Positions 1-48,840 of a DNA stretch of 48,840 nucleotides are shown one piece after another. The translations under genes were made by a program, and so were the position numbers. The stretch is from Flavobacteriales bacterium (GTDB taxonomy: Bacteria > Bacteroidota > Bacteroidia > Flavobacteriales > BACL11), in contig PAUF01000016.1 of assembly GCA_002712715.1 (NCBI GenBank), positions 68 to 48,907 on the forward strand. The letters run 5' to 3'. Position 1 is the first letter of the stretch, and each line of letters begins with the position of its first letter. The notes beneath the pieces are model-generated. The model was not told where the DNA came from, ran no database searches, and saw nothing but the letters and a program-made list of their open reading frames with translations.

Positions 1-17
1 TTGAGGTTTAATTTGAG

Positions 18-92
18 TGGGCGATGAGGGACTCGAACCCCCGACTTCCTCCTTGTAAGGGAGGCACTCTGAACCAACTGAGTTAATCGCCC
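18..92 (-). tRNA. tRNA-Val (anticodon UAC); CCA not encoded
   Basis: Reverse complement GGGCGATTAACTCAGTTGGTTCAGAGTGCCTCCCTTACAAGGAGGAAGTCGGGGGTTCGAGTCCCTCATCGCCCA folds as a cloverleaf: acceptor GGGCGAT/ATCGCCC, anticodon arm CCTCC-CTTACAA-GGAGG, T-loop GTTCGAG. Confidence 0.97.
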
Positions 93-104
93 ATTTAATG
101 TTGG

Positions 105-112
105 CAAATATA
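105..112 (-). promoter_or_regulatory. Bacteroidota -7 promoter box (TATATTTG) for tRNA-Val
   Basis: Exact TAnnTTTG match 12 nt upstream of the tRNA 5' end. Confidence 0.7.
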
Positions 113-150
113 AATGATTTATAATGACTAACAATATATAATTCTTTTTT

Positions 151-1368
151 TTAAATAACCTCTGCAACTACGAAAGTGCTGCCTCCAATAAAAATGCAAT
201 CTTTTTTATCTGCATTCTCTTTAGCTGCATTAAGAGCATTTGAAACACTGTTATATATATTTCCTTTTAATCCATGTTTTAATGCTTGTTTAAAAAGAAC
301 TTCTTTGGGTAAAGATCTAGAGTTTTTAGCTTCACAGAAATAGTATTTAGCTTTTTTTGGAAGTATTTTCAAAATCTCATCAATTTTCTTTTCCTTAACA
401 ATACCAAAAACTATATGAAGTTCTTTAATGCCCAAATCTTTTAATTGTTCAACATTGTGCCTTATGCCATCTAAATTGTGAGCTGTATCAGTAATTATTA
501 TAGGAATTTTTGATAATATTTGCCATCTTCCCAATATTGAAGTATTTGATATGGTATTTAGTAATCCTGTTTTAATATTGAAATCAGATATTTTATATCC
601 TTTCTCATTAAGAATCCAAGTTGCTTGTACGGCAGTAGCTATATTTTCTTTTTGATAATTTCCAGTTAAGTCAGATACATATTTTATATCATTATTTGTA
701 AAGTAAATTTTAGATTTTAATTTTCTTGCTTTTTGTAGAAAAACATGTAGGCAGTCTTGCTGTTTTCTTCCTAATATTACTGGGGTTTTTTCTTTTATTA
801 TACCTGATTTTTCTTTAGCTATTTCTTCAATGGTATCTCCTAAAAGATTGTTGTGGTCATGGCTAATGTTAGTAATAATTGATAAAATTGGATTTATAAT
901 GTTGGTGCTATCTAGTCTTCCTCCAAGACCAGTTTCAATTATTGCAATATCTACTTTTTTTTCGGCAAAATAGTTAAAAGCTAATGCTACTGTCATTTCA
1001 AAAAAAGACATGTTTATTTTTTCAAATTCAAACTTATGTTTACTTATAAATTTTGTTATATAATCTTTTGATATCATTTCACCATTAATTTTAATTCTTT
1101 CTCTAAAGTCTTTTAAATGAGGTGAAGTATACAGCCCAACTTTATAATTGGCCTCATACATGATTGAAGCAATCATATGTGAAGTTGACCCTTTTCCGTT
1201 AGTCCCCGCAATGTGTATTGATTGGAATTTTTTATGAGGTTTTTTTAATATTTTGACAGCATTTACAATATTGCCAATGTTATCTTTATATGCTGATTTT
1301 CCTATTTTTTGGTACATAGGAAGTCTCCGAAACAAGTATTTTATTGTTTCATCAAAATCAGTCATCAT
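151..1368 (-). CDS. folC: Bifunctional folylpolyglutamate synthase/dihydrofolate synthase
   Basis: Motifs IHIAGTNGKGS, YTSPHL..FRERI, ETGLGGRLDSTN, DTAHN.DG, GGSTFVVAE. Confidence 0.96.
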   Translation of the reverse strand: MMTDFDETIKYLFRRLPMYQKIGKSAYKDNIGNIVNAVKILKKPHKKFQSIHIAGTNGKGSTSHMIASIMYEANYKVGLYTSPHLKDFRERIKINGEMISKDYITKFISKHKFEFEKINMSFFEMTVALAFNYFAEKKVDIAIIETGLGGRLDSTNIINPILSIITNISHDHNNLLGDTIEEIAKEKSGIIKEKTPVILGRKQQDCLHVFLQKARKLKSKIYFTNNDIKYVSDLTGNYQKENIATAVQATWILNEKGYKISDFNIKTGLLNTISNTSILGRWQILSKIPIIITDTAHNLDGIRHNVEQLKDLGIKELHIVFGIVKEKKIDEILKILPKKAKYYFCEAKNSRSLPKEVLFKQALKHGLKGNIYNSVSNALNAAKENADKKDCIFIGGSTFVVAEVI

Positions 1369-2174
1369 CTATTATTTTCGCTAGCTAATAAAAAGTAATA
1401 CAAAATATATCCCTTTTCTTTTTTCCCATCTTCTTTAATAGCAAATGATGATTTTCTTGCCGCTTCTTTTGCACGTTTTTCATGATGTGATTCGCACTTC
1501 GATAATGAATCTATGACTATGGGATTCGTAATTGACCCATTTGCTTCTATAGTGAAGCTAACATAAACATATTTAGTATTATATTCGGTTATCTCATCTT
1601 CTGTAATCTCTTTTGATGTAGGCTTTTTAATATTAGCTGATCTTTTAGAACCAGTTGTCCCATAATTATATCCATTTGATTCACCGTTATAGAAACCTTT
1701 ATTATTAATACTTTTTGTTGGTAAATGATTTAAAATGTCTTTTATTTTTTTTTCAGAATGATCTGTGTTTAGGTTATTTTTTAATAACTCATTTATCTTT
1801 TTTTGTTTTTCTTTTATTTCAGAGTCATCCTCTTTATTGGCACTTAGATTTTCTTTAGGTGCTTCAGGATTATCTTCCTGTGTTTTATTTGCATTATTTT
1901 TTTTAGGTTCTATTATGTTGTTATCAGCGACTTTAAATTCATCAGTATTGTTTTCTTCTTCATTATTCGTGTTTGATTCTGAATGATCCTGTTTAGTATT
2001 TGTTATAGATGAAGGGCCACTACTCTCAGCGAGTTCTATTATTATACTCTCAGGAGGATCAGGAGGGTCTTTAAATTCTATTCCTAAATTGTATAGTATT
2101 ATGACTAATAGTATATGAGTTACAATAGAAATACACCATCCAATAAGTCTATTTTTTTTATGAGAAAAATTCAT
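1365..2174 (-). CDS. TonB-family energy transducer (divergent)
   Basis: N-terminal TM helix with S-x3-H (SIVTH), long polar low-complexity linker, C-terminal TonB_C-like segment (VYVSFTIEANGSI...AKEAARKSSF...GYILYYF); follows exbB-exbD. Confidence 0.75.
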   Translation of the reverse strand: MNFSHKKNRLIGWCISIVTHILLVIILYNLGIEFKDPPDPPESIIIELAESSGPSSITNTKQDHSESNTNNEEENNTDEFKVADNNIIEPKKNNANKTQEDNPEAPKENLSANKEDDSEIKEKQKKINELLKNNLNTDHSEKKIKDILNHLPTKSINNKGFYNGESNGYNYGTTGSKRSANIKKPTSKEITEDEITEYNTKYVYVSFTIEANGSITNPIVIDSLSKCESHHEKRAKEAARKSSFAIKEDGKKEKGYILYYFLLASENNR

Positions 2175-2180
2175 TATATT

Positions 2181-2597
2181 CTATTTTGTTGCTAATGCAA
2201 TTTTCCAACTATTTTCTCTAGCTATATCTAGTATTTCAACTATATATTTAATATCAACTGTTTCATCTGCTCGTAAACTTATTTCTAGATTAGTTGTGTC
2301 TGTTTTTGTCTTAAAGTTTATTAATTTTAGTGAATCTTCTAATGCGGTAATTAGTTCTTTTTCCTTTGGCTTGATCCGTTGTGAATTAATTGAATAGTGT
2401 AAATTAGAGTCAATTTGTAGTATAATACTTTTTTGTTCAATTGATGAAGAAGTACTGTAAGGTAAATTCAACGTTACAGCGTGAGGACTCATTAGAGTTG
2501 CGGTTATCATAAAGAAAATAAGTAAAAGAAAGACAATATCTGTCATTGATGACATGTTAAAATTTGGATCAATCTTGTTCTTTCTTTCTAAATTCAT
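2181..2597 (-). CDS. exbD: Biopolymer transport protein ExbD/TolR
   Basis: NMSSMTDIVFLLLIFFMI TM motif with the conserved Asp; LRADETV in the periplasmic domain. Confidence 0.93.
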   Translation of the reverse strand: MNLERKNKIDPNFNMSSMTDIVFLLLIFFMITATLMSPHAVTLNLPYSTSSSIEQKSIILQIDSNLHYSINSQRIKPKEKELITALEDSLKLINFKTKTDTTNLEISLRADETVDIKYIVEILDIARENSWKIALATK

Positions 2598-2600
2598 ACG

Positions 2601-3260
2601 TTATTGCTTAATTTTTTCAATGAATTCATTAGTTTCTTTTTCTATAATTTGAATTATGTTATTTACTTTGGAAGAAAGGAAGTTATAAGAAACATATGAA
2701 ACGATTCCAACAATCAGTCCTGCTACTGTTGTTACCATGGCAGTATAAATTCCTTCGGAAAGAACTTTGATTTCAATATTTTCTCCAGATGTTGACATGG
2801 AATGAAATGCAAGAATCATTCCAATTACTGTTCCTAGGAAACCAATCATTGGGGCAACACCAGATATTGTTCCTAATCCAGACAGATTTTTTTCAATCAA
2901 AGCTAATTCATATTTTCCTTTATTTTGTACAGCAAGATTGATTTCTTCAATTGGTTTTTTATGTTTTAAAATAGCTTGTTCAAGTATTCTTGCAAGAGGA
3001 TGATCTGCGTTTTGACATAAATTAATTGCATCATCTATTTTATCAGAATTAGTCAAGGATGACAATTCATCTAATGAAGGTAATTTATTTAATTTAGATA
3101 TATTATGTAGAGTCACAGTTCTTTCAACTAGAATATATATGGTTATGAGAGATAGTATAGCTAGTATAATTAAAATTATGTCAGAAGGTAATCCACCAGA
3201 CTCAATTAACTGAAATAGGCTTATTTTAGCATTCATTTGGTTTAGAAATAAGGTTTCCAT
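2601..3260 (-). CDS. exbB: MotA/TolQ/ExbB proton channel protein
   Basis: APMIGFLGTVIGMILAF and GIYTAMVTTVAGLIVGI motifs. Confidence 0.93.
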   Translation of the reverse strand: METLFLNQMNAKISLFQLIESGGLPSDIILIILAILSLITIYILVERTVTLHNISKLNKLPSLDELSSLTNSDKIDDAINLCQNADHPLARILEQAILKHKKPIEEINLAVQNKGKYELALIEKNLSGLGTISGVAPMIGFLGTVIGMILAFHSMSTSGENIEIKVLSEGIYTAMVTTVAGLIVGIVSYVSYNFLSSKVNNIIQIIEKETNEFIEKIKQ

Positions 3261-3276
3261 ACTGTATGTTTTAATA

Positions 3277-4785
3277 TTAACGTTTAGTAATTAATTTATT
3301 GTGATTAGATTTATCGGAAATGGTTATCTCTATTTCTAAATTATTAGATGTGATTTCATCTTTTGTATTTGAAGTTTCTATAAGATAATATGTTAACGCC
3401 CCCGCTATATATCCAATTAATGCTAAAAATGATATTTTTTTCAAATACCATATAAAATCTATTTTAAGTATTCCCATAACAGCAACTCCAGCTGCTGATC
3501 CTATAATTAGTACTGATCCACCAGTGCCTGCGCAGTAAGCTAAAAATTCCCAAAATGAATGATCTTGTGGATAAGCTAAAATTCCCTCTTGTATTGCTCC
3601 TATATTATACATCCCCATCGCTCCAGCTACTAAAGGAACGTTGTCTACTAGTGCAGATAATAATCCTACTAATACATTAATTATATATATTTTATTTTCA
3701 CCAGAAAAGGTGCTTTCCAAGTATTTTGCAACAATATCTAATTGTCCTGCTGATTGAAGTCCAGCAACAGCTAATAAAATCCCTAAAAAGAAAAATATTG
3801 TTGGCGTATCTACTTTCTTTAAAACACCTATTACTGATAAGTGAGTTTTCTGTTCATGATTCTTTTTTCGGTGTATGATTTCAGTGGTTACCCATAAAAT
3901 CCCAAGTGAGAGTAACATTCCAACATACGGAGGAAGACCTGTAAAAACCTTAAATACAGGAACAAATAACAATCCTAAAACTCCCATATAAAAAATGAGA
4001 TTTCTCTCAAAAGATGTTGTTGGGTTGATTAAATGCTCATTTAATTGTGTTACATTTGGAGCTTCGATACTTCCTTTTAATTTGAAAGAAATATAAATTA
4101 ATGGAACAATCATACAAATCAAAGAAGGAATAAATAGAGATGATATAATATTCCAAGCTGAAACCTGTCCACCTATCCAAAGCATAATTGTAGTGACATC
4201 ACCCATTGGTGACCATGCGCCTCCAGCATTTGCTGAAATAATAATCATACCAGCAAACAACCATAAGTCTTGCTTACCTTTAATCATTTTTGATAGTAAG
4301 GCAGCCATTACTATTGAAGTTGTTAGGTTGTCTAAAACAGCAGAAAAGAAAAACGTGATAATGCATAGGATCCACATTAGCGGCACTTTCTTTCTAGTTG
4401 TTATTTTATCAGTAATAATAGAAAATCCTTCATGTGCATCTACTAATTCTACTATTGTCATTGCAGCAAGAAGAAAAAATAGAATTTCTCCTATATCTAC
4501 TAAATGATGAGAAAGTTCATATTTTAAAAATTTAATTGGTTTAACAAGCTCTTCTGCTGGGTAAGATCCTATTTCTTTTAATGCTAGAAATTTAGTTTTA
4601 AATTTCTCATAAAATTCTATAAGAAAATCTTGTAATACTAGTTCATCTATTCCAAGTGCTAATATCCCCCATATTAATCCTCCCATTAGTAAAGCAGATC
4701 CTGCTTTGTCAATTTTTAATGGGTGTTCTAGGGCTATAGCAATATAACCTAGCACAAATATAGTTATCATCGATGTAATTATCAT
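3277..4785 (-). CDS. nhaD: Na+/H+ antiporter, NhaD family
   Basis: Multi-TM protein with LDNLTT, NAGGAWSPMGDVTT, LVDNVPLV and AGTGGS.LIIGSAAGV motifs. Confidence 0.92.
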   Translation of the reverse strand: MIITSMITIFVLGYIAIALEHPLKIDKAGSALLMGGLIWGILALGIDELVLQDFLIEFYEKFKTKFLALKEIGSYPAEELVKPIKFLKYELSHHLVDIGEILFFLLAAMTIVELVDAHEGFSIITDKITTRKKVPLMWILCIITFFFSAVLDNLTTSIVMAALLSKMIKGKQDLWLFAGMIIISANAGGAWSPMGDVTTIMLWIGGQVSAWNIISSLFIPSLICMIVPLIYISFKLKGSIEAPNVTQLNEHLINPTTSFERNLIFYMGVLGLLFVPVFKVFTGLPPYVGMLLSLGILWVTTEIIHRKKNHEQKTHLSVIGVLKKVDTPTIFFFLGILLAVAGLQSAGQLDIVAKYLESTFSGENKIYIINVLVGLLSALVDNVPLVAGAMGMYNIGAIQEGILAYPQDHSFWEFLAYCAGTGGSVLIIGSAAGVAVMGILKIDFIWYLKKISFLALIGYIAGALTYYLIETSNTKDEITSNNLEIEITISDKSNHNKLITKR

Positions 4786-4791
4786 ATAATT

Positions 4792-5952
4792 TTATTTTTC
4801 TAAATATACAGTAGTTGATGGGAAAGCGAAGTCAGATCCATTTTCCTTCACTATTTCCATTATTTTGTAGTTTATTTCCTGTCTTACGTTAATAAGATCA
4901 TCCCAACCTGGACTATTGACATAGTATAGGACAAGAATATCTAAAGAACTGCTGCCAAATTCCTGAAACCTAACTCTACCTCTTTCATCATTTGTTTCTT
5001 CTGGATTTGGTGATGTTGTGTTCGGATGAGAATCTATCATAGTTTGTATGTCAGAAACAATTTTTTTAATTTGATCTACAGAAGTATTGTATGTCAGGCC
5101 AATTGAAAATTTAATTCTTCTTATAGGTCTCAATCCTAAATTATCTAGCTCAGCATCAATCATTTTTTTATTTGGCAGCGTGACAAGACTTTTGTCAAAA
5201 GTTCTGATTCTTGTGCTTCTAAAACCAACTTTTTCGACTACACCAGTAATATTGCCAACCGTTACTAAATCACCAACTGTAAAGGGTTTGTCAATAAAAA
5301 TTGTAAATGAACCAAGAAGATTTTCTAGACTCTCCTTTGAAGCCATGGCAAGTGCAATCCCACCAATACCTAAACCAGCAATTACTGCTCCTATTTCAAT
5401 TTTAAAAACATTACTTAAAACAATAGATATTGCAATAATCCATGCCAAAAATTTTACTATTTCTATAGCAAAAGGGACTAATTGATCGTCCATTTTGTTT
5501 TCTGATTCTTGAGCTTTCTGTATAAATATTAAACCAATAAAATCAATAATTCTTAGTGCAATTCTAAAAATAGAATAAATGATTATTAAAGAAAACCCTC
5601 GATATAAAATCATTTTAATTCCAAATACATATTTAATTGAATCTCCTATTTGAACTTCATATGGCCAAGAATAGGGTAGTTGAATTTTTGAAGATCCAAT
5701 GAAAATTATAATTAACATTACGAAAAAAGAAATAGGTTTTGTTAATAGATTATCAAATTTCTCAACTCCTAATCTGGTTTCTTTTTTCCCAATTATTTTA
5801 TATAAGTAATGACTTAAGTATTTAGAGATTATTCCTTTGAATATAAGTCCTAAAATTATAGATGAAATAAAAATTAAAATTGATTCATTAGTATTGCCCC
5901 ATATTAAGTTTTGTGATAGAAATTCTTTTATGTTTTCTAAACTTAGATCCAT
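4792..5952 (-). CDS. Small-conductance mechanosensitive channel, MscS family
   Basis: AGLGIGGIALAMA helix, DKPFTVGD...G.VEKVGFRSTRIRT and terminal FAFPS; extra N-terminal TM helices. Confidence 0.93.
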   Translation of the reverse strand: MDLSLENIKEFLSQNLIWGNTNESILIFISSIILGLIFKGIISKYLSHYLYKIIGKKETRLGVEKFDNLLTKPISFFVMLIIIFIGSSKIQLPYSWPYEVQIGDSIKYVFGIKMILYRGFSLIIIYSIFRIALRIIDFIGLIFIQKAQESENKMDDQLVPFAIEIVKFLAWIIAISIVLSNVFKIEIGAVIAGLGIGGIALAMASKESLENLLGSFTIFIDKPFTVGDLVTVGNITGVVEKVGFRSTRIRTFDKSLVTLPNKKMIDAELDNLGLRPIRRIKFSIGLTYNTSVDQIKKIVSDIQTMIDSHPNTTSPNPEETNDERGRVRFQEFGSSSLDILVLYYVNSPGWDDLINVRQEINYKIMEIVKENGSDFAFPSTTVYLEK

Positions 5953-5958
5953 ATTTTT

Positions 5959-7185
5959 TTAAATTAATTGATTTAATGCAATTTCAAGCGATGTTCTTGA
6001 AATGTTTTTTTTGTAAGGGTTTGCTTCATATGTTTTTTTCATGGATTTTTTGATGGTATTAGAAACAGCTTCAAATATAGGAATGTCACTTATTTCTATA
6101 TCTTCTTCCATAAAATATGAGAATGCTCGAGCCATACCACAATTAGCGATAAAGTCAGGTATAACACTAATGCGATTATCAACATTTTTCGAAATTGGTC
6201 CAAAGAAAATTTCTTTATCTGCAAATGGAACATTAGCTCCACTTGAAATAAGTTCTAATCCATGATTAATCATAGTATCTATTTGTTCTTGTGTGACGAT
6301 TCTAGAAGCTGCTGCGGGCACGAAAATATCCGCTCCAACATTCCATATTTCACGGTTAACTAAATCAAAACTCATCATTTCATCTAACTCTAGATGATTT
6401 GAAGTTCTCTTTTGAAGTAAGTCACTAATATATTTAAAATCAAAACCATCCTGATTAATGATTCCACCATTTTTATCAATTATTCCTACAATTTTTGCTC
6501 CTAATTGAGCAAGGTAATATGCTGCTGAGCCTGCGACATTGCCCCATCCTTGGATAATCACTTTTTTGTTTTGTAATTCACCTCCATAAATTGAGTAGTA
6601 ATGCTTGATAGATTCTGATACACCATATCCAGTAATTAAATCACCTACAGTATATTTTTTTTGGGGATTTGGAGTCAAACAAGCATTGGTAATTATAAAA
6701 GGGACGCCTTCAGAAAGTTGTTTAAATATCTTGTTTTTTTCTTCTGTAGTTTTATTATAGTGACCATTAATTACTCCTTCAAGCGGAAAGAGAATGCCTT
6801 GTTTTTTACATATAGGAATAACATCTTCTACTTCATCAACATTCATATCTCCACCAGTTCCATAATAGGTTTTTAATAGTGATCTGGCAGCTTTATACCA
6901 TCTGTTTAGAACTTCCTTTTTTCTTGGGTCTTTAGGGTTGAAATTGATTCCTGATTTTGCTCCACCTATTGATGGTCCAGCTACGGTGAATTTTACCTCC
7001 ATGGTTTTCGCAAGAGCAGTTACTTCTTCTTCATTTACTCCAATTCTCATTCGTGTCCCTCCAGCCGCTGCTCCTCCCTTTAGAGAATTAATGACAATCC
7101 ATCCTTCAGCATCCGTATATGGATCTTTCCATTTAAATACTATCTCAGGTTTTTTGTTCTCAAAATTCTTTAATAGATTTTCCAT
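5959..7185 (-). CDS. Glu/Leu/Phe/Val dehydrogenase family protein
   Basis: GGTRM, MEVK, GGAKSGI, IQGWGNV Rossmann motif, GANVP, PDFIANCG; substrate not determinable from sequence. Confidence 0.88.
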   Translation of the reverse strand: MENLLKNFENKKPEIVFKWKDPYTDAEGWIVINSLKGGAAAGGTRMRIGVNEEEVTALAKTMEVKFTVAGPSIGGAKSGINFNPKDPRKKEVLNRWYKAARSLLKTYYGTGGDMNVDEVEDVIPICKKQGILFPLEGVINGHYNKTTEEKNKIFKQLSEGVPFIITNACLTPNPQKKYTVGDLITGYGVSESIKHYYSIYGGELQNKKVIIQGWGNVAGSAAYYLAQLGAKIVGIIDKNGGIINQDGFDFKYISDLLQKRTSNHLELDEMMSFDLVNREIWNVGADIFVPAAASRIVTQEQIDTMINHGLELISSGANVPFADKEIFFGPISKNVDNRISVIPDFIANCGMARAFSYFMEEDIEISDIPIFEAVSNTIKKSMKKTYEANPYKKNISRTSLEIALNQLI

Positions 7186-7209
7186 TAGTTAGAACTTTTT
7201 TAATCGTTG

Positions 7210-7217
7210 CAAATGTA
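7210..7217 (-). promoter_or_regulatory. -7 promoter box (TACATTTG) upstream of the gdh...folC gene run
   Basis: TAnnTTTG match 24 nt upstream of the start at 7185. Confidence 0.65.
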
Positions 7218-7252
7218 ATAAAATAGCTTAATAAAATTTTATTATTATTCTC

Positions 7253-8302
7253 TTATTTAATATAGATATCCCCACAACATGAGTCTCTGCTAGCACCAGT
7301 TACGCTACTTAAACAATTGATTTCAGATCGGATTGCCAACACTCCTATAAGGCAAAAAACAATAGCTTCCTTATAATTTATAAGATTAATTGATCTTAAA
7401 TTTAGTTCTTTTTTTGTGATATTTCTTAGTCTCTTAATTAAAAATTTATTGTGAGCTCCTCCTCCTGTAATTAAAATCTTATCATTTTTTATATATTGTG
7501 AGATTTGAATTGATATATGTTCGCAGAATGTTCTGATTTTATCCTCAATACTGTAGTTGTATTTTTTTAGGATTGGAAAAATGTATTTTTCAACCCATTC
7601 TCTAGAAAGAGATTTAGGAGGATCCTTTTGATAAAAATTTAGATTATTTAACTCTTCAAGCAAATCATATTGGAGAAATCCTTCACTTGCCATTTCTCCA
7701 TTGTAGTCGAATTCTTTGTTTTTAACTTTACTGAGAAAATTTAGCACATAATTTACTGGGCATATGTCAAAAGCAGATATTTTCTTTTTGTCTTTAATAG
7801 TTATATTCGCAAATCCTCCTAAGTTTAGGTATAATTCATATTCTTTGAAAAATAAAACATCTCCAATTGGAACTAATGGAGCTCCTTGTCCATCTAATGA
7901 AATATCTAGTTGTCTAAAGTTACATATTGTTGTGATGTTAGTGATTTGAGATATGGTTTTACCACATCCAATTTGTAGTGTTTTACCCTTTTCAGGTTCA
8001 TGAAATATAGTATGTCCATGTGATGATATATAATCACATTGGATATTTTCTTTTTTAATAAAATTTAATATTTCATTGCCTATAAATTCACCATATTCTT
8101 CATGTATATTAGTTAAATTTTTGCCTGATTCATTATGAGCATTGGAAAGAATATTCTTCCAATATTTGTTGTAATTTACTGTTTTATATTTTTCTAATTT
8201 ATAGTTCCATTTTTCATTTTTAAATACAAGACATTTAACTAAATCTATACCATCTAGTGATGTTCCAGACATTACTCCAATTACGTGGTATTTGTGATTC
8301 AT
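7253..8302 (-). CDS. anmK: Anhydro-N-acetylmuramic acid kinase (start moved from 8353 to ATG 8302)
   Basis: GVMSGTSLDGID, SHGHTIFH, GQGAPLVP, LNLGGFANIT, TGGGAHN, KEA motifs. The track's TTG at 8353 lies inside a TAnnTTTG promoter box. Confidence 0.92.
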   Translation of the reverse strand: MNHKYHVIGVMSGTSLDGIDLVKCLVFKNEKWNYKLEKYKTVNYNKYWKNILSNAHNESGKNLTNIHEEYGEFIGNEILNFIKKENIQCDYISSHGHTIFHEPEKGKTLQIGCGKTISQITNITTICNFRQLDISLDGQGAPLVPIGDVLFFKEYELYLNLGGFANITIKDKKKISAFDICPVNYVLNFLSKVKNKEFDYNGEMASEGFLQYDLLEELNNLNFYQKDPPKSLSREWVEKYIFPILKKYNYSIEDKIRTFCEHISIQISQYIKNDKILITGGGAHNKFLIKRLRNITKKELNLRSINLINYKEAIVFCLIGVLAIRSEINCLSSVTGASRDSCCGDIYIK

Positions 8303-8336
8303 ATCAAATAATTTATTAAAATAGATGAAAAATGAG

Positions 8337-8358
8337 TATTTTTGTTTTTCCAAATTTA
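8337..8358. promoter_or_regulatory. Pair of opposed -7 boxes: TATTTTTG (+, 8337-8344) and TAAATTTG (-, 8351-8358)
   Basis: Two exact TAnnTTTG matches 6 nt apart in the anmK/acyl-CoA dehydrogenase spacer. Confidence 0.55.
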
Positions 8359-8374
8359 ATAAATAATAGAATAA

Positions 8375-9514
8375 ATGAACTTTGATTTAAGTGAAGAACA
8401 TGAGATGATTAGATCAGCTGCTAGAGATTTCGCTAACAATGATCTATTACCTGGTGTTATCGAGAGAGATGAAAACCAGGAATTCCCTCATAATCAAATA
8501 AAAAAATTAGGTGAATTAGGTTTTATGGGAATGATGGTTGATCCGAAATATGGTGGTTCAGGAATGGATACTATATCATATGTGTTAGCTATGGAAGAGA
8601 TTTCAAAAATTGACGCTTCATCATCTGTGGTGATGTCAGTAAATAATTCTTTAGTTTGTTGGGGGCTTGAAAAATTTGGAAATGAGCAACAAAAACAGAA
8701 GTATCTTAATCCTTTGGCGAAAGGTGAAAAAATTGGAGCATTTTGTCTTTCTGAACCCGAGGCTGGTAGTGATGCAACCTCTCAAAAAACTACTGCTATT
8801 GATCATGGAGATTACTACATATTAAATGGAACAAAGAATTGGATTACTAATGGAAGTACAGCTTCAATATATTTAGTGATTGCACAAACAGATATTAATA
8901 AAGGTCATAAAGGTATAAATGCTTTTATTGTAGATAAAGATTCTCCTGGATTTACTATTGGTCCTAAGGAAAATAAATTAGGAATTAGAGGATCTGATAC
9001 CCATTCTTTAATGTTTTCAGATGTTAAGATACCAAAAGAAAATAGAATTGGTGAGGATGGTTTTGGATTTAAGTTTGCTATGAAAACTTTATCAGGAGGT
9101 AGAATAGGTATAGCTGCCCAAGCGTTAGGAATTGCTTCAGGAGCATATGAGTTGTCTTTACAATATTCTAAGGAAAGAAAATCTTTTGGTAAAGAAATTA
9201 ATAAACATCAAGCAATTGCTTTTAAGTTAGCAGATATGGCGACTCAGATTGACGCTGCTAGATTAATGTGTTTAAAAGCAGCTTGGTTAAAAGATAATAA
9301 TAAGGATTATAGTAAACTTAGCGCTATGGCTAAACTTTACGCTTCTGAAGTAGCTATGAAATCTACAGTGGAAGCTGTTCAAATTCATGGAGGCTATGGG
9401 TTTGTTAAGGAATATCATGTAGAAAGATTAATGAGAGACGCTAAAATTACTCAGATATATGAAGGAACATCTGAAATTCAAAGAATTGTTATTTCTAGAT
9501 CTGTATTAAAATAG
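8375..9514 (+). CDS. Acyl-CoA dehydrogenase (short-chain/butyryl-CoA type)
   Basis: GAFCLSEPEAGSDA, NGTKNWITN, GGRIGIAAQA, QIHGGYG and catalytic IYEGTSEIQ motifs. Confidence 0.95.
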   Translation: MNFDLSEEHEMIRSAARDFANNDLLPGVIERDENQEFPHNQIKKLGELGFMGMMVDPKYGGSGMDTISYVLAMEEISKIDASSSVVMSVNNSLVCWGLEKFGNEQQKQKYLNPLAKGEKIGAFCLSEPEAGSDATSQKTTAIDHGDYYILNGTKNWITNGSTASIYLVIAQTDINKGHKGINAFIVDKDSPGFTIGPKENKLGIRGSDTHSLMFSDVKIPKENRIGEDGFGFKFAMKTLSGGRIGIAAQALGIASGAYELSLQYSKERKSFGKEINKHQAIAFKLADMATQIDAARLMCLKAAWLKDNNKDYSKLSAMAKLYASEVAMKSTVEAVQIHGGYGFVKEYHVERLMRDAKITQIYEGTSEIQRIVISRSVLK

Positions 9515-9520
9515 AAAAAT

Positions 9521-12022
9521 ATGAAAAAGATTATAATAATATGTTTAATGTTTTTATTTCTAGTAAGTTCAAAATCTCAAGACTTATTTGAGCCATATAA
9601 GAACTTCACACCTTCAAGTAAAAGTTTAGATTTTGCTGATGTTAAACCATCTGATATTCCTTCAGAGCAAGTATTAAGAAAAATGGGTTTTACCAATGAA
9701 GAAATACTCGAAGCATTATCATTTAAATACCAGACTGGTAAGTATAATTCATTAAATGATTCATTAAAGAATATTGAGTCTTCTTCTGAAACATTCATGA
9801 ATAAAATGGATATAAAAAATGTTGATGATAACGATTCTATATCTTTTCCTCAAGCAAAAATTTATGGTCAAGATCTTTTTAGAAATAATAATCTTGATTA
9901 TTTTTTAAAAGCAAATGATGCTAACCCACCAAATAATTATAAGCTTGGTTCAGGGGATCAATTAAATATAGCAGTATGGGGTAATTCTGATTATTCTCAA
10001 ATTTCTACAATTGATGAAAGAGGATATATTTCATTAGATGGATTTGGTCGTGTATATTTAAAGGGATTAACATTTAAAAATGCAAAATCTTTAATTCAGA
10101 AAAGATTAGGAATGGGAAGGTCTCAGATGGATATTACTATCATATATTCAAGAGTAATTACTGTTAATATAGTAGGAGAAGTTTATAGTCCAGGTTCATA
10201 TTCAATTCCTGCAATTAATACTGCATTTAATGCCTTAATTGCAGCGAATGGACCAACTCAGATTGGAAGTGTTCGAAATATTTTTATAAAGCGAAATGGT
10301 GAAATAGTAGATACATTAGATGTTTATAAGTTTTTATATGATCCATTAAAATCTAATGATATATTCCTTCAAGATGGTGACTACATTGTAGTTGCACCTG
10401 CTTCCAATTTAGTTGAATTAAAAGGGCAAGTGAATCGACCTTACACTTATGAAGTAACGCCTAAGGATATGGTTAGTGATTTGATTAAATTTTCAGGAGG
10501 ATATACGGATTTTGCATATTCAAAGGTGCTTACATTAAAGAGGTATAATCCAGAATTAAATAATTTTATAATTGACGATGTTCATGAGTCTGATATTGAG
10601 ATCACAAAACTTGATAATGTTCATGAGATTATGGTAAATAAAATTAGTGAAAAGATTAATAATTATGTGACTTTTGTTGGCTCGGGTGGGATTGAAGGTT
10701 CTTATGAATTTGTTAAAGGAGATAAAATACTAGATTTAATGATTACAGCTTCATGCATTGACTCTAAAGTAAATGATAATGATCGATTATTTGATATAGG
10801 ATACCTTCTCAGAATAAATAAAATTACTGGAGAAACTGACTACATAAAAATTAATATCACGGAATTGTTAGAAAGTAAAAAAGGAAATATTTTATTAGAA
10901 GAGTTTGATGTGTTGTATATTCAATCAAAAGAAGTAATAAATGATTTTTATATTGATATTTACGGATCTGTTCTTAATATAGGTAGGTACTCATATGGGG
11001 ATAGATTCATGTTACAAGATTTAATAAATCTATCTGGAGGTATTTTGTCTGAAGCTGCTGGAAGTAGAATTGAGGTAATTAGATTTACGGAAAAAATTGA
11101 TGGCTCATTTGTACCAGTAGAAAGGAATATGGCTATATCAGGAAAAATTAATAATAATTTATCATTGGATACATTGATTAAGAACTTTGTTTTATACCCT
11201 TTTGATCAAATATTTGTTAGAAAGAATCCCGCATATAAACAGCCTGCAAATATTTCTATTACTGGAGAAGTATATTATCCAGGTTCATATTCTTTATTAT
11301 CTGAAGGAGATAAATTGTCTTCTATTATTTCAAAGGCTGGTGGTTTAACTGATTATGCATTTATTGAAGGTGCCAGACTATATAGAGTTAATAAATTTGT
11401 TGAGAAGGAAGTAGATGGAGAAATGATATCTCCTGATTTTGCTAATGTGATTTTATCTCAACCTGAATTATTTAAAAGATATAGAAATAAGTTAGTTAAT
11501 AGTCAGTTGAATAGTATGACTTTAGAAAGTTCTGAAGTTACAGAATTAAGTATTGTTGCATTCGATCTAAATAAAGCCTTATCTTCTAAAAATTCAAAGC
11601 ATAATATTGTTTTGGAAGATGGAGATAGTATTGTTATTCCTAAATCTTCTAATATTGTATACATTACTGGAGAGTTAAATAATTATGAGGGTAGAGGTAT
11701 AAGTGCTCCTTATTTTACCTCTAAAAGAGCTAATTATTATATTAATAATTTTGCGGGCGGATATTCAAAACAAAGCGATAGATTTAATACTACCGTAACA
11801 TATCCAAATGGTTCAGTAAAAAAATCAATTAATTTCGGGATGTTTGCTCTGTCACCAAAAGTTACCGAAGGTTCAGTCATTAATCTTAAAAACATTGATG
11901 AAAAACCTAATAAAAGTATTATCCCCATAGATTGGAATGCGGCAATAGAAAATACTATGATTAAAGTTACAGGTATGCTGTCACTATATTTATTAATAGA
12001 TAGAATCAGAGGTTCTTATTAA
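9521..12022 (+). CDS. Polysaccharide export protein, KpsD/Wza-like with multiple SLBB domains
   Basis: Signal peptide; Poly_export motif (YKLGSGDQLNIAVWG...I.ERGYISL..FGRV); repeated G[EQ]V..PG.Y...AGG SLBB units; L.DGD.I. Confidence 0.85.
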   Translation: MKKIIIICLMFLFLVSSKSQDLFEPYKNFTPSSKSLDFADVKPSDIPSEQVLRKMGFTNEEILEALSFKYQTGKYNSLNDSLKNIESSSETFMNKMDIKNVDDNDSISFPQAKIYGQDLFRNNNLDYFLKANDANPPNNYKLGSGDQLNIAVWGNSDYSQISTIDERGYISLDGFGRVYLKGLTFKNAKSLIQKRLGMGRSQMDITIIYSRVITVNIVGEVYSPGSYSIPAINTAFNALIAANGPTQIGSVRNIFIKRNGEIVDTLDVYKFLYDPLKSNDIFLQDGDYIVVAPASNLVELKGQVNRPYTYEVTPKDMVSDLIKFSGGYTDFAYSKVLTLKRYNPELNNFIIDDVHESDIEITKLDNVHEIMVNKISEKINNYVTFVGSGGIEGSYEFVKGDKILDLMITASCIDSKVNDNDRLFDIGYLLRINKITGETDYIKINITELLESKKGNILLEEFDVLYIQSKEVINDFYIDIYGSVLNIGRYSYGDRFMLQDLINLSGGILSEAAGSRIEVIRFTEKIDGSFVPVERNMAISGKINNNLSLDTLIKNFVLYPFDQIFVRKNPAYKQPANISITGEVYYPGSYSLLSEGDKLSSIISKAGGLTDYAFIEGARLYRVNKFVEKEVDGEMISPDFANVILSQPELFKRYRNKLVNSQLNSMTLESSEVTELSIVAFDLNKALSSKNSKHNIVLEDGDSIVIPKSSNIVYITGELNNYEGRGISAPYFTSKRANYYINNFAGGYSKQSDRFNTTVTYPNGSVKKSINFGMFALSPKVTEGSVINLKNIDEKPNKSIIPIDWNAAIENTMIKVTGMLSLYLLIDRIRGSY

Positions 12023-12030
12023 GTATTTAT

Positions 12031-13047
12031 ATGAGTCAGGAAAAAAATAGTTTGAGCAATATAATAATCACTACAAATGAATACATCAAAAATTTAAAGA
12101 AAAATTTTCTTTCAATTTTTATTGTATTGTTTTTTAGTGCAGGTATTGGTTTAGTTTATTCATATTTTCTGGAAGATAAATTTGAGGCTAAGTATTCCTT
12201 CATGTTTGAAGAAGAGCAAAGTAATAAGTCTATAAGTCCCTATTTAGGCATAGTTAGCGATATGGGTATTGATATTGGAGGTGCTAACTCATCATTTTCG
12301 AGTCCATCTAATTTAATTCAACTTTTAAAATCTCAAATGATTTTATTACCAACATTGGAAAGAGATACTATTATTGATGGAATGAATGATAATTTGCTTA
12401 ATCATTATATTAGGATTGAAGGTCTTCCAAATATTCCAACTGAAATTAATGTTCAAAATAAGTATAAAAAAGATAGTATTTTTAAATTAATTCATGAAGA
12501 AATAACAGAACATCAACTTGATATATATTTTCAAAATCCTGATTCTGAAGTGTTAGAAATTTCATTCAAATTTAAAGACAAAAGATTTGCCGAGTACTTT
12601 ACTAATTTTTTAGTAGATGAGGTTCAAGAGAAATACACGCTAGTGAGAACTAAAAAAACTCGTGATCAATTAGAATCTTTAAAAAAAGTGAGAGATTCTA
12701 TTGCTAAACGATTGGATTTAGTTCAAAAAGAATATATGAGTTATGTTGACCAAAACACAAAAGTAGTGAGATTCTCAGCTAGAGTTAATGAGTTAAGATC
12801 GAAAATGGAAGTGGAAGACTTAGGTCAAGCTCTATTAGGATATAATAATCAAATAAGAATTATTGACTATAAATTACAAGATAAAAAACCTTTATTGTTT
12901 CCAATTGATAAGCCCCTGACACCATTAGAAAATATTAGAGGTTCGCATGTTTTTTGGATTTTTATATTTGTTTCTTTAGGATTATTTATAGTTTTATTTA
13001 TTCTATTAATAAGAATAACAGTCAATAAGGTATTAGTTAAGAAATAA
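12031..13047 (+). CDS. Polysaccharide co-polymerase/chain-length determinant (Wzz-like)
   Basis: Two terminal TM helices flanking a periplasmic coiled-coil region; Pro-rich IDKPLTP before TM2; no kinase domain; follows the export gene. Confidence 0.75.
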   Translation: MSQEKNSLSNIIITTNEYIKNLKKNFLSIFIVLFFSAGIGLVYSYFLEDKFEAKYSFMFEEEQSNKSISPYLGIVSDMGIDIGGANSSFSSPSNLIQLLKSQMILLPTLERDTIIDGMNDNLLNHYIRIEGLPNIPTEINVQNKYKKDSIFKLIHEEITEHQLDIYFQNPDSEVLEISFKFKDKRFAEYFTNFLVDEVQEKYTLVRTKKTRDQLESLKKVRDSIAKRLDLVQKEYMSYVDQNTKVVRFSARVNELRSKMEVEDLGQALLGYNNQIRIIDYKLQDKKPLLFPIDKPLTPLENIRGSHVFWIFIFVSLGLFIVLFILLIRITVNKVLVKK

Positions 13048-14355
13048 TTATAAATATTTAACTATATTTTCTAAATAAAGACCTCTAGATCCTTTTATTA
13101 AGATAGTTCTTTTTTTTAGATTATATTCGCTAATATTTTCAATTAAATCTGCTGTTGATAGGAAAATATTTTTCTTGATATTATTTATCTCCGTTTCATC
13201 AACTAAATCCAGATCATCATTGAACAAGTTAAGATATTCCTTGCCAATAAATATACTTTCCAGTCCACTTGTTTTCATTTTTTTAATCAACTTCAGGTGT
13301 TCTTTTTCAGAATAACTTCCTAATTCTCTCATTTCACCAAGGATACATATTTTCTTTTGTTTATCAAGTTTAATAAATGAATCTATCATTGAGTCCATGC
13401 TTGATGGATTTGCATTATATGCATCTAAAATTATATGATTATTTTTAGTTTCTATTAATTCGGTTCTATTATTTTTTGGAATATATGATTCAATAGATTT
13501 TTTTATATTTTCTAACGAAACATTATAGAAACTTCCAATACAAGAAGCCGCAACTATATTGTCATATTGAAATTTACCTACAAGATGAGATTCTATTGCA
13601 GTATCTTTTATTTTTATAGAAACAAGAGGAAAACTAGATGTTAATTTAGCTAAAAAATTTGATTTAGTCTCTTTTCCATATATGATTCTATTTTTCCTTC
13701 TACTTTTTTTAACAAGTAAATTATCATCACCGTTTACAAATTGAACACCATTATATTTCTTTAGAAAATCATATAATTCTGTTTTTGCTTTTATTACTCC
13801 TTCCAAACTTCCAAATCCTTCAAGATGTGCTTTTCCAATATTTGTTATTATTCCTGAAGTAGGTTTCGCAATTTCGCATAAATTTTTAATTTCTCCTATT
13901 CTATCTGCACCCATTTCAATTACCGCAATTTCATGATAGGAAGCAATCTCTAAAATACTTAATGGTAATCCAATTTGGCTATTTAAATTTCCTTTGGTCG
14001 CGTAAGTTTTATATTTTTTTGATAAAATTGTGTAGAGTAATTCTTTAGTAGTAGTCTTTCCATTTGTACCAGTAATTCCAATTAATGGAATGTTTATCTG
14101 GTTTCTATGGTACTTGGCTAATTCTTGTAAGGTTCTTTTAGTATCATTTACAAGTATTGTTTTTTGTGATAAGAATTTTTCATCATCTATGATAGCGTAT
14201 TTAGCTCCTTGGTGAATGGCAGCTTTTGCAAATTTATTTCCGTCATATATTTCTCCCTTTAAAGCGATAAAAATACAACCAGGAGTTATTTTTCTACTAT
14301 CAGTACAAATCTTAGGGTTCTCACAATATATTTTGTAAATTTCTTTTAAATTCAT
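13048..14355 (-). CDS. murF: UDP-N-acetylmuramoyl-tripeptide--D-Ala-D-Ala ligase
   Basis: DSRK, GITGTNGKTTTKE, GNLN, IEMGA, TNIGKAHLEGFGS, DAYNANPSSM, LGEMRELG, KGSRG. Confidence 0.96.
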   Translation of the reverse strand: MNLKEIYKIYCENPKICTDSRKITPGCIFIALKGEIYDGNKFAKAAIHQGAKYAIIDDEKFLSQKTILVNDTKRTLQELAKYHRNQINIPLIGITGTNGKTTTKELLYTILSKKYKTYATKGNLNSQIGLPLSILEIASYHEIAVIEMGADRIGEIKNLCEIAKPTSGIITNIGKAHLEGFGSLEGVIKAKTELYDFLKKYNGVQFVNGDDNLLVKKSRRKNRIIYGKETKSNFLAKLTSSFPLVSIKIKDTAIESHLVGKFQYDNIVAASCIGSFYNVSLENIKKSIESYIPKNNRTELIETKNNHIILDAYNANPSSMDSMIDSFIKLDKQKKICILGEMRELGSYSEKEHLKLIKKMKTSGLESIFIGKEYLNLFNDDLDLVDETEINNIKKNIFLSTADLIENISEYNLKKRTILIKGSRGLYLENIVKYL

Positions 14356-14358
14356 TCT

Positions 14359-14388
14359 AAAAAAAAAGCCCCATAAAAAAGGGGCTTT
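14359..14388 (-). terminator. Intrinsic terminator after gldJ
   Basis: On the minus strand: GCCCC stem, TTTTTTAT loop, GGGGC, then a 9-T tract (stem extendable by AAA/TTT). Confidence 0.75.
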
Positions 14389-14408
14389 AAATAAATTATT
14401 TGTTAAAA

Positions 14409-16079
14409 TTATTTTTTAGGTTTACTGTAATCAGAACCTCTTCTTTGGTTGGATTTTTCATTTGAAATAGGAGCTCCAACTCTATCCATAGCACATCTAA
14501 ATCCAATAGCATCAGTAGCTTGTGATTGGTCTAAGAACCTTCTTGTTCCAGGGTTTAACCAGTAAGCTCTGTCTTTCCATGATCCACCCTTGTATACTCG
14601 AGTTCTATCAGTAATTAATGTAGTATTCCCATAGTCATACATTTCATTAGAGTTTGAAACCGCATTTTTATCTTTATATTTTGCGGCATCATTGTTACGT
14701 TTGTCAATAACTACTTTGCTTTTATCAATATCTGATTCTTCGCTCGTTTCTTTGTCCCAATCTGTGCCTAATTGTGATTCTATATCGCCATCAAGAAAAT
14801 TAATATTATTTGCTTTTTTATAATTTCTACGGTATACATTATCATCTTCATCAGCTAAAGTTTCTTGAATATGACCTAAAGAATCAATTGTATATGGATT
14901 TTCTTGATTGGCTAATTTATCTTGATCTTTCTTTTTAGTTTTAAAAACAGTTCCCCTAAATGGTCTACTATCAGTAGTTGAATTTTGTTCAACTATTGGT
15001 CTATAAACATCAGCAACCCATTCAGAAACATTTCCTACCATATTATATAATCCATAATCATTTGGCCAGAATGATTTAACAGGGGCAGTTACATCTGCAT
15101 TATCATTAAGGCTACCAGCTACTCCCATATTGTCACCTCTTCCTCTTTTAAAGTTTGCAAGCATTTGACCCTGATTTTTCTTAGTACCATTCCTAAGGCT
15201 ATTTCCATTCCATGGGTATATTTTCCTTTCATTATGATTCTCACCAATATCATTTCCTACATACCCTAATGCTGCATACTCCCACTCAGCTTCTGTTGGT
15301 AGTCTATAATTTGGCACTAATAAACCGTCTTCCATATTTGTATATCTGCCTTCATCATCTGATTTTAGAACCATTTTATTTTGAATTCTCTTTTTTTGTT
15401 TTTCGGTAACAAAGTTTGCTAAATAATCTTCATCACCATGAAGATATCCATCTGTAGTGAATGGAACTTCAACACCTTCTCTATCTGGATGGTTAACTTC
15501 CATTAAGAGTCCAGCGTCAATTAATCTTCTTTCATTAACTCTGTCAGTTCTCCAAATACAGTAATTATTCGCTTGTTCCCATGAAATACCAACTACTGGA
15601 TAGTCTCTATAAGCTGGATGTCTTAAATAATTATCTACAAAAATTTCATTTTCTCCTAATTTATCTCTCCATACAAGAGTGTCAGGAAGTGCTGAGAGAT
15701 AAATTTCATCTCTTCTTTGACCAGTGAAATATGGACTGCTTTCATAAATGAAATATCTTTTTATCCAATTTAAGTATTCAAGATAATCTAAATTTGTAAC
15801 TTCTGTTTCATCAATGTAAAATGAAGAAACAGTAACTGTTTTTGATATATTGTTCCAGTCTCCCATGATATCTTCATCAACTCTTCCCATAGTAATTCTT
15901 CCCCCCTCAACAAACATCATACCTGGTGCTGGGGTTTGTTCCTTGTATACTTTTACGTCAAAACCGCCTTGTTTTCTATCATTAAAATTCCATCCAGTAG
16001 ACTCAGATTTTTCTCTAGAACAAGAGAATAGAACCATCAGACTTACGGTAACTAAAAATACCAAATTTTTATTAATCAT
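14409..16079 (-). CDS. gldJ: Gliding motility lipoprotein GldJ (SUMF1/FGE-sulfatase fold)
   Basis: Lipobox LFSC; STGWNFND; DETEVTN; ALPDTLVWR; YLRHPAY..YPVVGISW.QA..YC.WRTDRVNE; RLPTEAEWEYAA; GVAGSLND.ADVT; gldJ-murF adjacency. Confidence 0.88.
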   Translation of the reverse strand: MINKNLVFLVTVSLMVLFSCSREKSESTGWNFNDRKQGGFDVKVYKEQTPAPGMMFVEGGRITMGRVDEDIMGDWNNISKTVTVSSFYIDETEVTNLDYLEYLNWIKRYFIYESSPYFTGQRRDEIYLSALPDTLVWRDKLGENEIFVDNYLRHPAYRDYPVVGISWEQANNYCIWRTDRVNERRLIDAGLLMEVNHPDREGVEVPFTTDGYLHGDEDYLANFVTEKQKKRIQNKMVLKSDDEGRYTNMEDGLLVPNYRLPTEAEWEYAALGYVGNDIGENHNERKIYPWNGNSLRNGTKKNQGQMLANFKRGRGDNMGVAGSLNDNADVTAPVKSFWPNDYGLYNMVGNVSEWVADVYRPIVEQNSTTDSRPFRGTVFKTKKKDQDKLANQENPYTIDSLGHIQETLADEDDNVYRRNYKKANNINFLDGDIESQLGTDWDKETSEESDIDKSKVVIDKRNNDAAKYKDKNAVSNSNEMYDYGNTTLITDRTRVYKGGSWKDRAYWLNPGTRRFLDQSQATDAIGFRCAMDRVGAPISNEKSNQRRGSDYSKPKK

Positions 16080-16109
16080 ATTTTTTTGTTTTTATAATTA
16101 TTAAAATAA

Positions 16110-17099
16110 CTAAAATTGAGGACAGCTTATTGTATTAAATGACTTACTTCTTGATTTACATGGTAAGAATAGAGAAAAAGACAGCTCATGTGCTCCAAGA
16201 GTATTGCTGTTTTCTAAATTACTTACTGTTATATCATAACTATATCCGAATTTAAATTCATCCTGAACTAGACCAACCATTAAAATAAATGAATCAAAAT
16301 TCTTAACACTATGTCTTGCCCATAATCCTCCAACTATTGGACCATTGTTTAAATAAACACCATAATTAAATTGTTGAAAATCTTGTTGTTTTTGATATAA
16401 AAAGTTAGGAGATATAGTTGTTACACTATTTTTATATCTGTTAAGAGGGAATGTTCCTCCTAAGTGCGCAGTATATTTTCTTGGAAGATTACTTACACTA
16501 ATAAAACCCTGGTCTGGCTGTGTTAAGTGATGAGTTGCAAAACCAAAAAACATATTTTTTGTATAACCTAAAAGTCCTGCAGAAAAGTCAGGATAGGCTA
16601 CATTGTTAGGATTGTTTACAATATCTTCATTAGTAGTGTAAATGAATCCATATGTTTCGTCTATCATATCTCCAAAAGTAAGGTTGCTCCAATCAAGAGC
16701 TAGTGATCTATAAGAAGCTTCAAATCCAGCTTTAAGATCAAAGTCTCTATTTACTTCTAAATGATAGGAGTATATTAAAGATGCATTAAGAGTATTTAGA
16801 TTCCCACTTCCAGCTTGATCTTGATGAACAAGTAAACCTAATCCACCACCAATAGCGTCAACATGTAGATCATATGAAGCAGAGTATGTGACATAAGTTC
16901 TTCCAATACCTGGCCATTGATCTCTATAATGAAGTGATGCTGTTGGACAACCATCATTTTTAGCTCCAGCAAATGCGGGATTTAAATATAAATGATTAGC
17001 ATAAAATTGACTGAATGCGGGATCCTGAGCTTTTGATTCATTTGTTATAAATAGAATTGACGTAATTACTAGAGATAATCTCAATATATTTCTTAACAT
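16110..17099 (-). CDS. T9SS outer-membrane protein, PorP/SprF family
   Basis: QDP.FSQFY...LYLNPAFAG, YRDQWPG and FGYSYD....L.....GAHELS signatures. Confidence 0.93.
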   Translation of the reverse strand: MLRNILRLSLVITSILFITNESKAQDPAFSQFYANHLYLNPAFAGAKNDGCPTASLHYRDQWPGIGRTYVTYSASYDLHVDAIGGGLGLLVHQDQAGSGNLNTLNASLIYSYHLEVNRDFDLKAGFEASYRSLALDWSNLTFGDMIDETYGFIYTTNEDIVNNPNNVAYPDFSAGLLGYTKNMFFGFATHHLTQPDQGFISVSNLPRKYTAHLGGTFPLNRYKNSVTTISPNFLYQKQQDFQQFNYGVYLNNGPIVGGLWARHSVKNFDSFILMVGLVQDEFKFGYSYDITVSNLENSNTLGAHELSFSLFLPCKSRSKSFNTISCPQF

Positions 17100-17126
17100 T
17101 ACAATTTTAAATTAAAATTTGAAATA

Positions 17127-17134
17127 CAAATATA
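17127..17134 (-). promoter_or_regulatory. -7 promoter box (TATATTTG) for porP-gldJ
   Basis: TAnnTTTG match 27 nt upstream of the start at 17099. Confidence 0.65.
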
Positions 17135-17229
17135 TAAATTTTATTTATTCTTATCTTTAGGATCTGATAATATTTCTTTTTTTGTTGCGTTAGTTTTTAA
17201 ACTATTTGTAAATATTAATCTTTGTTTTA

Positions 17230-20200
17230 ATGAAATGGAATATACTTTTTTTCTTAGTTTTTTCTTTAATTATAGCTGAACTATATGCTCAAAGAGAAGT
17301 TGTTCTAGAATGGAATGATGATGAAAATGATCATAATTTTTGGTTTGAAGGAGCTGTGTTTCTAGAGAAATATAATGGTTTGCCAGTATATCAGGAGATT
17401 AAGACGCTAAGTGATGGGGTTGGATTTACAGTTGAAATTTTTGATATTGAATTTGAAGATGTTTCTAATTTAGAAAAAGAATATTTGAGCTTATTACATA
17501 AAAATAACGAAGTTGAGCATTCTTCTGATTTACTCACATCATCTATAGGAAATTATAACAGAATAATTATATTTCCATATATATCAATTGGAAATAATTA
17601 TAAAAGAATTAGTAAGTTTAAATTAACAACTAATACAAAATCCTCAAAAATTACAGAAAATTCTAACATAAATAAGATAAATTCTGAGTTAAATTCTGGT
17701 GATTGGTTTAAAGTTTCTGTTCAACAGAGTGGAGTATATTCTTTAAACGTTCAAGAATTAGAGATGTTAGGAATAAATACTAATTATCTTTCAATTAATT
17801 CTATACGGTTATTTGGTAATGGAGGAGGTATGTTGCCTTCACTTAATTCTCAATTTAGACACACAGATTTAATTGAAAACGCAATAGAAATTATTGATGA
17901 AAACAATAATGGATATTTTGACAACAATGATAGATTTTTATTTTATGCTGAGGATGTTGATAAATGGTATCATGATGATCAGAATTTAGGCACATACTAT
18001 CATGAAAAACATCTCTTTGAAGATGATAATTATTATTTTATAAAGATTAGTAGCTCAGGAAGTCCAAAAAGAATTAATTCATATGTTCCAAACTATAATA
18101 ATGATCTTAATTATTCAAATATATTTAATGACTATCAGTTTCATGAAGAAGAGTTAATTAATTTTATTCAGTCCGGTAAAAATTGGTACGGAGAAATATT
18201 CGATTTTAATCTTTACCAGGAATTTTCTTTTAATTTTCCTAATATTGTTAATGGATCTATTATTCATTTGGAATCTCGTGTTGCTGCTCGTTCTTTTGCT
18301 TCCTCATCATTTGACTTTACATATGATGGAAGTAATATAATGAATTTATCTCTTAACCCGGTAAGTTCAGGATTTGAAACAAATTATGCTTCTCTTGCTA
18401 ATAATTCATCATCTTTTACTGCTAATGACGATCAAATTAATATTGGAGTTAATTTTAATAGATTATCTTCTAGTCATAAAGGATGGTTAGATTTTATATC
18501 TCTTTCTGTAGAAAGGTATTTAAAATTTATTGGCAATCAAATGGAATTTAGAAAAACAATCAATTGCTTACAAGATCAATTATTTACTTTAGAGATCAGT
18601 GATTTTAGCGATGATTATTCTATATGGAATGTTTCTGAACCTACTAAAGTAATAAACCAGTTATTGACATCCGCTGGAAATGGAAAATACTTAATCAGTT
18701 ATGATGCAGATAGTGGTATATCTGATCAAAAATTTATTGCTTTTGATCGATCTCAGTTTCTTTCACCCAAATTAGAAGGTTCTGTAATAAATCAAAATTT
18801 ACATGGAGAAACAGATTTTGAAATGCTAATAGTTTCTCATGATAATTTTATTACTTCAGCGAATCAGTTATCAAATTTTCATTATATGAATAGTGGTAGA
18901 AAGTGTAAGGTTGTTACACCCGAGCAGATATATAACGAATTTTCCTCTGGAAAAAAGGATATTGCAGCGATACGAGATTATTGTAGATATTTACAAAAAA
19001 TTCCTAATAGCCAATTGAAATATCTTTTATTGCTTGGCGACGCTTCTTATGATCCTAAAGATCGAATTCCAAATAATACTAATTTTATTTTAACTTATCA
19101 ATCTGAGAATTCAATTAGCCCGTTGAATACTTATGCTACTGATGATTTTTTCGGTTTTCTTGATGATGATGAAGGGGTTTTTGCTAATGATTTGTTAGAT
19201 ATAGCTATTGGTAGATTGCCAGCAAAAACTCTTGAGGAAGCAAATAGTATGGTTAATAAGATTACTGAATACCATCAAAATTCTTCCAAAGGAGAATGGA
19301 GGAATATGACTTGTTTTATTGCAGATGATGGGGATACTGATGACGGTAATATTCATATGAATCAAGCAGAGAATTTATCTAATATTGTTGATGATAATTA
19401 TAATATTTATAATCTTAATAAAATATTCCTTGATGCATATATGCAAGAATCAACGCCCGTAGGTCCAAGAAGTCCAGATGCGAAACAGAGTATTAATAGG
19501 AGGATAGAAGAAGGAGCTCTGATAGTTAACTATACAGGCCATGGGGGAGAACTTGGATTAACTCAAGAAAGGATAATAGATATCGATCAAATAATTAATT
19601 GGGAGAATAAATTTAAACTTCCATTATTTATTACCGCAACATGTGAATTTGGTAGATTTGACAATCCAGATTTAATTTCTGGAGGTGAATATGTTATTTT
19701 AAATAATCAAGGAGGGGGTGTCGCTTTATTAACTACTACAAGATATGTATACTCTCATTTGAATTATACTCTAAATACTAATTTTATAAATACTGTTTTT
19801 GAAGATTTTAATGGAGAAAAACCTACACTTGGGGATATATTCTTACAGACCAAATCTATTAGTGGAACTTCTATTAATACAAATAAATTTATCCTTCTAG
19901 GAGATCCTATGATGAAATTATCTTATCCAGATTATCAAATAATAACAACTGAAATTACTGACACACTATCAGCTTTAGGAAAAGCATTTTTTTCAGGTCA
20001 AATTGTAAATATGATTGATTCAAGTTTAGTTGATAATTTTAATGGTATTGTCAATATTACTGTTTATGATAAGGAGAAGATAGTTACTACATTGGGTCAA
20101 GAATCTTCTACTCCAATGCCATATAGGCAACAGAACAATATTATTTATAAAGGAAAATCTACTGTAACTAATGGGCGTTTTACTTTTTCGTTTCTCGTTC

Positions 20201-20994
20201 CAAAAGATATTGATTACTCTATTGGAAATGGAAGAATCTCATATTATGCATATCATGATACTGAAAATCTGGATGCTAGTGGTTGGTTTGAACAATTTTA
20301 CGTTGGAGGCTTTTCTAATGAAAACATTGATGATGAATCAGGACCAATGGTTAGTTTATTCATGAATGATGAACAATTTATAGATGGAGGTATTACAGAT
20401 AAAAATCCTGTATTTTTAGCAATAATTTCAGATTCTTCTGGTATTAATACTGTTGGTAATAGTATAGGACATGATATTACTCTTATTTTAGATGATGAAA
20501 CAACTAATAAGATTATTTTAAATGAATATTATCAATCTGATATAGATAGTTATCAAAGCGGAAGAATTGAGTATCCATTAGATGAATTGTCACAAGGAAT
20601 GCATCAAATTGATTTTAAAATATGGGATATTCTTAATAACTCATCTCAATCCTCAATTGAATTTATTGTTGCAGAATCAGAGGATTTTGTTATTGAAAAC
20701 TTACTCAATTATCCCAATCCATTTACTCATAATACAGGTTTTTATTTTGAACATAATAGACCAAATCAGAATTTACAAGTTCAAATACAAATATTTACTG
20801 TTTCGGGTAAATTAGTAAAGACTATCAACTCAATAATTTCTTCTTTAGGATTTAGGGCTGGGCCTATAAATTGGAATGGAAATGATGATTATGAAGATAA
20901 GATTGGTAAGGGAACGTATTTGTATAAGATCAATGTATTAGATGAAAACGGTGAAGGTATTAATTTAGTTGAGAAATTAGTAATATTGAAATGA
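17230..20994 (+). CDS. porU: T9SS sortase PorU (peptidase C25 family)
   Basis: L.SG.WFKV...SGVY, IYNEFSSG, LLLLGDASYD, TDDFFG.LDD.EG, catalytic NYTGHGG and TATCEF, C-terminal NYPNPF CTD; directly upstream of porV. Confidence 0.94.
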   Translation: MKWNILFFLVFSLIIAELYAQREVVLEWNDDENDHNFWFEGAVFLEKYNGLPVYQEIKTLSDGVGFTVEIFDIEFEDVSNLEKEYLSLLHKNNEVEHSSDLLTSSIGNYNRIIIFPYISIGNNYKRISKFKLTTNTKSSKITENSNINKINSELNSGDWFKVSVQQSGVYSLNVQELEMLGINTNYLSINSIRLFGNGGGMLPSLNSQFRHTDLIENAIEIIDENNNGYFDNNDRFLFYAEDVDKWYHDDQNLGTYYHEKHLFEDDNYYFIKISSSGSPKRINSYVPNYNNDLNYSNIFNDYQFHEEELINFIQSGKNWYGEIFDFNLYQEFSFNFPNIVNGSIIHLESRVAARSFASSSFDFTYDGSNIMNLSLNPVSSGFETNYASLANNSSSFTANDDQINIGVNFNRLSSSHKGWLDFISLSVERYLKFIGNQMEFRKTINCLQDQLFTLEISDFSDDYSIWNVSEPTKVINQLLTSAGNGKYLISYDADSGISDQKFIAFDRSQFLSPKLEGSVINQNLHGETDFEMLIVSHDNFITSANQLSNFHYMNSGRKCKVVTPEQIYNEFSSGKKDIAAIRDYCRYLQKIPNSQLKYLLLLGDASYDPKDRIPNNTNFILTYQSENSISPLNTYATDDFFGFLDDDEGVFANDLLDIAIGRLPAKTLEEANSMVNKITEYHQNSSKGEWRNMTCFIADDGDTDDGNIHMNQAENLSNIVDDNYNIYNLNKIFLDAYMQESTPVGPRSPDAKQSINRRIEEGALIVNYTGHGGELGLTQERIIDIDQIINWENKFKLPLFITATCEFGRFDNPDLISGGEYVILNNQGGGVALLTTTRYVYSHLNYTLNTNFINTVFEDFNGEKPTLGDIFLQTKSISGTSINTNKFILLGDPMMKLSYPDYQIITTEITDTLSALGKAFFSGQIVNMIDSSLVDNFNGIVNITVYDKEKIVTTLGQESSTPMPYRQQNNIIYKGKSTVTNGRFTFSFLVPKDIDYSIGNGRISYYAYHDTENLDASGWFEQFYVGGFSNENIDDESGPMVSLFMNDEQFIDGGITDKNPVFLAIISDSSGINTVGNSIGHDITLILDDETTNKIILNEYYQSDIDSYQSGRIEYPLDELSQGMHQIDFKIWDILNNSSQSSIEFIVAESEDFVIENLLNYPNPFTHNTGFYFEHNRPNQNLQVQIQIFTVSGKLVKTINSIISSLGFRAGPINWNGNDDYEDKIGKGTYLYKINVLDENGEGINLVEKLVILK

Positions 20995-21026
20995 TTTTTT
21001 CGTTATCAATACATTGTAAAAAAAAT

Positions 21027-21034
21027 TATATTTG
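21027..21034 (+). promoter_or_regulatory. -7 promoter box (TATATTTG) just upstream of porV
   Basis: TAnnTTTG match ending 6 nt before ATG 21041; the track's TTG start at 21032 is part of this box. Confidence 0.6.
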
Positions 21035-21040
21035 CAAAAT

Positions 21041-22231
21041 ATGATAAAAATTAATAAAGTAATTTTAGTGTGTTTATTTCTTTCATTAGTAAGTATTTTT
21101 AAAATAGAAGCTCAGGGTACAGGTATTAATGATGATAATTTTTTGGGTGGTAATTTAAATACAATTACTACTGCAGTTCCTTTTCTTTTGATTTCTCCTG
21201 ATTCTAGGTCAGGAGCTATGGGAGATGTTGGTGTTGCTACTTCACCAGACGCAAGTTCAATGCATTGGAATCCCGCAAAAATGAGTTTTACTGAAGATAA
21301 TGTAGGAATTTCTGTTTCTATTGTTCCTTGGTTAAGAGAATTAGTGCCTGACATTAACTTACAATATATTAGTGGGTATTATAATTTTAATAATGATGAA
21401 TCTATTGGTTATGAGCTAAGATATTTTTCTTTAGGTGATATAACTTTTACTGATAATAATGGAAATGTTATAGGGCAATATAAGCCTAATGAAATGGCAT
21501 TAGGAACAGCTTATTCTAGAAAATTGAATCGTAATTTATCTATTGCTATATCAGCACGATATATATATTCTAATTTGACTGGAGGTCAAGCTGCTGGCGG
21601 CACTGAAACAATGGCAGGACAATCAATTGCTGCAGACGTTTCATCTTTCTATACTTATCCTACCCAAATATTTTCTAGAAATTCTCAGATGTCTTTCGGA
21701 TTAAATATTTCTAATATTGGAAATAAGATATCTTATACTGAAACTTTAACTAGAGATTTTATCCCAATTAACTTGAGGCTTGGGACAGCGCTAGCAACAG
21801 AATTTGATGACTATAATAGTTTGACTTTTGCTATAGATTTTAATAAGCTTTTGGTACCCTCACCTCCTTTAATAGATGATAACGGAAATATCATTAGAGG
21901 AAAGGATCCTGAAGTATCAGTTGTTTCTGGTATATTTCAATCTTTTGGTGATGCTCCAGATGGATTTTCTGAAGAATTACGTGAGGTAAATATTTCAACT
22001 GGATTAGAATATTGGTATGATAATCAGTTTGCTTTGAGATTTGGATATTTTCATGAACATAACACTAAAGGTGGAAGACAATATTTAACTTTTGGTTCAG
22101 GAATTAAGTATAATGTTTTTGCATTAGATTTTTCATACCTAGTTAGCACATCTAATATTGGAGGGACTAATCCTCTTGCTAATACGATGAGATTTACTTT
22201 GATTTTTGATTTAGGAGCAATATCTAATTAA
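21041..22231 (+). CDS. porV: T9SS shuttle protein PorV (start moved from 21032 to ATG 21041)
   Basis: ITTAVPFLLISPDSRSGAMGDVGVATSPD...WNPAK, RYFSLG.I, GYFHE...KG.RQY, PLANT.RF; porU-porV-ispF order. Confidence 0.95.
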   Translation: MIKINKVILVCLFLSLVSIFKIEAQGTGINDDNFLGGNLNTITTAVPFLLISPDSRSGAMGDVGVATSPDASSMHWNPAKMSFTEDNVGISVSIVPWLRELVPDINLQYISGYYNFNNDESIGYELRYFSLGDITFTDNNGNVIGQYKPNEMALGTAYSRKLNRNLSIAISARYIYSNLTGGQAAGGTETMAGQSIAADVSSFYTYPTQIFSRNSQMSFGLNISNIGNKISYTETLTRDFIPINLRLGTALATEFDDYNSLTFAIDFNKLLVPSPPLIDDNGNIIRGKDPEVSVVSGIFQSFGDAPDGFSEELREVNISTGLEYWYDNQFALRFGYFHEHNTKGGRQYLTFGSGIKYNVFALDFSYLVSTSNIGGTNPLANTMRFTLIFDLGAISN

Positions 22232-22710
22232 TGAAAACAAGAATAGGATTTGGATATGATGTTCATCGTTTAGAAAATGGTGTTGATTTTTGGATGGGTG
22301 GTATTAAGATTCCACATTCAAAGGGAGCTGTAGGTCATTCCGATGCGGATGTTTTGATTCATGCAATTTGTGATGCTCTTTTAGGAGCTGCAAATATGGG
22401 GGATATTGGTCAACATTTTCCAGATACGGATCAGAAATTTAAAGGAATAGATAGTAAAATATTATTAAGGAAAGTCGCTGATCTTATAAGTGAGAAGGGC
22501 TTCAGTATTGGTAATATTGACTGTACTATTTGTTTAGAAAAGCCTAAGTTATTTAAATATATAAATAATATAAAGGATTGTCTTGCTAATTGTATAGGGA
22601 TTCCAATATTTGATATTTCTATTAAAGCAACTACTAGCGAAAAGATGGGTTTTGTAGGAACTCAAGATGGAGTTACAGCTTATTCGGTAGTGTTAATCTA
22701 TTTAGATTAA
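22231..22710 (+). CDS. ispF: 2-C-methyl-D-erythritol 2,4-cyclodiphosphate synthase
   Basis: RIGFGYDVH, GHSDADV..HAICDALLGA, DIGQHFPDTD, KATTSE. Confidence 0.97.
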   Translation: MKTRIGFGYDVHRLENGVDFWMGGIKIPHSKGAVGHSDADVLIHAICDALLGAANMGDIGQHFPDTDQKFKGIDSKILLRKVADLISEKGFSIGNIDCTICLEKPKLFKYINNIKDCLANCIGIPIFDISIKATTSEKMGFVGTQDGVTAYSVVLIYLD

Positions 22711-23339
22711 ATTTTAGCAAGATAATTAGCAACAGATTCATGAGACTCTTCAATAGCTTTTTCACCTTTTATCCAATTTGCTGGACATACCTCTCCATTT
22801 TTTTCAAAATGCTCTAATGCGTCTACCATCCTAAGGGCTTCATCTACATTTCTTCCTAGAGGGAAATTGTTAACTACCTGGTGTTGAACAATTCCATTTG
22901 AATCAATTAAAAATAATCCTCTAAAAGCAATCATGGGACCAGTGGCTGATATGATATCATGTTCATCTATTTCATAATCACCAAATAAAACTCCAAAGTT
23001 AGCTGCAATAGTTTTATCAGTATCAGCTACTAATGGGTATTTTACTCCTTTAATTCCACCAGCTTTTTTTTCCATTTGTAACCATCCCCAATGTGATTGT
23101 TCAGTATCAGTGGAGCACGCGACAACAGCACAATTCCTTTTTTCAAATTCTGACAATTTTTCTTGAAAAGCAAAGAGTTCAGTTGGACATACAAAAGTGA
23201 AATCTTTTGGGTAGAAAAAGAAAACAACCGGTTGTTTTCCAATGAATTGGTTGAGCGAAAATTTTTCCACTATTTCTCCACCATTAATAACTGCTTGTGC
23301 TGAAAAATGAGGAGCTTTTTTTCCTATGATACTTGACAT
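22707..23339 (-). CDS. ahpC: Typical 2-Cys peroxiredoxin (AhpC/TSA family)
   Basis: FYPKDFTFVCPTE (peroxidatic Cys), GRNVDEALR, EVCPANW (resolving Cys). Confidence 0.93.
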   Translation of the reverse strand: MSSIIGKKAPHFSAQAVINGGEIVEKFSLNQFIGKQPVVFFFYPKDFTFVCPTELFAFQEKLSEFEKRNCAVVACSTDTEQSHWGWLQMEKKAGGIKGVKYPLVADTDKTIAANFGVLFGDYEIDEHDIISATGPMIAFRGLFLIDSNGIVQHQVVNNFPLGRNVDEALRMVDALEHFEKNGEVCPANWIKGEKAIEESHESVANYLAKI

Positions 23340-23387
23340 GTTTTATATTTTTTCATTAATAGTGCTAAAATAAGCTTATTTATAGAT

Positions 23388-23909
23388 TTAATGTAAATTA
23401 TTAAAAATAAAATTCATTCTTTTCTTTATTGAAGACTTAGGAATCATTATCATTTCATATGAGAAAGAAGAGTAAATTTCAATGATATTTTTTTCTATTT
23501 TTATTGCTTCCCTTATGCCTTCTTTTCTTTCATTATCTATTTTGTAAATTTCCTCCCACATAGGAGTGTAAAATACTTTTTTATGATATTTATTTTTGTG
23601 AATTGACAGTGTAAATTTATCTGGGATTTTCATTTTTTCCATTTTCATATAACAATAAGTGTCAATGATGCTTCTATCAAAAAATGTTATTGAATCTCTA
23701 GTTTTAAGAACTTCCTTTTCTCTATATTTGAAAATTAACTCAGAAAAATCAGGTATTTCTTTCCACGATTTAATATTTGAATTTTTACTAATGTATGTGT
23801 TAAGGATACTTCTAGTACCTTCTTTAACGCATTTGTAACCTTTCTTGTTTAGATGATTTATTATACTTGTTTTACCAGTTCCAGGAGCTCCTGTAATAAT
23901 TATCTTCAT
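23388..23909 (-). CDS. Small P-loop NTPase (AAA_28/NadR-Ttd14-like)
   Basis: ITGAPGTGKTS Walker A, FFDRSIID, IYKIDNERKE. Confidence 0.8.
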   Translation of the reverse strand: MKIIITGAPGTGKTSIINHLNKKGYKCVKEGTRSILNTYISKNSNIKSWKEIPDFSELIFKYREKEVLKTRDSITFFDRSIIDTYCYMKMEKMKIPDKFTLSIHKNKYHKKVFYTPMWEEIYKIDNERKEGIREAIKIEKNIIEIYSSFSYEMIMIPKSSIKKRMNFIFNNLH

Positions 23910-24643
23910 TTAGGCTTTGTGTTTTTCTTTGCAATTATGATTATTCTTTCAGATTGTTTTATGTCAAATTTTTTTAAGGAATAGCTTCCGAATTTCTCTA
24001 TAATTTCAAATCCAGCATGAGAGAGTAATTTTTTAAATTTAGTAGAGGTTATTATCTTGATTTTTTCTATAAATTCATAATGCTTATTTTTATCATGGAA
24101 GACAATTTTTTTATATAAGAAATTTTCATCCGAATGTTTAGTTATCTGAAATTTAATATTATTAATAGTTTTTACTTCTTTGATTTTCAAACTATTAAGA
24201 GCTTTGTAAATATTAATGAAGTCTATTACTAATATTCCATCATCTTTCAAGTTATTATACATTGCTTTTAATACTTTTTCATCATCCTCATCTTTTTCAA
24301 AATAACCAAAAGATGTGAATAGATTAATCGCTATGTCATATTCTTGATGCCTATAAGTTAATCTCATATCTGCAACATCAAATTTTAGTTTCTTTTTTTT
24401 ATATTTATTTGCTTGATTAATACTGTTTTTGGATAGATCTATTCCTGTTACATTAAAACCTATTTTATTAAGAAAAATTGAATGTCTTCCTTTTCCGCAG
24501 GCAATATCAATAATTTTTTTAGAGTTTGTAAAATATTTTAGATTAGTTAATTTCTTCAAGAAAAATTCTGCCTCATCATAATTTCTATTTTTATATAAAA
24601 TATGATAATATTCACTGTTAAACCATTGTTCAAACCACTCCAT
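23906..24643 (-). CDS. Class I SAM-dependent methyltransferase
   Basis: IDIACGKGRH motif I, GIDLS, DMR, NLFTSFGYF. Confidence 0.9.
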   Translation of the reverse strand: MEWFEQWFNSEYYHILYKNRNYDEAEFFLKKLTNLKYFTNSKKIIDIACGKGRHSIFLNKIGFNVTGIDLSKNSINQANKYKKKKLKFDVADMRLTYRHQEYDIAINLFTSFGYFEKDEDDEKVLKAMYNNLKDDGILVIDFINIYKALNSLKIKEVKTINNIKFQITKHSDENFLYKKIVFHDKNKHYEFIEKIKIITSTKFKKLLSHAGFEIIEKFGSYSLKKFDIKQSERIIIIAKKNTKPK

Positions 24644-27600
24644 TATTTAATAATGAGTTTTTTATTTCTTATTATATTTTTATGATAAACTTGAACAGTA
24701 TAATGTCCACGATTTAGGAAATCCGCGGAAATTTTCATAGTTTGATGATTAAGATTTTTCTCAAATAAAATTCTTCCAAAAATGTCAATAATTTTTATAG
24801 TTGAATTATCTTGTAATGTTCTGATAATGAAATTCCCATCACTAGGATTGGGATAGATTTCTATTGCATTTTTATCTATTTTAAATGTATTAAGAATATT
24901 GTTGCCATCTATTTTAATATTGTCTAAATAAAAATGATTACCATAGTCATTAATTGCTACAAATCGTACCATAATTGTGTCATTTGTAAATCCCAAAGAT
25001 CCCAAATCATGCGAGTTATTTTTCCAACTTCCACATGTAGGTACCCAAACAGATGAAGAATAGTTTGTTGTTTGAAGGCTTGTTCCATATGCACTATATA
25101 TAGAATCCCAAGTTAACCCACAATCTTTCGATATATCTATTCTAAATCCATCATTATGTGCGCTAGAAAATCCTGAATATGAATAGTCATATGATAATAT
25201 ATGTATAGCGGAATCTCCATTTCCTAATTTTATTTTATTTGTGATGAGATAAGATTCCTGTGCAGGATATTGTGCCCAATAATGGTTTACATACGCTGTA
25301 GTTGTTGGATAGCAATTTGCTCCAGAATCTACAACTATTGATTGCCAATTGAAATTTGCTGTAGGATGCTTCCAATATTTTGGAGGAAATGTTCCGCTTT
25401 CAAAATCTTGAGTATATTTCATGTTATTTGTGATTTTAGAAACGGTGTCGGAGTATTTAATGAAATTATTAATTGTTTGGGTAGAGCTTCCAAACGAGTC
25501 AGTAACTGTAAGAGATACATCATACATTCCAGGTTTTTGATAAACAACTGTAGGATTTTCAAGATATGAAATAGAAGGTGTTCCACCGGGAAAATTCCAT
25601 AGCCAAGAAGCACTGTTAATTCTAACTGCAGAATGATCAATAAAATGCACAGTATCATTCGTACAATCTATTTCTAATTTATCTGCAGCAATTTGTGCAG
25701 ATGGAGGTGAGTTTTCAAAGAAATTTGCTTCATATACGGATCTATTTGTGCCATTTATGATCAAACCATTTCTGTAATATGGGATTAGTTGAGTCGAGAA
25801 TGTGCTTACAGGAAGATTGTTATTAAAAATTTCCCAATCATTCATAGAATTATTTCTATAGTATACATTATTACGAGTTCCTAAATAAACCCCACCATCA
25901 CTTCCTCTCTGATGTTCAATATTCGTTGCGTTAATATTGTCTAATGTAGGTGTACTTAAGTTAATCCAATTTAGTCCGCCATCAATTGATTTGAAAACCT
26001 CATAACCTTGTGCATCTTGAACCCCTCCATACATTGATGTTCTGGCAATCCATAGTATATTTTCATCTTGGCTACTTACAGTAATATCATATGGAATCCA
26101 TGCTTGTCCATTAATATTTGTAGGGGTGATCTCCATCCAATTTGTTCCACTATCTATTGTTTTCCATATTTTCTTTGTGCCCCACCAGCTTTCCCAAGTA
26201 GCAATGTATATGACATTTGGATTAGACCAAGCAACTTCTATTGAAGTTACTTTATCATTAAAATGATAGACTGGATCAAAAGAAATACCGTTATTTTTAG
26301 TGATCCATAATGTTGTGTCATTACCAATATAATGCCAATTGTAACACCTTGGATCAAATTCCATTTGGGATGATTCCCCTACAATATATGATGCGTTTGG
26401 CTTGAGACTCATATTGAAGGATGCTATATTTTTAGTTCTATCACCAGATAATATTTTCCCTCCATAATCACTGTAGGCCATTCTTGGATTCCCGAAATTT
26501 ACAAAACCTCTAATCCCATCTCCACCATCAGTACAAATCCAATCATTAATATACGTATTTCCATCTTTAAGAAGTGTTCCATTATGATATGCTCCTCCTA
26601 ACATTACATTATGATCTTTAAATCCCACTCCAAATCCCCAAAAATCAGTTCCAGCAATACCAAGTTGTTTTTTATATATACTATCGGCCGCATTGTTTGA
26701 GTAGAATATTCCTCCGTCACATGCAAACCATAGATCATTGCCAAAATAATTTATATCATGAATGTCAGCATGTACATAACCTTTTTTATGAGGTTCACTC
26801 CATTTAGCTGGACAAGAAAAAGAAATTCCGTTATCAAATGATATCCAATGATTAACTCCACCTACATGAATGATATTAGCGTCATAAGGGTTGATTGCTA
26901 ATGCTAGGTCATAATAGTATTGTCCACCATCATCTGATCCATCTGGTTGCCAACCCATAAGATTCATGTTATTTGAAGATGGAACGCCAGCAGGTTGATT
27001 CCCGCAACATTGAAAAGTCCAGTTTTCGCCTTTATCATCACTAATATAAATTCCATATAAACCGCTTCCTCCATTTGCATTTCCTGTAGCTAGTGCAACA
27101 ATTTTATTTGGAGAAGCAGGACTTACAGCTATTTCTGTTCTTTTTTGTTCTTCTCCATTTGTTGGATTTGGCCATCCATTAGTGAATAAATTTAGTGAAT
27201 TACCTGCATCATCAGATCTATAAAATTCTGTTTTATTGTTAATTTGTTTTATGAAATAGATAGTATCAGAAGAATTAGTATGGAATTCTATTTCTAAATA
27301 ATTTCCTGACATTATAGTTGAAAAGTTATTACCACCATCTATTGATTTATATAGCCCTTGATTTGATGCTACAAACAAAATTTGGTTATTGGTTGGGCAT
27401 AACTTAATATCTTTTATGTCGTGTGATAAATTTGTAAAAACAGAATTACCTATTAATGTCCAGTTATTTCCACTATCATATGATTTGTAAATACCTCCAT
27501 TTCCGCTAATGTAAATTATTTCAGGATTAGTAAAATCTATTTCTATAGCATATACTTGGTTTAAAGGCAGTTCCGCTGTGATAAGTTCCCAAGTATCACC

Positions 27601-28038
27601 TTTATTTATTGATTTCCAAGCTCCAGCTGTGGCTGTGCCAGCATAAAGAATATCCGGATTGCTTTTGGATTGTTCCACCGTGTATACATGAGATGAGCCT
27701 GGCGCGTAACTTCTACTGGCTGCTTCTTTATCAAAGTCCCAGGGTCCAACGCATTGCCATTGATTATTTTGAGAACTTTTTTTTGTTGGTTGAGCATTAG
27801 TAGATCTACTTATTTCTCTAATCCACCGCTTATAGTATTGCGTATGTTTATTTTTAAAAAACTTATTGTTCTTGTAATAATCATTGTATTTATCTATAAT
27901 AGTTCCTTCATCTGCATTTTGTGAATACATCAATTGTATCCATTCAGGGGTATTAGAATCTACTTCATATTTTAATTCTGTTTGACCATATATATATGAT
28001 ATTGAAATAAGATATATGAAATAAATCTTTCTTATCAA
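24643..28038 (-). CDS. Secreted BNR/Asp-box beta-propeller (VPS10/GH74-like) protein with PKD domain, beta-sandwich domain and T9SS type A CTD
   Basis: TTG start, signal peptide; about 10 S/T-x-D/N-x-G-x-x-W/F Asp-boxes; PKD (WLWNFPGG.P.....NPTVVY..PG.YDVSLTV); QDFESGTFPP...FYLDNIKI sandwich; IYPNPS...KKLIIK CTD. Confidence 0.82.
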   Translation of the reverse strand: MIRKIYFIYLISISYIYGQTELKYEVDSNTPEWIQLMYSQNADEGTIIDKYNDYYKNNKFFKNKHTQYYKRWIREISRSTNAQPTKKSSQNNQWQCVGPWDFDKEAASRSYAPGSSHVYTVEQSKSNPDILYAGTATAGAWKSINKGDTWELITAELPLNQVYAIEIDFTNPEIIYISGNGGIYKSYDSGNNWTLIGNSVFTNLSHDIKDIKLCPTNNQILFVASNQGLYKSIDGGNNFSTIMSGNYLEIEFHTNSSDTIYFIKQINNKTEFYRSDDAGNSLNLFTNGWPNPTNGEEQKRTEIAVSPASPNKIVALATGNANGGSGLYGIYISDDKGENWTFQCCGNQPAGVPSSNNMNLMGWQPDGSDDGGQYYYDLALAINPYDANIIHVGGVNHWISFDNGISFSCPAKWSEPHKKGYVHADIHDINYFGNDLWFACDGGIFYSNNAADSIYKKQLGIAGTDFWGFGVGFKDHNVMLGGAYHNGTLLKDGNTYINDWICTDGGDGIRGFVNFGNPRMAYSDYGGKILSGDRTKNIASFNMSLKPNASYIVGESSQMEFDPRCYNWHYIGNDTTLWITKNNGISFDPVYHFNDKVTSIEVAWSNPNVIYIATWESWWGTKKIWKTIDSGTNWMEITPTNINGQAWIPYDITVSSQDENILWIARTSMYGGVQDAQGYEVFKSIDGGLNWINLSTPTLDNINATNIEHQRGSDGGVYLGTRNNVYYRNNSMNDWEIFNNNLPVSTFSTQLIPYYRNGLIINGTNRSVYEANFFENSPPSAQIAADKLEIDCTNDTVHFIDHSAVRINSASWLWNFPGGTPSISYLENPTVVYQKPGMYDVSLTVTDSFGSSTQTINNFIKYSDTVSKITNNMKYTQDFESGTFPPKYWKHPTANFNWQSIVVDSGANCYPTTTAYVNHYWAQYPAQESYLITNKIKLGNGDSAIHILSYDYSYSGFSSAHNDGFRIDISKDCGLTWDSIYSAYGTSLQTTNYSSSVWVPTCGSWKNNSHDLGSLGFTNDTIMVRFVAINDYGNHFYLDNIKIDGNNILNTFKIDKNAIEIYPNPSDGNFIIRTLQDNSTIKIIDIFGRILFEKNLNHQTMKISADFLNRGHYTVQVYHKNIIRNKKLIIK

Positions 28039-28049
28039 AGTATGGGAAT

Positions 28050-29309
28050 TTATAGATTAAACACTTTTTTCACTTCTTCAATACAATCTAATTTTTCCCA
28101 AGTAAAAGTTTCAACATTGAATTCTTGATCTTTTCCACCAACTTTAAAATAAACTTTCTTTTCTTCAGGATTTCTTCCCATATGACCGTAAGCTGCGGTC
28201 TCAGAATAAATAGGATTTTTTAATTTAAGTCGTTTTATAATTGATGCTGGCTTAAGATTGAAACATTCCATAGTATTTACAATATCTGCAATTTCCCCAT
28301 CACTCATATTTACCTTGCTACTCTGGAAGGTGTCAATAAAAACACCCATAGGTTCAGCAACTCCAATTGCATATGAAACTTGAACTAAAATTCTATCAGC
28401 TATTCCAGCAGCTACTAGATTTTTCGCAATATGTCTTGTTGCATAAGCAGCGGACCTATCTACTTTTGAAGGGTCTTTTCCAGAAAAAGCGCCACCACCA
28501 TGAGCCCCTTTTCCTCCATATGTGTCAACTATAATTTTTCGGCCAGTTAATCCAGTATCGCCATGAGGTCCTCCAATCACAAATTTTCCAGTTGGGTTTA
28601 CATGATACTTTTCTTTGCCAAAAAGATTTTTATTTTCATCAGTTAATTGAGTAATTATTTTAGGAATAAGAATTTGTTTAACATCTTCTTCTATTTTTTG
28701 CTGCATTACTTTTTCTTCTGCAAAATCGTCATGTTGGGTAGACAGTACTATATCTGTAATTTGAAGAGGAATATGATTGTCATCATATTCTAATGTTACT
28801 TGAGATTTAGAATCGGGTCTTAGATACTTCATTTCAATCCCTTCTCTTCTTATCTTCGCTAGCTCTATTAATAATTTATGTGATATGTCTAATGCTAGAG
28901 GCATCAAGTTTTCTGTTTCATTGGTAGCATACCCAAACATCATCCCTTGATCTCCAGCGCCTTGTTCACCGTGAAGACCTTCTCCTTCTATAACGCCCTG
29001 TCTAATATCAGATGATTGTTCATGTATTGCTGAAAGTACTCCACAACTATCGGCATCAAACCTATATTCTGATTTTGTATATCCAATTTTTCTAATTACA
29101 CTTCTAGCAATCCGTTCAACATCTACGTATCCATTAGTTTTTACTTCTCCACTTAAAACTGTTAGTCCAGTTGTTACTAGGGTTTCGCAAGCAACTTTGG
29201 ATTCGGGATCTTGTGCTATGAAATTATCTAATAGAGCATCTGATATTTGATCTGCTACTTTGTCTGGATGTCCTTCTGAAACTGATTCAGATGTAAAAAA
29301 GTATGACAT
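28050..29309 (-). CDS. metK: S-adenosylmethionine synthetase
   Basis: [56 protein letters not shown]. Confidence 0.98.
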
Positions 29310-29362
29310 TTTTCTTTATTTAAATTAATTATATGATTTGGCAATTGATCAGATGAAAGATA

Positions 29363-29413
29363 GCTATTTTAGCATTTTTTTTCTGTGGTTGCAATAGGCC
29401 AAATCTTTCCACA
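29363..29413 (-). ncRNA. SAM-II riboswitch aptamer upstream of metK
   Basis: Minus strand TGTGG-AAA-GATTT-GGC-CTATTGC-AA-CCACA-GAAAAAAAAT-GCTAAAATAG-C: P1 TGTGG/CCACA, conserved GAUUU, UUGCAA and GCUAAA, pseudoknot CTATT/AATAG; sits 5' of a SAM synthetase gene. Confidence 0.8.
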
Positions 29414-29425
29414 AAATTTGAGTAA

Positions 29426-29433
29426 CAAATATA
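29426..29433 (-). promoter_or_regulatory. -7 promoter box (TATATTTG) for the SAM-II/metK transcript
   Basis: TAnnTTTG match 12 nt upstream of the aptamer's P1. Confidence 0.7.
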
Positions 29434-29493
29434 AAATAAAAAATAAAAACATATTTGGTTTTTATCAATTTTTATTATTTCTTTGCGTTAAGA

Positions 29494-29588
29494 CTTATCA
29501 AGAAAGACGGAGGGAAGGGCCCTGTGATGTCTTGGCAACCCTGAAAAAGCAGGGTGCCAATTCCCACTCCAAATGGAGACAGATGATG
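29494..29588 (+). ncRNA. SAM-I (S-box) riboswitch aptamer upstream of metH-metF
   Basis: CTTATCAAGA start; P2 AAGAC/GTCTT with GGAGGGA..GGCCC.TGA kink-turn region; P3 GGCAACC-CTG-AAAAAG-CAG-GGTGCC; AATTCC pseudoknot partner; P4 CTCC/GGAG; closing AGATGA. Confidence 0.95.
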
Positions 29589-29641
29589 AAAAATCCAAAA
29601 AAATTTTCTGACATCTATTTTATAAGTCTATAAAGATTTTT

Positions 29642-32600
29642 ATGAGAAGATTAATTGATAAAATATTGGAAGAAAGAATATTAGTACTGGACGGTGCTAT
29701 GGGTACAATGATTCAAGGATATAATTTAACAGAAAGTGATTTTAGAGGTGATAGATTTATTGATTCTATTTATGACCTTAAAGGAAATAATGATGTGTTA
29801 TCTATTACTCAACCTAATATAGTTTCTGAAATTCATGAAAAATATTTAGTAGCTGGAGCAGATATAATAGAGACAAATACATTTAGTTCTAATAGTATTG
29901 CGCAAGAAGATTATGGATTACAGTCTTCAGTATATGATTTGAATTATGAGTCAGCTAGAATTGCAAAAGATGCGGCTATTAAATACTCTTCTAATGAAAA
30001 ACCTAGATTTGTAGCTGGTTCAATAGGGCCTACTAATAGAACTGCATCTATTTCTCCTGATGTAAATAATCCAGCATATAGAAATATAACATTTGAACAA
30101 TTAAGAAAATCTTATTATGGTCAAGTTGGTGGTTTAATTGATGGTGGAGTTGATTTGCTTCTAGTAGAAACAGTTTTTGATACTTTAAACTGTAAAGCTG
30201 CATTGTATGCGATTATGCAGATTTTTGAAGAAAAAAATCTGCAAATTCCGATCATGGTTTCAGGAACAATTACTGATGAAAGTGGTAGAACTCTTTCAGG
30301 TCAGACAGCGGAAGCTTTTTTGAATTCAATTTCTCATGCTCCACTATTAAGTGTAGGATTTAATTGCGCTTTAGGTACTAAAGCTATGCAGCCGTATATA
30401 CAAGAGTTATCAAAGAAATCACCATATTTTATTAGTGCTTTTCCAAATGCAGGATTACCAAATGAAATGGGAAATTATGATGACACTCCAACAGCGATGT
30501 CTAAACAACTTGGTGATTTTTTAGATTTAGGTATTGTAAATATTATAGGTGGATGTTGTGGTACTACACCAGATCATATTAGAGAGTTCGTTGAAATTTC
30601 AAAAAATTTTAATCCCAGAAAAATACCTAAAATTGAAAAGAAATTAAGATTAAGTGGTCTTGAATCAGTTACAGTAGATTCTAATTCAAATTTTGTAAAT
30701 ATAGGTGAGAGAACTAATGTTATGGGTTCTAGTAAGTTTATGAAACTTATTAAAAATAAAGAATACGAGTTAGCTTTATCTGTTGCTCTAGATCAAGTAG
30801 AGAATGGTGCTCAAGTTATAGATATTAATATGGATGATGGGTTAATAGATGGAATGGAATCTATGACAGTTTTTTTAAATATGATAGCTTCAGATCCGGA
30901 TATTTCTAAGGTTCCGATAATGATAGATTCTTCTAAATGGGAGATTATAGAAGCTGGATTAAAATGTTTACAAGGTAAAGGGATTGTTAATTCTATATCC
31001 TTAAAAGAAGGAGAATCTATTTTTATTGAACAAGCTAAAAAGATAATGAGATATGGGGCAGCGGTAGTCATTATGGCTTTTGATGAAAATGGGCAGGCTG
31101 TAGATTATAATGATAAGATACGAATATGTAAAAGAGCTTATGATATTTTAGTTGACAATATTGGATTCCCTGCTGAGGATATTATATTTGATCCAAATAT
31201 TCTTACTGTTGCTACTGGGATTGAAGATCATGATAATTATGCTATAGATTTTATAAGATCTATAAAGTGGGTAAAGAAAAATCTACCATATGCAAAAGTT
31301 AGTGGGGGAGTAAGTAATGTCTCTTTTTCTTTTAGAGGTAATAATAAGGTAAGGTAGGCCATGCATTCAGCTTTTCTTTTTCATGCGATTAAAAATGGAA
31401 TGGATATGGGTATTGTTAATGCAGGTATGATCGAAGTGTATTCTGACATTCCATCGGATCTTTTAAATGCTGTAGAAGATGTTATATTTAACAATCATTC
31501 TTTATCTACTGAAAAACTTTTAGAGTTAGCAGAAATGTATAAGGGTAAGGGTAAACAAAAAGTAGAGGATCTTTCTTGGCGAGAAAAAAGTGTGGGAAAA
31601 AGATTGGAATACTCATTAGTTAAAGGAATTGTAAAATATATCGAGGATGACACAGAGGAAGCTAGAACAAATGCTAAAAAACCCCTTGATGTAATAGAAG
31701 GTCCTTTAATGAATGGAATGAATATAGTTGGTGATCTTTTTGGAAGCGGTAAGATGTTTCTTCCTCAAGTTGTGAAGAGCGCTAGGGTAATGAAGAAGTC
31801 TGTGGCTTATCTGACTCCATATATAGAAAATGATAAAACTCAAATTAAGAAGTCAGGTAAAATACTTATGGCAACTGTAAAAGGAGATGTGCATGATATT
31901 GGTAAGAATATTGTTTCGGTTGTTTTATCATGTAATAATTTTGAGATTATTGATTTAGGTGTAATGGTTTCATGTGAAAAAATTCTTTCGGCCGCTAAAA
32001 ATCATAATGTTGATATGATTGGTTTAAGTGGATTAATTACCCCTTCATTAGATGAAATGTCTTTCGTTGCTGAACAAATGCAATTAAATAATTTCAATAT
32101 ACCATTAATTATTGGTGGAGCTACTACATCTAAGGTTCATACTGCGGTAAAGCTAATGGATAAGTATACTAATAATATGATTGTTCATATTTTGGACGCT
32201 TCTAAATCTGTAAATATTTGCAATACTATTTTGGGTCCCAATGTTGAAGATTTTAAAAGAGATTTAAAGCAAGAATACACTGATATTAAGAAAAATTATT
32301 TAAACAGATTAAAATCTAAAGATCTTATTTCATTAGAAGATGCTCGAAAAAATTCATTTAAACTATCAGCTAATTATCAATCAGTTGAACCTAATACTTT
32401 AGGGGTAAGTTTGTATGATGAAATTTCTGTTGCATCGGTTGTTCCATATATAGACTGGACACCTTTCTTTATTTCTTGGGAAATGAGAGGTAAGTTCCCT
32501 AAAATATTTGATGATGAAAAATATGGTGTCGAAGCTAAAAAGCTTTATGATGACGCTAATCAAATGATTCAGAAAATTATTAATCATGATTGGGTGATTT

Positions 32601-33259
32601 TAAAATCTTTAGTTGGAATATGGAACGCTCGATCTGTTGGAGATGATGTTGAAGTATATCAAAACGGTCATAAAATAGAAACACTTAATTTTCTTAGGCA
32701 ACAATCTAGAAAGAAAAATTATAATATGTGTTTGTCAGATTATATTTCTAAAGAAAACGATTATATAGGTGCATTTATATGTACAGCGGGAATTGGTATA
32801 GATAAAAAGTTACAAGAATTTGATAATCAGTTGGATGATTATAATAGTATCCTATTGAAGTCAATTGCAGATCGACTAGCAGAAGCTTTAACTGAATATA
32901 TGCATGAAAAAGTAAGAAAAGAAATTTGGGGATATGGTAAAAATGAGAATTTTAATAATGAAGAGTTAATTAAAGAAAATTATAAAGGAATAAGGCCAGC
33001 TCCAGGTTACACAGCATGTCCTGATCATACTGAAAAATTAAAGCTATTTCTATTATTAGGTTCTGAGAAGATAGGAGTTGATCTTACAGAAAATATGGCA
33101 ATGACACCCAATGCTACCGTATGTGGATATTATTTTTCTTACCCTGAATCTAAATATTTTACAGTTGGAAAAGTTTTAGATGACCAAATTAATGATTATG
33201 CTAAAAGAAAAAATATGACCTCAAAGGAAGTTAATCAATGGTTGAGAACAAATATTTGA
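29642..33259 (+). pseudogene. metH: Cobalamin-dependent methionine synthase interrupted by one in-frame TAG (31355-31357); pseudogene, split gene or sequence error
   Basis: ORFs 29642-31357 (homocysteine domain DGAMGT...GGCCGT; pterin domain IGERTN...SN.SFSFRGN) and 31361-33259 (cap, DVHDIGKN B12 motif, RPAPGY.ACPDH activation domain) are in the same frame: GTA AGG TAG GCC ATG = V R * A M, against the usual VREAMH. Joined length 1205 aa. Confidence refers to the broken state; the metH identity is near certain. Confidence 0.6.
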
Positions 33260-33263
33260 AAAT

Positions 33264-34217
33264 ATGAAAGTAAAAGAACATTTATCAAAATCTAAAGAAA
33301 CCCTGTTTTCGTTTGAGATTTTACCTCCTTTGAAAGGAACAAGTATAAACTCAATTTATAAAACACTCGATCCTTTAATGGAATTTTCACCACCTTTTAT
33401 TGATGTCACATATCATCGTGAAGAATATGTATATAAAAAAAAGAAGAATGGTTTGTTAGAGAGGATTTCTGTAAGAAAAAGGCCAGGTACTGTAGGAATT
33501 TGTGCTGCAATAATGAATAAATATCATGTTGATACAGTTCCTCATATAATTTGCGGAGGTTTCAGTAAGGAAGAAACTGAAAATGCTCTTATTGATTTGA
33601 ATTTTTTAGGAATTGATAATGTGTTAGTTTTAAGAGGAGATCCTATTAAATCAGAAACATATTTTTCCCCAGATAAAAATGGACATCAATATGCTTCTGA
33701 ACTTTTAGAGCAAGTAATAGATATGAATAATGGTAATTATTTAGATGATGAGTTAAGTAATTCATCGCCTACTGATTTTTGCATTGGTGTTGCTGGATAT
33801 CCTGAAAAACACTTTGAAGCAGCCAATATGCGTTCAGATATTCATTTTTTAAAGAAAAAGGTAAAGGCTGGAGCTGATTATATTGTGACTCAAATGTTTT
33901 TCGATAATCAATGTTATTTTGATTTTGTCAAAATGTGTAGAGAAAATGATATTGATATTCCAATTATCCCAGGAATTAAACCAATCTCAACATTAAATCA
34001 ATTAAAGTTGCTTCCTCATAGATTTCACTTGAGTTTACCAAATAATTTGGTAGATGAAGTTCTTAAATGCAAGAACAATGATGATATAAGATTAGTGGGT
34101 ATTGACTGGGCTAAGGAACAAACTAGAGAATTGATAGAATTTGGAGCCCCATGTATTCATTTTTATACGATGGGAAAGTCAGATAATGTTCAGCAAATAG
34201 TATCAGATTTCAAATAA
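33264..34217 (+). CDS. metF: 5,10-methylenetetrahydrofolate reductase
   Basis: FSFEILPP, LVLRGDP, VAGYPEKH, KKKV.AGADYIVTQMFFD, IHFYTM. Confidence 0.96.
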   Translation: MKVKEHLSKSKETLFSFEILPPLKGTSINSIYKTLDPLMEFSPPFIDVTYHREEYVYKKKKNGLLERISVRKRPGTVGICAAIMNKYHVDTVPHIICGGFSKEETENALIDLNFLGIDNVLVLRGDPIKSETYFSPDKNGHQYASELLEQVIDMNNGNYLDDELSNSSPTDFCIGVAGYPEKHFEAANMRSDIHFLKKKVKAGADYIVTQMFFDNQCYFDFVKMCRENDIDIPIIPGIKPISTLNQLKLLPHRFHLSLPNNLVDEVLKCKNNDDIRLVGIDWAKEQTRELIEFGAPCIHFYTMGKSDNVQQIVSDFK

Positions 34218-34322
34218 ATTATTATTGATAAAAGTATTGTCTAATTCTTTTATATAAATCATAAAATAGATGACACTAGAATTCATTTCTCTAACTTAAG
34301 ATAATCTGAGATTCTTCAGAAA

Positions 34323-34661
34323 TTACAAATCGTACTTTCTGAATCTTTTGTCAACGTCATCAAACTTTGGACAATCTTGTAGATCATCTTCATTCCAATC
34401 TCTATCATCTATAATGTCTTCTAAATTTTCCATTTTTTCTTTAATCATTTCAATTTCAATTTGAATGTTTGTTGGAAGGTCTTCTAAGTCTTCTATATGT
34501 CCATATTCATCAAATAAGCTAACCATTCTTTTTGTAATTATGTCTGCAGCATTTACTACTTCGCACGGATCATACATTGTATCGAAATCTATATCTTCAA
34601 TAGATTTGCTTCCGCACGCAAAAATGAAAGGTATGGTCAATAAGAGTATTATTTTTTTCAT
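34323..34661 (-). CDS. Small acidic lipoprotein of unknown function
   Basis: MKK, hydrophobic core, then IFAC lipobox; Asp/Glu-rich mature part; own TATATTTG box at 34678-34685 (-). Confidence 0.75.
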   Translation of the reverse strand: MKKIILLLTIPFIFACGSKSIEDIDFDTMYDPCEVVNAADIITKRMVSLFDEYGHIEDLEDLPTNIQIEIEMIKEKMENLEDIIDDRDWNEDDLQDCPKFDDVDKRFRKYDL

Positions 34662-34738
34662 ATTAGATAATTTTATACAAATATATACTTTTATTTAATT
34701 TTAATAAGTGAATATAAAAACATAAAATTACGTTCTTG

Positions 34739-34746
34739 TATATTTG
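34739..34746 (+). promoter_or_regulatory. -7 promoter box (TATATTTG) directly before rsgA
   Basis: TAnnTTTG match ending 4 nt before ATG 34751. Confidence 0.6.
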
Positions 34747-34750
34747 CATA

Positions 34751-35677
34751 ATGAAATGTTTAGTTATTAAATCTACTGGTAGTTGGCATACTGTAAAAGC
34801 AGAAGGTGGTCAAATATATGAATGCAAACTTAGAGGTAACTTTAGAACTCGTGGCATTAAAAGTACTAATCCAGTTGTAGTTGGTGATAGAGTAAGTGTT
34901 GTAGATTCTAAAGGTACATATGTAATTGATAATGTGTATGAAAGAACTAATTGTATTGTTAGGAGATCTGTAAATTTGTCAAAAAAAACACATGTAATAG
35001 CTTCAAATATTGATCAGGCTATATTAATAATAACTATGAACCAGCCAGTGACAACTACTGCTTTTATTGATCGATTTTTGGTTTCAGCGAATGCTTTCGG
35101 AGTAAATGTTGTTTTGTTATTTAATAAAATAGATTTATATGATCTGAATTTATTGAAGACACATAAAGAATATATAGATATGTATGAAAAAATAGGTTAC
35201 AAATGTATTTCTACCTCCGTATTAAATAATGAATTGGATGAGATTAAATCAGTAATGAAAAATAAGATTAATATTATATCTGGTCATTCTGGAGTAGGAA
35301 AGTCTACATTGATTAATATGATTCAACCTGATTTGAGTATATCAACTCAAGATATTTCACTGTCTCATAATCAAGGTCAACATACTACTACTTTTTCGCA
35401 ACTTTATGACATGGATTTTGGAGCTTCAATTATTGATACACCTGGAATTAAAGGGTTTGGATTAGTCGAAATTGAAAAAAATGATATTTGTAACTTTTTC
35501 CCCGAATTTTTGAATTTAAGATCTAAATGTAAGTTTAATAATTGCTTTCATAATAATGAGCCGAATTGTGAAATTAAAGAAGCTGTTTTAAGAAACGAAA
35601 TTTCTGAGAGTAGGTATAAAAATTATTTAAGTATGTATAATGAAGATGATAATGAATATCGAATTAACAATTATTAA
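34751..35677 (+). CDS. rsgA: Ribosome small subunit-dependent GTPase A (start moved from 34736 to ATG 34751)
   Basis: VIKSTGSW OB-fold start; circularly permuted GTPase NKID, GHSGVGKS, GQHTTT, DTPG; Zn finger CKFNNC.H..EP.C. Confidence 0.96.
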   Translation: MKCLVIKSTGSWHTVKAEGGQIYECKLRGNFRTRGIKSTNPVVVGDRVSVVDSKGTYVIDNVYERTNCIVRRSVNLSKKTHVIASNIDQAILIITMNQPVTTTAFIDRFLVSANAFGVNVVLLFNKIDLYDLNLLKTHKEYIDMYEKIGYKCISTSVLNNELDEIKSVMKNKINIISGHSGVGKSTLINMIQPDLSISTQDISLSHNQGQHTTTFSQLYDMDFGASIIDTPGIKGFGLVEIEKNDICNFFPEFLNLRSKCKFNNCFHNNEPNCEIKEAVLRNEISESRYKNYLSMYNEDDNEYRINNY

Positions 35678-36133
35678 GTGAGAGTTATTGTTCAGAGGGT
35701 AAGCGAAGCTTCTATTCAAATTAATAGAGAAATCTATTCTAGTATTAAAGAAGGTCTGCTTATTTTATTGGGAGTTGAATCATCTGATAATTGCAATGAT
35801 GTATTATGGTTAACAAAAAAAATATCTTCTCTGAGAATATTTTCAGATAAAAATGGAAAAATGAACAAATCAATAAATGATATTGATGGAGAAATACTTG
35901 TAGTTAGTCAATTTACATTACACGCCAAGACAAAGAAAGGTAATAGACCATCTTATATCAAAGCGGCTAAGCCTAAAGAAGCTATTCCTCTATATGAAAG
36001 ATTTATTCAAGAATTATCGCTATTAAATAAAAATGAAGTGAGAAGTGGTAAATTTGGAGCGGATATGAAAGTACAGTTGATAAATGATGGGCCAGTAACA
36101 ATCATTATGGATTCTAAGTTTAGAGGTTTTTAA
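35678..36133 (+). CDS. dtd: D-aminoacyl-tRNA deacylase
   Basis: GTG start; RVIVQRV, VVSQFTL, KGNRPS, FGADM.V.LINDGPVT. Confidence 0.97.
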   Translation: MRVIVQRVSEASIQINREIYSSIKEGLLILLGVESSDNCNDVLWLTKKISSLRIFSDKNGKMNKSINDIDGEILVVSQFTLHAKTKKGNRPSYIKAAKPKEAIPLYERFIQELSLLNKNEVRSGKFGADMKVQLINDGPVTIIMDSKFRGF

Positions 36134-36209
36134 TATTTTTTAGGATAAAAAGTATATTTTATCGGTTTTGATAATTATTTCATTAAAAAATTTATATAGT
36201 TCAAAAGAA

Positions 36210-36944
36210 TTATTTCTTTTTACTTAACTTTCCATATTTGTGTATTATATTGATTTTATTTGAGAGAGACATGCTTCCAGGATTAATCCCAAGCTTATTT
36301 TCTGGAATGTTTATGTTTAACTTTTTGTAGTATTTTTCCCAAATATGCATTGTATTGTTTGTGTATGGATCTATAAATGTCATTGGAGATAATTTGAAAA
36401 TAGAATCGTTTTCGAATGCTTCATATATTAATTCTGAACAATAGTATTTATTATTATTTAATAAAAAATCATCGTCATATTCGAATCCTATTTTTTCTTG
36501 ACAGAAATTAACGGCTTTAGGTATTGCAGTAGAGTATTTTTCTTTTAATCTTCCTACTATAACTTTTGGATTTCCGTTATCATCTAATGATTGATTTAGA
36601 AAACTATCTAATCTTGTAGATTGGACACCGCCCGGTATAGATTCTAGTACTCTGGTATTTAGTAAAGGATTATGTTCTTCATTGTAATGAGTTGGAATCT
36701 TGTCATTTCCAGTTTCAATAATTATTCCTATATGTGATAAGTTAGAGTTTTGATATCCAGGAGTGACTAATTCGATAGCGTCACAAAGAGGAGAACTGTC
36801 TAAATCTTGAAATAAAATATCACCAACTTCTAAATTAAATTTCGTGATCTTCTTTTTAGGATTAGAAATAGGTTGAATTAAAAAAAAAGCTGATAATAAT
36901 ATAATCCCAATGGTAAATAATAGAAAGATATTTTTTTTACCCAT
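36210..36944 (-). CDS. Permuted papain-like NlpC/P60 protein (YiiX/YebB-like)
   Basis: N-terminal membrane anchor; GDILFQ, SHIGII (His) preceding YYCSELIY (Cys), the permuted order. Confidence 0.85.
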   Translation of the reverse strand: MGKKNIFLLFTIGIILLSAFFLIQPISNPKKKITKFNLEVGDILFQDLDSSPLCDAIELVTPGYQNSNLSHIGIIIETGNDKIPTHYNEEHNPLLNTRVLESIPGGVQSTRLDSFLNQSLDDNGNPKVIVGRLKEKYSTAIPKAVNFCQEKIGFEYDDDFLLNNNKYYCSELIYEAFENDSIFKLSPMTFIDPYTNNTMHIWEKYYKKLNINIPENKLGINPGSMSLSNKINIIHKYGKLSKKK

Positions 36945-36967
36945 TATATTTATAAATAGATTGATTG

Positions 36968-37204
36968 CTAGTCAGCTAAGACAATTATATTGTTTTTTTG
37001 CATCTCAATAACACCTCCGTTTATTTCAAAATTTTCAGTATTATTATCTTTGTCAATAATTCTAATTATCCCTTTGTTTAAAGATGAAATAATTGGTGCG
37101 TGATTTTTAAGTATTTCAAATTCTCCATCTGATCCTGGAACTTTGATGGAATTAATTTCTCCAGAGTATAATTTGTTAGATGGTGTTATTATATCAACAT
37201 TCAT
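36968..37204 (-). CDS. atpC: ATP synthase F1 epsilon subunit, short form (start moved from 37228 to ATG 37204)
   Basis: IITP...Y.G...I.VPG.DGEF.IL.NHAPIIS.L..G; directly after atpD; lacks the C-terminal helical hairpin. Confidence 0.93.
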   Translation of the reverse strand: MNVDIITPSNKLYSGEINSIKVPGSDGEFEILKNHAPIISSLNKGIIRIIDKDNNTENFEINGGVIEMQKNNIIVLAD

Positions 37205-37211
37205 AGTGAAA

Positions 37212-38732
<1,521 letters not shown>

Positions 38733-38866
38733 TTAAAAAATATTTTTCAGTTAACTTTATTGATGCAAACTTACTATTTTTTATTTGTTAAATAATATAA
38801 AGTGTTTAAATAAATTAATGTTTAATTTTGAACAGTTTTTCAACACATAAATATTTATTTAAAATT

Positions 38867-39808
38867 GTGAAAGTTTATAATTCAATAGAAGATTTTTCTC
38901 CGAAATTTAAAGTTATTTTAACTCTAGGCACCTTTGATGGTGTACATATAGGTCATCAATCAATAATATCTCAATTAAATGAAGTTTCAAAAAGTATTGG
39001 AGGAGAATCTGTTTTATTAACTTTTTACCCTCATCCTAGGCATGTATTATTTCCTGAGGATAATAATCTGTTTTTAATTACAAGCATAGAGGAAAGGAAG
39101 GATTTGTTAAAACAACATGGATTAGATCACTTGATTATACATCCATTTTCGTTGGAATTTTCCAGAATGAATTCTGTGCATTTTGTTAGAGATATTTTAG
39201 TACAAAAATTAAATATTAATACATTAGTAATTGGATATGATCATCATTTTGGGAGAAATCGCAAAGGTAATTTTGATGAATTAATTTCTTTATCTAAAAT
39301 ATATGATTTTAATTTAATGAAAATTAAACCTAAAACCTTAGATAAGGTTAAGGTAAGTTCTTCCAAAATACGTAAATTAATATTAAGCGGAAATATTAAA
39401 AATGCTAATAATTATTTAGGATCTAGATTCACATTAAAGGGTTTGGTTGTTCTTGGAAATCAGTTAGGTTCTGATATAGGTTACCCAACCGCTAATATTC
39501 AATTAGATTCTGATTTTAAAATTATTCCACCTTTTGGAGTTTATGTAGTAACAGTTATGTATGAAGATATAAATTATGTAGGGATTTTAAATATAGGTAA
39601 TAACCCAACAATTAGTCATTTAAATGATCCTACTATAGAGGTGCATATTTTAGATTTCAGTAAAAATTTATATGATGAAAAGATCAGAATTTTCTTTGTA
39701 GAAAAAATTAGAAATCTAGAGAAATTTGATTCTATAAATTTACTTGCTAAGGCTATAAATGAGGATGAGAAATTAGTAAGAGATCAGTATAGCTACTTAT
39801 TTAATTAG
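38867..39808 (+). CDS. ribF: Bifunctional riboflavin kinase/FAD synthetase (start probably GTG 38867)
   Basis: LGTFDGVHIGH, TFYPHP, GYDHHFG, SSSKIR, G..IGYPTAN, IEVHILDF. The track's TTG at 38828 lies within the TAATTTTG promoter box at 38823-38830. Confidence 0.94.
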   Translation: MKVYNSIEDFSPKFKVILTLGTFDGVHIGHQSIISQLNEVSKSIGGESVLLTFYPHPRHVLFPEDNNLFLITSIEERKDLLKQHGLDHLIIHPFSLEFSRMNSVHFVRDILVQKLNINTLVIGYDHHFGRNRKGNFDELISLSKIYDFNLMKIKPKTLDKVKVSSSKIRKLILSGNIKNANNYLGSRFTLKGLVVLGNQLGSDIGYPTANIQLDSDFKIIPPFGVYVVTVMYEDINYVGILNIGNNPTISHLNDPTIEVHILDFSKNLYDEKIRIFFVEKIRNLEKFDSINLLAKAINEDEKLVRDQYSYLFN

Positions 39809-42046
39809 TCTTAGTTTGGCGAATTTAAGAAGTAGATTTTTTTTGCCAATGTTTTCAAATAATACTATTGCTTTGGTATTCGCTCCAGACCCTTGAATTT
39901 CTATAATTTTTCCGACGCCAAATTTATTATGTTCTACTATTTGATTAGTTTTGAACGTGTTGATGTTTTCATTTGAAATACTATTATCTGTTTTTCGTAT
40001 ATTTTTAAAATTTCTTGAAACTTTTTTGTTAGAAATATTTTGACTTGTTTTAATTCTATATTTAGGAAGATTATTTTTATTACTCTTGACAAATCTCTTT
40101 TTTGTTATAAATTTCTCATTTAATTCTGAGAGAAATCTACTAGCAGATGTGTCTATATATTGCCCCCATTTAAATCGAATATTAGAGTGTGATAGAAAAA
40201 GCCTTTTTTCTGCTCTTGTAATAGCTACATAGAATAGTCTTCTCTCTTCTTCTAGATCTTCTTGACTTGATAGACTTAGCATGGAGGGAAATAATTCTTC
40301 TTCCATTCCTACAACAAATACATATGGGAACTCAAGACCTTTGGATGCGTGTATAGTCATTAATGTTACTTTATTTTTGTCTTCATGATTGTCATTATCA
40401 GAATCAGTAAGTAACGCTACATCTCTCATGAAGTATTCAATCAAAGCATTTTCTTCATTTTCAATGTTGTCGCAAAAATCTTTAATACCATTAAGAAGTT
40501 CTTGAATGTTTTCAGATCTACTGATCCCTTCTATACTTTGATCATGTTTATGTAATGAGACAATGCCTGATTCTTTTGATATAAGTTCAGCTGTTTCATA
40601 AGCGGTACTTGATTTTGATGAATGTATAAAGTTATTCATCATTATATAGAAATCTTCTATTTTTTTAATAGTTCCTTTATTAAATAAATGATTAAAATTA
40701 GTAATCTTATTTATCGCTTCCCACATGGAGAGATTTTGCTCATTAGATATCATTATTATTTTTTGTATGGTTGTGGATCCAATTCCTCTGGCAGGATAAT
40801 TTATTATTCTTTTTAGTGATTCATCGTCTTTTTGATTTATAGTAAAGTTGAAATAGGCTAATAAATCTTTTATTTCTTTCCTTTGGTAAAATGATAATCC
40901 TCCATATATCTTGTATGGAATTGAAATTTTTCTTAATGATTCTTCAATTGTCCTAGATTGAGCGTTTGTTCTATATAGTACAGCAAAATTATCGTATTGA
41001 TTTTCTGAGCTAAGTTCATGGATTGTATTTACAACTAATCTCCCCTCATCATTGTCAGTGGAAGCCTCAGAAATTACAATTAGTTCTCCTTCATCATTAT
41101 GAGTCCATACGTCTTTCTTGATTTGATGCTCATTATTTTTGATCAAAGCATTTGCCGCTTCCACAATATTCTTAGTGGATCTGTAATTTTGTTCTAGTTT
41201 ATATAATTTATAGTCTGGATAGTCTTTTTTGAAATTCAGGATATTTTGAATATTGGCCCCTCTAAATGAATAGATAGACTGGGCATCATCTCCTACAACG
41301 CATATGTTTTCGTTAAGCGCTGCAAGCTTCTTAATAATCAGATATTGTATGTGGTTGGTGTCTTGGTATTCGTCTACTAAGATAAATTGAAATTTTTTTT
41401 GATATTTATTCAAAGTTTCTGGAAATTGACATAGTAATTCATATGTTTTTAAAAGCAGGTCATCAAAGTCCATTGCTCCGAATTTATAGCACCTATTTTT
41501 ATAGGTTTGATATATTCGATGAAATTCCGTTTGTTTTTTTCTTAGATCAGTTTCGGAAAGTTCAGGGAAATTTAAATATGATTCGGGAGTAATAAAGTTA
41601 TTTTTCAAAGAGGATATTCTGTTGTGAATTAAGTTCACTTTATATGTATCTTTATCTAGATGTAAATCTTTAACAATTGTTTTAATTAGACTTCTTGAAT
41701 CACTTGTGTCGTAAATAGTAAAGTTTTTAGGGTAATTAATTTTTTCTGATTCAGACCTGAGAATTCTAGAAAATACGGAATGAAATGTTCCCATCCAGAT
41801 ATTGGTATATTGATTTCCTCCAATAATTTCATGAACTCTATTTTGCATTTCTTTTGCCGCTTTATTGGTAAAGGTAAGGGCTAGTATGTTAAATGCATGA
41901 ATTTCGTTTTTTAACAGATGAGCAATTTTATATGTAAGTACTCTTGTTTTTCCTGATCCAGCTCCAGCGATTACCATACTTGCTCCTTCTATCTGCTGAA
42001 CTGCTGCAAGCTGTTCTTTATTCAAGTCTTTTAAATAATTTTGCAT
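39797..42046 (-). CDS. pcrA: ATP-dependent DNA helicase PcrA/UvrD
   Basis: AGAGSGKT, TFTNKAA.EM, VDEYQDTN, VGDDAQSIYSFRGA, LEQNYRST, TIHASKGLEF, EERRLFYVA.TRA, C-terminal Tudor-like H.KFG.G; TAAATTTG box at 42063-42070 (-). Confidence 0.93.
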   Translation of the reverse strand: MQNYLKDLNKEQLAAVQQIEGASMVIAGAGSGKTRVLTYKIAHLLKNEIHAFNILALTFTNKAAKEMQNRVHEIIGGNQYTNIWMGTFHSVFSRILRSESEKINYPKNFTIYDTSDSRSLIKTIVKDLHLDKDTYKVNLIHNRISSLKNNFITPESYLNFPELSETDLRKKQTEFHRIYQTYKNRCYKFGAMDFDDLLLKTYELLCQFPETLNKYQKKFQFILVDEYQDTNHIQYLIIKKLAALNENICVVGDDAQSIYSFRGANIQNILNFKKDYPDYKLYKLEQNYRSTKNIVEAANALIKNNEHQIKKDVWTHNDEGELIVISEASTDNDEGRLVVNTIHELSSENQYDNFAVLYRTNAQSRTIEESLRKISIPYKIYGGLSFYQRKEIKDLLAYFNFTINQKDDESLKRIINYPARGIGSTTIQKIIMISNEQNLSMWEAINKITNFNHLFNKGTIKKIEDFYIMMNNFIHSSKSSTAYETAELISKESGIVSLHKHDQSIEGISRSENIQELLNGIKDFCDNIENEENALIEYFMRDVALLTDSDNDNHEDKNKVTLMTIHASKGLEFPYVFVVGMEEELFPSMLSLSSQEDLEEERRLFYVAITRAEKRLFLSHSNIRFKWGQYIDTSASRFLSELNEKFITKKRFVKSNKNNLPKYRIKTSQNISNKKVSRNFKNIRKTDNSISNENINTFKTNQIVEHNKFGVGKIIEIQGSGANTKAIVLFENIGKKNLLLKFAKLRLIK

Positions 42047-42113
42047 CTGGTTTTTTAATTTCCAAATTTAGTGATAAAAATATATTCATAACCTTAAAAC
42101 AAGAAAGTTTTCG

Positions 42114-42121
42114 TATGTTTG
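42114..42121 (+). promoter_or_regulatory. Candidate -7 promoter box (TATGTTTG) for the 1713-aa gene
   Basis: TAnnTTTG match in the divergent spacer, 113 nt before ATG 42235. Confidence 0.5.
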
Positions 42122-42234
42122 TAAACTGTCTCTAATTCTTTTTTTATGGGTAAATTTAGAGACTTGTTAATAATTAATAATTATGTGTTTTGTATCAGTA
42201 AAAATTAATAGTAGTTTTTTCTAAAAATTCATCA

Positions 42235-45200
42235 ATGAAGAAAATATTTATAATATTTGTTTGTTCACTGATGTGTTTGAATAATTCTTATTCTCAATCG
42301 ATTCAGAATATTTCTATTACATCACCTATTCTATGTCATGGTGAACTTGCTGATATAAACATTCTGATTAATCAGACCTCTCCTCCAACAATATTGAAGC
42401 TAGTGGTTGGTTACTATCCTTTTCCAGGTGTTTTTGTTCCAATAACTTCGACAAATAATACTACAGTTGCTAGTATAAATGTTCCTGGATTATCTGCGCA
42501 AATTTATACTATAAGGTTAGTAGATTCATTATTGTATTATCCTACAAATGGATTTGGAGATCCAGCAGACCCTAATGCCATTTATGACGTAGATTCTATT
42601 GTTATCACCGAGCCTCCCCCAATAAATGTTGTAGAAAGTTCACAGAACGCTTCTAGTTTAGTTGTTGCTGATGGGAGTATTAATCTTGCAATATCTGGTG
42701 GCGTTGGCTTTTCATCTTCACCATGTATTTGGACTGGTCCAAATAATTTTTTTTCAAATAATTTGAATATTAATAATCTTTATGCTGGTGTGTATATATA
42801 CACAGTTATAGATTCAAATGGATGTGTTTTTTCTGATACAGTTGAAGTTAATGCTATTCAATTATGTAGCTATGGAAACGTGACTTCCTTTCCAACTATT
42901 TGTAATGGAGATGCTAATGGTCTCATAAATGTTGATTCTGTGTTCGGTTTACCTCCATTTAATTATTTTTTGGAGATTCAGGATTCTCTCTCTCAAAATT
43001 GGTACCCTGTAACAAACTTAACGATATATGATACTTTTGTTGTTTTTAATAATTTGTTTGCTGGGATTTATAGATATACATTATCCGATAGTATTGGATG
43101 TAATCTAACATCACCTAATATTAGCGTCCAGAATCCTACTCCAATAACTACAAATAACACTGTAACTAACTCTATCAATAATTCTTCATGCGATGGATCT
43201 ATATCAATTATTGTTAATGGTGGATTTGCACCTTTTTCACATTCTTGGTCTGGCCCAAATAATTTTTCTTCACTATCACCCAATTTAAACAATTTGTGTC
43301 CTGGTTTATACTGCGATAGTATTGTTGACAATAATGGATGTTCTGAAATTATTTGTGAAATTATAGATATTGAACCTCCTTGCATGCCTGAGTTAGAAAT
43401 TTCAAATGTTTTTTGTAATCAAGACAGTTCAGGAATAGCTATAGTTACTAAAACAGATAATGCTTATCCATTATTTATTTGGAAGAATGTTTTTGGAGAC
43501 ACGATAAGTATGGATACGTTCGCATTAAATTTGCCTGCCGGTTCATATACTTTTAACGCTTATAGTTTAGGGTTGCCGAATTCGTGTCCAGATACAACTA
43601 TTGTATTTGATATATTAGACTCAGAAATTGATTTAGTTTCATTTAATGGTAATGTTATTTGTGATGGAGATTCTACTTTTTTTGTTGCTGATCCTGTCAA
43701 TTTAGATTCAAATTTTTCATATCAAATTTTATTAGAAAATGAGTTTATTTTAGTAGGAGATTCATCATCTTATTATCCTCCTGGTACATATTCATATACT
43801 GTATTAGTTGATACAGGTAGTGGATTTTTAACTTGTTTTGATTCTGATCAAATAGAAGTTTTTGTTAATGATTTATCAATAGATTCTTTAACTATAGTTA
43901 ATGAGATTTGCGTAAATTCACTTGGAAGTATATTAGTGTCGGCGTCTTCCTCTAATTTACCACTGTCCTATTCTATTAACTCAAGTACCCAATTAAGTTC
44001 ACTTTTTAATAATCTAACAAACAACTTTTATGATATTTCGGTTGAGGATAATCTTTCATGTAATGTTAGTATCGATTCAGTTTATGTTGATATAAGTTCT
44101 TCAATTGAAATATTAATCGATTCGGCTATGGAAACTTGCGCGCTAAATGATGGATATATTAATTTGATTCTAGATGGTGGCTTTGGTTTTTATCAATTTT
44201 CATTAGATAGCGGAGTGACTTTCTCCAGTTCTTTTAATACAGATACTATTTTGATTGATTCTTTATCTAAAGGGCAATACAGTATTATTATTAGAGATGA
44301 CTCTTTGTGCGTGTCTGAAATGCAAAATATTTTTTTAAATAGGACTCCAAATCCAAAAATTGATTCTGTCTTAGTGACAAATGAAAGTTGTTGCGGATTT
44401 GATGCTACTATTTCAGTTTTTGTTAATCCTTCTAATAATTTACTATATTCTTTAGATTCATTTAACAATAATCAATCAAATAATATTTTTGACTCACTTT
44501 CTAGAGGTTTTTATAATGTTTTAGTGATTGATAGTAATGACTGTACAGCTAATACGTTAGTTACTATTATTGCTGATTCATTACCTCAAATTAATTTAAC
44601 GGTTGGCGCTACTGATGTTGTCTGTTATGGTGATTCTAACGGAACTTTTAAAGTTTATTATCCTGACAATTGCTATTCATACGATTTATATAGGTATACA
44701 TTTCTTTCACCACAAATTTTATTAGATACAGGTACGTATTTTAATAATCTTATTTCAGGTTATTATGGTGTTATAGCTACTTCTAACTCTGGCGCATGTA
44801 TTGATTCATCATTTATTAGGTTTATTGATGAACCTGCATCATTATCTTACGATTCTTTGTTGATTCAAGATGTCACATGTATTTTAGATGATTCTTGCAA
44901 TGGTTCTGTTGCTATATTTTCTCAAATATCTGGTGGTGTTTCACCTTATTTTTACTATTTAAAAGAATTAGATAACAATATCCCGATTGGATTAAATTCT
45001 ACAACAGATACTTTTGAACTTTTGTGTCCAGGCTTGTATGAAATGCAGATAATTGATGGTAATGCATGCATTGATATAGATACTATTAATATTAACGATC
45101 TATCCTTAAAAATTGATTCATTTGTTGTAGAAAATGTAAGTTGTTATAATGGTAGTGATGGTTTAATTGAGGTTTTTTCTAGTGGGGGATTAGGGAATTA

Positions 45201-47376
45201 TGTATATGTTTGGTCAAATGCTGATACAACAAAAATAATTGACAGTTTGAATAGAGATTTTTACACTGTTAATGTGTATGATTCTACATTATGCATGGTT
45301 TTTGATTCCGTTTTTGTAGCTCAACCAGATACTCTCCAATTCAAGATTTTGGAGAATGGGAAAAAACCTGAGACATGTATGGGAGTTTCATATGATGGGG
45401 AAATATATTTAGAAATCACTGGAGGTACTCCTCCATACAATTATATCTGGAATTCTTTTTCTAGCATTTCAGGCAATACAGGTTTTGGATTTGGTGATAC
45501 TATATTTAATTTATCATATGATACAATTGCTATTGATGTTACAGACGCTAATTATTGTTCTGGCTCTCCTACATGGGGAACTGTAAACGTAACCATTGTA
45601 GACGCTTTAAATGCTGATAATCCCTTATCGATTGATACAATATATGTTACTTCAGATCCTTTGTGTTATGGGGGGCAGTCTGGTTATATTGATATAGAAT
45701 TAGATGGAGGAGATATTCCAGTATATTATTCTATTGATAGTGGCTTTACATATGTAAGTACCGATTCTTTTGTTTCACTTAGCTCTGGAAAATATTATAT
45801 TTATGTCATGGATACATATGGATGTTTAGACAGTGCTGTTGTTGATATTCATCAATCTGATAAACTTGAAGTAATTTATGATTCAATCAAACATGTTAGT
45901 TGTTATGAAGGAAATGATGGTTTAATTTCTATTTCTGTAATTGGAGGATTTCCTCCATTTGAATACATGTGGATTCCTTCAATGAATGATTCTAGTTTTA
46001 TTAATGAATTATCTGCAGTTCCACATATAGTTAGAGTTACTGATTCTAATGGATGTACATTATTAGACACAATAATTTTACATGAATTAACTGATCCGAT
46101 TCAAACTCAAACTAATGTTATTTCAGAGGTGAGTTGTTTTAATGGATCTGATGGAAGCATTACTACTGTTCCAATTGGCGGATATCCTAACTATACCTAT
46201 ATTTGGATTAACAGTCTTGGAGACACTGTTTCATATAATCAGTCTCCAGTTGATCTGCCTTCTGATAATTATTTAGTATTTGTTTCAGATTCTTTTAGTT
46301 GTGGTCCTGCTTCAGATAGTATATTTTTAAGTCAGTCAGCCAAATTAGAGATTGATGTAATTAATGTGATTGATAACACTTGTCATGGAGAAAGATTTGG
46401 TGAAATGCAGTTCTCATTTTCAGGAGGGATTCCATCTTATAATATTTTTGTTATGGAAAATGGAAATATTTATTCTAGTTCAACTGCTTTAATAGATAAT
46501 TTACCTTCGGGACTTTATCAAGTTTGGGCTGTAGATAATAAATCTTGTATCTCAGATACTCTTAATGGTATTAAATTAGGTGAGCCAGGAAAGATTGAGG
46601 TAAATAATCTTGTTTCTGATTTAAATTGTTATCAATCATATGATGGTAATATGCAGATTTCAATATTAGGAGGACTTAGTCCATACAATGTAAATATATA
46701 TCATGAAAATTCTCTTCTAGAAAATCAATTTGTAAATCAATCAGAATTGTTTGAAATTTATAATCTTGATATAGGTACCTATTTGATAGGTGTCACTGAT
46801 TATAATAATTGTTATAATGATTCTTTATTTTATGTTCTTCAACCTGAAGAAATTATTGCGGATTTTGATTCGAATTTAGAATTTGGTAGAAAGCCATTAA
46901 GATTTTCTGCCTCTAATGCCTCAATTGGAGGACATGTTTTTTATTGGGATTTTGATAATGATTCATTGCTTACTACATTTTATTTACAAAATGTTGATAT
47001 GGAATTCTATGATCAGGGACAATATGATATTATGCTTATTGCTCATGATACATTGTTAGGAAATCAGTGTAATGATACATTAGTTAAGTCAATTAATGTG
47101 GAAGGTTATAACGTTTATAATGTTTTCACCCCAAATAATGATGGTATTAATGATATTTTTAATTTTAATGAATGGATGATTAATGGTATTTATGTGGAAA
47201 TATTTAATAGGTGGGGTGAAAAAATTTATCATTGGGAAGATGTTGATTATGGATGGGATGGGAAAGGATACAGTGGTCAAAAAATGGAAGAAGGTGTCTA
47301 TTTTTATCGAATGACAGCTACTGGAGTTGATGGTGCGCATTTTGAAGAAAATGGTAGTATTACATTGCTAAGATAG
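42235..47376 (+). CDS. Large surface protein with SprB-like repeats, PKD domain and T9SS type B (gliding motility-associated/CHU_C) CTD
   Basis: Signal peptide; many C.G..DG.I.....GG..PY.Y.W...L..G.Y...V.D.NGC repeats; PKD-like FYWDFD; C-terminal NVFTPNNDGINDIF...IFNRWG..I...WDG...GVYFY...G.ITLLR. Confidence 0.9.
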   Translation: MKKIFIIFVCSLMCLNNSYSQSIQNISITSPILCHGELADINILINQTSPPTILKLVVGYYPFPGVFVPITSTNNTTVASINVPGLSAQIYTIRLVDSLLYYPTNGFGDPADPNAIYDVDSIVITEPPPINVVESSQNASSLVVADGSINLAISGGVGFSSSPCIWTGPNNFFSNNLNINNLYAGVYIYTVIDSNGCVFSDTVEVNAIQLCSYGNVTSFPTICNGDANGLINVDSVFGLPPFNYFLEIQDSLSQNWYPVTNLTIYDTFVVFNNLFAGIYRYTLSDSIGCNLTSPNISVQNPTPITTNNTVTNSINNSSCDGSISIIVNGGFAPFSHSWSGPNNFSSLSPNLNNLCPGLYCDSIVDNNGCSEIICEIIDIEPPCMPELEISNVFCNQDSSGIAIVTKTDNAYPLFIWKNVFGDTISMDTFALNLPAGSYTFNAYSLGLPNSCPDTTIVFDILDSEIDLVSFNGNVICDGDSTFFVADPVNLDSNFSYQILLENEFILVGDSSSYYPPGTYSYTVLVDTGSGFLTCFDSDQIEVFVNDLSIDSLTIVNEICVNSLGSILVSASSSNLPLSYSINSSTQLSSLFNNLTNNFYDISVEDNLSCNVSIDSVYVDISSSIEILIDSAMETCALNDGYINLILDGGFGFYQFSLDSGVTFSSSFNTDTILIDSLSKGQYSIIIRDDSLCVSEMQNIFLNRTPNPKIDSVLVTNESCCGFDATISVFVNPSNNLLYSLDSFNNNQSNNIFDSLSRGFYNVLVIDSNDCTANTLVTIIADSLPQINLTVGATDVVCYGDSNGTFKVYYPDNCYSYDLYRYTFLSPQILLDTGTYFNNLISGYYGVIATSNSGACIDSSFIRFIDEPASLSYDSLLIQDVTCILDDSCNGSVAIFSQISGGVSPYFYYLKELDNNIPIGLNSTTDTFELLCPGLYEMQIIDGNACIDIDTININDLSLKIDSFVVENVSCYNGSDGLIEVFSSGGLGNYVYVWSNADTTKIIDSLNRDFYTVNVYDSTLCMVFDSVFVAQPDTLQFKILENGKKPETCMGVSYDGEIYLEITGGTPPYNYIWNSFSSISGNTGFGFGDTIFNLSYDTIAIDVTDANYCSGSPTWGTVNVTIVDALNADNPLSIDTIYVTSDPLCYGGQSGYIDIELDGGDIPVYYSIDSGFTYVSTDSFVSLSSGKYYIYVMDTYGCLDSAVVDIHQSDKLEVIYDSIKHVSCYEGNDGLISISVIGGFPPFEYMWIPSMNDSSFINELSAVPHIVRVTDSNGCTLLDTIILHELTDPIQTQTNVISEVSCFNGSDGSITTVPIGGYPNYTYIWINSLGDTVSYNQSPVDLPSDNYLVFVSDSFSCGPASDSIFLSQSAKLEIDVINVIDNTCHGERFGEMQFSFSGGIPSYNIFVMENGNIYSSSTALIDNLPSGLYQVWAVDNKSCISDTLNGIKLGEPGKIEVNNLVSDLNCYQSYDGNMQISILGGLSPYNVNIYHENSLLENQFVNQSELFEIYNLDIGTYLIGVTDYNNCYNDSLFYVLQPEEIIADFDSNLEFGRKPLRFSASNASIGGHVFYWDFDNDSLLTTFYLQNVDMEFYDQGQYDIMLIAHDTLLGNQCNDTLVKSINVEGYNVYNVFTPNNDGINDIFNFNEWMINGIYVEIFNRWGEKIYHWEDVDYGWDGKGYSGQKMEEGVYFYRMTATGVDGAHFEENGSITLLR

Positions 47377-47429
47377 TTGAGTGAATAAGTTTAATGTTAC
47401 ACATTATATATAGAAACGTATTTATTTTG

Positions 47430-47437
47430 TAAATTTG
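47430..47437 (+). promoter_or_regulatory. -7 promoter box (TAAATTTG) for the last two genes
   Basis: TAnnTTTG match 14 nt before ATG 47452. Confidence 0.65.
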
Positions 47438-47451
47438 TAAAAAATTGAAAT

Positions 47452-47853
47452 ATGAGAAAAACTATTTTTTTAATTCTTTTGATATTTGTAATGACCTCAT
47501 TTGGTCAGGAAACTTTATTTGAGAAATATAAAGAAATCGATGGTGTCGAGATTAAAAAGGCTATTGTAGAATGTAACGGTAATCAGGTATTGACATTCTC
47601 ATTTAGAAATGACAATTCGCATTCAGTTAAGTTAAGTTGGTATGAGGAAGTATGGATGGATGGTATTTGTAAACAGAATGGAAGCGGAGAGGAGAATTTT
47701 CGAACATTAACATTATCTGCAAATCAAATAATAGAGGGTGACTGTGATTTTAGAGAGAGTTTTTATATTGGATCGAAAATTAAAAGAGGAAAAAGGTTCT
47801 CGCTTTTAACATTTTTCGATTTTAAGAATTTAATTGTTGAAAATCTAAATTAG
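47452..47853 (+). CDS. Small secreted hypothetical protein
   Basis: Signal peptide ending SFG-Q; beta-strand-like pattern; three Cys; promoter box upstream. Confidence 0.75.
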   Translation: MRKTIFLILLIFVMTSFGQETLFEKYKEIDGVEIKKAIVECNGNQVLTFSFRNDNSHSVKLSWYEEVWMDGICKQNGSGEENFRTLTLSANQIIEGDCDFRESFYIGSKIKRGKRFSLLTFFDFKNLIVENLN

Positions 47854-47857
47854 AAAT

Positions 47858-48840
47858 ATGAAGAAATTTTATTGTTTAATTGTATTATCATTTTTAAGTT
47901 TTCATGTACATTCACAATGTACTGTTAATGCTTTGTCTTATATATGGCCTGATACAAATAATATAAATTTTTGTTTCCAACTAGGCGACACTTTGGTAAT
48001 TGACGCAACAAATAATCAAGTAGCTACTCAATTAGATAATGATTTTGAATTAGGTACTTTTGGTAGTGGATGGCAAACCGGTTTATCAGCAACGATAGTT
48101 TTAAATAATCCTGCTCACTGTGCTTGGCCACCCCCACTTAACCCTAATCCTAATAATGCTTATGCGTGGATGGGGAATGCGGCTGCTCATCCGAGAAATT
48201 TAGAATCTGTTGATTTTGATTTGACAAATTGTTATAATCTTGAATTCGATATGAAGTATGCAACGCAAAGTCAAGCGGGTCCCTGCGAAGGTCCTGACTT
48301 ATTTTGTGAGGGTGTAAGAATTCAGTATTCCAATGATCAAGGAAATACATGGTATAACTGGGATGGATCTTTAGAACAGCCATGGTCTCCTCCAGGAAGT
48401 GGATTGCCTGATGCGTTAACAGGGAATTGTGCGACACATCCGGTTTATAATTATACAGGATTAGGATATTGGGATCCTGACACATTAAATGTTGGTGGGT
48501 CAGCAAGCAGTCCGTTTGTAAATTGGTTTCATGTGAATACTGCTCTCCCTGCGGCTGCACGTACTCCTCAAACTAGGATTAGATGGATTCAATTATCTTC
48601 TTCCGCTAATTCATTTGATCATTGGGGATTAGATAATGTTAAAATAGGCTGTCAAGCTTATGCTCCAGGAGATTATACTTGGACAGGTGGTGCTGCTGTA
48701 GATACTATACCTCCTCATTTGCCACAGGGAGGGTTACATCTTATTACTCCAGATATTCTTGGAACTTATGAATGGGTAGTAACATTTGTCGATAGTTCTG
48801 TTATGGCGCAAGGTGCTCCAGGTCCTGATATATGTCATGA
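47858..48840 (+). CDS. Secreted protein with a Reelin-subrepeat-like domain; 3' end runs off the window (not in the ORF track)
   Basis: Manual translation from ATG 47858 is open for 327 codons to the window end: MKKFYCLIVLSFLSFHVHS-QCTV...RNLESVDFDLTNCYNLEFDMKY...CEGPDLFCEGVRIQYSNDQGNTW...LPAAARTPQTRIRWIQLSSSANSFDHWGLDNVKIG. Confidence 0.88.
   Translation, partial: MKKFYCLIVLSFLSFHVHSQCTVNALSYIWPDTNNINFCFQLGDTLVIDATNNQVATQLDNDFELGTFGSGWQTGLSATIVLNNPAHCAWPPPLNPNPNNAYAWMGNAAAHPRNLESVDFDLTNCYNLEFDMKYATQSQAGPCEGPDLFCEGVRIQYSNDQGNTWYNWDGSLEQPWSPPGSGLPDALTGNCATHPVYNYTGLGYWDPDTLNVGGSASSPFVNWFHVNTALPAAARTPQTRIRWIQLSSSANSFDHWGLDNVKIGCQAYAPGDYTWTGGAAVDTIPPHLPQGGLHLITPDILGTYEWVVTFVDSSVMAQGAPGPDICH

Follow-up and report, generated by a model that had tools for sequence, protein, structure and literature searches.

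A Reelin-subrepeat-type head on a putative fibrillar T9SS surface protein of a marine Flavobacteriales bacterium

The locus and the extent of the gene

The window analysed here is a stretch of 48,840 nucleotides from the small (1.55 Mb), AT-rich genome of a marine Flavobacteriales bacterium; the features under discussion are collected in Table 1. At the 3' end of the window, where an earlier note had described an open reading frame without a stop, the ORF listing gives an ATG-started frame of 327 aa (47858..48838, + strand), no stop being found within the window; its translation contains the stretches quoted in that note. The gene goes on past the window and ends at about window-equivalent position 52142, the last window base directly preceding an N. 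It had been considered that the frame might close just past the window. In the present assembly it stays open until aa 1219, where a stop follows a frameshift located near aa 1207, within an N-rich patch. The full-length picture comes from an intact public copy, P0001, which is 1422 aa long and, as far as aa 1207, agrees with this frame wherever a residue is determined. The genome's own assembly shows the broken frame, and the intact form is that of P0001.

Table 1. Position of the features in the window
Feature	Position	Strand	Basis or remark
PorU, T9SS sortase removing type A sorting domains	17230..20994	+	NF033707, 1295 bits, cut-off 420
PorV, T9SS outer-membrane shuttle protein	21032..22231	+	NF033710, 494 bits, cut-off 250
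Upstream neighbour, 1713-aa SprB-repeat protein, type B sorting domain	42235..47376	+	PF13573 166 bits, CHU_C 60.8, TIGR04131 47.8
5' part (aa 1-327) of the ~1422-codon gene, predicted T9SS-secreted surface protein	47858..48840	+	open 3' end, continues in contig
Probable Sec signal peptide, aa 1-20, first mature residue Gln	47858..47917	+	by eye: KK, hydrophobic run, VHS then QC
Short Cys-bearing N-terminal segment, aa 21-54	47918..48019	+	family consensus QCxxxxxxxxxxxxCxGxxVxLxA
Reelin-subrepeat-type jelly-roll head, aa 55-266	48020..48655	+	family HMM
PF21471-matched part of head, aa 111-264	48188-48649	+	Pfam
Asp-box (BNR) hairpin motif S-N-D-Q-G-N-T-W, aa 158-165	48329..48352	+	aligned to Reelin repeat 3 Asp-box
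Lineage-specific 34-aa insert, aa 169-202, Trp/Pro/Gly-rich, directly after the Asp-box hairpin	48362..48463	+	hmmalign
Start of small beta-rich linker domain, aa 267 to ~340	48656..48840	+	model strands, SprB repeats after

Taken at face value, the frameshift near aa 1207 and the stop at aa 1219 would mean a pseudogene, i.e. a gene broken in this organism and giving no full-length product. This is scarcely credible: the break falls exactly in the N-rich stretch, all 18 differences from P0001 are either an X at an N position or lie after the patch, the frame downstream of the break still encodes an intact sorting domain (39.6 bits in this genome), and every orthologue (17 clusters, 74-100% identity) is 1418-1433 aa long. 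Since P0001 is intact, the break was taken as an assembly artefact.

To judge from the orthologue lengths, from an insert as conserved as its flanks (see below) and from the recurrence of the stretch in marine metagenome runs of nine studies, with two runs as possible sources, the gene is maintained. The transcript check covered two metatranscriptome runs. One (X15) gave a single 168-nt contig with one mismatch, informative neither on strand nor on level and possibly due to DNA carry-over; the other (X20) gave a single 181-nt contig with 11 mismatches, likely from a relative. Being RNA-library contigs with possible DNA carry-over, neither was counted as proof of expression.

Architecture of the protein and the secretion machinery

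From N- to C-terminus, the protein comprises a probable signal peptide, a single jelly-roll head (aa 55-266), a small beta-rich linker, a stalk built of SprB repeats and a T9SS sorting tail of type A. The N-terminus, MKKFYCLIVLSFLSFHVHS followed by QC, resembles a Sec signal peptide by eye, and Q-C is also found after about 20 residues in the family consensus. In the predicted structure, model residues 1-17 have a low pLDDT and are followed by two short strands; the linker shows strands at model residues 252-306 (pLDDT 66-83). The stalk of P0001 extends from about aa 340 to 1340 and is made of SprB repeats (PF13573) of about 80 aa each; a regex search revealed seven repeat motifs, with four of the six spacings between 76 and 84 aa.

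The earlier note had proposed to look downstream for a T9SS C-terminal domain and for further copies of the head. The former was found at aa 1349-1421 of P0001: it is of type A (TIGR04183, 38.4 bits for a cut-off of 23) and is matched as well by PF18962 (Por_Secre_tail, 40.7 bits, cut-off 27). The type B domain (TIGR04131 / CHU_C) is absent from the gene, type A alone being detected. The latter were not found, the head being the single module of its kind in the whole protein, which is also devoid of any match to the EGF family.

Besides PorU and PorV, both encoded in the window, SprA is encoded elsewhere in the genome (SprA_N, 574.8 bits); a GldM-like match scored 168 bits, below the cut-off of 180. 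The T9SS genes and the SprB repeats point to the Bacteroidota. The type A domain and the presence of PorU, PorV and SprA bear out the proposal of a probable T9SS adhesin, binding itself being putative. The upstream neighbour (Table 1) opens an uninterrupted row of four giant cargo genes with SprB repeats. Both SprB-repeat genes flanking the gene specify a type B sorting domain, and the heads of the neighbouring stalk genes are different. With a putative binding head, a tandem-repeat stalk and an anchor in that spatial order, the protein has the layout of a fibrillar adhesin.

The N-terminal head is a Reelin-subrepeat homologue

The head was matched by PF21471 (Reelin_subrepeat-B) at 66.8 bits (E 2.1e-18, cut-off 27) over profile positions 23-127 of 127, and at 67.8 bits in a six-frame search of the genome. 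The domain had been placed at about 48194-48649 from the sequence, and the Pfam span (Table 1) agrees with this. The same model matched 34 of the 36 members of the family alignment. When the PDB was searched with phmmer, all five matches were Reelin, the best being 2ddu (E 1.4e-11). With a profile of the bacterial family, the Reelin chains were found at E values from 7.5e-64 to 6.9e-37 over profile positions 51-227; among the matches listed, the best stretches of the other PDB entries fell within profile positions 141-413, for the most part further downstream than the head, and the non-Reelin matches inside the head region were two weak ones (E 0.28 and 0.56). Ranks 1 to 8 of the Foldseek search were Reelin as well (E 2.2e-9 to 4.6e-8); this ranking of folds is that of Foldseek alone, on a predicted model with a head core at pLDDT 80-92.

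The earlier note had itself raised the possibility of a head that is merely a CBM, MAM or cleaved-adhesin jelly roll carrying an Asp-box, i.e. of a convergent or generic likeness. There are hints in that direction. The clusters returned by a language-model feature search (ESM Atlas) had been auto-named 'cleaved adhesin' (0.95) and 'choice-of-anchor J' (0.91). In the Foldseek list, Reelin was followed by CBM27 (2.9e-5), with the gingipain cleaved-adhesin (K1-K3), Eph LBD and MAM structures also found, down to about 4e-4, and one of the 36 family members gave a weak CBM_4_9 match (E 0.0049). However, the CBM, cleaved-adhesin and MAM folds had E values about 10^4 worse than Reelin, and the PDB sequence matches to the head were Reelin apart from the two weak profile matches. 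In addition, Cleaved_Adhesin (PF07675) or MAM (PF00629) was found at E <= 0.01 in none of the 36 family members, and no Cleaved_Adhesin, MAM or CBM profile matched the query head at E <= 1 in Pfam. A search of P0001 against NCBIfam (E <= 0.001) assigned the head domain to no family. The ESM Atlas lead was rejected as unsupported by Pfam (36 members) and NCBIfam (P0001). Together with an agreement of motifs that concerns the whole domain and not the Asp-box alone, these results leave a generic likeness as the least credible of the readings considered here.

An Asp-box is defined as S/T-x-D/N-x-G-x-x-W (PMC4882317, in its available text). That of the head, 'QYSNDQGNTW', aligns with 'QYSHDAGMSW' and 'QYSNDNGILW' of Reelin repeat 3; aa 157, 162 and 165 (Y137, G142 and W145 of the first row of the alignment) are at least 90% conserved. 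The motifs of the C-terminal strands, R-W-x-Q ... D-x-W-[AG]-[IL]-D-[DN]-V, are also present: 'TRIRWIQ...DHWGLDNVKI' aligns with 'TRFRWIQ...FGLDGVYI' and 'FRWWQ...WALDDVLI' of 2ddu. The Reelin-matching motifs are spread in this way along the whole domain, beyond the Asp-box. Two cysteines, C88 and C143 (C68 and C123 in first-row numbering), reach a conservation of at least 90% across the bacterial family, which suggests that they form a disulphide in the head. By its profile, PDB sequence and Foldseek matches, the head is a true Reelin-subrepeat homologue, as the earlier note had claimed.

The insert after the Asp-box

A Trp/Pro/Gly-rich loop insertion of about 50 aa had been announced in the head. 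There is indeed an insert, but it is shorter: the two quoted stretches are separated by 56 residues, of which hmmalign gives 34 as inserted after profile column 105, and the others are normal domain. The length at this site was 33-34 aa in the 18 orthologue rows and 21-29 aa in 14 other single-head rows, with a maximum of 18 in 47 animal modules and of 1 in 31 bacterial tandem modules; the orthologue group has the longest insert seen at the site. Its mean identity in the 18 orthologues (0.835) is close to that of the flanks (0.825 and 0.863). The insert is poorly modelled (pLDDT 40-51); placed beside the Asp-box hairpin, it probably forms part of a putative binding surface, and the ligand specificity that the earlier note saw in it is conjectural.

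Distribution of the module and relation to the animal subrepeats

Of 401 genomes sampled in the phylum, 31 had PF21471 above the Pfam cut-off, and 832 cluster representatives matched. All 25 relatives in the public protein collection have precomputed PF21471 matches. All of them (670-2134 aa) carried PF21471 plus a T9SS sorting domain, PF18962 in 17 of them and PF13585 in 8. Such bacteria commonly have the module, for which a public domain model already exists. Other bacterial proteins have 12 to 35 such modules in tandem, without EGF; in the same Pfam scan, which left out P0042 (5983 aa), the animal-type matches were accompanied by EGF_Teneurin, EGF_2 and Reeler.

A recent foreign origin of the head was considered and rejected. 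The head has 40.6% GC in a window of 30% GC; the excess is confined to codon positions 1 and 2 (0.49 and 0.50), GC3 being 0.23 in the head and varying from 0.11 to 0.27 along the gene.

A quick tree of bacterial and eukaryotic matches, of the kind suggested in the earlier note, was built. In this unrooted tree, where the labels eukaryote and bacterium were given by domain content, the bacterial tandem arrays were nearest to all 47 animal subrepeats examined (support 76-84), and the head was far from the animal ones. As to the bearing on the origin of Reelin that had been expected of the locus, the bacterial homologues are real, but they are common and caught by Pfam, and other bacterial modules lie closer to the animal ones than this head does. 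Bacteria have a large and varied pool of the module, in single adhesin-type heads and in long tandem arrays. The Reelin subrepeat may at its root be a prokaryotic surface-protein module, and the animal rod may derive from one that was taken over from bacteria or is common to both; we consider this possible but rather doubtful, the unrooted tree with its labels by domain content giving no direction of transfer.

Proposed function

We propose that the gene, of about 1422 codons, specifies a fibrillar T9SS surface protein with the Reelin-type head as its binding tip; our estimate of the probability of this reading is about 0.72. The route of type A cargo (Sec, SprA, processing by PorU) is established in Porphyromonas and Flavobacterium. 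By analogy, the protein would be exported by Sec and then pass through SprA; PorU would remove the sorting domain and join the new C-terminus to the outer membrane. With the C-terminus linked there, the SprB stalk would therefore project the N-terminal head outward and hold it away from the cell, where it could serve as a putative binding tip. Not all type A cargo is anchored; some is released. The putative ligand would most likely be a glycan, a particle or a cell surface, since the folds that come closest after Reelin are jelly rolls of carbohydrate-binding and adhesin type.

Homology alone is not predictive of binding, because most Reelin subrepeats are structural modules and not ligand sites. 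The head could accordingly be a structural cap, or a folding or spacing module without a ligand of its own, and the protein a passive surface-coat fibre. This would fit with Reelin, whose subrepeats mainly form a rod, the Asp-boxes keeping the modules together (PMC2716378, in its available text), and with the bacterial tandem proteins, whose 12 to 35 modules look structural. Yet there is just one module, and it sits right at the N-terminal tip of a long stalk, where binding domains are usually found; of the 159 single-module proteins, 147 have theirs beginning in the first 100 residues. Moreover, the lineage-specific surface insert is under the same constraint as the core, and the different heads of the neighbouring stalk genes are what is expected of exchangeable functional tips. 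A purely structural head is, in our opinion, unlikely.

We consider it very unlikely that the protein is a mobile gliding adhesin of the SprB type, which the gliding motor would carry over the surface of the cell. It does have many SprB repeats, its distant relatives are publicly named 'gliding motility-associated', and the neighbouring genes have SprB-like type B sorting domains. Its own sorting domain, however, is of type A (TIGR04183) and not of type B, and type A cargo is processed by PorU and is not known to be put on the gliding track by an SprF-like partner; the small size of the genome and, in a search for gliding genes that covered GldM, a match under its cut-off also argue against gliding. 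In conclusion, the protein is a fresh member of a catalogued domain family; it is most likely a fibrillar adhesin exported by the T9SS, with this head as its binding tip.

Comparison with known systems

In sequence as in fold, the Reelin subrepeats (PF21471; 2DDU, 2E26, 3A7Q/5B4X, 6A48, 7LYU) and the head are of one domain family. Common to both are the jelly roll with an Asp-box hairpin in its middle, the PCEGPD...EGV..QYS..G.TW series and the terminal F/I-R-W-x-Q ... D-H-W-G-L-D-N-V. Reelin proper is defined by two subrepeats flanking an EGF, eight times over; here there is one module instead of A-EGF-B pairs, with neither EGF nor Reeler, it is carried by a SprB stalk with a T9SS tail, and its 34-aa insert is without counterpart in the 47 animal modules.

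The single-head T9SS cargo proteins of Bacteroidota with PF21471 (for example P0018-P0025, P0028, P0035, P0039, P0052), named 'gliding motility-associated C-terminal domain-containing protein' at their source, constitute the protein's own family. Their common plan is a probable signal peptide and a Reelin-type head at the N-terminus, with repeats (SprB, PKD or Ig_7) between the head and a T9SS sorting domain; what sets the orthologue group apart is that its head goes with a stalk made purely of SprB repeats and a tail of type A, and has the longest insert. No tested function was found in the literature for any single-head member.

SprB of Flavobacterium johnsoniae has the same family of stalk repeats (PF13573) and is also secreted by the T9SS; it is far larger and has a type B sorting domain, whereas a type A domain and a Reelin-type head are found here. 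Gingipain K1-K3, choice-of-anchor J, CBM27/CBM4 and MAM, many of them found on T9SS cargo, share the broad jelly roll; they differ by weaker Foldseek matches and by the lack of any Cleaved_Adhesin or MAM profile match in the 36 family members. The head-stalk-anchor layout, with the head far from the anchor, is that of the fibrillar adhesins (Monzon and Bateman, PMC9210967). The main text of that paper has no occurrence of Reelin, SprB, Bacteroidetes, type IX, Por_Secre_tail or CHU_C, and the combination of a Reelin-type head with a T9SS anchor is therefore not named in it. In our search of the literature, no paper was found on whole-domain bacterial homologues of Reelin subrepeats; in their available text, the papers touching on Reelin repeats, evolution and bacteria (including PMC2716378 and PMC4882317) speak only of the Asp-box/BNR motif.

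What the locus means

A domain familiar mainly from a brain-patterning protein is here tied to an abundant class of bacterial surface fibres, a tie which Pfam already contains implicitly. To marine microbiologists the locus offers a neat case of exchangeable heads on a shared SprB stalk, within a streamlined genome. In the study of Reelin, a bacterial head of one module would offer an easy model of the fold and, if the subrepeat did have a prokaryotic root, the bacterial heads could show an ancestral ligand-binding role of that fold.

Extent and architecture of the query protein

The open reading frame proposed in the earlier note begins with an ATG and has no stop up to the window end, and its translation holds the residue stretches that had been quoted for it. 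The contig extends past the window and the frame, which might have closed just beyond, stays open for 1219 codons in all before closing inside an N-dense patch; directly 3' of the patch, another frame resumes and terminates in a C-terminal sorting domain. An intact public copy of the protein, P0001 (1422 aa), shows 100% identity across the query region. Because its 18 differences from the genome frame are found only at N-derived X positions or after the N-rich patch, we read the frame break as an assembly artefact and the true length as 1422 aa, though the genome alone gives no proof. Because of the patch, the gene looks frameshifted and gains a false stop codon; single Ns were also noted (see table).

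On the 327-aa piece, the Pfam profile PF21471 (Reelin_subrepeat-B, cut-off 27 bits) matched aa 111-264 with an E-value of 2.1e-18 and 66.8 bits (profile positions 23-127 of 127). No other Pfam family was near its cut-off, the remaining rows being far below theirs. In P0001, Pfam and NCBIfam found the same head, together with SprB repeats (160.8 bits), a Por_Secre_tail (aa 1349-1421, 40.7 bits, cut-off 27) and TIGR04183, the type A sorting domain of type IX secretion (T9SS; 38.4 bits, cut-off 23). The C-terminal sorting domain that the earlier note had proposed to look for is thus present above cut-off. A simple motif count gave seven repeat signatures in P0001, with four of the six spacings at 76-84 aa. 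Judged by eye, the N-terminus is of the Sec type.

Features of the genome GCA_002712715.1 (W, window, C16 68-48907; C16, contig PAUF01000016.1; L002, stretch of C16 that begins with gene 2 and runs on beyond the window; L004 and L005, loci on contigs C9 and C1)
Feature	Location	Strand	Length	Remark
PorU	W 17230-20991			1295 bits
PorV	W 21032-22228			494 bits
SprA_N	contig C7			574.8 bits
MetH, first ORF	W 29642-31357	+		NF007024 positions 11-580
MetH, second ORF	W 31361-33259	+		NF007024 positions 583-1229
Giant SprB gene 1	W 42235-47376		1713 aa	type B sorting domain
Small ORF	W 47452-47853	+	133 aa	
Giant SprB gene 2 (query), in window	W 47858-48838	+	327 aa	PF21471 above cut-off
Head of query protein	W 48020-48655	+		aa 55-266
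Giant SprB gene 2, whole	L002:1-4285		about 1422 aa (whole)	type A sorting domain
Giant SprB gene 3	L002:4374-12230		2618 aa	type B sorting domain
Giant SprB gene 4	L002:12286-16707		at least 1474 aa	type A sorting domain
Single Ns	C16 48908, 50130, 50132, 50573, 50912			
N-dense patch	C16 51534-51632			about window-equivalent 51467-51565
Paralogue	L004 (G000:C9:15721-19152), ORF from 2205 downward	-	1804 aa	PF21471 54.8 bits
Large protein	L005 (G000:C1:1-2393)	-		PF21471 19.2 bits, sub-threshold, near C-terminal part

Likeness of the head to Reelin subrepeats

Homology to the Reelin subrepeat, as claimed in the earlier note, is upheld by sequence, profile and structure searches. When the 327 aa were compared by phmmer with all PDB sequences, the five distinct sequences found at E <= 10 were all Reelin (best match 2ddu, E = 1.4e-11), with alignments spanning the Asp-box stretch and the C-terminal strands. 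A family alignment of 36 members was assembled from our own hits (the query first, 28 whole proteins below 520 aa and seven locus segments); 34 members match PF21471 at E <= 0.01. Its profile met the Reelin chains of the PDB along profile positions 51-227, with E-values between 7.5e-64 and 6.9e-37. For the other 17 sequences among the matches listed, the best stretch was within positions 141-413, for the most part in Ig-like or sorting-domain regions that lie downstream in the full-length proteins aligned; the head region is touched by two of these sequences (E-values 0.28 and 0.56). The AlphaFold2 model built for aa 21-327 (mean pLDDT 72.8, pTM 0.70, jelly-roll core pLDDT 80-92) gave Reelin chains at ranks 1-8 in a Foldseek search of the PDB (E-values 2.2e-9 to 4.6e-8). 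TM-scores on the query reach a modest 0.39-0.45, which is explained by the N-terminal segment, insert and linker that are part of the model too.

The head could also have been a generic CBM, MAM or cleaved-adhesin jelly roll. Such folds do come up in Foldseek, as runners-up (CBM27, 2.9e-5; gingipain K3, 3.3e-5) or next below (HpiC1-type cyclases, EphA2, and the MAM-bearing astacin and meprin), and CBM_4_9 weakly matches one of the 36 alignment members; Cleaved_Adhesin and MAM match none of them in Pfam at E <= 0.01. The outcome that the earlier note had set against its own reading, i.e. generic jelly rolls equalling Reelin, did not occur. An ESM Atlas feature search pointed to 'cleaved adhesin' and 'choice-of-anchor J' clusters: since the profile searches (Pfam, NCBIfam) do not bear out these names, neither identity was retained and the likeness is taken as superfamily-level only. 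Published work on Reelin repeats, in the parts available, deals with the Asp-box / BNR motif and with a fold that resembles those of CBM and cleaved-adhesin domains.

The insert, put at about 50 aa in the earlier note, is shorter: 34 residues of the query (aa 169-202), directly behind the Asp-box hairpin, are additional to the family HMM, where they follow column 105, and the rest are normal domain residues. At this site the insert is of 33-34 aa in the 18 orthologue rows, 21-29 aa in the 14 other single-head rows with at least 20 aa, at most 18 aa in the 47 rows of animal modules and at most 1 aa in the 31 rows of bacterial tandem modules. Mean identity to the query over the 18 orthologue rows was 0.835 in the insert versus 0.825 and 0.863 in the flanks. 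Loops thus grow readily at this site, and that of the query is under constraint. In the model the insert is uncertain (pLDDT 40-51).

Occurrence of the module and relation to animal Reelin

A PF21471 search of the genome found three places: the query gene, a paralogue and a large protein (see table). In the paralogue, the head comes directly after the signal peptide and the first 735 aa are free of SprB repeats. In a survey of 401 genomes evenly drawn from the phylum (this one included), PF21471 was found at E <= 0.001 in 91 and above cut-off in 31, with a best score of 104.7 bits over the full profile; none of 14 control genomes had a match. A word-indexed search restricted to proteins of 670-2134 aa returned 25 relatives, of which 17 are orthologues (74-100% identity, 1418-1433 aa). 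All 25 are precomputed with PF21471 and a T9SS sorting domain (PF18962 in 17, PF13585 in eight).

When aa 55-266 were used in an exhaustive search, 832 cluster representatives matched at E <= 0.001, 511 at 1e-10 and nine at 1e-30; 150 were listed. All of the 19 proteins scanned with Pfam have PF21471. Five (P0030, P0033, P0044, P0074 and P0163) are of the animal type with EGF modules, one having a Reeler domain. Six are arrays of 3-12 modules without EGF, and three of them have bacterial markers (P0029, weak Por_Secre_tail; P0038, Por_Secre_tail and PKD; P0060, Big_13 and Big_7). The other eight have one or two matched stretches (two in P0028), with T9SS tails in all save P0053 and P0078. Among single-module proteins, the local HMM placed the module start within the first 100 residues in 147 of 159.

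Tandem Reelin-type modules without EGF, 3-35 per protein, were seen in P0029, P0032, P0037, P0038, P0060, P0080 and, outside the Pfam scan, P0042. The latter has 35 modules in 5983 aa; the 12 modules of P0029 have spacers of ~80 aa with two Cys each.

A quick, unrooted FastTree tree (227 rows, 164 columns) was made from domain instances cut from the proteins in hand: 47 rows from three EGF-bearing proteins (P0030, P0163, P0074) and 31 from six EGF-less arrays, in both cases limited to instances with 130 or more of the 165 profile positions covered, plus the query and 148 of the 159 single-module proteins (P0031, P0033, P0042 and P0044 were left out). With labels given by domain content and rows chosen by likeness to the query, all animal rows were found to one side of a single branch (support 76). 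Nearest to them came the tandem arrays of bacteria (27 + 4 rows, supports 84 and 76), with the single heads further out; the query belongs to an orthologue set of 19 rows (support 100). The tree shows that the query head is not closely related to the animal modules, and gives no direction of transfer. Nor is there a sign of recent import: GC is 40.6% in the head versus 30% in the window, but the excess sits in codon positions 1 and 2 (the protein is Gly/Ala/Pro/Trp-rich) and GC3 shows just a slight rise that stays inside the range seen along the gene.

Whether bacterial homologues were catalogued had been left open in the earlier note. A Reelin-subrepeat domain model, PF21471, already exists and public collections tag these bacterial proteins with it; in the literature searched, we found no discussion of whole-domain bacterial homologues. 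The Reelin-type head on the query protein is correct and neat, yet no surprise to Pfam users.

Neighbouring genes and metagenomes

Four giant SprB-repeat genes for T9SS cargo follow one another at this locus, the query gene in second place; along them the sorting types alternate (B, A, B, A), and different N-terminal heads sit on a shared stalk. The third has at its start a cupredoxin head resembling plastocyanin/azurin (PF00127, aa 50-129, 41 bits, cut-off 21.2), which suggests a common stalk with swapped heads. A copper-protein fold at a T9SS fibre tip is unusual. The small ORF upstream has a signal-peptide-like N-terminus and no Pfam or NCBIfam match; as it ends 4 nt before the query gene start, the two may be co-transcribed. 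Elsewhere in the window, MetH (methionine synthase) is in two adjacent ORFs, through a frameshift or because the gene is naturally split. Marine metagenome runs from nine studies contain the query stretch again, and two of the runs may be sources of this DNA; the independent DNA runs X3 and X4 contain near-identical pieces of it.

Secretion and proposed arrangement

The T9SS machinery is present in the genome (SprA, PorV and PorU genes, see table); a GldM-like match, at 168 bits, is below the cut-off of 180. In T9SS biology, PorU removes the sorting domain of type A cargo, which is then fastened to the outer membrane through its new C-terminus. By analogy, PorU would cleave the sorting domain off the query protein, the new C-terminus would be tethered to the outer membrane, and the N-terminal head would thereby be held at the distal end of a ~1000-residue stalk. 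A head-stalk-anchor arrangement is, in the parts available of the work on them, the layout of fibrillar adhesins (PMC9210967; 10.1101/2020.12.07.414375), to which the query protein, with its head at the far end of an anchored stalk, would be alike. A term search of the main text of the survey PMC9210967 found neither Reelin nor T9SS terms. Because the arrangement matches that of fibrillar adhesins, the head is taken to be a putative binding tip, and its insert may be what shapes the binding.
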